Positions 1 to 64,000 of a DNA stretch of 64,000 nucleotides are shown in pieces. Source of the stretch: Hemiscyllium ocellatum (taxonomy: Eukaryota); NCBI RefSeq assembly GCF_020745735.1, contig NW_026867529.1, positions 186,001 to 250,000 on the forward strand, in the 5' to 3' direction. How positions within the stretch are numbered: position 1 is the stretch's first letter; the number at the start of each line of letters is the position of its first letter. The notes under the pieces were generated by a model that was not told the origin of the DNA, ran no database searches, and saw only the letters and a program-made list of their open reading frames with translations. The position numbers and the translations under genes are program-made.

Positions 1-165
1 CCAAGGAGCAGGCAGTATCCAAGGAGCCCTTCCTGAAGAAGGGCTCATGCCCAAAACGTCAATTCTCCTGCTCCTTGGATGCTGCCTGACCTGCTGCGCT
101 TTTCCAGCAACACATTTTCAGCTCTGATCTCCAGCATCTGCAGTCCTCACTTTCTCCTCATTTTT
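1..165. mobile_element. Fold-back remnant of Penelope-like element terminal repeat (cut by window edge)
   Basis: CCTGAAGAAGGGCTCATGCCCAAAACGTC...GGATGCTGCCTGACCTGCTGCGCTTTTCCAGCAACACATTTTCAGCTCTGATCTCCAGCATCTGCAG; the same unit recurs about 10 times in the window and flanks GIY-YIG coding sequence at 25.9-26.8 kb. Confidence 0.8.
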
Positions 166-2847
166 ATCAAGGCAATCACACATTATATTTCTTGATTCCA
201 GGGAAGTATAGTGTTAAATTAATGAAATATGATGATTGGGATGTTTCAATTGGAAATTGTCAGAGATTTAAAGTTTACTTTCATGAGCAATTATTTCCAG
301 CCTCATTGTGTCACAGTACTCACAGGAATGTCTTTCAGAAATGGTGTCTCCCTTTGTTATGGGCAGTCGAATCAGTAAATCTGGGATAATCTTTGCTTGT
401 TAAATAAAGGTGTTAAAGAGTTTTAGCCAAGGGAGACCTGTGGATTGAGCTCACAGATGCACCATGATCTAAGTAAGTGGTGGAACAGCTCGAGGGGCTG
501 AGTGCCCTCCTCTTGTTCCTACCTTCCTATCATTGTGTCATTCATTAAGCTAGCACTGGCCGTGAATACTTTTTATTAAAATATTTCAACAAATTAATTG
601 TTTCACACATGCTTTAAAAAAAACTTGTTGATTATTTTGAACGGGATCATTGACATTCTCAATTTGAATGATCAAAATAACTTCCACCCAATGACAGCAG
701 CCACTGCACTCTGCAGTGTGTTGTTACTTCATAATAGTTTCTTGTGAAACTACAGCTCGAGATCAGGGCACTCAAATTCAATAATATCTCTGAACATTCG
801 CAATTTGTTCAAATGCGTCTTTTCTCTGAAGAACGTGTTTAATCGAACAGAACTTTTTTCAATGAAACAACAAACTTTAAATGCTAGAAAACCAAAATAA
901 AGACAGAAACTTCTGAAGAAACTCAGCAGGTCTAGCAGCTCCTGTGGAGAGAAGGCAAGGTTAACCTTTCGCATCCAAAGACCCCCTCTTCACCAAATTG
1001 TTTTCATGTTTTTGGCACAACAGCTCACACCCGTTGAGATAAACAGTGATTACGTTGGCTTGACTCCTGTTGGAAACAGAATTCTTAGCAGAGGTACTGG
1101 ATGGTCTGAGACAGCAATGGAAGACCAACTGAAAAGCTATCACCATCTGCTGCAAGTGTTGGATTCAGCAGAACCCTCACCGTACTGAACTATCAAATTC
1201 AGCTACAGCACTGGTTTAATATAAAGTAAAACAGCCTCAGCATAATCTCATCAAATATACTTTGAAAATGATTCATTCGGGATTAGTTATAAATGATATT
1301 GTTAGAACAGCAAGTCAAAAGCTGGGATTTCTTTGAGCACTTACTCCATTAACCCCATCTCGCGATGCCCAAAAGCTTGTGAACAAATATTGATCTGGAA
1401 AAAGTGCTAACCACCAAAATTCTGTTTAATATCTAAGAGACACAAGTCAGGACAGCGATTGAATAGATTTCACTAGCCTCTGTGAGTGGAATTCCAACAA
1501 ACACCCAAACATCTCAATCTGCTTTCTTGCATTGAAGTAACCTGATAAGAGATGGTGTTACATACCTCTCTAACAGGTTGTAAGTGAACACAGACCACCT
1601 GGCACAGAATCAGGGACCCTACTATAACTTCACAACAGACCTGAACACAATGAGCTCGACACTATCACGGAGAACATAGCCCACCTGTTTTGACAGTACA
1701 TAAACCATGTTAGTTATTAACACCTTCCAACAATCAGGGATTGTTCCAGAATGTTTGTACAATGAAAGTAACATTTCAACATTTATCCAAGAATACTTTG
1801 ACAGCAGCTCCAAATTGTTCAAACTCTATGGGAACTACAGAGCAATAAAACTCGGAATTGCATTGCCACTGTCACTGGATTCCACCCTCGAACTCTCTTC
1901 CTCTTTCCCCTGTGAATGTTGCTGCACCAGACGGTCTACTGAGTTTGAAAAAGTTTAAAATGTTTTGAAGTGTACTATGACCGTTGCCAGTGACATTTAA
2001 AGCTGATAATAGGTTTTCAAATAATAAGATGCAAAAAAAATTCTGATTCTACATTGTGCCACGAAACATCTCCTGCATAACTGAGGCACAAAGAAAATAT
2101 GCAACATATTTCCCTCTGCCTCGCTCAAATATCTCTTGTTGCCAACAACCAATTTCAAAACTCTTGCTATCTGCCTTTTGTTCCTGAAACGTTCATTCTG
2201 ATTGGAACAACTTAGTCAGGGCTCTCAATTCTGAGGCACCTATTGCATTTCTGGCAGATAAAAGTGGTTTTGAAGCGCGAGATGAAATTGAACTGTCTGA
2301 GATTCAGGTATCCGAACTGGACAATTTACAAATGGTCAGGACCGTTGACAAGTTAGTCAGAGATAGCACTGAAACAAACTGTACAACAGACTTAATCCTA
2401 GAGGATACATTGCTCAACTCCTCACGTCAAATATATTCACTCTAAGTGAATATTCATCAGAAGAACTAACCAGTGGATTAATGTGAACGAGAATGTGTTC
2501 ACAATGAACATAAATAACCACTGAATTACTAAACTTAATAAGTCATTGCATTTAACAAAATTATTGAGGTGGGAAATATCGCCAATTAAAGCACAGATCT
2601 GGAGGAAATGGGTTATTCTCTAAATTATTTTTACATATTTTTAAAATGTTCCTTGAACTGTGGAGATTTTGCATGCACTGCATAAACAATACTGCATTCC
2701 AGTGTGGAAAGCATTTCTGTTGAAGGAATTAGGGCAAGGTTATTTTCTTTTTAACTGCTTTTAATGAACTAAAATGTTTAAAAAGGTGTGAATTGAAAAC
2801 ATGCTTCTGTCTGGAGTTGCCCACTTTAACGGATGTCTAAGTAAATG

Positions 2848-3108
2848 TGGCACTGCTGCCTCACAGATCCAGGTACCCAGGCTCGGTTCCAGCCTCGGGT
2901 GACTGCCTATGTGGAGTTTACACAATCTCACCTGTGTCTGTGTGGATTTCCTCCCACAATCCAAAGATGTGCAAGTCAGGTGAACTGGTCATGCTATATT
3001 GTCCATAGTGTTAGGTGCATTAGTCAGGGGTAAATATAGGGTAGGGGAATGGGTCTGGGTGGGTTACTCTTCAGAGGGTCGGTGCGGTCTTGTTGGGCCA
3101 AATGGCCC
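2848..3108 (+). mobile_element. tRNA-derived SINE (HE1/V-SINE type), diverged
   Basis: CACTGCTGCCTCACAG head, GTGGAGTTT...TTTCCTCCCACAATCCAAAGATGTGC central V-domain, LINE-like tail; homologous to the copy at 9572. Confidence 0.85.
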
Positions 3109-4174
3109 GATGAAGAACGGTGAAGATTAATCCTTAATTATTTATTTTAAGTAAAAATGGCGCCTGAAGGTATCTGTTTTCCCTTCATTTCTAAAACCTT
3201 TGCGATTTGCCTTTCACTTAATAATAGGCTTTATGAAATTTTAACTCGCATGCTGATTGCATTGAATGAGGAAAGAGCAGTTCACTGTCACCAACCGTGT
3301 TAACATTGCAAAAACAATGTAGAAACCAGAAACAGTTTCCCAAATATAACACATTTAATGTTACCCAAGCACAGTCCCTCCTCAACAGATCAACGATCAC
3401 CAGATCACAACACGGTGTGTTTGCAGCAGAACTAGCTCTGCAAACATTTTCAACAGAACCAAGAACATGATGTAACCTCACAAAAAAAACAAACTGAAGT
3501 CTAACAAAGCTGCTCAGAATCAAACAAACTAATGATTAAATTGAATAGAAATAACAAGTCATAACAGCAACCTTGTTGGTGAGGGGACTTAACACTTAAA
3601 ACTGTAACGTTTCTGGCAATAGTTCAAATTATTTCCAACCTGCACACCCTTCCTGATCATGACAATCTTGTGCAGTGCACAGTAGAGTGGGGTTGAAGGC
3701 ATATATTGATTAATCACTTCATGGTCAAAACAAAATTACTGAATGGACAAATATTACCACATTATAATTTTAAGTTAGTTTCAATTATGTAATCTGATCA
3801 ATTCTGCAGTTTCAGATTTTAGTCCCAAATTTTAATTTGAATGAGGCTACTCAAAACAAAATTCAGTTAGTTTACAATTAGAACTGAGTTTTTTTTTAAA
3901 GTCAATGCATTAAAAACTCGTATTTTTTCATTTCTCACACTTCCGGGTTTCTGCCTTAAGTTGTTTTTCAGACCGTTACAAATGGATGTAATATTTTCAA
4001 TCAAGCAGAGAAAAATGTGTCATATAAGTTTAACAAATGCAGAAATGATTCATGAAAAACAAAAGAACTTCACAAATATTGGTAATGAAAAGTACTCCAG
4101 AGAGTCAATCTCCTCACCAGAAAGAAAACACCAATTCAGAAAGCATGAAAACGCAGATCAATTTCACAAACTGA

Positions 4175-4465
4175 ATAAGAATCCAATCAACTCAATTCAA
4201 CAGAATCAAGGAAAATAAAATCAGAATCCAATCAACTCAAAACAACAGATTTGAATGAAACATCATCAGAATCCAACCAATTCAATTCAACAGAATCAAA
4301 TAAAACAATTTCAAAAGCCAATCAACACAATTCAACAAAATCAAGTAAAAACAAAGTCAGAATCCAATCAACACAGTTCAACCCAATCAACTAAAACAAA
4401 GCCAAAATCCAATCAACTCAATTCAACAGAATCAAGTAAAACAAACTCAGAATCTAATCAAGAGA
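4175..4465. repeat. Imperfect ~44-45 bp tandem repeat (~6-7 copies) in the J-C intron
   Basis: Recurrent CAGAATCCAATCAACTCAATTCAACAGAATCAAG motif; accounts for the N/Q/S-rich ORFs at 3961-4476. Confidence 0.85.
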
Positions 4466-4980
4466 ATGCAATATAGCACCGTAAGAAACTTTATGACAGT
4501 TTCTAACCTGCTTGTCATCAACAAAATTAACAAAATAAATGAGATAATATAATCATGGGAAGAACATATATTCAAGAAATGAATAATGATATTTTAGCAT
4601 ATTTTAGTCATGTTTGGTAATATCTTGAACATCTTTGAATTCTTAGGGTTTGTTGTTGATAATAAAACTCACAGTCAGGGTGTCACTGACATTAAACATT
4701 ATTTATAGCTGACTGATTAAGAGACATGAGGTGTTTCAAGTAACCCAGCCACATAGAATGTCCATCTGATCAAAAAAAAAGAGATACACCGAGCAGCTGA
4801 CTCCATCACCACCATTTTAACTATTTGCTGAGCCTTAACTGAAGTCTATAATCAGTCTGAACAAAAATCAATCCGAAACAAACCAAACTCAGCACAGAAT
4901 CTGAGTTTCATTTAATTCAGAAATTAGTCACATGAATAGAAAGTTTTTAAAAAGTCACTAAGAAAGTTCAAAGTTCTTAC

Positions 4981-5038
4981 CTGAAGTCACAGTCACCATG
5001 GTCCCTTGGCCCCAGTACTCAAGATACCCCAGCTATAT
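4981..5038 (-). CDS. IGHJ: IgH joining segment with 5' D-like extension (probable germline-joined D2-JH); frame reads I*LGYLEYWGQGTMVTVTS
   Basis: Minus strand ATATAGCTGGGG TATCTTGAGTAC TGGGGCCAAGGGACCATGGTGACTGTGACTTCAG|GTAAGA; WGQGTMVTVTS motif; phase-1 GT donor at 4980-4979. Confidence 0.95.
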
Positions 5039-5066
5039 CACTGTGAGACACGTTGTGTCAAATACT
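5039..5066 (+). other. Recombination signal sequence with 12-bp spacer, abutting the D/J segment
   Basis: CACTGTG (5039-5045) + AGACACGTTGTG (12 nt) + TCAAATACT (6/9 match to ACAAAAACC); no comparable nonamer at 22/23 nt. Confidence 0.8.
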
Positions 5067-5369
5067 ATGACAGACTGTAAACTGTAAAATGCAGATAATT
5101 TCTTCACTTCCTAGAAAGCAATGATTCAGACTCCTCTAAAAATGATTTGGTGCGTTATTTCAGCTTTTACTATTCATTGTATTTTGAAAGCTTGGAATAC
5201 TTTTCCAGGTTTGGTCTGCATTTAACTTGACAATCAACACGAAGAAGGTAGAAAATAATTATACATTTGTACAAACTAGCCCGACTGGATTGTGTTTAAA
5301 TTGCATCTCACATTATTTCTCGCTCCTGCCACGGTAGAAATCACCAATTTGAGATAAATCCTTGTCAGT

Positions 5370-5407
5370 GGTTATTGTATGAGGATGTCGCTGTGCACAA
5401 CATTGTG
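5370..5407 (-). other. Recombination signal sequence with 22-bp spacer (23-class) after the V exon
   Basis: Minus strand CACAATG (5407-5401) + 22 nt + ACAATAACC (5378-5370, 8/9 match to consensus). Confidence 0.92.
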
Positions 5408-5719
5408 ACCCGCTGTCTCTTGCACAGTAATAGATGGCGGTGTCTTCGATCTTCAGGTTCCCCATGTCCAACGCGAAAATATTGTTTGAAGTGTCTTTGG
5501 ACGCAGTAAATCGATTCTTAATTGCTGGTGCATAGTTATTGCTGGATGAACTATAGTAGTACAGCAGCCACTCCAGACCCTGGCCGGGAACCTGGCGGAC
5601 CCAGTACATGCTGTGGCTGCTGAGATCGAACCCGCTGGTTTTACAGGTCAGTTTCAGGCTGCCTGAGGGACGGCCAGTCTCTGCCTCTGGCTGGGTCAAA
5701 ACAATCTCCGAGTGGACAC
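5408..5719 (-). CDS. IGHV: IgH variable exon, shark IgM-type VH, intact; ends ...YYCARDSG plus 1 nt
   Basis: AG acceptor at 5721-5720; (C)[100 protein letters not shown]; both Cys, WVRQ, GLEW and DTAIYYC present; closely resembles nurse-shark IgM VH as I recall it (isotype is an inference). Confidence 0.97.
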
Positions 5720-5848
5720 CTTTAAAAAAGACAAGAAATAAACCATGAGCATTAATGCAGATGAAATGATGCCTGAGTCTTTTACATTCCTGAGGTAGAC
5801 TAACATTGAAACAGTAACAAAGACAGACTTGAACAAAAAAACACTCAC

Positions 5849-5897
5849 ATGATAAGAAAGTCAGTAATAAACTGAGAAAAATTGTCGACACAATCAT
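5849..5897 (-). CDS. IGHV: IgH V leader exon ([16 protein letters not shown]+T), followed by a 129-nt intron (5720-5848)
   Basis: ATG at 5897, hydrophobic signal peptide, GTGAGT donor at 5848; T|GT rebuilds Cys in frame with VHS-EIVLTQ. Confidence 0.93.
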
Positions 5898-5983
5898 TCT
5901 GATAACTTCTGGGAAGCGGTTCTGTCAAGATCTTTCTAAACAAAGCCGATCCCGGAGTGTTGAATTACGGTCCAGTGCCTAGG

Positions 5984-5990
5984 ATTTATA
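5984..5990 (-). promoter_or_regulatory. Probable TATA box of the VH promoter
   Basis: Minus strand CCA-TATAAAT-CC about 90 nt upstream of the leader ATG. Confidence 0.6.
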
Positions 5991-6265
5991 TGGCCATCGG
6001 AAAGGGCAGGCTTACAGCTTCCGCCTGTTGGTTTCCTGCTGGAGGCTGAGACTGGATCCTGGTCTCAGCTTGCACAGCCCCAACACATGGGCTCATGTAT
6101 TTCCCAGGTTACGCTTAAACATGGATATATACACATCTTGGGATATTTATTTTGCTGAATAGCTTCTTTGGGAGTGTTTTTTTTAAATGGTGGAAGTAAA
6201 ATTGAGTAGCTTCAGGTCTGTTTCACATGATAGTTGCAAGTATTTTGTTTTTAAAAAATTCATTC

Positions 6266-6712
6266 GAAAGTTAGCTCCCTTTATTTCTACATTCATTCAC
6301 AAGCAGATAAAACTAAAATCAAAGTTCAAACGTATTCCTAGCTAGTAAAACAATTGAGCTTTTATTTCCCAGGACACTGCCAGTCTCTGTCCCACTACAA
6401 AATAACATGTAATTCATACTAAACATTTCAAAATTCAATTTAGGCAACTGAATACAGAGCGTGTCCAAAGTGATTATATTCAGAATATTCAATTAGAAGT
6501 TAACTCCCTTTAATTCTACATTCCACCACAAGCAGATAAAGCTAAAAAGAACTTTAATCATATTATTAACCAACAAAATGAGTGACTTTATTTTTGCTGT
6601 CACTCAAAGTCTCTCTCACTTTACAAAATAACATCCCATTTCTAATCTGCGTTTCTAAATTCCATTTAGGCAACCTAATATGGAGCAGGTCTAAAGTGAT
6701 TATGTTCGGAAT
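6266..6712. repeat. Old tandem duplication, period ~229 bp, upstream of the VH promoter
   Basis: CTCCCTTTA.TTCTACATTC...CACAAGCAGATAAA at 6275 and 6504; ATTTAGGCAAC...AAAGTGATTAT.TTC also present twice. Confidence 0.8.
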
Positions 6713-7877
6713 GTGAGTGGATGTCACTAAACAGCTTGGACCCGGAGATTAGAAGCACCTCCTTACATTGCAGAATGTCTCTCCTTGCATCTTTTTTTTC
6801 AAATTGCTCCGACCCTAAAATGCATAGTAAAGGAAAGCTGTGTGCCTGAGAAACAAAAAGTGAGTTGGCAGTGATATATAACGCCTAGGTAAACTTTTGA
6901 AAGAGCATCTAATGAACCAGAACAGGACAGTCAATACGTTTTTTTAAAAAAATCCTCAACATCTAAACCATTGCAGGTAACTGTCTGGGGACATCAGGAG
7001 TGTTTGGTTAAATTAGAGAGTATTACAATAATCATTACCACGAATGTAGGTTATAAACAGTACATTTCTCTGCTCACTGATAGCTCTGACAGGGGCAGTT
7101 AACTCATAAAAATAAGCAAAAATTCACTGTTACACGACACCAGTGTTCACCATGTATAAAGGGCCCACTCAGTTTTCATGAGATACATGAATCAGAGAAT
7201 GATGCAACAAGTGATGTGAGTTTGAACCAATTCAAGTTTGTTAATTTACTTTGAGATGATAACAAATGTTACTGCAATGTGGGATTTTGGATCCATTAAC
7301 TTCATATTCAGGAGCTTTAAAGGTACTCAATAAACAGACTGGACTAACCAGAATGTCACTGCATTCAATGTCCTGTTTCTGATAGTCATACAGTGAATGC
7401 TGTATTCTGTGACTTTCCTTTTTAAAGAAGAAATGCCAAGTGAAATGTATCCATTGTGAGTAAATGGGAAAATATAGTTTGTTTGGTAGGATTTTACTTT
7501 AGTTGATTCATTTTCCCTTTAATCGGCCAGATACAATAGTTGGCAGCAATTAAGCTGACTGCAGAAAAGGTCCTTGAGTTCCCAGGTTCATTTACTGGAA
7601 GCAGGTGGAGTTTCTGCAGTGGATCAAAGATATTTTGTCTCACTGTTGACCAGTTGGTGGAAAGCAAACTGCAAACCATAACCACTGCCTCTGCAGGAAC
7701 ACATCTACTCAGCAACAATACTGGAGAAAAGTTTATTTTTCAGTTGTGAAACTTGGAGAACTAGTCACTCCTCTCATTGAAGGAAATATTCGCAGAGTCT
7801 CAGACACAACCTAAACATCAACAGTTCATTCGAGGATCACTACAGCACTGTTTAATATTGAGAAACATTGATAAATA

Positions 7878-8880
7878 GTCATAGAGTCATGGAGTGAGAC
7901 AGCATGGAAACAGACACTTCAGTCCAACCAGTCCATGCCAGTCATAATCCCAAACTAAACTAATCCCACCTGTGTGTACTTGGCCCATATCCTTCCAAAC
8001 ATTTGATATTCATTTACTTATCCAAATGTCTTCTATAGGTTGTAAGTATCCACCACCAGATCATCCCACACACAAACCATTCTCTGTGTAAAAAGTGGTC
8101 TCTGATATCTTTTAAAAAATTTTTCTCCTCTCATTGTAAAAACATGTTCCCTATTGTTGAAATCCCCCACCATAGGGGAAATACGCCATGTCTGGGTCAA
8201 AAACTGAAAACAATTCCAGCTCCAAACATTTACAAAATATCACTATGGATCTTCCTTGAGTCCAAAAAAGATTGTCCCCTTTGATCAATGATTTGTAAAA
8301 TTTATTTGCGTATGTAATGCGATGGATGTTTTCAAATAACTTCTGAAATGCAAGTGGCTCACATCAATCGTATTAAAGTGACATTTCGTGTGTGACCCCA
8401 CACACACAAAAAAAACAAGTTTGTTGACATGAGTTGCTCTGAGGAAGTCTACGATGAATTCTTTTATCAAACAAAATCATTTCCAGTGTTGTGAGGGCTC
8501 GTCTATCTTCTGTGCAATGGTCTGAATTTTAAGTTGTGTCTGACTGCAGATGAAACCGGCTGCTCTGGGTAAAAGTACAGTTTGTGCCTTTCACATTGTT
8601 AATGTATATTGCTGACTTTAGTTGAATAAAGGGATGTTGCCCCAGGCATCGTCTGGCACCGTTAATTAGACCATTAATTTCCACACCACTAGCCAGAGGG
8701 TAAGGTGGAGTTTATTGATATGTGATATTTTTGAAACGAAAGCTTCGTACATTTCCAGGATGAATCATGTAAATTAGAGCCATTCACCTTTCCACTCATG
8801 GCTTTATAAACTTATATGAGGTCACCCCCCGAACTCTCACCCTCCAGTGAAACAAGTTCCAGTCTATCTGGATTTCCAAC
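7878..8880 (-). mobile_element. CR1/HER1-type LINE 3' end split by a ~600-bp insertion (pieces 7878-8181 and 8782-8880)
   Basis: Minus strand GGTGACCTCATATAAGTTTATAAAGCCATGAG...GGTGAATGGC | TTTCCCCTATGGTGGGGG...GTTTCCATGCTGT...GACTCTATGACT; the two pieces are adjacent in the other CR1 tails in this window. Confidence 0.75.
8182..8781 (+). repeat. Left arm of a diverged ~560-600 bp inverted repeat
   Basis: Reverse complement of 10739-11298, e.g. CCAGCTCCAAACATTTACAAAATATCACTATGGATCTTCCTTGAGTCCAAAAA and GGCATCGTCTGGCACC.TTAATTAGACCATTAATTTCCAC. Confidence 0.92.
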
Positions 8881-9393
8881 GGTAACTTTGTTCCCTCACA
8901 TTCTGCTGTTAAAGATCCTCCTGCCACCCCAGGCCCACAGAGAGTGTCCCTTGATACTAGTTCAAAGAAATGAAAGGAACTTGTCCCACCATATTGTTCA
9001 ATTTTATTTGGTTTCAAACACCATAAAAAATAAATGTTCATGTCATTGCTGATTTATGGGAGAATTCCGTTTACACAGTATCTGCTGAAATACCTGCAGT
9101 ACCATCCTGAATCTGGTTCGCAGGTTCACCTGTTGCTCACAAATGCAACCAGACATCAGGGAACAGTGTGTGGGACAGAGGTAAAGTAGTATTACTTCTG
9201 CAATTATAATTACTTATACAAATTAAATGAACTCACACTAGTGTGTAATTGTTTCAGCCAAGAGCTGAGTCAACAAGAATGGAAACTATGTGGAGGAAAT
9301 ACATAATTGTCTTTGTATTAGCTAAAATTGTATGCAAGAATGAAACGTGACTGCAAAACAATGGTAGATATTACAGACGAATAGATAAGGTGC

Positions 9394-10211
9394 TGTGAGG
9401 GGAGGGAGTTAAGCTAGATACGCCTGTACAAACAATAGGTATAAACATCTGTTTCCCACTTTTACTGAAACACAGGAACAAACCCCAATTAAAAGGGTCA
9501 TAAGGATCAGTATGGTAGGGGAAGGCACAGATGGAGGGAGTAGATAATGGTGAAGAAAGGATATGCCTTTTGGGCGGCACGGTGGCACAGTGGTTAGCAC
9601 TGCTGTCTCTCAGCGCCTGAGACCCGGGTTCAATTCCCGACTCAGGCGACTGACTGTGTGGAGTTTGCACGTTCTCCCCGTGTCAGCGTGGGTTTCCTCC
9701 GGGTGCTCCGGTTTCCTCCCACAGTCCAAAGATGTGCAGGTCAGGTGAATTGGCCATGCTAAATTGCCCATAGTGTTAGGTAAGGGGTAAATGTAGGGGT
9801 ATGGGTGGGTTTCGCTTCGGCAGGTCGGTGTGGACTTGTTGGGCCGAAGGGCCTGTTTCCACACTGTAAGTCTAATCTAACAATGACCCACAGCGGGATG
9901 AGGTCAAACGGCCTTGTGAGGCCAGAAATAAGCATTTTGTCACAGATAAGGCTGGATAAGGCAAGAGATAAACAGGAGTAATGGGCGCTGGTCTTAGGGA
10001 AGTGGAAGATGTAAACAGGGGAGGAGCAATGAAATAAAAAAATAGAAACCAAATTACATCAATATCGTGTATGAGTTGAATTCAGTGTGTGGGTCCCTGC
10101 CTTGTCGACATGGACATCACACCATCTTGCAAGAGTCAAATAAAGGGCACCACTGATTCAGATTTTGTCTCGGACTGAAATTATTGAAGTGTGTGAGCTT
10201 TGTTTCTCACA
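9394..10211 (+). mobile_element. Probable solo LTR (~510 bp once the SINE is removed)
   Basis: Begins TGTGAG and ends CTCACA (TG...CA inverted termini); AATAAA at ~10139, about 70 nt before the end; purine-rich U3-like body; no clean TSD (GGTGC vs AGTGA). Confidence 0.45.
9572..9880 (+). mobile_element. Full-length, young-looking HE1/V-type SINE
   Basis: GGGCGGCACGGTGGCACAGTGGTTAGCAC (A box), GGTTCAATTCCC (B box), V-domain, GGGCCGAAGGGCCTGTTTCCACACTGTAAG tail ending in TCTAA repeats. Confidence 0.92.
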
Positions 10212-10738
10212 AGTGAACATCGTCCACACCCAGCCCTCCCCTCTTCCCTTCTGTACTTTTCACTTTGTGAAATCCGTGTTGTCAATAATCAGTTAAAAGG
10301 AAGATTTTTTAAAACTTTCTTAATTCATGTTGCTGATCTTGGCTGAGTAAAGGTATGTTGCTGTCAGCATTTCTGGGGAACATGTCTGCATTGTTTTCAT
10401 GTCAGTTTACAATGATATTAAGTCAAGAATTGTCTAAATGTCCTGAGAAACAACATTTAGAAATGGGCGTTCTGCCCCTACTTTTTTCCCCATAAGCCAG
10501 GATTTACAGCATGGGAGATCATATCTATGTTGATAATGGATTAGACCCTATACAATGTTCCCGAATGTTTACTTCAAGTGCTATCACCTGCAGGGTTATG
10601 GACAACATGCTATAAAGTGGGTGTTGGCTGGAAGGTTCTGTTTTCACGTGATACAGGTGTGATGGGCGAAGTGATCTCTCTCTGTCGTGAAAACTTCATC
10701 TTTCCTCAATTCATTTTTCCTACTTTGTCTCGTTCAGA

Positions 10739-11298
10739 GGCTCTAATTCACATGATTCATACTGGAAATATTCCAAGCCTTCAGTTCAATGATATCAATA
10801 AACTCCACCTGACCGTCCGGCTAGTGATGTGGAAATTAATGGTCTAATTAATGGTGCCAGACGATGCCTGGGACAACATCACTTTATTCAACTAAAGTCA
10901 GCAATTTACATGAACAATGTGAAAGGCACAAACTGTACTTTTACCCAAAGCAGCCAGTTACATCTGCATTCAGATACAAAATTCAGATCATTGCACAGAA
11001 GATAGACGAGCCCTCACAACATTGGAAATGATTTTGTTTGATAAAACAGTCCATCCTAGACTTGCTTAGAACAACTCGTGACAACAAAATTGCTTGATTG
11101 TTTTTGTGTGGGGTAACACATGAAATGTTACTGTATTCCGACTGATGTGAACCATTTGCACTTCAAGTTATGGGAACAAATTTTAGAAATCATTGATCAA
11201 AGGGACATTTTTTTTGGACTCAAGGAAGATCCATAGTGATATTTTGTAAATGTTTGGAGCTGGGATTGCTTTAAGTTTTTAACTAGGACATTGGCATA
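10739..11298 (-). repeat. Right arm of the inverted repeat
   Basis: Collinear reverse complement of 8182-8781 along its whole length. Confidence 0.92.
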
Positions 11299-11799
11299 CA
11301 GTGGACAACATCACAATTTGCTGTAACATGAAACTCGCAACCACTGAGAACCATCGCCTGATGGTTCAGAATTTAACAAGGACCTCGCAAGGTTCATGGA
11401 ATGGACCGACGAGTGATACATGAAAATTAACAAAGGCATTTCTGAAATGATTAATTTAGCTAGGAAGAATGTAGAGACTTCCATCTCTGTTTGCATTTCA
11501 ATATACTATAAATTACTTTTCTATTATATCCTAAAAAACTTGTGTCTTTGTTCATATTTAATACACTCTATCTTGTTCCGGGGTTAAGATAGTTTCTTTA
11601 TTTATTTCACTCAAGACTGGATGCTGTAGTTTTGCCTCAGTATTGACCAACCTCGGTTTGGTGCCAGCTTATATCACTTGAGCTGCTTTTTCAGGAAGTG
11701 AATCTCTCCACCTGTTCAGTCAAAATAATCTGTTCATGCTTCGATCGAAATAGATCCTATTAATATCATCCCAAATTCAGACTCGGTTATTTTGTATTT

Positions 11800-12790
11800 A
11801 TTCATTGGAATTGAACAGGAATATGACCGGCTGTTCTTGGTGGAGTGGGAGGGGGAGTTAAAGTGTTCAGCCATGGGGCTGTGGGGTTGGTTGGTACGGG
11901 TGTCCCAGAGGTGTTCTCTGAAATGATCCGCAAGTTAGTGTCCTGTCTCCCTGATGCAGAGGAGACCACATCAGGTGGAACAGACACAGTGGATGACATT
12001 TGTGGAAGTATAGATAAGTTTCTATGGGATGTGGAAGGATCATTTGGGGCCGTGTCGGAGGTGAGGGGGGAAGGGTGGGCGCAGGTTTTGTACCTCCTGT
12101 GGTGACAGGGGAAGGTGACAGGGGTGGGGAGTGGGCTGGTGGGGGGCATGGACCTGACGAGGGAGTCGTGGAGGGAATGGTGTCTCCGGAATGCCGATAG
12201 GTGTAGGGAGGGAAATATACCCCGAGTGATGGGGCCTGTTTACGGTGGTGGAAGCAGCAGAGGATGATATGATGTATGCAAGGTTGGTGCGGTGGAAGAT
12301 GAGGACCAGGAGGGGTCCCTGTTGCGATTGGAGGGATGGGGTTCAAGGGCATCATCAACAACGTGGGAGGGGAAATTGCAGTCTTTGATAAAGGATCTGG
12401 GATGTTTTATGGTGGAACTGGTCCTCCTGGGAGCAGATGCGGTGGAGTCAGAGGAATTGAGAATAAAGGATGGCATTTGGTTTGGAGGGAGTGGGAGGAT
12501 TGAAAGGAAATGTAGTTGAGGTTGAGCATGTACTGCTTGGGTTGGCGTGACAGGAAGAAACGGAGGGCTTCGAGGCCTCCATCATGGCGTTTGGATGTGT
12601 ACAGGGCCTGGACATTCTGTTCATTCTGGGGCTTATCAATAGCTTGCAGTTATTATGGAACTGCAAGGGCAATGGCTGGGAACTCAGAGAAACCAATGGT
12701 TCAGTCTTCTGCTTGAAGCAAATTTTGACCAGAACATTTAAACACCACAAAGCTCACTGTAGGAAATGCCAGTGCTGCAACTTTTAATAA
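11800..12790 (-). mobile_element. Decayed Penelope-like retroelement (RT and GIY-YIG endonuclease remnants, internally deleted)
   Basis: Frameshifted pieces: LYTSKRHDGGLEALRFFLSRQP (RT), KPNAILYSQFL, DCNFPSHVVDDALEPHPSNRN, TFPCHHRRYKTCAH, FREHLWDTRTNQPH (GIY-YIG region). Confidence 0.85.
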
Positions 12791-13905
12791 TATTTGAAAC
12801 TTGATTAAAAATAGGGATTTTTAGTTATAGTTTCTGAAACAATCAAGAAAAGAATTAACCGTTAGAACAAGCTCTATCAAAGAGAGAGGATTTGCAAAAT
12901 TTGAAACCACACAGTGCTGTGGTTTATTTGAATTCAATGTCGGTCAGAGTTAGATACAGCCAAGGTGATCTCTCCATATATTGATGTTGTTAATCGGACA
13001 CACCAACAGACCTGTCTGTACTAAACTGTATTATTTGTTTAGTTGATCAAAATTTAGGAAATAGATCAAACAGAATGTATTCGGCTGGGAAGGTGATGGA
13101 TACAGAAGATAGAATCAAAAGCTGGGAACATTAAATCTGAAGAGACAGTAACAAGTAGTACACGATCAAACACATGAAAAGGTGCATGTCAATGTGTTCC
13201 AGACATTAGTGAATCGAATGAGCGTGTTAGATAGTCGAGAGACTCGTCCAACGACATCCTGGAATCAGACCGTGAAATAGAGATCGAAAGGTCAATTTGC
13301 AAATGTCACTTCAATGTGATCACTTCACACTCTGTGTCCTGATATAGGCCACATTGGCAGGTGGTTCTGCCAGATTGTATCCCCTGGGTTTATTTTCTGA
13401 TCAGAAGTGAGATGTGTGGCTTGCTGCTGGCACATAGAAACAGGAAGTTGTGCGCCAGCTGAGAATGATACATCAGGCGCTACTTTCCGTATTATCAGCA
13501 CAAACAGTCTTCCTACCTCTGAGGGTGAACACACTGACAGTGTCAAGAACAAACAGACAGTTTGCTGTTGGTCTCAACATTGTATTCAATTCCATTCCCA
13601 TTTTCCAGAATGAAACAGAAGAGACACAAGATTATTTCAGCGAGAGTAAATTATCTGTCAGAGAGATAAGAAAGAGTTATCACCGGGTGAAAGGAGCGAA
13701 ATGACAATATGTAGTTTCGCTCATAAACCTATGTTTAAAAGTACAAAGCTTGAGGGAAGTTAATAAATAAATCTAAGAGGCAGCATTCATTAAAAGTTGG
13801 AATTGTAAGGTTTAAGCAATAAAATTCAGCAGGGCTTTGGTGGAAGTGATATCATCTCGGAAGTGGTTGATTCTGTTTTCCGGAGCTGAAAATGTGTTGT
13901 TGGTT

Positions 13906-14209
13906 AAGATTAGATTAGATTACTTACAGTGTGGAAACAGGCCCTTCGGCCCAACAAGTCCACACCGACCCGCCGAAGCGCAACCCACCCATACCCCTTA
14001 CCTTACACTACGGGCAATTTAGCATGGCCAATTCACCTGACCCGCACATCTTTGGACTGTGGGAGGAAACCGGAGCACCCGGAGGAAACCCACGCAGACA
14101 CGGGGAGAATGTGCAAACTCCACACAGTCAGTCGCCTGAGGCAGGAATTGAACCCAGGTCCCTGGCGCTGTGAGGCAGCAGTGCTAACCACTGTGCCACC
14201 GTGCCGCCC
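13906..14209 (-). mobile_element. Full-length HE1/V-type SINE
   Basis: Reverse complement of the 9572 copy, with (TCTAA)n tail at 13906-13921. Confidence 0.92.
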
Positions 14210-14275
14210 AAACTGTGCCACCGTGCCGCCCCCACTGTGCCACCGTGCCGCCCCCACTGTGCCACCGTGCCGCCC
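14188..14275. repeat. Four tandem copies of the SINE's first ~22 nt
   Basis: (C/A)ACTGTGCCACCGTGCCGCCC x4 = reverse complement of the SINE head. Confidence 0.9.
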
Positions 14276-14499
14276 TTAAAGCGCAGCAGGTCAGGCAGCA
14301 TCCAAGGAACAGGAGAATCGACATTTTGGGCATAAGCCCTTCTGAAGGCTGATTCCTGAAGAAGGGCTTATGCCCGAAACGTTGATTCTCCTGCTCCTTT
14401 GATGCTGCCTGACCTGCTGCGCTTTTCCAGCAACACATTTTTAAGCTCTGATCTCCAGCATCTGCGGTCCTCACTTTCTCCTAGTTGATTTAAACATGG

Positions 14500-15640
14500 A
14501 CAAAGAACTGAATTCCAGAAATGAGGGAAGAGTGACAGCTCTTCACATTAAGGTCACATTCGACAGAGTGTGACATTATGGAGTCCTAGCAAAACTGGAT
14601 TCAATGGGTATCAGGTGACAACCTCCCTGCTGCCTGCAGTCAGACCTCACACATTGGAAGGTGGCTCTGCTTGTTAGAGGGCAGTCGTCTCAGCCAAAGA
14701 AAATCTCTGTTGGAGTTCCTAAAGAAAGGGTCCTTGGCCCAATCATGTTCAGCTGCTTCAGCAATGCCTTTCCCTCCCTCAGAAGGTCAGAAGTGAAATC
14801 TGCATTGATCTAGCACTTTTTTTGTGACTGCTCAGTCCACATTCGAACGCAACAAAATCTGGACAATTTCCAGACTTGAGCTGACAAGTGGCCAATAGCA
14901 TTCACACCACAAACCTGCGAGACAATGACCATTGACAATAAGAGACAATCTAACCAAAACCCCTTGACATTCAATAGTGTTACCATCACGGAATCCCTCA
15001 CCATCGACATCCTGGGTTTTATTGTTCATTAGAAATTGAGCTGGACACTCCATATAAATACAATGGTTGTAAGAGCAGGCCAGAGGCTAGGAATACTGCA
15101 GCAAGTAACTCACCCTCCTGACTTGCAAAGCCAATTAACTGTCTAAGAGACAGAAGTCAGGAGGGTAATAGCACAGCTCGCCTTTTGACTGGACAGGAGC
15201 ACCTTTAACTGCACGCAAGAAGCTAGGCATTGTCCAGGGCAAAGCATCCCACTTGATCAGCAGCACATCCACAAGCGTCCATTGCCTCCAAATCTGATGC
15301 TTAGTACCTGCCATATGCTGAAAAATGCTTTGCTCAAAAAGCGCAGCAGGTCAGGCAGCATCCAAGGAGCAGGAGAATCGATGTTTCGGTCATAAGCCCT
15401 TCTTCAGGCAAACCTGCCATATGCACTGTCTAAAATACTGCACTGCAGTAACTTAGCCACTTCCTTACACAGTACCTTCCCACTCCCACTTGCATCTCGA
15501 TGGATAAGAACAGCAGATACATGGGAACAGCCCCACTGTAAGCTCCTCTCTAAACTACTCGGCATCCTGACATGGAAATATATCATCGATCTTTCACTGT
15601 AACTGGGTCAAAATCTGGAATTCCCTTCCTCAGGTCATTT
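14500..15640 (+). mobile_element. Degenerate CR1-clade LINE, RT region and 3' part; interrupted by a Penelope terminal repeat at ~15335-15410
   Basis: Decayed RT motifs (KELNSR..RVTAL.IK..FDRV; GVP....LGPIMFSCF) with stops and frameshifts. Confidence 0.7.
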
Positions 15641-16059
15641 TGGAAGATGTTATTTCAGAAAGGCAGCTTTCTGCCATCTTCTGAAGGACACCTACCGACA
15701 ACTAAAAGCAACCACCGTGTTCCATGAGTCAATAAAACAATCATTGAAGCTAATATGACAGTTTGAGAAAGTGGTTAAGGAGGCATTATGAGTATGTAAT
15801 AAGCAATTGAAAGGTTTGGAGTAAAGTTCCAGAATCAATCTCTACCATAGTAGCTGCAATTAATGAAAGAGTATGAAATGAAACTGCTGAAGTAATGAAT
15901 GATAATCACAGACCTACCAAAGTTTTGAAGCATGTTACATGTTTCAGTATTGTCCTTCAGAGGAGGATGTGTGACCTTCCTACCTGGCCTGCCCAACCTG
16001 TTCAACAAAAAGGCGATGGTTCCTTTCCTGTGCCGAACCTGACTAAGAAACCCATCAGG

Positions 16060-16280
16060 AGAAAGTGAGGACGGCAGGTGCTGGAGATCTGAGCTGAGAG
16101 TGTAGTGCTGGAAAAGCACAGCAGGTCAGGCAGCATCCAAGGAGCAGGAGAATCAATGTTCCAGCCATAACAACTACATCAGGTATCTTAATGAAGGCCT
16201 TATGCCCAAAACGTCGATTCTCCTGCTCCTCGGATGCTGCCTGACCTGCTGTACTTTTCCAGCACTACAGTCTCGACTGA
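16060..16280. mobile_element. Penelope-like fold-back mini-element, diverged
   Basis: CAGCAGGTCAGGCAGCATCCAAGGAGCAGGAGAATC ... GATTCTCCTGCTCCTCGGATGCTGCCTGACCTGCTG; degenerate flanking duplication GACTAAGAAACCCAT / GACTGAGAAGCCAT. Confidence 0.8.
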
Positions 16281-16669
16281 GAAGCCATTTGGTTGTAATA
16301 AAGTTTCTTAAGAAAGATCAACCATAATTAGCCGAACAAGACGGCAGGCCTTCAAAAAGGGAGCTGATGGCCACCTTCTTGGGATATGTGACTAACGTTT
16401 TCATAATTCAGTGAAGAATTCAACAAATGCTAATTACGGTGAGTCAGGCTCTTCAGACAGAGTCCGATACAGATTTTAGATTGGTGAGTGGATGCAAAGT
16501 CTCCTGTGATGTTGCTGTGAACAGCAAGACAGTTCTTGCCAGTATTTCACTCCAATATTTGTTCATGATGTAAAGTGTCAGATTTATTGCATTTCTGTGC
16601 TTTCTGTACATTGCCAACATTCGGATCACAGTGATGATATCATGAGACCAGTATTCTTGAACTCCAGTT

Positions 16670-16950
16670 TGATGTTGGATGGCCAGGGTTTGGAATATCA
16701 TCGTTTGCCCAGGGTGAAATGTGAATTTAAAGAAATCCTGGAATCAGAAAGGAAGGCAAATGGTGACCATGTAACCCGAGTCAATGGAAAAATACAAAAA
16801 CAGCTGGTTCACGAATGACAAGGCATCTGTCACCTTTACATGGTCTGGCCACCATGAGATTCAGACCCACTGGGAAGTAATTGACTGTGTTCTGAAGTGG
16901 CTTTAGCAAGCTATTCAATGGGCAGTTGGGGATAGGGACTCATTGCTGAC
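16670..16950 (+). mobile_element. Old shark SINE remnant (SacSINE/Deu-domain-like)
   Basis: AATGGTGACCATG...CTGGTTCAC.AATG...TTACATGGTCTGGCC...CAGACCCAC...TCTGAAGTGGC..TAGCAAGC resembles my recollection of this family; not verified. Confidence 0.45.
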
Positions 16951-18629
16951 CCTTACCATTAAGTAATACATGTAACGAAACCTTGTAACAACTATATCAA
17001 TTAAATGTAATTGTTGCGGCAGTTCCTGTATTTCACGTGAATATTCTAAATTTGCAGAATTTTCAGCACTGAATTGTTAACCTAAATAAAAGTTTTAAAT
17101 TATTTATCTTTCAGAAATAAATAAAATCTGTTGCAATTCGGCTTCATAAATTTTTATTCACTTCTGCAAATGGTCAACATTCTTAAAATAAACTTGTTTC
17201 GATTTGAAACTTACCACCAAATCACTTCATTCACCTGGCTTTGCTGCCATCATCACTTCCTTGAAGCCAATTATGCATTTATGTAAATAAACACAGAAAT
17301 AGAATTCTCAGAATAGATTACAGAACCACAAAACCCTAATTTATATTTCCCCACAAGCACATCACACGAATTGTGGAAAAATGCAAATAACTCAATGGAT
17401 TCCAATACTAATTGATGTTAGGACTTTTTAATACATAAGTTGTATGATTGTTGAATGACAGAGGTATCAATTGTCATGTTTAGTCAAAAAACTATAATTA
17501 AGAGATACATTGGCACAGCTAATATTTCTGTGTCTCTTTTTCTCTCTTCCCCTCCTGCCTTCCCCCTTTTTTCTTTATCTCTGATGCCTTGTTTTGCCTC
17601 TCCACAATCGGACAATGTTTTCCTCAATAACATGAAGCCAACACCTCACCAACATTGCCTCTCAGCCAAATTCATCCATTTCTTTCGAGAGATTTGAGTC
17701 AGGACAGCAAGATTTTCTCAAAAATCTGTCTGAGTATTGAGTGATCTGGAAATGCTTGATAGGAATGAGGCTGCAGGCCTTTACTGTGTTAGTGTTTTCA
17801 TTGTATCTCAGCACTATTATTCTTGTCTGAGGAATGTTTAATGGTTCAGTGTCATGCATATTTAGTCTATAATTAACCTTACACTGCACATCTCATGGAA
17901 GGTTTAATATTGTAGAGGTCGATTTATTCTGTATCGACTCTGGGAGGATTTTTTTTTAGGGAATCCTGGATGCAGCTTCACTCTGTGTCTAAACTAAAAT
18001 ATATTTGACATGATTGCATTGGACAACACAATATAGAGGGAGATTTACCCAGAACATTACATGAGCTGTACAATCACAGAAAACATTTGATGTAGCTGTG
18101 TAAAGGGGCTTGAACTCCTACCCACTGTCTTTCTGATTTTGAAATGCTTGATACCAGAATAAAAATGGAACAACACTATGCATCGAAACTTTGTTATACA
18201 AGTAGATTATCATCTACAGGCACAGACATACACACACACATAAGCAAATCATCTCTGAACAACCCTTGCAGTGTTTAATGATGAATACTGAGAGAGCTTT
18301 AATATGCAATGTGTGTGTATTCCATGCAACACATGCCAACAGTGTGCTTGATATGGTAGTTTAAATGTAGTTTTGATCTATCTTTAACCTTTTCTGTGAC
18401 AGCCGTGGTTGTGTTTGACAAATATTCAACAGAACTGGAGGACTATAAATGTAGTCACTGCATTAGAGGCAGAATGCAATGCCATCAAACAGTGAGAAAG
18501 ATGATGCCTGTCTTTTTTCATGATGAGGAGGGATTGAAGCAGCTGGGCTTCAAACATGAAATGGAGGGTAATTTCGATGAGACCTATATAATTCTGAAAA
18601 GACTAACTTCGAGCAAAAGTCAATGAGAG

Positions 18630-19170
18630 GGAACCAGAAGCAGTCTGTTCAGCCAATGGGGTTTGAGCTTCCAAACAATGACATCATAGCTGAGCTGATA
18701 ATCCTCACCTCCACTTTTCAGCGTTTAACTGTAAGCATTGATTCAATTCCCAAATCAAAACCTGCCCATTTCAGCCTTCAAAATACTGACTGACCCAGCC
18801 TCGACAGTGTTCTATGGAAACAAATTCCACAGATTCACTACATTCTGGGAGACAAAATTCTGTTTGCCTGATATTTGTGACCTCTTATTCAGAGATTCTA
18901 CTCACTGGTCCGAACCTCTCCCACAAGGGGAAACAACATTTCTGCATTTACACCATCAAGTTTCCTGAAAATAATAGATGTTTCAGAATGTCACCACTGA
19001 ATCTTCGATGTTCTAATGAGTATAGGCCCAAATGACTCAGTCTCTACTCTCAAGACAGACCCTCCATCCTCAGGATCAGTCGGCTAAACCTCGTGTGGAT
19101 TGTCTCACAGTCCAGTGTACCTTTTCTTTGTGATATGAGTCCCAAGAACAGTCCACAGTATTCCAGCTGT
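18630..19170 (-). mobile_element. CR1 LINE 3' fragment
   Basis: Minus strand resembles the CR1 ORF2 end and 3'UTR (GAATGTAGTGAATCTGTGGAATTTG...). Confidence 0.7.
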
Positions 19171-19209
19171 GGTAAAAATACAGGTCCTTTTCAGTTTAAA
19201 CAAACATTA

Positions 19210-19990
19210 TAGTCATACAGATATCAGGCACAGAAACAACCCTTCGGTCCAACTGCACTGACCAGATATCCCAACCTGACTGAGTACCATTTGCCAGACA
19301 TTTGGCCTATCTTTCTCTAAATGTTACCTGTTCATACACCCATCCAGGTGCCTTTTAAATGCAGTAATTGAACCCACCTCCACCACTACCACTGGCAGCT
19401 GTTTCCATACATACACGTGAAAAGGTTACCCCTCAGGTTCTTTTCAAACGTTTCTCCTCTCACCTTAATCTGCTGTCCTCTCGTTTTGGACTCTCCCACT
19501 CGAGGAAAAAGGCCTTGGCTATTCACCATATCAATGCCCTGCATGGTTTTATAGGGTCTTGTTCAGGCCACTCCTCAGCCTCCTTTCCTCTCACTGTAGA
19601 GAAAAGAAAAGCCCCAGTCTATTCAGCTTCACCTTATACCTTAAACACTCCAGTTCCAGCATCATTCTTGGAAATCTTTTCTACATCCCCTCAAGTTTCA
19701 TAAAATCCTTCATCGAAATGGTCAGCCAGATTTGTCTGTAATAATTCTAAAAGTGGCCTCACAAATGTCCTGTACAACTGAGACATGGCATCGCGACTCC
19801 TACACTTAATGTTATGACCAATGAAGGAAAGCGTGCCAAACACTTTCTTCCCCACCCTGTCTACCTGCAACTCCACTTTCAAGGAATGATGCATCTGCAC
19901 CCTTTGGTTTCTTTGCTCAGCAACACTCCCCAAGGCCCAGCCATTAATTGTATAAGTCTTGCCCTGGTTTGCCTTACAAAAATGCAGCAC
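19210..19990 (-). mobile_element. CR1/HER1 LINE 3' fragment
   Basis: ORF 19691-19990 reads YTINGWALGSVAEQR...LQVDRVGKKVFGTLSFIG...QLYRTFVRPLLE (CR1 ORF2 C-terminal region); tail at 19210-19270. Confidence 0.85.
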
Positions 19991-19999
19991 CTCACATTT

Positions 20000-21230
20000 A
20001 TTTAATAAAGCTTGGGTTCATGAAAGGCAGGTCATGTTTAACTGATTAACTGGAATTCTTTGAGGTCATAATGAGCGTGGTAGACAATGGGGAACTGGTG
20101 AACGTGGTGTATCTGGATTTCCAAAAGGCATTCAGCAAGGTGCTGCACAAAAGGCTGCTGCATAAGATAAAGATGCACAGTGTTATGAGCAATGCATTAG
20201 CATGGACAGAAAACTGGTTAACTAACAGAATGCAAAACGTGGGGATAAATGGGTGTTTTTCTGGTTGGCAATCAGTGGCGAGTGGTGTGTCTCAGGGATG
20301 AGTGTTGGGACTGCAATTGTTTACAATTCAGGTAGATTGCTTCGAGTTAGAGATCCAAGTGTAGTGTGTTATAGTTCGCAGAAGGCACTTAAAAGAGTGA
20401 TAGAGCAAAGTGTGCAGGAGGATATAGGTAGGTTAAGTAAGTGGGCAAGAGTCTGGCAGATGGAGTACAATGTTAGTAAACGTGAGGTCATCCATTTTGG
20501 TAGGAATAATAACAAACAGAATGCTGCTGTGCAGGGGGACTTGGCTGTTCTTGTGCATGAAACACAAAAGCATGGTTTGCAGGTACAATAGCTAATTAGG
20601 AAGATAAATGGAATAATGTCCTTCATTGGCTGTGGATAGAGTTTAAAATTAGGACTTTCTGTTGCAGCTGTATAGGGCGCTGGTGTGACCATGCCTGAAG
20701 TATTCTGTATACTTTTCATCGCCTTACATGAGATGGCACTGGGGTGGGGTTTGCTGAGGAGGTTGATTACGTTGATTCTGGAAATGAGGGGGGTGGCTTG
20801 TGAGGAGAGATTGAGCAGACTGGGAGTATACTCATTGGAATTCAGAAGAATGTGGGAGGGGGGTTGTAAAATTATAAATGGAATAGATAAGACAGAAGCA
20901 GGGAGGCTATTTCCACTGGTGGGTGAAATTAGAATGACGGGGCATAACATTAAAATAAGGGCAACAGCTTTAGGACTGAGTTGAGGATCAACATCTTCAC
21001 CCAAAGGGTTGTGAAGCTGTGGAATCCCCTGCCTAGTGAAGCAGCTGAGGCCAACCAGTTGAATGTTTTAAAGGTGAAAATAGATTTTTTTAACAGTAAA
21101 GGAATGGAGGGTTATAGTGAGCGGGTGGGTAAGTGGAATCTTAGTCCATTGAAAGATGATCCATGATGTTATTGAAAGGCAGAGCAGACTCATGGGGTCA
21201 GATGGCCTACTCCTGATCGTATTTCTAATG
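20000..21230 (+). mobile_element. CR1 LINE RT to 3' end, pseudogenised
   Basis: VNVVYLDFQKAFSKVLHKRLLHKIKMH...GWQSVASGVSQG; WQMEYNVSKREVIHFG; CEERLSRLGVYSLEFRR. Confidence 0.92.
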
Positions 21231-21399
21231 TTTGGACGTTGTTATGTTCTAACAGGCCTCCCATCCAAAACGTAATGCTCTCTGACTACTAAGTAAAAAC
21301 TGAAAGAACTGTGGATGCTGTGTATCAGAAACAAAAACGGAAACTGCTGGAAATGTTCAGAAGTTCTGGCAGCATCTCTGGTGTGAAAGGCTCACCAGT

Positions 21400-23050
21400 T
21401 TATGGTTCCCTGGCTTTTCCATACAACTTTCTTCAATAATGCTGCCACATTAGTCACTCTCCAGTCTTCTGGCATCTCATCTATGATTATCAACGATACA
21501 AATATCTCAGCAAGGGGTCCACGAATCTCTTCCCTAGTTTCCCACAAAGTTCTGAGAAAACCTAACCAGGTCTCCAGGATTTATTTCCATTTTTCTACTG
21601 TAAGACCTCCAACACCTCCTCTTCTGTAAGATGAACTCATTTTAAGATCACATTATTTATTTCCCAAGTTCCTTAGCTTCTATGCTCCTGTCTACTGTAA
21701 ATATTGATACAAAATATTTGCTTAGTGTCTCAGCCATCTCCTGTGGTTCCATGTATGGAAAGCCATGTTGATCTTTAAGGGCTGTATTCTCTCCTTAGTT
21801 ATTCTTTTAACCTTAAAATAATTTTAGAATCTTTTCGGATTCTCCTTAATTCTATTTGCCAAAGCAATTTCATGCCCCTTTTTTCCCTCATGATTTCCTG
21901 GTTAAGGATACTCCGACTGCCCTTATCCCCTTCTCAGGATTCACTCAATCCCAGCTGTCTATATCTGATGAATGCCCCCTTCGTTTTCTGGACAGGAGTT
22001 GCAATTTCCCTCATCATTGAGCTTTTCCCATGCCTTGCCCTTCACACAAACAGAAACATACCATCACTGAACTCTCATTGTCTCATTCTTAAAGGCCTCC
22101 CACTTGTCAGCCGTCCCTTTACCTGAGAATAATCTCCCTCAACCAACTTCTCAAAGTCTTCTACCATCGAAACTGGCCACATTCCAATTTAAACTTTCAT
22201 TTTTAAATCAATTCTGTCCTTTCTCATCATTATTATTAAACCAATAGAATTATGATCACTTTCCCTGAAGAGTGTCCCTACAGACACCTCAGTCACTTGT
22301 CCTGCCTTGATTCCCAACAGAAGGTCAAGTATTGCAAACTGTCCAGTAGGTGCATCCACATATTGAATAACAACGTTTTCTTGTACACACTTAACCAATT
22401 TCTCCACATTCCAAGATCTTAACATTCCCCCAAATTCTGTTTGGAAAGTTAAAATTCCCTACCATTATCCTCTTTTCTTACAGATAGCATAATCGCTTGT
22501 AAATTTCCCACTGACTATTATTTTACAATCCCAGCAAGGTCATCACCTCTTTCTTATTTTTAAGTTTCATCCATATAACTTCACTGGGCAGTCTCCAAGA
22601 AATATCCTCTCTACATCCAGCTGTAATGTTCTTTCTAACCAAAAACACCACTCCATCTCCTCTCTTGCTCCTCTGTCTATACATTCTATAACATCTGTAT
22701 CCTGGAACATTAAGTTGCCAGTCCTGTTCATCCCTGAGCCACATTTCTGTAATGGGAATGTTATCCTTGTCCCACATTCCCATCTATGCCCTACGTTCAT
22801 CTGTCTCACATGTCAGATCTCTTGCATCGAAGTAAATGCAGTTTACCAGTCCTACCTTGCTCTTGCCAAACTGTTGTCTGCCTTGACCCCTAGAATTGCT
22901 CACCACATCTCACCTCAAACATTTCTCTTTTCTCACTATCTTGTTGGTTCCCACCATCCCCCTTACTAATTTAAAACCTTCAGCATACTGCTAGCAAATT
23001 TCCCCACAAGAATATCGGTCCCCTTCCAATTCAGGTCTCTCTTATATAGG
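21400..23050 (-). mobile_element. CR1 LINE ORF2 fragments (AP endonuclease and linker)
   Basis: ITEMWLRDEQDWQLNVPGYRCYR...GDGVVFLVR; QYVDAPTGQFAILDLLLG...SDHNSI. Confidence 0.88.
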
Positions 23051-23249
23051 TCATTTCTATTCCTGAAGAGATCCCAATGATTGAAAAATGGGAATCCTAA
23101 CCCCTGCAGCAGCTCCTCAGCTACACATTCGCTGCTCTATCTGACTGTTCCTAATCTCAATATTCCATTAGTTTTTAAACAAACCCCAACATGACATTTG
23201 CCATCTTTATTGACAGTTGAAATTAAAAGCTAACTTTTTGTTGTTTGGA

Positions 23250-23880
23250 GATGCAGACTTCCTGTAGATTTCTGAATTCAATCTCTATCTTGCCTGTTAA
23301 AATGCACAAGTTCACTGTTTATGTCTGTTCTCATTTATTTAATCCACATTACATTAATGTGCAAAGCTCCTTGTTCACTCTCGTCCTATCTGTATCGCTC
23401 CACAAACTTCTTTTTGTGTCATACTCACCACTTGTCTCTGCTCCAATTTTTGTGTCATTCGCAAACTTGCCTACAATATATTCACTTTCCTCATCTAAGT
23501 CATCAAAATACTTTGTAAATTTTTTTTCTCCCCCAGAACAGATTTATGTGGTACTCCACAGATTGACATCCTGTAAAATAAAACACTTCATCAAACTTTT
23601 CTGATTGGGATTTCAAAAATCCTCTCTCCACGTTAATACAGTCCCTCCAAAGCCAAGGCTCCTTTCTCATTCAGTAATCTTATGCAAGGGTGCTGTCAAA
23701 CACCTTCAGAAAATCAAAACATATTACAATCACGGTTTCCTCCACTTTCTCCAAGAATTGCAATACATTTATCAGGCAAGATTTCCATTTTGTAAAGCCA
23801 TTCTCAGTTTTCTGCTGTAACATTCTTTTTTAAAGACTCCACCATTTTTTTCAATAAATGATGTTAAACTAAGTAGCCTC
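23250..23880 (-). mobile_element. Old CR1 RT fragment
   Basis: Minus strand decayed QNGFTKWKSCLIN.LQF...DFLKVFD.. motif region. Confidence 0.6.
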
Positions 23881-24189
23881 AGTCAACCTTTTGTGTGCCT
23901 TAACTTTTTATGAGTGAAGGTGTTGGTTGAAGGATCTACTATCAGCCGTCACTTCCACCAGCTGGAGAAGCACTGTCATCTACTGTGAAAAACTCAACAA
24001 AATGTATCTATGTTCATTTACTGAGAAAGCAATTCCACAAATGTTCTAGCTCATCACCTTCTGCTGGTGGTCCCAGATTTTATGAAGCAATTCATTGAAA
24101 GTCGACAAGGCTAATTAGCATCAAACCAAGATCAATATTTGAGCAGAAATATCTCAATTCCTGGTCATGTATTTTTGTTCATCTCTTTT

Positions 24190-25390
24190 TAGGACATTAG
24201 CTTTGACAATGTGGAGACTGTATGGGAGGAGCTGTGAAATACCAAGGGACAAAAAACATTAGTGGGTGTCATACACAGACCCCCCAGACTGCAGTGGTCA
24301 TATCGGAATAGTATTCAACAGGAAATTAGCCAAGCATGTGATATGGAGACATCTGTGATCATGGGTGATTTTAATCTGCATCTAGATTGGACAAATCAAA
24401 TTAGCCACAATGTCTTAGAGGAAAAATTCCTGGAGTACATGCGGGATGGTTTTCTTAACCAATATGTGGATGAACCAACTAGAGAGCAGGCCATCTTAGA
24501 CTGGGGACTGTGTAATGAGAAGGGAATCATTGCCAATCTAGCTGCGTGAGACTCCTTGGGGATGAGTGACCATGACATGATACAACTTTTTTATCAGGAT
24601 GGAGAGTGAGCCAGCTGATTTGGAGACTAGGGTGCTGAATTTTAATAAAGGAAACTATGAAGATATATAAGGCATGAGTTGGCGTTGATAGATCAGTGAA
24701 AGTTGCTTAAAGGTGTGACAGTAGATAGGCATTGGCAAATATTCAAGGAAATCATGGGGGATCTGCAACAACTATTTATTCCTGTCTGGTACAAAAGCAA
24801 AATGGGTAACAGGGCCGATCCATGGCTTATAAAGGAAATTAGATAGCATCCAATTGAAGGAAATAGCATAGAAATGGGCCAAGAAAAATAATAGGTCTGA
24901 TGTTTGAGAGCAGTCTTGAATTCAGCAAAGAAGGACCAAGGGATTGATTAAGATGGGGAAAACAGTACAAAAGAAAGTAAGCTTGCAGGGAGCATGAAGA
25001 CTGACGCTACAAGGTTCTACAGTGCATGAAGAGAAAGAGATTGATGAAGACAAATGGTAGGTCCCTCCAGATGGAAATTGGGGAAATGTATAACAAAGGA
25101 CAACGAAACAGCTGAGCAATTGTATCCATCCTTTAGTTCTGTCTTCACAAAAACCGACAGTTATACAGGAGGTGGGTGAGGCTGCAGTTGGAGCATGTGT
25201 TCTGTTTTAGTCACCTTGCTCGAGGAAGGATGTTATTAAACTGGAAAGGTGCAGAAGAAATTTGTAAGGATGTTGCTCGCACTCAGTGTTAAAAGGAGAG
25301 GCTGAACAAGCTAGAACTTCTTTTCTTGGCAGTCTAGGAGACTGAGAGGGGATCTTATAGAACTGTACAAAATTATGAGAGGCATACACT
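24190..25390 (+). mobile_element. CR1 LINE fragments (endonuclease/linker plus a 3' piece)
   Basis: VIMGDFNLHLDWTNQISHNVLEEKFLEYMRDGFLNQYVDEPTREQAILDWGLCNEKGII. Confidence 0.9.
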
Positions 25391-25394
25391 CAGT

Positions 25395-25585
25395 CTTTTT
25401 TGTCTTGAAGAAGCTTTCCTCCTCTGTCTACAAGATCTTTCCACTCTGCAGGTTCCCTGCCTCTATTCCTGATGAAGGGTTTTTGCCCGACACGTCGATT
25501 TTCCTGCTCCTCGGACGCTGCCTGTGTTTTTCCAGCTCCACTCTCATCTAGACTCTGGTTTCCAGCATCTGCAGTCATTGTTTTC
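25395..25585 (+). mobile_element. Penelope-like terminal repeat, variant subfamily
   Basis: ATTCCTGATGAAGGGTTTTTGCCCGACACGTCGATTTT...CCAGCATCTGCAGTC. Confidence 0.75.
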
Positions 25586-25596
25586 AATTAATTGAT

Positions 25597-27200
25597 TTAT
25601 ATCAGACAGACAGAGATTGGCGTCAGTGTCTGTGGGGCTAGTTTATATCAGACAGGCAGAGATTGGCGTCAGTGTCTGTGGGGCTAGTTTATATCAGACA
25701 GGCAGAGATTGGCGTCAGTGTCTGTGGGGCTGGTTTATATCAGACAGGCAGAGATTGGCGTCAGTGTCTGTGGGGCTGGTTTATATCAGACAGGCAGAGA
25801 TTGGCGTCAGTGTCTGTGGGACTGGTTTATATCAGACAGGCAGAGCTGAAAAATGTGTTGCTGGAAAAGCGGGGCAGGTCAGGCAGCATCCAAAGAGCAG
25901 GAGAATCGACGTTTCGGGCATGAGCCCTTCTTCAGGAATGAGGAAAGTGTGTCCAGCAGGCTAAGATAAAAGGTAGGGAGGAGGGACTTGGGGGAGGGAC
26001 GTTGGAAATGCGATAGGTGGAAGGAGGTCAAGGTGATGGTGATAGGCTGGAGTGGGGGTGGGGGTGGAGAGGTCAGCAAGAAGATTGCAGGTTAGGAAGG
26101 CGGTGTTGAGTTCAAGGGATTTGACTGAGACAAGGTGGGGGCAGGGGAAATGAGGAAGCTGGAGAAATCTAGTTTCATCCCTTGTGGTTGGAGGGTTACT
26201 AGGCAGAAGATGAGGCGCTCTTCCTCCAGCCGTCGTGTTGCTATGGTCTGGCGATGGAGGAGTCCAAGGACCTGCATGTCCTTGGTGGAGTGGGAGGGGG
26301 AGTTGAAGTGTTGAACCACGGGGTGGTTGGGTTGCTTGGTCCGGGTGTCCCAGAGGTGTTCCCTGAAATGTTCCACAAGTAGGCAGCCTGTCTCCCCATC
26401 ATTGGGGGAAGAGCGCCTCATCTTCCACCTAGGAACCCTCTAACCACAAGGGATGAACCTAGATTTCTCCAGCTTCCTCATTTCCCCTCCCCCCACCTTG
26501 TCTCAGTCAAATCCCTTGAACTCAGCACCGCCTTCCTAACCTTCTTTCTGACCTCTCCACCCCCACTCCCACTCCGGCCTATCACCCTCACCTTGACCTC
26601 CTTCCACCCATCGCATTTCCAACACCCCTCCCCCAGGTCCCTCCTTCCTGCCTTTTATCTTAGCCTGCTGGACACACTTTCCTCATTCCTGAAGAAGGGC
26701 TCATGCCCGAAACGTCGATTCTCCTGCTCTTTGGATGCTGCCTGACCTGCCCCGCTTTTCCAGCAACACATTTTCAGCTCTGATCTCCACCATCTGCAGT
26801 CTTCACTTTCACCTATCAGACAGGCAGAGATTAACGTCAGTGTCTGTGGGGCTGGTTTATATCAGACTGGGGGAGATTGGTGTCAGTGACTGTGGGGCTG
26901 GTTTATATCAGACAGGGGGAGATTGGTGTTAGTGACTGTGGGGCTGGTTTATATCAGACAGGGGGAGATTGGTGTTAGTGACTGTGGGGCTGGTTTATAT
27001 CAGACAGGGGGAGATTGGTGTTAGTGACTGTGGGGCTGGTTTATATCAGACTGGGGGAAAATGTTGTCACTGTCTGTGGGACAGGGTGAAATCAGACATG
27101 GGGAGATTTGTGTCTGTGGGGTGGTTTATATTCGACAGGGGGTGATTGGTGTCAGTGAGCGAGGGGCTGGTTTATATCTGACAGGAGGAGTTTGGTGAGG
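25597..27200. repeat. 46-bp minisatellite (~5.3 copies left, ~8 copies right) split by a Penelope-like insertion
   Basis: Unit ATCAGACAGGCAGAGATTGGCGTCAGTGTCTGTGGGGCTGGTTTAT at 25601, 25647, 25693, 25739 and 25785; resumes at 26815. Confidence 0.95.
25846..26814. mobile_element. Penelope-like element: 3' part with GIY-YIG coding remnant (minus) plus an inverted partial copy
   Basis: ORF 26092-26421 GETGCLLVEHFREHLWDTRTKQPNHPVVQHFNSPSHSTKDMQVLGLLH...RRLEEERLIF; 25846-26230 is the reverse complement of ~26405-26780; flanked by duplicated ATCAGACAGGCAGAG. Confidence 0.92.
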
Positions 27201-28254
27201 ACGTTATAAAGCCAGAAAAGGATCACTTCATGCTTTAATTCTCTTTCAAGGCATACTGGGCACTCAAAGGTTAAACATTCCACTGTGAAACAGATTCACT
27301 ACAGTATCAATTACAGAATAGACAGAACATCTCAGTAGGATAACTGAATCTTCGAGAAGGAATCCATTGCAGCCACACATGTGGATTCCTCTGCAGCCTC
27401 AGGCAACGGTATTTGTCCTCCCCAGCCCAGACTGATAGCCTTGGCCACAACCCTGTTAAACTGCCTCCTGCTCCCATTATCTTGCTTCCTCTCCATATTA
27501 GCATAGGGATGTGAATTCCCCATTGAAAACAGGCAAAATCCTTCAGTTTTAATCTCTTCCTATTGACACATGATCATGAAGAATACGATTATCAGTCGTT
27601 ATTGCAGGACATCAACATTCACCGGACCTTGTAAAATTATAATTGCCCATCTTTAACAATGTAACGACAGTCAACCATGTGGATTATAGACCTTTTGTAT
27701 CACCACAAGTAGACGCACAACTACTTTCAGGGACATGGAGAATCTCGCGCTGCACTCCGATAATAAAGCATCTGCTGTTGTATTGAAACTTGTGTCGTCT
27801 GGATTTGTGGAACAAAATATAGATTAACAGCCTCACAATTCTATGTTTGATTTTTCATTTTCAATCAGGAAGTGTCTGCTTCGCCTTCCCATATCTAACA
27901 AACCATCAGATTTCATCTCTGCAGCCTCAGATCCTCTCTGTAACCACAAATAAACACTGAGTGATGAAGATATTTAGCAGGTGCAGAAGCATCTGCAGAG
28001 AGCGAGAACAGAGTTCAAACCCAGGTCTGACAGTGTGTCAGAATAAAGCCCAATCTTGTGGTACTGCCACATTGACAATTGTTAGTGCCAACACCTCAAT
28101 CAAAGGCTCTTCATTGTCCTGTTGTTTATCGAATGGCAGTGGTTTACAGTGCAGAACAAGTCCCTTCAGCCCATTGATTCTGTGCCAGTCATAAACAACC
28201 ATCAAACTATGGTAACCTCATTTCTCAGCCCTCAGCCCATCACCTTGTATAAGG

Positions 28255-28370
28255 TAAAAACAAGGACTGCAGATGCTGGAAACCAGAGTCTAGATTAGAG
28301 TGGGGCTGGAAAAGCCCAGCAAGTCAGGCAGCATCCAAGGAGCAGGAAAATTGACGTTTCGGGCAAACAG
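28255..28370 (-). mobile_element. Penelope-like terminal repeat fragment inside a CR1 tail remnant (~28130-28550)
   Basis: GGACTGCAGATGCTGGAAACCAGAGTCTAGA...GCAGGAAAATTGACGTTTCGGGCAAA; same subfamily as 25395. Confidence 0.75.
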
Positions 28371-28559
28371 GACAGACTACAGATTCAAAAACACCAGCAA
28401 CGGTTCTCCTTCAAGACCCATCACCTTGTATGTCTTGGCATTGCAAGTGCACATCTGAATACTTCTTCAATGATTTGAGAGCTTCTGTCTGTAATGCCCT
28501 TCCGGCAGTGAATTCAGTTTCTCACCACCCTCTGGGTGAAAGCCTTTTTCCTTCATTAC

Positions 28560-29330
28560 ACAGACCATGAGTATAGGAGTTAGGACATCATGTGGAGGTT
28601 GTACAGGCCTCTTCTAGAATACTGTGTCCAATTCTGGTCTCCCTGTTATAGGAGGGGTATTGTTAAACTGTTCAGAAAATATTTACAAGGATGTTGCCAG
28701 GACTGGAGGGTTTGACTTCGATGGAAAGGAGCTTGAAGGTTGAGGGGTGACCTTACAGAGGTTTATAGTATAATAAGGAGCAGATATAAGGTGAATGTCA
28801 GATGTCTTTTCCGTCGGGTGATAGACTTCAGGGTTTGTAGATGAAGAGGAAGTGATTAGAGAGATATGGAACAAGTACAGGTAAATGGGACTAGGGTAAA
28901 TTAGGATATCTGGTCAGCATGGACGGGTTGGGCCGAAGGATCTGTTTCTGTGCTGTACGCCTCTATTACTCAATAGAGAGATGTATAAAATAATGAGGGG
29001 TGTTCATAAGATTGATAGTGAGGAAAAATTCCCCTTGGACTAGGGAGCTTATTCCCCCCTAGACTTCAGCACTAGGGGACATACTTTTAAAGTGAGAGGA
29101 GAAAGATTTAAAAGGGAAATGAGGTTCAACTTGTTCTACACAGAGAGTGGTTCGTGAGGAATTAATGGATGCGGGTTCAGTTCCAATGTTTAAAAGGTAT
29201 TTGGACAAACAGGAAAGTATTGAAGGGATATGGGCCAGGAGCAGGTGGTGGGACTAGTTTTGTTTGGGATTATGGTTAGCATGGACTTTGGGGGAAACCA
29301 AAAGGTCTGTTTCCATGCTGTATGACTTTA
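28560..29330 (+). mobile_element. CR1/HER1 LINE 3' fragments (two overlapping tails)
   Basis: GAATACTGTGTCCAATTCTGGTC...GAGGGGTGACCTTACAGAGGTTTATA; tails ending TGTTTCTGTGCTGTA and TGTTTCCATGCTGTATGACT. Confidence 0.8.
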
Positions 29331-29623
29331 TCACTGACATTCCCCTTAAGTCTCCTGCCCCTTACCTTAAATATCTGCACTGCCTTCCAGTCTTTACAAC
29401 ATTTGTCTGAATTGGTTCCTCCATCAAGGGGAATATTTCCTTACTGTCTACCCAATCAACACCTCCCATTATTTTGTACATCTCAGTGATGCCATAGAGT
29501 CAAACAGATGTACAACACAGAAACAGATCCTTCAGCCCAACTCGTCCATGCCAACCAGATATCCAAAATTAACCTCGTCCCATTTACCAGCACATGGCCC
29601 TCTAATCCCTTCCAGTTCAAATT

Positions 29624-29714
29624 AAAACTCACCCAACACCAGGTTATAATCCAACAGGTTTATTTGGAACCACTAGCTTTCCGAACACTGCTCCTTCATT
29701 AGGTGGTTGTGGAG
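29624..29714 (-). mobile_element. Terminal fragment of a second Penelope-like family with a degenerate hammerhead-like motif
   Basis: Minus strand CACCTAATGAAGGAGCAGTGTTCGGAAAGCTAGTGGTTCCAAATAAACCTGTTGGATTATAACCTGGTGTTG interrupts the CR1 tail. Confidence 0.55.
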
Positions 29715-30700
29715 TTTTCTTCTACCCCTCCCGATGCCTTTTATCTGTTACTAGCCTTGTACTGGCCTGCACTTCCTCTTGCATACACGCATCGCCTGTT
29801 GCTGAAAAACTTGCCCCTTAGAACCCTTGTAAGTCTTTCCCCTCTCACCCTAAACCTATGCCCTCTAGTTCTGGACTCCCCCACCCCAGGGAAAAGACCT
29901 TGTCTATTTACCCTATCCATGCATCCATGATTTTATAAACCTCTTGAAGGTCACTCCTCAGCCTTCGACACTCCAGGGAAGACAGTTCCGGCCTATCCAG
30001 CCTTTCCTGTAGTTCAAACCCTCCAACCCTGGCAACATCCTTGTAAATCTTTTCTGAACCCTTTCAAATTTCACAATATCCTTTCTATAGGAGTCAGAGC
30101 AGAATTGCACACAATACTCCAAAGGTAGCCTAACCAATGTCCTGTACAGCCACAACATGACCTCCAAACTCCTTTACTCAATGCTCTGACTAATAAGGGA
30201 AAGCATATCAAATGCCTTCGTCACTATCCTATCTACCTGTGACTCCCCTCTCAATCTCTCTGGTCGAAGGAAAACGACCCAATCTTTCCAGTCGCTCTTC
30301 ATAACTGAAACTCTCCAGCTCAGAAAACATCTTTCCAAGTCTTGAGTACTAACATATCCATCCTTAAATGTGGATTCTAGAAATGCAGACAACAAGCTAG
30401 CTGTCCCCTAGCCAATGTTTTCGACAGTTCTAACAAAACTTCCCAGCTCAACCTCTGTGCTTAACAAGGAAAGGCGAGTTTATCACCTGCCCTGGTGTTT
30501 CAGTGACTGGTGACATGCACAACAAGGTCCCTCTGATCTTCAGTGCTTCCCAGGGCCCTATAGTTCATCACGTATTCCCTTACTGTGATTGTCCTCTTAT
30601 GATCTAAGCCCATCTTCCTCACTGTTTGCCACAACACTAGTTTTTGTATCATCCGTGAACTCACTGATCAATCAACTCACTGAATGGCACCGATCAATTA

Positions 30701-31310
30701 GGGCGGCACGGTGGCACAGTGGTTAGCACTGCTGCCTCACAGCGAGAGACCTGGGTTCAATTCCCACCTCAGGCGACTCTCTCTGTAGAGTTTGCACATT
30801 CTCCAGGTGCTCCGGTTTCCACCCACAATCCAAAAATGTGCAGGTTAGGTGAATTGGCGATGCTAAATTGCCCATAGTGTTAGGTGAAGGGGTAAATGTA
30901 GGAGTATGGGTCTGAGTGGTATACGCTCCGGGGAATCGGTGTGGAATTTAGATTCTCGACAATGTGGAAACAGGCTCTTCGGCCCAACAAGTCCACACCA
31001 CCCCTCCAAAGAGAAACCCACCCAAACTCCTACCCTATATTTACCCCTGACTAACACAACGGGCAATTTAGCATGGCCAATTCACCTAACCTGCACATCT
31101 TTGGACTGTGGGAGGAAACCGGAGCACCCGGAGGGGACCCACGTAGACACAGGGAGAATGTGCAAACCCCACACAGACAGGCGGGAATCAAACCCAGGAC
31201 CCTGGTGCTGTGAGGCAGCAGTGCTAACCACTGAGCCACCGTGCTGCCCTACTTGTTGGGCTGAAGGGCCTGTTTCCATACTGTAAGTAATCTAATCTAA
31301 TCTAATCCTC
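30701..31310 (+). mobile_element. HE1/V-type SINE split by a second SINE (pieces 30701-30945 and 31250-31310)
   Basis: ...TCGGTGTGGA | CTTGTTGGGCTGAAGGGCCTGTTTCCATACTGTAAG(TAATC)n rejoin into one SINE. Confidence 0.88.
30946..31249 (-). mobile_element. HE1/V-type SINE inserted antisense into another SINE
   Basis: Head GGGCAGCACGGTGGCTCAGTGGTTAGCAC at 31249 reading leftward; V-domain; tail at ~30946-30975. Confidence 0.9.
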
Positions 31311-32255
31311 CAACTTTCAAGAGAAAGTTATTTCTATCAACCTAGAAACTGCAAGGACCCAATACTGGCCTCTGCAAGATCCCACTGGGCACAAACTTCC
31401 AGTTACAGAAGCACATCTTAACCATCACCCTCTGCTCCCTCCCACTCAGCCCATTGTGGATCCAATTTTCCAAATTTCCTTGCAGCCCATGGGCTCTTGT
31501 CTTTGCCATCAGTGTCCCAGGCAGCACCTTATCAAAAGCCCCACTGAATTCCAAGTAGCCTCCACCAAATGCATTGCTGTCACCTACACATCTGGGCACC
31601 TCTTTGATAAATTCAATCAGGTTGGTCAGATATGACCTTCCTTTAATAAACCCACACCTACTGTTCTTGATTAACCCCTGCCTGCTCCAAGTGCAGATTC
31701 ATTCTGTCCCGAAGTATTCATTCCAACAGTTTCCCCACCGTCAGACTGATTGGCCTGTAGTTTCCTGGTTTCTCCCTCCTTCCTTCTTGAAGACCTTGTC
31801 ACATTTGTTGTTTCTAATTGAGGTCTGCAGCCAAGTGTTAGGTCTCTTGTACAGCTTGGGGAAGGTAGAAAGGGACAGTGGTAGTGTCTTTACCTCTGAG
31901 CTAGGAGATTCAGTTTTGAGTCCCACCTGGTCCAGAGGAGTACCGTACCATCACTGAACAGGTTGGTTGAGAAACTATCTCCAAGGTGTTTTCCCCTCTC
32001 CTGAAATGACTGAGTTAATCCTGAATAGACATTCCAACAACACCTCTGCACCTGAATGGCACTGTCTCTTCTCAATCTAATTTTTCTTCCTTCCATCCAA
32101 ACCTCTTTTGGGAGCTTTACAGCATTCACTTTACCCCGGGGAAGTGAGTTCTGCAGCTTTTACACACTTTTACATTTGTGTCTTTGCCAGTTTTTTGAAA
32201 ATCAAGGTCCAATCAACCTGAAACAGCAGCAGGAATTTATCTTCTTGGATACACA

Positions 32256-32259
<4 letters not shown>

Positions 32260-32293
<34 letters not shown>
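32260..32293. repeat. (CA)~17 microsatellite
   Basis: Direct reading. Confidence 0.97.
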
Positions 32294-32296
<3 letters not shown>

Positions 32297-32854
32297 CTGA
32301 ACCCTGATCTCGGATGATGACCTCTGCAGGGAGACAGACATCAACTGCCAATAACCTCTTGGATCTTCCTGTCCATCGACAGCATTGGTCTGTTTGGGTG
32401 CCTGCTTTTCTCTCCCGTGTCCAAGCAACAAATGATGATAGATTCATAACAGTTTTCCTCCAATCCATGTTTAAGGCATGTGTTTGTGTTATTTTTCACT
32501 GACTATTGATTTAATCTTCTAAAATGGGGAGTGGCTTCCATCCCAGATGACCACACCAGCATGCCTTGGGGACCCTGAGGAAATGATTAGGGAAGTGTAT
32601 CTGTACCATTCCACCTTCTGCACCCTGTACCGCCAGATACTGCTCCCTCAGTATCTCAGAAAGCACCTCCTCAGTTTGTTATCCCAAAGCACCTCGACAG
32701 AACCTTCATGCCCTCAACACCTCAGAAAACAAACCTGTTACCCCCTTGGACCGTGTTCATCCCCAAACCTGTTCTCACTGTGGTGACCCACAGCCACCCA
32801 CAAGATTGGAGCCCAGGGCCCAGAACATTATTTGGGTCTCTGGATTGATTATAG

Positions 32855-33110
32855 AACGTGGAAGCAGGCCATTCGGCCTATCAGGTTCACTCTGACCCTC
32901 GGCAGAGCATCCCATCCCCCCACTCTATCCCTGGATCCCTTCATTCCCTCTGGCTAATCCACCGAGCCTGCACATCTTTGGACAGTGGGAGGGAACTGAA
33001 GCACCCGGAGGCTGACACGGGGAGAATGTGCAAACTCCACACAGACAGTCGCCCGAGGCTGGAATCGAACCCGGGTGGGGTGAGGCAACAGAGCTAACCA
33101 CAGAGCCCCT
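32855..33110 (-). mobile_element. Older V-type SINE
   Basis: GCACATCTTTGGAC...GGGGAGAATGTGCAAACTCCACACAGACAGTCGCCCGAGG. Confidence 0.8.
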
Positions 33111-33519
33111 GTGACAATCCCACTATCTCCGCCCCATTGATGACCGTTTGATGTTTATACCCGGGGAGTATCTAACCTGTCTAGCGTTTATTTAAGAAAG
33201 ATTAGGGAGAAGGACAATGCCTCCACAAGCTCAAGATGCTAAAAAATATTTATATTCATTTCAAACAGAGACTTTATAAAATTATGTACAAACATAGTAA
33301 CTAAAGTTCAGTTCTGTACAGTCTTTACAACAAGTCTTTATGATGACATATAAACTTCTCTTGGCTGAGTAACTGAAATGTTAGATCTGAGCTGTTCCTT
33401 CTTAATTAACATCATAAAGTTACATTGATAAGGATCTTTGTGAAGTGCCGTAAATCTTTATCTGTTCCCCCCTGCACCCCCACCCTACAAATACAATGCC
33501 TTACAAATGCTTGAACCTG

Positions 33520-33692
33520 AGCTGAAAATGTGTTGCTTGAAAAGTGCAGCAGGTCAGGCAGCATCCAAGGAGCAGGAGAGTTGACAGAAATATCGATTCT
33601 CCTGCTCCTTGGATGCTGCCTGACCTGCTGCGCTTTTCCAGCAATACATTGTCAGCTCTGATCTCCAGCATCTGCAATCCTCATTTTCTCCT
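33520..33692. mobile_element. Penelope-like fold-back mini-element lacking the hammerhead core; an older fold-back follows at ~33795-34035
   Basis: GAGCTGAAAATGTGTTG...GGAGCAGGAGA / TCTCCTGCTCC...CAGCAATACATTGTCAGCTC palindrome. Confidence 0.8.
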
Positions 33693-34181
33693 AAAAGCCT
33701 TAAACCTGTTTGTCAACTTTCAACAGAAGCAACCTCAGGGCATGAACACAGACTGAGTTGCTCAGTGACACATGATTGATTGGGTCAGATCAAATTCTCA
33801 AGCAAACACCCGCACAGATTGCTGGGGAAATTCAGCAGATCAGACAGCAACGGTGAAGAGAGAGAGGAACAATTCGCATTTCAAGTGACCCTTCCTCAAA
33901 ACGGTCTGTTCTGAAGGAACGTTTCCGCAGAAATCATTGGATTGAAAGGTGAACTCTCTCTCTCTCTCCCTTCACAGATGCTGCCGGACATGCTTAGCTT
34001 CTTCAGCAATCTCTGTATTGATGGTTCAGGTTTCCAGTGCGTCCGTACAAGTTGAGTTTAGTGTTGAATTCCCAAGCTTGCTCTATTATAGGGATTGAAT
34101 TCCTCTGCTACAAGGGGGGGTCTCAGTTACCTCAGCTAACTGGTTAGTGATACCAACATTGTTGGCTCAATTTCTATCATG

Positions 34182-34576
34182 GAGGAGAAAGTGAGTACTG
34201 CAGATGCTGGAGATCAGAACTGAAAATGTGTTGCTGGAAAAGCGCAGGTCAGGCAGCATCCAAGGAACAGGAGATTCGATGTTTCGGGCATAAGCCCTTC
34301 TTCAGGAATCCCTTGTAGAGGGAGGAAGAGAGCTTCTTCAAGGAAGGCATCCTTGCAAGAGGATGCGCAGAAGGTTAAAATCTTCGAGGAAAAAGTGAGG
34401 TCTGCAGATGCTGGAGATCAGAGCTGAAAATGTGTTGCTGGAAAAGCGCAGCAGGTCAGGCAGCATCCAAGGAACAGGAATCTGATTCCTGAAGAAGGGC
34501 TTATGCCCGAAACGTCGAATCTCCTGATCCTTGGATGCTGCCTGACCTGCTGCGCTTTTCCAGCAACACATTTTCA
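34182..34576. mobile_element. Penelope-like terminal-repeat element (two tandem copies plus one inverted) with a 17-bp target-site duplication
   Basis: GCTCAATTTCTATCATG at 34165-34181 and 34577-34593; appears to interrupt an older SINE-like repeat (~34100-34730). Confidence 0.9.
34484..34521 (+). ncRNA. Predicted minimal type I hammerhead ribozyme in the Penelope terminal repeat
   Basis: GATTC-CTGAAGA-A-GGGC(TTAT)GCCC-GAAAC-GTC-GAATC: perfect stem I, stem II hairpin, conserved core (one extra A after A9), palindromic ACGU in place of stem III, GUC cleavage triplet. Confidence 0.7.
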
Positions 34577-35059
34577 GCTCAATTTCTATCATGTCTGAAA
34601 TTACCATGAAGGCCCCAACTTCTGAACCTCGCCCCTCACCTGAGGTATGTGACCCACCAGTCCTCTCTCTCTGACAAGACAGCAGCTCCCGGGTCCTCCT
34701 GGTCTATAATAACTTCCTAACTTTAAAAAGGCACTCCAGTAAGAGAGCTGTTTACATGGTTCAGGTCAAAATCTTGGAGTTCCCTCCCTAACATCAACGT
34801 GGGACACCAAGGGCTATAGCAGGAGAATACAGCTCACCCCCACCTTCCAGGCAACTGGATGGTGTGGGAATCTCATGCAAGTGAAATTTGCAAGTAACTT
34901 TTATTACAAGGTGACGGTGGATGGTCACTAAGACTGTTTCTTTCCCTCTGTTTAAATCAGCGTAACAGGGAACCAAAGGATGGGGTGAAAATGACAGTGA
35001 TAGCATTTCGTAGGTTGGTGTTTGTTTGAGATTGCATCGTCGCTATGAATGTTTGAACA

Positions 35060-35260
35060 CTTATTCAAGGGCATGCAGTTAGCTGCTAGAGGATATGGTG
35101 GGGGCTGGTACAATTGCGACATTTAAAAGGCATCAGGATGAATATGTGAATAGGAAGGGTTTAGAGGGATATCAGCCAAGTGCTAGCAAATGGAACTAAA
35201 TTAAGTTGGATATCTGGTTGGCATGAAGAAGTTGGGCCGAAGGGTCTGTTTCCATGCTGT
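35060..35260 (+). mobile_element. CR1/HER1 LINE 3' tail
   Basis: GGTACAATTGCGACATTTAAAAGGCATC.GGATG...GGGCCGAAGGGTCTGTTTCCATGCTGT. Confidence 0.8.
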
Positions 35261-35390
35261 GCATCTCTCTGAATAGATTGTTGCAAAGTATCAGACAAGG
35301 CTTGGATTGTGTGTCTCTCTCATGCTTTCTCAGAATCTGCAAATGCAATGTCTCCATATTTCCACAAAACATTAAGAAAGAGAAAAAAAC

Positions 35391-38300
35391 GGTCAGTACT
35401 GAGGGAGTGCCACACCGTTGGAGGGTCAGTGATACGTTAGTATTGCACTGTCAGAGGATCTGTACTGAAGAAAAGCTGCACTGTCGGATTGTCAATACTG
35501 AAGGATTCCTGTACTGTCAGAGGGTCAGTTAGGATGGAGTGCTGCATTGTCAGAGGGTCAGTACTGAGGGAGTGCTGCACTGTCAGAGGGTCAGTTAGGA
35601 TGGAGTGCTGCACTGTCAGCAGATCAGTAATGAGGGAGTGCTGCATTGTCAGCAGATCAGTAATGAGGGACTGCTGCACTGTCAGAGGGTCAGTACTGAG
35701 GGAGTGCTGTACTGTCAGAGGGTCAGTACTGAGGGAGTGCTGTACTGTCAGAGGTTCAGTACTGAGGGAGCGTTGCACTGTCAGAGGGAGAGTACTGAGA
35801 GAGTGCTGCACTGTCAGAGGGTCAGTACTGAGGGAGTGTTGCACTGTCAGAGGGTCAGTACTGAAGGAGTGCTGCACTGTCAGAGGGTCAGTACTGAGGG
35901 AGTGCTGTACTGTGAGAGGGTCAGTAATGAGGGAGTATCACAATGTCACAGGGTCAGTACTGGGGGAGTGCCACACTTTCGGAGGGTCTCTACTGTCAGA
36001 AGATCAGTACTGAGGGTGCACTATATTGTCAGCTGGTCGGCATCAAGTGAGCGCTGCAACGTGACAGGGTCAGTATTGAGAGCGTGCTGCGCTGTCAGAG
36101 GGTCTGGACTGAGGGAGCGCTATACTGTCAGAGGGTCTGGACTGAGGGAGTGCTGCACTGTCTGAGTGTCAGTCCCAGGGGAAGGCCACACTGTCAGAGC
36201 GTCAGTAATGTGGGAGTACCGTGCAGTCGGTAAGTCGGTAATGAGGGTTTACCACATTGTCAGTGGATCAGTCCTGAGGGCGTGCTATACTGAGAGAGGG
36301 TCAGTACAAAACGAGCACTGCACTTTTGGAGGGCTATTACTCAGGGAGAACAACACTGTTGGAGAGTCAGTGCTGAAGGATTGCTGCACTGTCAGAGGGT
36401 CAGTACTGAGGGCGCGCTGCACCGTCAAAGGTCAGTACTGAGGATGTGCTGCACTGTCAGAGTGTCAGTACTGATGGAGTGCTGCACTGTCAGAGGGTCA
36501 GTACTGAGGTAGTGCTGCACAGTTGGACGGTCAGTACTGAGGGAGTGCTGCACTGTCAGAGGGTCAGTACTGAGAGAGTGCTGCACTGTCAGAGGGTCAG
36601 TACTGAGAGAGTGCTGCACTGTCGGAGGGTCAGTACTGAGGGAGTGCTGCACTGTCAGAGGGTCAGCACTGACGGTGTGCTGCATTGCCCAAGGGAGAGT
36701 ACTGATGAAACTCCTCACTGTCGGAGGTTCAGAACTGAAGGAGTGCTGCACTCTCAGAGGCTCAGTACTGTGGGAGAGTTAAACTGTCAGAGGGTCAGTC
36801 CTGAGGCAGCACCACACTGTCAGTGGGTAAGTACTGAGGGAGTGTCGCACTGTCGGAGGGTCTGTACTGCGGGAGCACCACACTGTCAGTGGGTAAGTGC
36901 TGAGGGAGTGTCGCACTGTCGGAGGGTCTGTACTGCGGGAGCACCACACTGTCAGTGGGTAAGTGCTGAGGGAGTGTCGCACTGTCGGAGGGTCTGTACT
37001 GCGGGAGCACCACACTGTGAGAGGGTCAGTACTGAGGGTGTGCTGCATTGCCAGAGGGTTCAGTACTGAGGGAAACCTCACTGTCAGAGGGTCTTTACTC
37101 GAAGATTGTTGCACTGCCACATGGTCAGTACCGAGGGAGTACTGCAATGTCAAACAGTCAGTACTGAGGGAGTGCTGCAACGTGAGAGCGTTAGTACTGA
37201 GGGAATGCTGCGCTGTTAGATGGTCAGTGCTGAGGGAGCACTCCAATGTCAGAGATTTTGTACTGAGGGAGCGGTTTACTCTCAGAGGGTCAGTACTGAG
37301 GGAGTGCTGCACTGTTGGAGGGTCAGGACTGAGGCAGTGCTGCACTGTTGAAGGGTCAGTACTATGGAAGTGCTGACTCTTGGAGGGTTAGTCGTGTGGG
37401 AGGGGGATACTGTCAGAGGGTCAGTATTGAGAGTGTGGCACACTATTGGAGAGTCAATACTCAGGGAGCACCACGCAATCAAAGGGTCAGTACGGAGACA
37501 GTGCCTCACTGTTGGAGTGTCAGTACTGAGAGAGTCCCTCACTGTCAGAGGGTCAGTATGGGGCAGTGCCGCATTGTCACTGACTTTCCAAAATGTGGCA
37601 CACCCTCAGTCCTGATCCTCTGACAGATCGCCATGCACTCAGTGCTGAGAGAGTGCCACACTTTTGGAAAGACAGTATTGAGGGAGTGGTGCACTGCCAG
37701 AGGGTCAGTACAAAGGATGTGCCAAACTATCGGAGGTGAGGACTGAGGGAGCACTGCACTGTCAAAGGGTGAGAAGTGAGGCAATGCACACTGTCAGTGG
37801 GTCAGTACTGAGGGAGTACCGCATTGCCAGAGGATCAGTATTGAGGGAATGTTACACTGTCAGAGGTCAGTACTGAGGGAGTACCGCATTGCCAGAGGAT
37901 CAGTATTGAGGGAATGTTACACTGACAGTGGGTCAGTACTGAGGGAGCACCACATTGCCAGAGGATCAGTATTGAGGGAATGTTACACTGTCAGAGGTCA
38001 GGACTGAGGGAATGCTAAACTGTCAAAGGATCAGTACAAAATGAGCACTGCACTGTTGAAGAGTTATTACTGAGGGAGAACAACACTGTCGTAGCATCAG
38101 TGCTGAGGGAGTGCTGCACTGTCAGAGGGTCAGTATTGAGGGAGTGCTGCACTGTCAGAGGGCCATACAGAGGGAGTGCTGCACTGTCAGAGGGTCAGTA
38201 TTGAGGGAGTGCTGCACTGTCAGAGGGTCAGCACAGAGGGAGTGCTGCACTGTCAGAGGGCCGTACAGAGGGGCTGCTGCATTGTCGGAGAGTCGTACAG

Positions 38301-38550
38301 AGGAAATGCTGCACTGTCGGAGGGTCATACGGAGGTCTGTACTGAGGGAGTGTCACACTGTCAGAGGTTAAGTCCTCAATGAATGCTACCTTCTCAGAGG
38401 GTCAGTACTGAGGGAGCATTGCACCATCAGAGGGTCAGTACTGAGGGACCGCTACACTGCCAGAGTGATAGTACTGAAGGAGTACTGTACTGTCAAAGGT
38501 TCAGTACTGAGGGAGTGCTACACATTCAGAGGTGCAGGACAGAGGGAGTT
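35391..38550. repeat. 33-bp satellite, degenerate edge subfamily A (~95 monomers)
   Basis: Consensus GAGGGAGTGCTGCACTGTCAGAGGGTCAGTACT; local 66-bp dimer repeats at ~36800-37010 and ~65-bp dimers at ~37790-37990. Confidence 0.97.
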
Positions 38551-41500
38551 GCCGCACTGTCAGTGTCAGTACTGATGGAATGCCGCACTGTTGGAGTGTC
38601 AGCACTGAGGGAGGGCTGCACTGTCAGGAGTTTAGTACTGAGGGAGGGCCGCACTGTCAGGGGTTTAGTTCTGAGGGAGGGCACCACTGTCAGGAGTTTA
38701 GTACAGAGGGAGGGCTGCACTGTCAGGAGATGAGTACTGAGGGAGGGCCGCACTGTCAGGGGTTTAGTACTGAGGGAGGGCCGCACTGTCAGGGGTTTAG
38801 TACTGAGGGAGTGCTGAATTGTCAGGAGTTTCGTACTGAGGGAGGGCCGCTCTGTCAGGGGTTTAGTACTGAGGGAGGGCCGCACTGTCAGGAGTTTAGT
38901 ACGGGGGGAGGGCCGCACTGTCAGGAGTTTATTACTGAGGGAGGTTCGCACTGTCAGGAATTTAGTACTGAGGTAGGGCCGCACTGTCAGGAGTTTAGTA
39001 CTGAGGGAGGGCCGCACTGTCAGCAGTTTAGTTCTGAGGGAGGTCGGCACTGTCAGGAGTTTAGTACTGAGGGAGGGCCGCAATGTCAGGAGTTTAGTAC
39101 TGAGGGAGGGCTGCTCTGTCAGGAGTTTAGTACTGAGGGAGGGCACCACTGTCAGGAGTATAGTACTGAGGGAGGGCCGCACTGTCAGGAGTTTAGTTCT
39201 GAGGGAGGTCTGCACTGTCAGGAGTTTAACACTGAGGGAGGGCCGCACTGTCAGGAGTTTAGTACAGAGGGAGGGCTGCACTGTCAGGAGATGAGTACTG
39301 AGGGAGGGCCGCACTGTCAGGGGTTTAGTACAGAGGGAGGGCCGCACTGTCAGGAGTTTAGTACTGAGGGAGTGCTGAATTGCCAGGAGTTTCATACTGA
39401 GGGAGGGCCGCTCTGTCAGGGGTTTAGTATTGAGGGAGGGCCGCACTGTCAGGAGTTTAGTACGGGGGGAGGGCCGCACTGTCAGGAGTTTATTACCGAG
39501 GGAGGTTCGCACTGTCAGGAATTTAGTACTGAGGTAGGGCCGCACTGTCAGGAGTTTAGTACTGAGGGAGGGCCGCACTGTCAGCAGTTTAGTTCTGAGG
39601 GAGGGCGGCACTGTCAGGAGTTTAGTACTGAGGGAGGGCGGCACTGTCAGGAGTTTAGTACTGAGGGAGGGCCGCACTGTCAGGAGTTTAGTACTAAGGG
39701 GTGGCACCACTGTCAGGATTTTAGTTCTGAGGGAGTGCACCACTGTCAGGAGTTTAGTACTGAGGGAGGGCCGCACTGTCAGGAGTTTAGTACTGAGAGT
39801 GGGCCGCACTGTCACGAGTTTAGTACTGAGGGAGGGCCGCACTGTCAGGAGTTTAGTTCTGAGGGAGGTTTGCACTGTCAGGAGTTTTGTTCTGAGGGAG
39901 GGCCGCACTGTCAGGAGTTTAGTACTGAGGGAGGGCCGCACTGTCAGGAGTCTAGTACTGAGGGAGGGCCACACTGTCAGGAGTTTAGTACTGAGGGAGG
40001 GCCGCACTGTCAGGAGTTTAGTTCTGAGGGAGGGCCGCACTGTCAGGAGTTTAGTACTGAGGGAGGGCACCACTGTCAGGAGTTTAGTACTGAGGGAGTG
40101 CCGCACTGTCAGGAGTTTAGTTCTGAGGGAGGGCCGAACTGTCAGGGGTTTAGTACTGAGGGAGGGGCGCACTGTCAGGAGTTTAGTACTGAGGGAGGGC
40201 CGCACAGTCAGGAGTTTAGTACTGAGGGAGGGCCGCACTGTCAGGATTTTAGTACTGAGGGAGTGTTGTATTGTCAGGAGTTTAGTACTGAGGGAGGGCC
40301 GCTCTGTCAGGGGTTTAGTACTGAGGGAGGGCCGCATTGTCAGGAGTTTAGTACTGAGGGAGGGCCGCACTGTCAGGAGTTTATTACTGAGGGAGGTTCG
40401 CACTGTCAGGAATTTAGTACTGAGGTAGGGCCGCACTGTCAGGAGTTTAGTACTTAGGGATGGCCGCACTGGCAGGAGTTTAGTACTGAGGGAGGGCTGC
40501 ACTGTCAGGAGTTTAGTACTGAGGGAGGGCACCTTTGCCAGGAATTTAGTACTGAGGGAGGGCTGCACTGTCAGGAGTTGAGTACTGAGGGAGGGCCGCA
40601 CAGTCAGGAGTTTAGTACTGAGGAGTGCACCACTGTCAGGAGTTTAGTACTGAGGGAGATTCGCACTGTCAGGAATTTAGTACTGAGGGAGGTCCGCACA
40701 GTCAGGAGTTTCGTACTGAGGGAGGGCCGCACTGTCAGGTGTTTAGTACCGAGGGAGGGCCGCACTGTCAGGATTTTAGTTCTGAGGGACGTGTGCAATG
40801 TCAGTGGTTTAGTTCTGAGGTAGGGCGGCACTGTCAGGAGTTTATTACTGAGGGAGGTTCGCACTGTCAGGAATTTAGTACTGAGGTAGGGCCGCACTGT
40901 CAGGAGTTTAGTACTTAGGGATGGCCGCACTGGCAGGAGTTTAGTACTGAGGGAGGGCTGCACTGTCAGGAGTTTAGTACTGAGGGAGGGCACCTTTGCC
41001 AGGAATTTAGTACTGAGGGAGGGCTGCACTGTCAGGAGTTGAGTACTGAGGGAGGGCCGCACAGTCAGGAGTTTAGTACTGAGGAGTGCACCACTGTCAG
41101 GAGTTTAGTACTGAGGGAGGTTCGCACTGTCAGGAATTTAGTACTGAGGGAGGTCCGCACAGTCAGGAGTTTCGTACTGAGGGAGGGCCACACTGTCAGG
41201 GGTGTAGTACTTAGGGAGGGCCGCACTGTCCGGAATTTAGTACTGAGGGAGGGCCGCACAGTCAGGAGTTTAGTACTGAGGGAGGGCCGCACAGTCAGGA
41301 GTTTCGTACTGAGGGAGGGCCACACTGTCAGGGGTGTAGTACTTAGGGAGGGCCGCACTGTCCGGAATTTAGTACTGAGGGAGGGCCGCACAGTCAGGAG
41401 TTTAGTACTGAGGGAGGGCCGCACTGTCAGGGGTGTGGCATTGAGGGAGGGCCCCACTGTCAGGAGTTTAGTACTGAGAGAGGTTCGCACTGTCAGGAGT

Positions 41501-44500
41501 TTAGTACTGAGGGAGGGCCGCACTGTCAGGAGTTTAGTACTGAGGGAGGGCTGCACTGTCAGTATTTAGTACCGAGGGAGGGCTGAACTGTCAGGAGTTT
41601 AGTTCTGAGGGAGGTTCGCACTGTCAGGAGTTTAATACTGAGGGAGGGCCGCACTGTCAGGAGTTTAATACTGAGGGAGGGCCGCACTGTCAGTAGTTTT
41701 GTACCGAGGGAGGGCTGCACTGTCAGGATTTTTGGACTGAGGGAGGACCGCACTGTCAGGATTTTAGTACTGAGGGAGGGCCACACTGCCAGGAGTTTAG
41801 TTCTGAGGGAGGTGTGCAATGTCAGTGGTTTAGTACTGAGGGAGGGCCACACTGTCAGTGTCAGTACTGATGGAATGCCGCACTGTTGGAGTGTCAGCAC
41901 TGAGGGAGGGCTGCACTGTCAGGAGTTTAGTACTGAGGGAGGGCCGCACTGTCAGGGGTTTAGTTCTGAGGGAGGGCACCACTGTCAGGAGTTTAGTACA
42001 GAGGGAGGGCTGCACTGTCAGGAGATGAGTACTGAGGGAGGGCCGCACTGTCAGGGGTTTAGTACTGAGGGAGGGCCGCACTGTCAGGGGTTTAGTACTG
42101 AGGGAGTGCTGAATTGTCAGGAGTTTCGTACTGAGGGAGGGCCGCTCTGTCAGGGGTTTAGTACTGAGGGAGGGCCGCACTGTCAGGAGTTTAGTACGAG
42201 GGGAGGGCCGCACTGTCAGGAGTTTATTACTGAGGGAGGTTCGCACTGTCAGGAATTTAGTACTGAGGTAGGGCCGCACTGTCAGGAGTTTAGTACTGAG
42301 GGAGGGCCGCACTGTCAGCAGTTTAGTTCTGAGGGAGGTCGGCACTGTCAGGAGTTTAGTACTGAGGGAGGGCCGCACTGTCAGGAGTTTAGTACTGAGG
42401 GAGGGCCGCACTGTCAGGAGTTTAGTTCTGAGGGAGGTCTGCACTGTCAGGAGTTTAACACTGAGGGAGGGCCGCACTGTCAGGAGTTTAGTTCTGAGGG
42501 AGAGCTGCACTGTCAGGTGTTTAGTACTGAGGGAGGGCCGCACTGTCAGGAGTTTAGTACTGAGGGAGGATCGCACTGTCAGGGGTTTAGTACTGAGGGA
42601 GGGCCACACTCTCAGGGGTTTAGTTCTGAGGGAGGGCACCACTGTCAGGAGTTTAGTACAGAGGGAGGGCTGCACTGTCAGGAGATGAGTACTGAGGGAG
42701 GGCCGCACTGTCAGGGGTTTAGTACAGAGGGAGGGCCGCACTGTCAGGGGTTTAGTACTGAGGGAGTGCTGAATTGTCAGGAGTTTCATACTGAGGGAGG
42801 GCCGCTCTGTCAGGGGTTTAGTATTGAGGGAGGGCCGCACTGTCAGGAGTTTAGTACGGGGGGAGGGCCGCACTGTCAGGAGTTTATTACTGAGGGAGGT
42901 TCGCACTGTCAGGAATTTAGTACTGAGGTAGGGCCGCACTGTCAGGAGTTTAGTACTGAGGGAGGGCCGCACTGTCAGCAGTTTAGTTCTGAGGGAGGGC
43001 GGCACTGTCAGGAGTTTAGTACTGAGGGAGGGCGGCACTGTCAGGAGTTTAGTACTGAGGGAGGGCCGCACTGTCAGGAGTTTAGTACTAAGGGGTGGCA
43101 CCACTGTCAGGATTTTAGTTCTGAGGGAGTGCACCACTGTCAGGAGTTTAGTACTGAGGGAGGGCCGCACTGTCAGGAGTTTAGTACTGAGAGTGGGCCG
43201 CACTGTCACGAGTTTAGTACTGAGGGAGGGCCGCACTGTCAGGAGTTTAGTTCTGAGGGAGGTTTGCACTGTCAGGAGTTTTGTTCTGAGGGAGGGCCGC
43301 ACTGTCAGGAGTTTAGTACTGAGGGAGGGCCGCACTGTCAGGAGTCTAGTACTGAGGGAGGGCCACACTGTCAGGAGTTTAGTACTGAGGGAGGGCCGCA
43401 CTGTCAGGAGTTTAGTTCTGAGGGAGGGCCGCACTGTCAGGAGTTTAGTACTGAGGGAGGGCACCACTGTCAGGAGTTTAGTACTGAGGGAGTGCCGCAC
43501 TGTCAGGAGTTTAGTTCTGAGGGAGGGCCGAACTGTCAGGGGTTTAGTACTGAGGGAGGGGCGCACTGTCAGGAGTTTAGTACTGAGGGAGGGCCGCACA
43601 GTCAGGAGTTTAGTACTGAGGGAGTATTGTATTGTCAGGAGTTTAGTACTGAGGGAGGGCCGCTCTGTCAGGGGTTTAGTACTGAGGGAGGGCCGCATTG
43701 TCAGGAGTTTAGTACTGAGGGAGGGCCGCACTGTCAGGAGTTTATTACTGAGGGAGGTTCGCACTGTCAGGAATTTAGTACTGAGGTAGGGCCGCACTGT
43801 CAGGAGTTTAGTACTTAGGGATGGCCGCACCTGCAGGAGTTTAGTACTGAGGGAGGGCTGCACTGTCAGGAGTTTAGTACTGAGGGAGGGCACCTTTGCC
43901 AGGAATTTAGTACTGAGGGAGGGCTGCACTGTCAGCGGTTGAGTACTGAGGGAGGGCCGCACAGTCAGGAGTTTAGTACTGAGGAGTGCACCACTGTCAG
44001 GAATTTAGTACTGAGGGAGGTCCGCACAGTCAGGAGTTTCGTACTGAGGGAGGGCCGCACTGTCAGGATTTTAGTTCTGAGGGACGTGTGCAATGTCAGT
44101 GGTTTAGTTCTGACGTAGGGCGGCACTGTCAGGAGTTTATTACTGAGGGAGGGCCGCACTGTCAGGAGTTTAGTACTGAGGGAGGGCTGCACTGTCAGGA
44201 GTTTAGTTCTGAGGGACGGCACCACTGTCAGGAGTTTAGTACTGAGGGAGGTTCGCACTGTCAGGAATTTAGTACTGAGGGAGGTCCGCACAGTCAGGAG
44301 TTTCGTACTGAGGGAGGGCCACACTGTCAGGGGTGTAGTACTTGGGGAGGGCCGCACTGTCCGGAATTTAGTACTGAGGGAGGGCGGCACAGTCAGGAGT
44401 TTAGTACTGAGGGAGGGCCGCACTGTCAGGGGTGTGGCATTGAGGGAGGGCCCCACTGTCAGGAGTTTAGTACTGAGGGAGGTTCGCACTGTCAGGAGTT

Positions 44501-47500
44501 TAGTACTGAGGGAGGGCCGCACTGTCAGGAGTTTAGTACTGAGGGAGGGCTGCACTGTCAGTATTTAGTACCGAGGGAGGGCTGAACTGTCAGGATTTTA
44601 GTTCTGAGGGAGGTTCGCACTGTCAGGAGTTTAGTTGTGAGGGAGGTTCGCACTGTCAGGAGTTTAATACTGAGGGAGGGCCGCACTGTCAGGAGTTTAA
44701 TACTGAGGGAGGGCCGCACTGTCAATAGTTTTGTACCGAGGGAGGGCTGCACTGTCAGGATTTTAGGACTGAGGGAGGACCGCACTGTCAGGATTTTAGT
44801 ACTGAGGGAGGGCCACACTGTCAGGAGTTTAGTTCTGAGGGAGGTGTGCAATGTCAGTGGTTTAGTACTGAGGGAGGGCCACACTGTCAGGAGCTTAGTT
44901 CTGATGGAGGTGTGCAATGTCAGTGGTTTAGTTCTGAGGGAGGGCGGCACTGCCAGGTGTTTAGTTCTGAGGGAGGTTCGCACTGTCAGGAGTTTAGTAC
45001 TGAGGGAGGGCCGCACTGTCACGAGTTTCGTACTGAGGGAGGGCCGCACTGTCAGGAGTTTATTACTGAGGGAGGTTCGCTCTGTCAGGAGTTTCGTTTT
45101 GAGGGATTGCTGCACTGTCAGGAGTTTTGTACTGAGGGAGGGCCGCACTGTCAGGAGTTTAGTACTGAGGGAGGTTCGCACTGTCAGGAGTTTCGTTTTG
45201 AGGGATAGCTGCACTGTCAGGAGTTTAGTACTGAGGGAGGGCCGCACTGTCAGGAGTTTAGTACTGAGGGAGGGCCACACTGTCAGGAGTTTTGTACTGA
45301 GGGAGGGCCGCACTGTCAGGAGTTTAGTACTGAGGGAGGTTCGCACTGTCAGGAGTTTCGTTTTGAGGGATAGCTGCACTGTCAGGAGTTTAGTAATGAG
45401 GGAGGGCCGCACTGTCAGGAGTTTTGTACTGAGGGAGTGCCGCACTGTCAGGAGTTTAGTTCTGAGGGAGGGCCGCACTGTCAGGAGTTTAGTACTGAGG
45501 GAGGGCACCACTGTCAGGAGTTTAGTACTGAGGGAGGGCCGCACTGTCAGGAGTTTAGTTCTGAACGAGGGCCGCACTGTCAGGAGTTTAGTACTGAGGG
45601 AGGGGCGCGCTGTCAGGTGTTTAGTACTGAGGTAGGGCCGCACGGTCAGGAGTTTAGTACTGAGGGAGGGACGCACTGTCAGGAGTTTAGTTCTGAACGA
45701 GGGCCGCACTGTCAGGAGTTTAGTACTGAGGGAGGGACGCACTGTCAGGAGTTTAGTTCTGAACGAGGGCCGCACTGTCAGGAGTTTAGTACTGAGGGAT
45801 GGCCGCACTGGCAGGAGTTTCGTTTTGAGGGATAGCTGCACTGTCAGGAGTTTAGTAATGAGGGAGGGCCGCACTGTCAGGAGTTTTGTACTGAGGGAGT
45901 GCCGCACTGTCAGGAGTTTAGTTCTGAGGGAGGGCCGCACTGTCAGGAGTTTAGTACTGAGGGAGGGCACCACTGTCAGGAGTTTAGTACTGAGGGAGGG
46001 CCGCACTGTCAGGAGTTTAGTTCTGAACGAGGGCCGCACTGTCAGGAGTTTAGTACTGAGGGAGGGGCGCGCTGTCAGGTGTTTAGTACTGAGGTAGGGC
46101 CGCACGGTCAGGAGTTTAGTACTGAGGGAGGGACGCACTGTCAGGAGTTTAGTTCTGAACGAGGGCCGCACTGTCAGGAGTTTAGTACTGAGGGAGGGAC
46201 GCACTGTCAGGAGTTTAGTTCTGAACGAGGGCCGCACTGTCAGGAGTTTAGTACTGAGGGATGGCCGCACTGGCAGGAGTTTAGTACTGAGGGAGGGCTG
46301 CACTATCAGGTGTTTAGTACTGAGGGAGGGCACCATTGTCAGGAGTTTAGTACTGAGGGAGGGCTGCACTGTAAGGAGTTGAGTACTGAGGGAGGGCTGC
46401 ACTGTCAGGAGTTTAGTTCTGAGGGACGGCACCACTGTCAGGAGTTTAGTACTGAGGGAGGTTCGCACTGTCAGGAATTTAGTACTGAGGGAGGTCCGCA
46501 CAGTCAGGAGTTTCGTACTGAGGGAGGGCCACACTGTCAGGGGTGTAGTACTTAGGGAGGGCCGCACTGTCCGGAATTTAGTACTGAGGGAGGGCCGCAC
46601 AGTCAGGAGTTTAGTACTGAGGGAGGGCCGCACTGTCAGGGGTGTGGCACTGAGGGAGTGCCCCACTGTCAGGAGTTTAGTACTGAGGGAGGTTCGCACT
46701 GTCAGGAGTTTAGTACTGAGGGAGGGCCGCACTGTCAGGAGTTTAGTACTGAGGGAGGGCTGCACTGTCAGTATTTAGTACCGATAGAGGGCTGAACTGT
46801 CAGGATTTTAGTACTGAGGGAGGGCCACACTGTCAGGAGTTTAGTTCTGAGGGAGGTTCGCACTGTCAGGAGTTTAATACTGAGGGAGGGCCGCACTGTC
46901 AGGAGTTTAATACTGAGGGAGGGCCGCACTGTCAGTAGTTTTGTACCGAGGGAGGGCTGCACTGTCAGGATTTTAGGACTGAGGGAGGACCGCACTGTCA
47001 GGATTTTAGGACTGAGGGAGGGCCACACTGTCAGGAGTTTAGTTCTGAGGGAGGTGTGCAATGTCAGTGGTTTAGTTCTGAGGGAGGGCGGCACTGCCAG
47101 GAGTTTAGTTCTGAGGGAGGTTCGCACTGTCAGGAGTTTAGGACTGAGGGAGGGCCGCACTGTCACGAGTTTAGTACTGAGGGAGGGCCGCACTGTCAGG
47201 AGTTTATTACTGAGGGAGGTTCGCTCAGTCAGGAGTTTCGTTTTGAGGGATAGCTGCACTGTCAGGAGTTTAGTACTGAGGGAGGGCCGCACTGTCAGGA
47301 GTTTAGTACTGAGGGAGGGCCACACTGTCAGGAGTTTTGTACTGAGGGAGGGCCGCACTGTCAGGAGTTTAGTACTGAGGGAGGTTCGCACTGTCAGGAG
47401 TTTCGTTTTGAGGGATAGCTGCACTGTCAGGAGTTTAGTACTGAGGGAGGGCCGCACTGTCAGGAGTTTTGTACTGAGGGAGTGCCGCACTGTCAGGAGT

Positions 47501-50500
47501 TTAGTTCTGAGGGAGGGCCGCACTGTCAGGAGTTTAGTACTGAGGGCACCACTGTCAGGAGTTTAGTACTGAGGGAGGGCCGCACTGTCAGGAGTTTAGT
47601 TCTGAACGAGGGCCGCACTGTCAGGAGTTTAGTACTGAGGGAGGGGCGCGCTGTCAGGGGTTTAGTACTGAGGGAGGGCCGCACTGTCAGGAGTGTAGTA
47701 CTGAGGGAGGGACGCACTGTCAGGAGTTTAGTTCTGAACGAGGGCCGCACTGTCAGGAGTTTAGTACTGAGGGAGGGACGCACTGTCAGGAGTTTAGATC
47801 TGAACGAGGGCTGCTCTGTCAGGAGTTCAGTACTGAGGGATGGCCGCACTGGCAGGAGTTTAGTACTGAGGGAGGGCTGCACTATCAGGTGTTTAGTACT
47901 GAGGGAGGACACCATTGTCAGGAGTTTAGTACTGAGGGAGGGCTGCACTGTAAGGAGTTGAGTACTGAGGGAGGGCCGCACAGTCAGGAGTTTAGTACTG
48001 AGGAGGGCACCACTGTCAGGAGTTTAGTACTGAGGGAGGTTTGCACTGTCAGAATTTAGTACTGTGGGAGGGCCGCACAGTCAGGAGTATCGTACTGAGG
48101 GAGGGCCACACTGTCAGGGGTGTAGTACTTAGGGAGGGCCGCACTGTCAGGAGTTTAGTACTGAGGGAGGTTCGCACTGTCAGGAGTTTAGTACTGAGGG
48201 AGGGCCGCACTGTCAGGAGTTTAGTACTGAGGGAGGGCCGCACTGTCAGGATTTTAGTACTGAGGGAGGGCCACACTGTCAGGATTTAGTTCTGAGGGAG
48301 GTGTGCAATGTCAGTGGTTTAGTTCTGAGGGAGGGCGGCAGTGTCATGAGTTTAGTACTGAGGGACTGCGGCACTATCAGGAGTTTAGTTCTGAGGGAGG
48401 GCGGCACTGTGATGAGTTTAGTACTGAGGGAGGGCGGCACTATCAGGAGTTTAGTTCTGAGGGAGGGCCGCACTGTCAGGAGTTTTGTACTGAGGGAGTG
48501 CCGCACTGTCAGGAGTTTAGTTCTGAGGGAGGGCCGCACTGTCAGGAGTTTAGTACTGAGGGAGGGCACCACTGTCAGGAGTTTAGTACTGAGGGAGGGC
48601 CGCACTGTCAGGAGTTTAGTTCTGAACGAGGGCCGCACTGTCAGGAGTTTAGTACTGAGGGAGGGGCGCGCTGTCAGGTGTTTAGTACTGAGGTAGGGCC
48701 GCACGGTCAGGAGTTTAGTACTGAGGGAGGGACGCACTGTCAGGAGTTTAGTTCTGAACGAGGGCCGCACTGTCAGGAGTTTAGTACTGAGGGAGGGACG
48801 CACTGTCAGGAGTTTAGTTCTGAACGAGGGCCGCACTGTCAGGAGTTTAGTACTGAGGGATGGCCGCACTGGCAGGAGTTTAGTACTGAGGGAGGGCTGC
48901 ACTATCAGGTGTTTAGTACTGAGGGAGGGCACCATTGTCAGGAGTTTAGTACTGAGGGAGGGCTGCACTGTAAGGAGTTGAGTACTGAGGGAGGGCTGCA
49001 CTGTCAGGAGTTTAGTTCTGAGGGACGGCACCACTGTCAGGAGTTTAGTACTGAGGGAGGTTCGCACTGTCAGGAATTTAGTACTGAGGGAGGTCCGCAC
49101 AGTCAGGAGTTTCGTACTGAGGGAGGGCCACACTGTCAGGGGTGTAGTACTTAGGGAGGGCCGCACTGTCCGGAATTTAGTACTGAGGGAGGGCCGCACA
49201 GTCAGGAGTTTAGTACTGAGGGAGGGCCGCACTGTCAGGGGTGTGGCACTGAGGGAGTGCCCCACTGTCAGGAGTTTAGTACTGAGGGAGGTTCGCACTG
49301 TCAGGAGTTTAGTACTGAGGGAGGGCCGCACTGTCAGGAGTTTAGTACTGAGGGAGGGCTGCACTGTCAGTATTTAGTACCGATAGAGGGCTGAACTGTC
49401 AGGATTTTAGTACTGAGGGAGGGCCACACTGTCAGGAGTTTAGTTCTGAGGGAGGTTCGCACTGTCAGGAGTTTAATACTGAGGGAGGGCCGCACTGTCA
49501 GGAGTTTAATACTGAGGGAGGGCCGCACTGTCAGTAGTTTTGTACCGAGGGAGGGCTGCACTGTCAGGATTTTAGGACTGAGGGAGGACCGCACTGTCAG
49601 GATTTTAGGACTGAGGGAGGGCCACACTGTCAGGAGTTTAGTTCTGAGGGAGGTGTGCAATGTCAGTGGTTTAGTTCTGAGGGAGGGCGGCACTGCCAGG
49701 AGTTTAGTTCTGAGGGAGGTTCGCACTGTCAGGAGTTTAGGACTGAGGGAGGGCCGCACTGTCACGAGTTTAGTACTGAGGGAGGGCCGCACTGTCAGGA
49801 GTTTATTACTGAGGGAGGTTCGCTCAGTCAGGAGTTTCGTTTTGAGGGATAGCTGCACTGTCAGGAGTTTAGTACTGAGGGAGGGCCGCACTGTCAGGAG
49901 TTTAGTACTGAGGGAGGGCCACACTGTCAGGAGTTTTGTACTGAGGGAGGGCCGCACTGTCAGGAGTTTAGTACTGAGGGAGGTTCGCACTGTCAGGAGT
50001 TTCGTTTTGAGGGATAGCTGCACTGTCAGGAGTTTAGTACTGAGGGAGGGCCGCACTGTCAGGAGTTTTGTACTGAGGGAGTGCCGCACTGTCAGGAGTT
50101 TAGTTCTGAGGGAGGGCCGCACTGTCAGGAGTTTAGTACTGAGGGCACCACTGTCAGGAGTTTAGTACTGAGGGAGGGCCGCACTGTCAGGAGTTTAGTT
50201 CTGAACGAGGGCCGCACTGTCAGGAGTTTAGTACTGAGGGAGGGGCGCGCTGTCAGGGGTTTAGTACTGAGGGAGGGCCGCACTGTCAGGAGTGTAGTAC
50301 TGAGGGAGGGACGCACTGTCAGGAGTTTAGTTCTGAACGAGGGCCGCACTGTCAGGAGTTTAGTACTGAGGGAGGGACGCACTGTCAGGAGTTTAGATCT
50401 GAACGAGGGCTGCTCTGTCAGGAGTTCAGTACTGAGGGATGGCCGCACTGGCAGGAGTTTAGTACTGAGGGAGGGCTGCACTATCAGGTGTTTAGTACTG

Positions 50501-53500
50501 AGGGAGGACACCATTGTCAGGAGTTTAGTACTGAGGGAGGGCTGCACTGTAAGGAGTTGAGTACTGAGGGAGGGCCGCACAGTCAGGAGTTTAGTACTGA
50601 GGAGGGCACCACTGTCAGGAGTTTAGTACTGAGGGAGGTTTGCACTGTCAGAATTTAGTACTGTGGGAGGGCCGCACAGTCAGGAGTATCGTACTGAGGG
50701 AGGGCCACACTGTCAGGGGTGTAGTACTTAGGGAGGGCCGCACTGTCAGGAGTTTAGTACTGAGGGAGGTTCGCACTGTCAGGAGTTTAGTACTGAGGGA
50801 GGGCCGCACTGTCAGGAGTTTAGTACTGAGGGAGGGCCGCACTGTCAGGATTTTAGTACTGAGGGAGGGCCACACTGTCAGGATTTAGTTCTGAGGGAGG
50901 TGTGCAATGTCAGTGGTTTAGTTCTGAGGGAGGGCGGCAGTGTCATGAGTTTAGTACTGAGGGACTGCGGCACTATCAGGAGTTTAGTTCTGAGGGAGGG
51001 CGGCACTGTGATGAGTTTAGTACTGAGGGAGGGCGGCACTATCAGGAGTTTAGTTCTGAGGGAGGGCGGCACTATGATGAGTTTAGTACTGAGGGAGGGC
51101 GGCACTATCAGGAGTTTAGTTCTGAGGGAGGGCGGCACTTTCAGGAGTTTATTACTGAGGGAGGGCCGCACTGTCAGGAGTTTAGTACTGAGGGAGGGCC
51201 GCACTGTCAGGTGTTTAGTACTGAGGGAGGGCTGCACTGTCAGGAGTTTAGTACCGAGGGAGTGCCGCACTGTCAGGATTTTAGTTCTGAGGGACGTGTG
51301 CAATGTCAGTGGTTTAGTTCTGAGGTAGGGCGGCACTGTCAGGAGTTTAGTACTGAGGGAGGGTGGCACTATCAGGAGTTTATTACTGAGGGAGGGCCGC
51401 ACTGTCAGGAGTTTAGTACTGAGGGAGGGCTGCACTGTCAGGAGATTAGTTCTGAGGGAGTGCATCATTTTCTGGAGTTTAGTACTGATGGAGGGCTGCA
51501 CTGTCAGGAGTTGAGTACTGAGGAGGGCACCACTGTCAGGAGTTTAGTACTGAGGGAGTGCATCATTTTCTGGAGTTTAGTACTGATGGAGGGCTGCACT
51601 GTCAGGAGTTTAGTACTGAGGAGGGCACCACTGTCAGGAGTTTAGTACTGAAGGGGTTTCGCACTGTCAGGAATTTAGTACAGAGGGAGGGCCGCACAGT
51701 CAGGAGTTTAGTACTGAGGGAGGGCCACACTGTCAGGGGTGTAGTACTGAGGGAGGGCCCCACTGTCAGGAGTTTAGTACTGAGGGAGGGCCACACTGTC
51801 AGGAGTTTAGTACTGAGGGAGGACTGCACTGTCAGGATTTTAGTACTGAGGGAGGGCCACACTGTCAGGAGTTTAGTACTGAGGGAGGACTGCGCTGTCA
51901 GTAGTTTAGTACCGAGGGAGGGCCGGACTGTCAGGATTTTAGTACTGAGGGAGGGCCACACTGTCAGGAGTTTAGTTCTGAGGGAGGTGTGCAATGTCAG
52001 TGGTTTAGTTCTGAGGGAGGGCGGCACTGTCAGGAGTTTAGTACTGAGAGTGGGCCGCCCTGTCAGGAGTTTAGTACTAAGGGGTGGCACCACTGTCAGG
52101 ATTTTAGTTCTGAGGGAGTGCACCACTGTCAGGAGTTTAGTACTGAGGGAGGGCCGCACTGTCAGGAGTTTACTTCTGAGGGAGGTTCACACTGTCAGGA
52201 GTTTAGTACTGAGGGAGGGCCACACTGTCAGGAGTTTAGTACTGAGGGAGGACTGCACTGTCAGTAGTTTAGTACCGAGGGAGGGCCGGACTGTCAGGAT
52301 TTTAGTACTGAGGGAGGGCCACACTGTCAGGAGTTTAGTTCTGAGGGAGGTGTGCAATGTCAGGGGTTTAGTTCTGAGGGAGGGCACCACTGTCAGGAGT
52401 TTAATACTGAGAGTGGGCCGCACTGTCAGGAGTTTAGTACTGAGGGAGGGCGGCACTGTCAGGAGTTTAGTACTGAGGGAGTGCGGCACTGTCAGGAGTT
52501 TAGTACTGAGGGAGGGCCGCACTGTCAGGAGTTTAGTACTAAGGGGTGGCACCACTGTCAGGATTTTAGTTCTGAGGGAGTGCACCACTGTCAGGAGTTT
52601 AGTACTGAGGGAGGGCCGCACTGTCAGGAGTTTAGTTCTGAGGGAGGGCCGCACTGTCAGGAGTTTAGTTCTGAGGGAGGTTTGCACTGTCAGGAGTTTA
52701 GTACTGAGAGTGGGCCGCACTGTCACGAGTTTAGTACTGAGGGAGGGCCGCACTGTCAGGAGTTTAGTTCTGAGGGAGGGCCGCACTGTCAGGAGTTTAG
52801 TACTGAGGGAGGGCCACACTGTCAGGAGTTTAATACTGAGGGAGGGCCGCACTGTCAGGAGTTTAGTTCTGAGGGAGGGCCGCACTGTCAGGAGTTTAGT
52901 ACTGAGGGAGGGCACCACTGTCAGGAGTTTAGTACTGAGGGAGTGCCGCACTGTCAGGAGTTTAGTTCTGAGGGAGGGCCGAACTGTCAGGAGTTTAGTA
53001 CTGAGGGAGCGGCGCACTGTCAGGAGTTTAGTACTGAGGGAGGGCCGCACAGTCAGGAGTTTAGTACTGAGGGAGGGGCGCACTGTCAGGAGTTTAGTAC
53101 TGAGGTAGGGCCGCACTGTCAGGAGTTTAGTACTGAGGGAGGGCCGCACTGTCAGGAGTTTAGTACTGAGGGAGTGTTGTATTGTCAGGAGTTTAGTACT
53201 GAGGGAGGGCCGCTCTGTCAGGGGTTTAGTACTGAGGGAGGGCCGCATTGTCAGGAGTTTAGTACTGAGGGAGGGCCGCACTGTCAGGAGTTTATTACTG
53301 AGGGAGGTTCGCACTGTCAGGAATTTAGTACTGAGGTAGGGCCGCACTGTCAGGAGTTTAGTACTTAGGGATGGCCGCACTGGCAGGAGTTTAGTACTGA
53401 GGGAGCGCTGAACTGTCAGGAGTTTAGTACTGAGGGAGGGCACCTTTGCCAGGAATTTTGTCCTGAGGGAGGGCTGCACTGTCAGGAGTTGAGTACTGAG

Positions 53501-56500
53501 GGAGGGCCGCACAGTCAGGAGTTTAGTACTGAGAAGTGCACCACTGTCAGGAGTTTAGTACTGAGGGAGATTCGCACTGTCAGGAATTTAGTACTGAGGG
53601 AGGTCCGCACAGTCAGGAGTTTCGTACTGAGGGAGGTCCGCACTGTCAGGTGTTTAGTACCGAGGGAGGGCCGCACTGTCAGGATTTTAGTTCTGAGGGA
53701 CGTGTGCAATGTCAGTGGTTTAGTTCTGAGGGAGGGCGGCACTGTCAGGAGTTTAGTACTGAGGGAGGGCGGCACTATCAGGAGTTTATTACTGAGGGAG
53801 GGCCGCACTGTCAGGAGTTTAGTACTGAGGGAGGGCTGCACTGTCAGGAGTTTAGTTCTGAGGGACGGCACCACTGTCAGGAGTTTAGTACTGAGAGTGG
53901 GCCGCACTGTCAGGAGTTTAGTACTGAGGGAGGGCCGCACTGTAAGGAGTTTAGTACCGAGGGAGGGCTGCACTGTCAGGATTTTAGTACTGAGGGAGGG
54001 CCGGACTGTCAGGATTTTAGTACTGAGGGAGGGCCACACAGTCAGGAGTTTAGTTCTTAGGGATGTGTGCAATGTCAGTGGTTTAGTTCTGAGGGAGGGC
54101 GGCACTGTCAGGAGTTTAGTACTGAGAGTGGGCCGCACTGTCAGGAGTTTAGTACTGAGGGAGGGCGGCACTGTCAGGAGTTTAGTACTGAGGGAGGGCG
54201 GCACTGTCAGGAGTTTAGTACTGAGGGAGGGCCGCACTGTCAGGAGTTTAGTACTAAGGGGTGGCACCACTGTCAGGATTTTAGTTCTGAGGGAGTGCCC
54301 CACTGTCAGGAGTTTAGTACTGAGGGAGGTTCGCACTGTCAGGAGTTTAGTACTGAGGGAGGGCCGCACTGTCAGGAGTTTAGTTCTGAGGGAGGGCCGC
54401 ACTGTCAGGAGTTTAGTACTGAGGGAGGGCACCACTGTCAGGAGTTTATTACTGAGGGAGTGCCGCACTGTCAGGAGTTTAGTTCTGAGGGAGGGCCGAA
54501 CTGTCAGGAGTTTAGTACTGAGGGAGGGGCGCACTGTCAGGAGTTTAGTACTGAGGTAGGGCCGCACAGTCAGGAGTTTAGTAATGAGGGAGGGGCGCAC
54601 TGTCAGGAGTTTAGTACTGAGGTATGGCCGCACTGTCAGGAGTTTAGTACTGAGGGAGGGCCGCACTGTCAGGAGTTTAGTACTGAGGGAGTGTTGTATT
54701 GTCAGGAGTTTAGTACTGAGGGAGGGCCGCTCTGTCAGGTGTTTAGTACTGAGGGAGGGCCGCATTGTCAGGAGTTTAGTACTGAGGGAGGGCCGCACTG
54801 TCAGGAGTTTATTACTGAGGGAGGTTCGCACTGTCAGGAATTTAGTACTGAGGTAGGGCCTCACTGTCAGGAGTTTAGTACTTAGGGATGGCCGCACTGG
54901 CAGGAGTTTAGTACTGAGGGAGGGCTGCACTGTCAGGAGTTTAGTACTGAGGGAGGGCACCTTTGCCAGGAATTTAGTCCCGAGGGAGCGCTGCACTGTC
55001 AGGAATTTAGTACTGAGGGAGGTCCGCACAGTCAGGAGTTTCGTACTGAGGGAGGGCCGCACTGTCAGGTGTTTAGTACCGAGGGAGGGCCGCACTGTCA
55101 GGATTTTAGTTCTGAGGGACGTGTGCAATGTCAGTGGTTTAGTTCTGAGGTAGGGCGGCACTGTCAGCAGTTTAGTACTGAGGGAGGGCGGCACTATCAG
55201 GAGTTTATTACTGAGGGAGGGCCGCACTGTCAGGAGTTTAGTACTGAGGGAGGGCTGCACTGTCAGGAGTTTAGTTCTGAGGGACGGCACCACTGTCAGG
55301 AGTTTAGTACTGAGGGAGGGCCGCACTGTCAGGAGTTTAGTACCGAGGGAGGGCTGCACTGTCAGGATTTTAGTACTGAGGGAGGGCCACACTGTCAGGA
55401 GTTTAGTTCTGAGGGAGGTGTGCAATGTCAGTGGTTTAGTTCTGAGGGAGGGCGGCACTGTCAGGAGTTTAGTACTGAGAGTGGGCCGTACTGTCAGGAG
55501 TTTAGTACTGAGGGAGGGCGGCACTGTCAGGAGTTTAGGACTGAGGGAGGGCGGCACTGTCAGGAGTTTAGTACTGAGGGAGGGCTGCACTGTCAGTATT
55601 TAGTATCGAGGGAGGGCTGAACTGTCAGGATTTTAGTTCTGAGGGACGTGTGCAATGTCAGTGGTTTAGTTCTGAGGTAGGGCGGCACTGTCAGGAGTTT
55701 AGTACTGAGGGAGGGCGGCACTATCAGGAGTTTATTACTGAGGGAGGGCCGCACTGTTTCAAGTTTAGTACTGAGGGAGGGCTGCACTGTCAGGAGTTTA
55801 GTTCTGAGGGACGGCACCACTGTCAGGAGTTTAGTACTGAGGGAGGGCCGCACTGTCAGGAGTTTAGTACCGAGGGAGGGCTGCACTGTCAGGATTTTAG
55901 TACTGAGGGAGGGCCACACTGTCAGGAGTTTAGTTCTGAGGGAGGTGTGCAATGTCAGTGGTTTAGTTCTGAGGGAGGGCGGCACTGTCAGGAGTTTAGT
56001 ACTGAGAGTGTGCCGTACTGTCAGGAGTTTAGTACTGAGGGAGGGCGGCACTGTCAGGAGTTTAGGACTGAGGGAGGGCGGCACTGTCAGGAGTTTAGTA
56101 CTGAGGGAGGGCCGCACTGTCAGGAGTTTAGTACTGAGAGTGGGCCGCACTGTCACGAGTTTAGTACTGAGGGAGGGCCGCACTGTCAGGAGTTTAGTTC
56201 TGAGGGAGGGCCGCACTGTCAGGAGTTTAGTACTGAGGGAGGGCCGCACTGTCAGGAGTCTAGTACTGAGGGAGGGCCACACTGTCAAGAGTTTAGTACT
56301 GAGGGAGGGCCGCACTGTCAGGAGTTTCGTACTGAGGGAGGTCCGCACAGTCAGGAGTTTCGTACTGAGGGAGGGCCACACTGTCAGGGGTGTAGTACTT
56401 AGGGAGGGCCACACTGTCAGGAGTTTAGTTCTGAGGGAGGGCCGAACTGTCAGGAGTTTAGTACTGAGGGAGGGGCGCACTGTCAGGAGTTTAGTACTGA

Positions 56501-59500
56501 GGGAGGGCCGCACAGTCAGGAGTTTATACTGAGGGAGGGGCGCACTGTCAGGAGTTTAGTACTGAGGTAGGGCCACACTGTCAGGAGTTTAGTACTGAGG
56601 GAGGTCCGCACTGTCAGGAGTTTAGTACTGAGGGAGGGCGGCACTGTCAGGAGTTTAGGACTGAGGGAGGGCGGCACTGTCAGGAGTTTAGTACTGAGGG
56701 AGGGCCGCACTGTCAGGAGTTTAGTACTGAGAGTGGGCCGCACTGTCACGAGTTTAGTACTGAGGGAGGGCCGCACTGTCAGGCGTGTAGTACTTAGGGA
56801 GGGCCGCACTGTCAGGAGTCTAGTACTGAGGGAGGTTCGCACTGTCAGGAGTTTAGTACTGAGGGAGGGCCGCACTGTCAGGTGTTTAGTACTGAGGGAG
56901 GGCTGCACTGTCAGGAGTTTAGTACTGAGTGAGGGCCGCACTGTCAGGGGTGTAGCACTGAGGGAGGGCCCCACTGTCAGGAGTTTAGTATTGAGGGAGG
57001 TTCGCACTGTCAGGAGTTTAGTACTGAGGGAGGGCCGCACTGTCAGGAGTTTAGTACTGAGGGAGGGCTGCACTGTCAGTATTTAGTATCGAGGGAGGGC
57101 TGAACTGTCAGGATTTTAGTACTGAGGGAGGGCCACACTGTCAGGAGTTTAGTACTGAGGGAGGGCCGCACTGTCAGGAGTTTAGTTCTGAGGGAGGGCG
57201 GCACTGTCAGGAGTTTAGTACTGAGGGAGGGCAGCACTGTCAGGAGTTTAGTTCTGAGGGAGGTGTGCAATGTCAGTGGTTTAGTTCTGAGGGAGGGCAG
57301 CACTGCCAGGAGTTTAGTACTGAGGGAGGTTCGCACTGTCAGGAGTTTAGTACTGAGGGAGGTTCGCACTGTCAGGAGTTTCGTTTTGAGGGATAGCTGC
57401 ACTGTCAGGAGTTTAGTACTGAGGGAGGGCCGCACTGTCAGGAGTTTAGTACTGAGGGAGGGTCACACTGTCAGGAGTTTTGTACTGTGGGAGTGCCGCA
57501 CTGTCAGGAGTTTAGTTCTGAGGGAGGGCCGCACTGTCAGGAGTTTAGTACTGAGGGAGGGCACCACTGTCAGGAGTTTAGTACTGAGGGAGGGCCGCAC
57601 TGTCAGGAGTTTAGTTCTGAACGAGGGCCGCACTGTCAGGAGTTTAGTGCTGAGGGAGGGGCGCACTATCAGGAGTTTAGTACTGAGGTAGGTCCGCACG
57701 GTCAGGAGTTTAGTACTGAGGGAGGGACGCACTGTCAGGAGTTTAGTTCTGAACGAGGGCCGTACTGTCAGGAGTTTAGTACTGAGGGAGGGCCGCACTG
57801 TCAGGAGTTTAGTACTTAGGGAGTGTTGTATTGTCAGGAGTTTAGTACTGAGGGAGGGCCGCTCTGTCAGGGGTTTGGTACTGAGGGAGGGCCGCACTGT
57901 CAGGGGTGTAGCACTGAGGGAGGGCCACACTGTCAGGAGTTTAGTATTGAGGGAGGTTCGCACTGTCAGGAGTTTAGTACTGAGGGAGGGCCGCACTGTC
58001 AGGAGTTTAGTACTGAGGGAGGGCTGCACTGTCAGTATTTAGTATCGAGGGAGGGCTGAACTGTCAGGATTTTAGTACTGAGGGAGGGCCCCACTGTCAG
58101 GAGTTTAGTATTGAGGGAGGTTCGCACTGTCAGGAGTTTAGTACTGAGGGAGGGCCGCACTGTCAGGAGTTTAGTTCTGAGGGAGGGCGGCACTGTCAGG
58201 AGTTTAGTACTGAGGGAGGGCCGCACTGTCAGGAGTTTAGTTCTGAGGGAGGTGTGCAATGTCAGTGGTTTAGTTCTGAGGGAGGGCAGCACTGCCAGGA
58301 GTTTAGTACTGAGGGAGATTCGCACTGTCAGGAGTTTAGTACTGAGGGAGGTTCGCACTGTCAGGAGTTTCGTTTTGAGGGATAGCTGCACTGTCAGGAG
58401 TTTAGGACTGAGGGAGGGCCGCACTGTCAGGAGTTTAGTACTGAGGTAGGGCCACACTGTCAGGAGTTTTGTACTGTGGGAGTGCCGCACTGTCAGGAGT
58501 TTAGTTCTGAGGGCGGGCCGCACTGTCAGGAGTTTAGTACTGAGGGAGGGCACCACTGTCAGGAGTTTAGTACTGAGGGAGGGCCGCACTGTCAGGAGTT
58601 TAGTTCTGAACGAGGGCCGCACTGTCAGGAGTTTAGTGCTGAGGGAGGGGCACACTATCAGGAGTTTAGTACTGAGGGAGGGCCGCACTGTCAGGAGTTT
58701 AGTACTGAGGGAGGGCCACACTGTCAGGAGTTTAGTACTGAGGCAGGTCCGCACTGTCAGGAGTTTAGTTCTGTGGGAGGGCCGTACTGTCAGGAGTTTA
58801 GTACTGAGGGCGGGCACCACTGTCAGGATTTTAGTTGTGAGGGAGGGCCGCACTGTCAGGAGTTTAGTACTGAGGGAGGGGCGCACTGTCATGAGTTTAG
58901 TACTGAGGGAGGGCCGCACTGTCAGGAGTTTAGTTGTGAGGGAGGTCCGCACAGTCAGGAGTTTAGTTGTGAGGGATGGCCGCATTGTCAGGATTTTAGT
59001 ACTGAGGGAGGGCCGCACTGTCAGGAGTTTAGTTCTGAGGGAGGTGTGCAATGTCAGTGGTTTAGTTCTGAGGGAGGGCAGCACTGCCAGGAGTTTAGTA
59101 CTGAGGGAGGTTCGCACTGTCAGGAGTTTAGTACTGAGGGAGGTTCGCACTGTCAGGAGTTTCGTTTTGAGGGATAGCTGCACTGTCAGGAGTTTAGTAC
59201 TGAGGGAGGGCCGCACTGTCAGGAGTTTAGTACTGAGGGAGGGCCACACTGTCAGGAGTTTTGTACTGTGGGAGTGCCGCACTGTCAGGAGTTTAGTTCT
59301 GAGGGAGGGCCGCACTGTCAGGAGTTTAGTACTGAGGGAGGGCACCACTGTCAGGAGTTTAGTACTGAGGGAGGGCCGCACTGTCAGGAGTTTAGTTCTG
59401 AACGAGGGCCGCACTGTCAGGAGTTTAGTACTGAGGGAGGGGCGCACTATCAGGAGTTTAGTACTGAGGTAGGTCCGCACGGTCAGGAGTTTAGTACTGA

Positions 59501-62500
59501 GGGAGGGACGCACTGTCAGGAGTTTAGTTCTGAACAAGGGCCATACTGTCAGGAGTTTAGTACTGAGGGAGGGCCGCACTGTCAGGAGTTTAGTACTTAG
59601 GGAGTGTTGTATTGTCAGGAGTTTAGTACTGAGGGAGGGCCGCTCTGTCAGGGGTTTAGTACTGAGGGAGGGCTGCACTATCAGGTGTTTAGTACTGAGG
59701 GAGGGCTGCACTGTAAGGAGTTGAGTACTGAGGGAGGGCCGCACAGTCAGGAGTTTAGTACTGAGGAGGGCACCACTGTCAGGAGTTTAGTACTGAGGGA
59801 GATTCGCACTGTCAGAATTTAGTCCTGTGGGAGGGCCGCACAGTCAGGAGTTTCGTACTGAGGGAGGGCCACACTGTCAGGAGTTTAGTACTGAGGGAGG
59901 GCCGCACTGTCAGGATTTTAGTACTGAGGGAGGTTCGCACTGTCAGGAGTTTAGTACTCAGGGAGGGCCGCACTGTCAGGATTTTAGTACTGAGGGAGGG
60001 CCGCACTGTCAGGATTTTAGTACTGAGGGAGGGCCGCACTGTCAGGAGTTTAGTTCTGAGGGAGGTGTGCAATGTCAGTGGTTTAGTTCTGAGGGAGGGC
60101 GGCACTGTCAGGAGTTTAGTACTGAGGGAGGGCCACACTGTCAGGAGTTTAGTACTGAGGGAGGGCCGCACTGTCAGGAGTTTAGTTCTGAGGGAGGGCG
60201 GCACTGTCAGGAGTTTAGTACTGAGGGAGGGCCGCACTGTCAGGAGTTTAGTTCTGAGGGAGGTGTGCAATGTCAGTGGTTTTGTTCTGAGGGAGGGCAG
60301 CACTGCCAGGAGTTTAGTACTGAGGGAGGTTCGCACTGTCAGGAGTTTCGTTTTGAGGGATAGCTGCACTGTCAGGAGTTTAGTACTGAGGGAGGGCCGC
60401 ACTGTCAGGAGTTTAGTACTGAGGGAGGGCCACACTGTCAGGAGTTTTGTACTGTGGGAGTGCCGCACTGTCAGGAGTTTAGTTCTGAGGGAGGGCCGCA
60501 CTGTCAGGAGTTTAGTACTGAGGGAGGGCACCACTGTCAGGAGTTTAGTACTGAGGGAGGGCCGCACTGTCAGGAGTTTAGTTCTGAACGAGGGCCGCAC
60601 TGTCAGCAGTTTAGTGCTGAGGGAGGGGCGCACTATCAGGAGTTTAGTACTGAGGTAGGTCCGCACGGTCAGGAGTTTAGTACTGAGGGAGGGACGCACT
60701 GTCAGGTGTTTAGTTCTGAACGAGGGCCGTACTGTCAGGAGTTTAGTACTGAGGGAGGGCCGCACTGTCAGGAGTTTAGTACTTAGGGAGTGTTGTATTG
60801 TCAGGAGTTTAGTACTGAGGGAGGGCCGCTCTGTCAGGGGTTTAGTACTGAGGGAGGGCCGCACTGTCAGGAGTTTAGTACTGAGGGAGGGCTGCACTAT
60901 CAGGTGTTTAGTACTGAGGGAGGGCTGCACTGTAAGGAGTTGAGTACTGAGGGAGGGCCGCACAGTCAGGAGTTTAGTACTGAGGAGGGCACCACTGTCA
61001 GGAGTTTAGTACTGAGGGAGGTTCGCACTGTCAGAATTTAGTCCTGTGGGAGGGCCGCACAGTCAGGATTTTAGTACTGAGGGAGGTTCGCACTGTCAGG
61101 AGTTTAGTACTCAGGGAGGGCCGCACTGTCAGGATTTTAGTACTGAGGGAGGGCCGCACTGTCAGGATTTTAGTACTGAGGGAGGGCCGCACTGTCAGGA
61201 GTTTAGTTCTGAGGGAGGTGTGCAATGTCAGTGGTTTAGTTCTGAGGGAGGGCGGCACTGTCAGGAGTTTAGTACTGAGGGAGGGCCACACTGTCAGGAG
61301 TTTAGTACTGAGGGAGGGCCGCACTGTCAGGAGTTTAGTTCTGAGGGAGGGCGGCACTGTCAGGAGTTTAGTACTGAGGGAGGGCCGCACTGTCAGGAGT
61401 TTAGTTCTGAGGGAGGTGTGCAATGTCAGTGGTTTTGTTCTGAGGGAGGGCAGCACTGCCAGGAGTTTAGTACTGAGGGAGGTTCGCACTGTCAGGAGTT
61501 TCGTTTTGAGGGATAGCTGCACTGTCAGGAGTTTAGTACTGAGGGAGGGCCGCACTGTCAGGAGTTTAGTACTGAGGGAGGGCCACACTGTCAGGAGTTT
61601 TGTACTGTGGGAGTGCCGCACTGTCAGGAGTTTAGTTCTGAGGGAGGGCCGCACTGTCAGGAGTTTAGTACTGAGGGAGGGCACCACTGTCAGGAGTTTA
61701 GTACTGAGGGAGGGCCGCACTGTCAGGAGTTTAGTTCTGAACGAGGGCCGCACTGTCAGCAGTTTAGTGCTGAGGGAGGGGCGCACTATCAGGAGTTTAG
61801 TACTGAGGTAGGTCCGCACGGTCAGGAGTTTAGTACTGAGGGAGGGACGCACTGTCAGGTGTTTAGTTCTGAACGAGGGCCGTACTGTCAGGAGTTTAGT
61901 ACTGAGGGAGGGCCGCACTGTCAGGAGTTTAGTACTTAGGGAGTGTTGTATTGTCAGGAGTTTAGTACTGAGGGAGGGCCGCTCTGTCAGGGGTTTAGTA
62001 CTGAGGGAGGGCCGCACTGTCAGGAGTTTAGTACTGAGGGAGGGCTGCACTATCAGGTGTTTAGTACTGAGGGAGGGCTGCACTGTAAGGAGTTGAGTAC
62101 TGAGGGAGGGCCGCACAGTCAGGAGTTTAGTACTGAGGAGGGCACCACTGTCAGGAGTTTAGTACTGAGGGAGGTTCGCACTGTCAGAATTTAGTCCTGT
62201 GGGAGGGCCGCCCAGTCAGGAGTTTCGTACTGAGGGAGGGCCACACTGTCAGGAGTTTAGTACTGAGGGAGGGCCGCACTGTCAGGATTTTAGTACTGAG
62301 GGAGGTTCGCACTGTCAGGAGTTTAGTACTGAGGGAGGGCCGCACTGTCAGGATTTTAGTACTGAGGGAGGGCCGCACTGTCAGGATTTTAGTACTGAGG
62401 GAGGGCCACACTGTCAGGATTTAGTTCTGAGGAAGGTGTGCAATGTCAGTGGTTTAGTTCTGAGGGAGGGCGGCACTGTCATGAGTTTAGTACTGAGGGA

Positions 62501-64000
62501 GGGCGGCACTATCAGGAGTTTAGTTCTGAGGGAGGGCGGCACTGTGATGAGTTTAGTACTGAGGGAGGGCGGCACTATCAGGAGTTTAGTTCTGAGGGAG
62601 GGCGGCACTTTCAGGAGTTTATTACTGAGGGAGGGCCGCACTGTCAGGAGTTTAGTACTGAGGGAGGACCACACTGTCAGGAGTTTAGTACTGAGGCAGG
62701 TCCGCACTGTCAGGAGTTTAGTTCTGTGGGAGGGCCGTACTGTCTGGAGTTTAGTACTGAGGGAGGGCACCACTGTCAGGATTTTAGTTGTGAGGGAGGG
62801 CCGCACTGTCAGGAGTTTAGTACTGAGGGAGGGGCGCACTGTCATGAGTTTAGTACTGAGGGAGGGCCGCACTGTCAGGAGTTTAGTTGTGAGGGAGGTC
62901 CGCACAGTCAGGAGTTTAGTTGTGAGGGATGGCCGCACTGTCAGGATTTTAGTACTGAGGGAGGGCCGCACTGTCAGGAGTTTAGTTCTGAGGGAGGTGT
63001 GCAATGTCAGTGGTTTAGTTCTGAGGGAGGGCAGCACTGCCAGGAGTTTAGTACTGAGGGAGGTTCGCACTGTCAGGAGTTTAGTACTGAGGGAGGTTCG
63101 CACTGTCAGGAGTTTCGTTTTGAGGGATAGCTGCACTGTCAGGAGTTTAGTACTGAGGGAGGGCCGCACTGTCAGGAGTTTAGTACTGAGGGAGGGCCAC
63201 ACTGTCAGGAGTTTTGTACTGTGGGAGTGCCGCACTGTCAGGAGTTTAGTTCTGAGGGAGGGCCGCACTGTCAGGAGTTTAGTACTGAGGGAGGGCACCA
63301 CTGTCAGGAGTTTAGTACTGAGGGAGGGCCGCACTGTCAGGAGTTTAGTTCTGAACGAGGGCCGCACTGTCAGGTGTTTAGTTCTGAGGGAGGGCCGAAC
63401 TGTCAGGGGTTTAGTACTGAGGGAGGGGCGCACTGTCAGGAGTTTAGTACTGAGGGAGGGCCGCACAGTCAGGAGTTTCGTACTGAGGGAGGGCCACACT
63501 GTCAGGAGTTTAGTACTGAGGGAGGGCCGCACTGTCAGGATTTTAGTACCGAGGGAGGTTCGCACTGTCAGGAGTTTAGTACTGAGGGAGGGCCGCACTG
63601 TCAGGAGTTTAGTTCTGAGGGAGGTGTGCAATGTCAGTGGTTTAGTTCTGAGGGAGGGCGGCACTGTCAGGAGTTTAGTACTGAGGGATGGCCGCACTGT
63701 CAGGAGTTTAGTTCTGAGGGAGGTGTGCAATGTCAGTGGTTTAGTTCTGAGGGAGGGCAGCACTGCCAGGAGTTTAGTACTGAGGGAGGTCCACACTGTG
63801 AGGAGTTTAGTACTGAGTGAGGGCCGCACTGTCACGAATTTAGTACTGAGGGAGGGCCGCACTGTCAGGAGTTTAGTACTGAGGGAGGTTCGCACTGTCA
63901 GGAGTTTCGTTTTGAGGGATAGCTGCACTGTCAGGAGTTTAGTACTGAGGGAGGGCCGCACTGTCAGGAGTTTAGTACTGAGGGGGGGCCACACTGTCAG
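38551..64000. repeat. 33-bp satellite, homogeneous subfamily B (~770 monomers; continues past the window), with higher-order repeats
   Basis: Consensus GAGGGAGGGCCGCACTGTCAGGAGTTTAGTACT; 11-aa periodicity in all six ORF frames; identical ORF blocks at offsets 462, 1153 and 2599 bp. Confidence 0.99.

Follow-up and report, generated by a model that had tools for sequence, protein, structure and literature searches.

A putative VD1-D2J germline-joined IgM heavy-chain cluster in the shark Hemiscyllium ocellatum

The window analysed here (one whole stretch of 64 kb of Hemiscyllium ocellatum DNA, a gap-free consensus sequence) carries on its minus strand one IgM-type VH and one JH, with 369 bp between their coding ends. 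Judged by its sequence, it very probably holds a cluster-type IgM heavy-chain gene of an orectolobiform shark that is partly joined, as VD1-D2J, in the assembled genome. V is fused to the 3' end of D1 and D2 is fused to J, and every piece retained has its homologue in related clusters that are unjoined. The joins would have been made in the germ line, by RAG, and the cluster may still be in use. A sequence-only reading of the same DNA had proposed this configuration with VH and JH about 370 bp apart, and all elements lie where it had placed them.

Two deletional joins of the RAG type would account for this structure. One would have taken out the V-D1 interval together with the V 23-RSS and the D1 5' 12-RSS, the other the D2-J interval together with the D2 3' 12-RSS and the J 23-RSS. 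Still present are VD1 with the D1 3' RSS (22-nt spacer), the D1-D2 interval, which is intact, and D2J, preceded by the D2 5' RSS (12-nt spacer). The pair of RSS that survives obeys the 12/23 rule and is oriented for deletion, each signal facing the other, so that one further join would complete the exon, which supports the single light-chain-like step of assembly suggested previously. The product of this last join would be a full VDDJ exon, its CDR3 reading approximately ARDSG-(N)-LGYLEY.

The comparison rests on five IgM-type clusters (L001 to L005) of Chiloscyllium punctatum, the closest public relative, collected as the genomic context of five VH proteins. Coming from another species, these comparators are either orthologues or paralogues, at 90-93% identity. 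The flanks of the H. ocellatum cluster reach 90-93% nucleotide identity to C. punctatum and are collinear with one of its IgM clusters.

Elements of the cluster and of the surrounding window

All coordinates of the cluster refer to the minus strand. A TATA box (TATAAAT, 5984..5990) is located 93 bp 5' of the leader ATG, and L001-L004, four of the five C. punctatum clusters, share the motif at -92/-93. A search of the 600 bp upstream of V found no canonical octamer, either here or in any of the five C. punctatum clusters; its absence is therefore no defect peculiar to the H. ocellatum cluster. The leader exon (5849..5897) encodes 16 residues and the first base of a split codon, extends from the ATG at 5897 to the donor gt at 5848 and shares 96% identity with its counterparts in L001 and L004. 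It is followed by a gt...ag intron (5720..5848, acceptor ag at 5721-5720) that is 94% identical to that of L001. Because this intron is open in frame, a single ORF of 194 aa (5313-5897) starts at the leader ATG and continues through the intron, V and the VD1 joint into the RSS, and prokaryote-style gene callers would call it one protein. No exact copy of this ORF is on record in public assemblies, and a homology search of public data limited to the VD1 junction part gave no match.

The V exon (5719-5408) has no stops and carries the conserved Cys, WVRQ and YYCAR. Compared with the PDB, it matched thousands of antibody VH chains (best E value 1.7e-75), and among shark VH its protein is closest to C. 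punctatum (89% aa identity), with 77% to a horned shark VH. At the nucleotide level it is 92.6% identical to L001. The part derived from VH extends to YYCARD (5415..5719), and its last three nucleotides, GAC (5417-5415), are common to D1 and form a microhomology. Coding sequence continues past CAR for 8 nt beyond the usual end of V (DSG and one base) before CACAATG begins. The last nucleotides of this extension, AGCGGGT (5408..5414), derive from D1, whose first 6-7 nt at the 5' end are lost, and no N nucleotides are needed to explain them.

RSS were searched by scoring matches to the consensus out of 16, with the CAC triplet required. The V-side RSS (5370..5407) consists of the heptamer CACAATG (5407-5401), a 22-nt spacer and the nonamer ACAATAACC (5378-5370) and is thus of the 23 type. 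With 14/16 it is the best on the minus strand, and one other site in the 64 kb scores 14. Its heptamer differs from the CACAGTG of L001 and L004 at position 5, which is A here and G in both relatives. The J-side RSS (5039..5066), which scores 12/16, consists of the nonamer AGTATTTGA (5066-5058), a 12-nt spacer and the heptamer CACAGTG (5045-5039). This D2 5' nonamer is weak (6/9) but is the same in the relatives. The scan thus bears out the 12/23-compatible pair of spacers reported earlier. It also agrees with the claim that no further RSS separates the two signals, as no heptamer-nonamer pair reaching 11/16 was found on either strand of the 303-bp interval between them (5067..5369).

The D2J coding block (5038-4981) is 58 nt long. 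Its first 12-13 nt are D2, ATATAGCTGGGG(T) (5026..5038), and the remainder is J without its first 2-3 nt (4981..5025). The JH sequence is LGYLEYWGQGTMVTVTS; it ends with WGQGTMVTVTS in a split codon, followed by a gtaaga donor (gt at 4980-4979). Read in the frame of J, the block gives I-stop-LGYLEY, the stop being the TAG at 5035-5033 within the D2-derived part. The splice sites, the leader, the V frame, the J donor and both RSS are intact, but the previous description of the cluster as apparently usable understated this in-frame TAG and has to be qualified by it.

The 5' part of the J-Cmu intron (1..4980) is collinear with L001 (11507-17800) at 89-91% identity. Six-frame open frames and RSS scans identified no C exons or further Ig elements in the window, which reaches 4980 bp past J, and no Ig-like open frame was found in the 9 kb after J of L001. 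The intron contains a 45-bp tandem repeat (4174-4461; 6.4 copies, 79% matches, A-rich on the plus strand) located 520-800 bp downstream of J, around which it is collinear with L001.

Several other repeats occupy the window. An interspersed repeat is present on both strands (2764-2988, 9374-9876, 13914-14276, 30726-31283 and 32855-33094), with open frames like ...WPIHLTCTSLDCGRKPEHPEETHADTGR.CKLHT.... The element, probably SINE-like, also has a copy in the J-C intron of L001. Frame fragments of LINE-type retrotransposons with reverse-transcriptase-like motifs such as YLDFQKAF lie at 19694-21163, 22192-22812, 24238-24546 and 29961-31698. An RSS-like site at 20176 on the plus strand (CACAGTG, 23-nt spacer, ACAGAAAAC; 14/16) falls within one of these frames, of reverse-transcriptase type, and was taken as a chance match. 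A satellite of 33-bp units (or 66-bp period), located some 30 kb upstream of the IgM cluster, covers at least 28.6 kb (35391-64000) and continues beyond the right-hand limit of the window. From 38437 on it comprises about 776 copies at 86% matches; its GC content is 0.54, and its GC skew stays constant at about +0.37.

Homology to Chiloscyllium punctatum clusters and the two joints

The five C. punctatum clusters differ in their configuration. L004 is a fully unjoined V-D1-D2-J cluster; it has a V heptamer CGCAGCG and a frameshifted called V product (4001-4500), and 12 bp are deleted in its D1-D2 interval. L001 is unjoined as well, but has lost about 170 bp containing the D2 3' end and the D2 3' 12-RSS (11296-11310), which leaves its J without a legal partner. 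The other three, L002 (4445-4900), L003 (5670-6110) and L005 (4448-4900), are VDD-J clusters in which a fused V-D1-D2 is followed by CACTGCA, a 12-nt spacer and a nonamer, with a 23-RSS J about 350 bp further on. As each of the three has a different junction, a single event that was then simply copied does not account for them. L005 contains an in-frame TAA in its J. A 12-RSS at the J of ordinary clusters, which the sequence-only reading had regarded as speaking against a joined D2J, occurs in none of them: all five carry a 23-spacer RSS at J (scores 13-14/16).

BLASTN aligns the window collinearly with L001 and leaves exactly two gaps. The three matching blocks are window 6293-5415 with L001 9614-10483, 5416-5030 with 10917-11304 (92.8% identity) and 5026-3626 with 11507-12919. 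The stretch from the V-side to the J-side RSS (5039-5407) matches the D1-D2 interval of L001 and L004 only, as had been predicted, and nothing in the V-D1 and D2-J intervals of the unjoined clusters aligns with it. The retained interval itself (5067-5369) is collinear with the D1-D2 intervals of L001 (92.1%) and L004 (89.8%) and has no match in the VDD-J clusters L002, L003 and L005. The RSS that border it are assigned in the same way. The V-side RSS matches the D1 3' RSS of L004 and L001, with a nonamer identical to that of L004, and the J-side RSS is identical to the D2 5' RSS of L001 and L004 at 28 of 28 positions.

Identity among the window, L001 and L004 is uneven along the interval. It is 82-87% in the middle and rises to 95-100% over about 90 bp that include the D2 5' RSS and the sequence upstream of it (5051-5140); positions 5080-5051 are 100% conserved. 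This pattern suggests constraint or gene conversion around D2.

The joints were read from a three-way alignment of the window, L001 and L004. The first gap covers the V-D1 interval with the RSS on either side of it (the V 23-RSS and the D1 5' RSS) and takes in 6-7 nt at the start of D1. In the relatives V ends with ...GCAAGAGAC, and D1 is ATGCGACAGCGGGT in L004 and ATACTACAGTGGGT in L001. The window reads ...GCAAGAGACAGCGGGT, in which V (...GAGAC) is untrimmed and is followed by AGCGGGT, the GAC being shared. The extra nucleotides after V, CAGCGGGT, are the 3' end of the L004 D1. The second gap covers the D2-J interval with its two RSS (the D2 3' RSS and the J 23-RSS), together with 2-3 nt from the end of D2 and 2-3 nt from the start of J. 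D2 of L004 is ATATAACTGGGGTGA and J of L001 and L004 starts with ACTATCTTGA; the window reads ATATAGCTGGGGTATCTTGA, each side having lost 2-3 nt and one T being shared.

Relative to the unjoined clusters, the two intervals and four RSS are thus cleanly missing, in line with the proposal that V-D1 and D2-J were already joined. Both joints can be explained without N nucleotides and with a microhomology of 1-3 nt. All four breakpoints fall 0-7 nt from a heptamer-coding border and both RSS of each pair are gone. Breakpoints so close to the heptamer borders, together with the removal of RSS in pairs, have the look of RAG-mediated deletional coding joints.

Probable germ-line origin and possible use

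The germline status of the cluster is inferred from the gap-free consensus assembly. The same anatomy could in principle arise if a somatic two-step VD-DJ intermediate of lymphocytes had been caught in the assembly, or by misassembly, since VD-DJ is documented as a somatic intermediate in nurse shark lymphoid DNA. This is very unlikely here. Polyclonal lymphocytes could not have set the consensus sequence of a single cluster, and the 64 kb are collinear with C. punctatum on both sides without a gap. Shark lymphocyte joints usually carry N additions, and neither joint needs them. Moreover, three of the five sampled C. punctatum clusters are VDD-J, so that pre-joining is present in an independent assembly of a related species. 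It is more improbable still that the intervals were lost by ordinary deletion (slippage, unequal crossing-over or gene conversion) with ends that reached the RSS borders by chance. Deletions of this kind are known in the family, as illustrated by the approximately 170 bp missing from L001 with its D2 3' RSS and by the 12 bp missing from the D1-D2 interval of L004. However, the deletion in L001 ignores RSS borders, while in H. ocellatum each of the four breakpoints is 0-7 nt away from a heptamer border, RSS were removed in pairs and the ends are joined like V(D)J coding joints.

A different question is whether a cluster joined in the germ line as VD1-D2J is still functional. D2 is locked in the reading frame that contains TAG, and a final join can therefore be productive only if at least 4 nt are trimmed off the D2J end. 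Enumeration of trimming and N addition gave no productive join below 4 nt trimmed from this end, and a productive fraction of about 0.24 to 0.33, near the usual third, once 4 nt or more are removed. There is some chance, well short of even, that the germline structure is as described but represents a dead relic that is rarely or never completed or expressed, and whose C exons or regulatory elements may be defective. The TAG in frame with J, the G-to-A change in the V-side heptamer relative to L001 and L004 and a V exon identity to L001 that about equals intron identity are all consistent with such a relic. Related clusters also carry defects (the degenerate V heptamer and frameshifted V of L004, the lost D2 3' RSS of L001 and the TAA in J of L005), and joined and partly joined heavy-chain genes of the horned shark have not been detected as expressed in expression studies. 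On the other hand, the leader, splice sites, V frame, both RSS and the J donor have all been kept intact, the D2 5' RSS and about 60 nt upstream of it are perfectly conserved, and with sufficient trimming a nearly normal third of joins would be productive. The V exon has a dN/dS of 0.39 relative to L001, with changes concentrated in CDR1 and CDR2, although this ratio is computed from 22 differences only and is weak evidence.

A more far-reaching reading, which we consider rather doubtful, would make the VD1-D2J cluster one product of a RAG activity that is specific to the lineage of bamboo/epaulette-type sharks, still goes on in their germ line and has left IgM clusters in many of the possible partly joined states. 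The cluster might then be used as a one-step, light-chain-like heavy-chain gene with a semi-invariant CDR3 (ARDSG-n-LGYLEY), for instance in young animals, as IgM1gj is in the nurse shark.

The evidence that RAG has acted in the germ cells of vertebrates comes mainly from germline-joined antibody genes, which may also open a way to innate-like, predetermined receptors. The locus provides a clean example of the VD1-D2J state at the sequence level, in which every piece kept or lost can be assigned by homology to unjoined relatives. Taken alone, this cluster leaves existing knowledge unchanged. Together with sibling clusters, it could help to tell how often, and when, germline joining took place in one shark lineage and could show whether one-step heavy-chain genes get used.

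Relation to known germline-joined clusters

Germline-joined IgM clusters have long been known in cartilaginous fish, where VD-J, VDD-J, VD-DJ and VDJ forms occur in the horned shark, skates and ratfish (PMC5192425, PMC4279169, PMC2193156). They have been ascribed to RAG activity in germ cells (a review; Lee et al. 2000, PMC2193156). No description of the IgM cluster configurations of bamboo or epaulette sharks was found in the literature. The VD-DJ germline state is mentioned in a review, and no sequence-level description of such a cluster was found in the searchable literature. Like the H. ocellatum cluster, the known examples belong to the V-D1-D2-J cluster type and have some of their segments joined in genomic DNA. 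They share with it RAG-like junctions, remaining RSS that obey the 12/23 rule and a reduced CDR3 diversity. The H. ocellatum cluster differs from them in that its D2J half is frozen in a stop-codon frame.

The same topology is also found in somatic DNA. B cells and thymocytes of the nurse shark contain VD-DJ ('2R') intermediates (Malecek et al. 2008, PMC2435157) with the identical arrangement of VD1 and the D1 3' RSS, the D-D interval, and the D2 5' RSS and D2J. However, these intermediates come from single-cell lymphoid DNA, whereas the H. ocellatum cluster is an assembly consensus in which no N nucleotides are needed at either joint. With regard to use, the nurse shark also provides a model for what a pre-joined cluster might do: IgM1gj is a fully germline-joined VDJ heavy chain that is expressed in neonates (cited in PMC5192425 and PMC4279169). 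It is likewise pre-joined and its binding site largely predetermined. In contrast to IgM1gj, which is complete and RAG-free, the H. ocellatum cluster needs one RAG step and keeps the diversity of one junction.

The VDD-J clusters of C. punctatum (L002, L003 and L005) belong to the same gene family, with V segments 79-85% identical in nucleotides, and also have one step left. In these clusters it is the D2 3' 12-RSS that faces the J 23-RSS, while in H. ocellatum the D1-D2 interval is open, with the 23-type signal on the V side and the 12-type signal on the J side. The H. ocellatum locus would add a specific cluster to the already known class of VD-DJ germline-joined genes.
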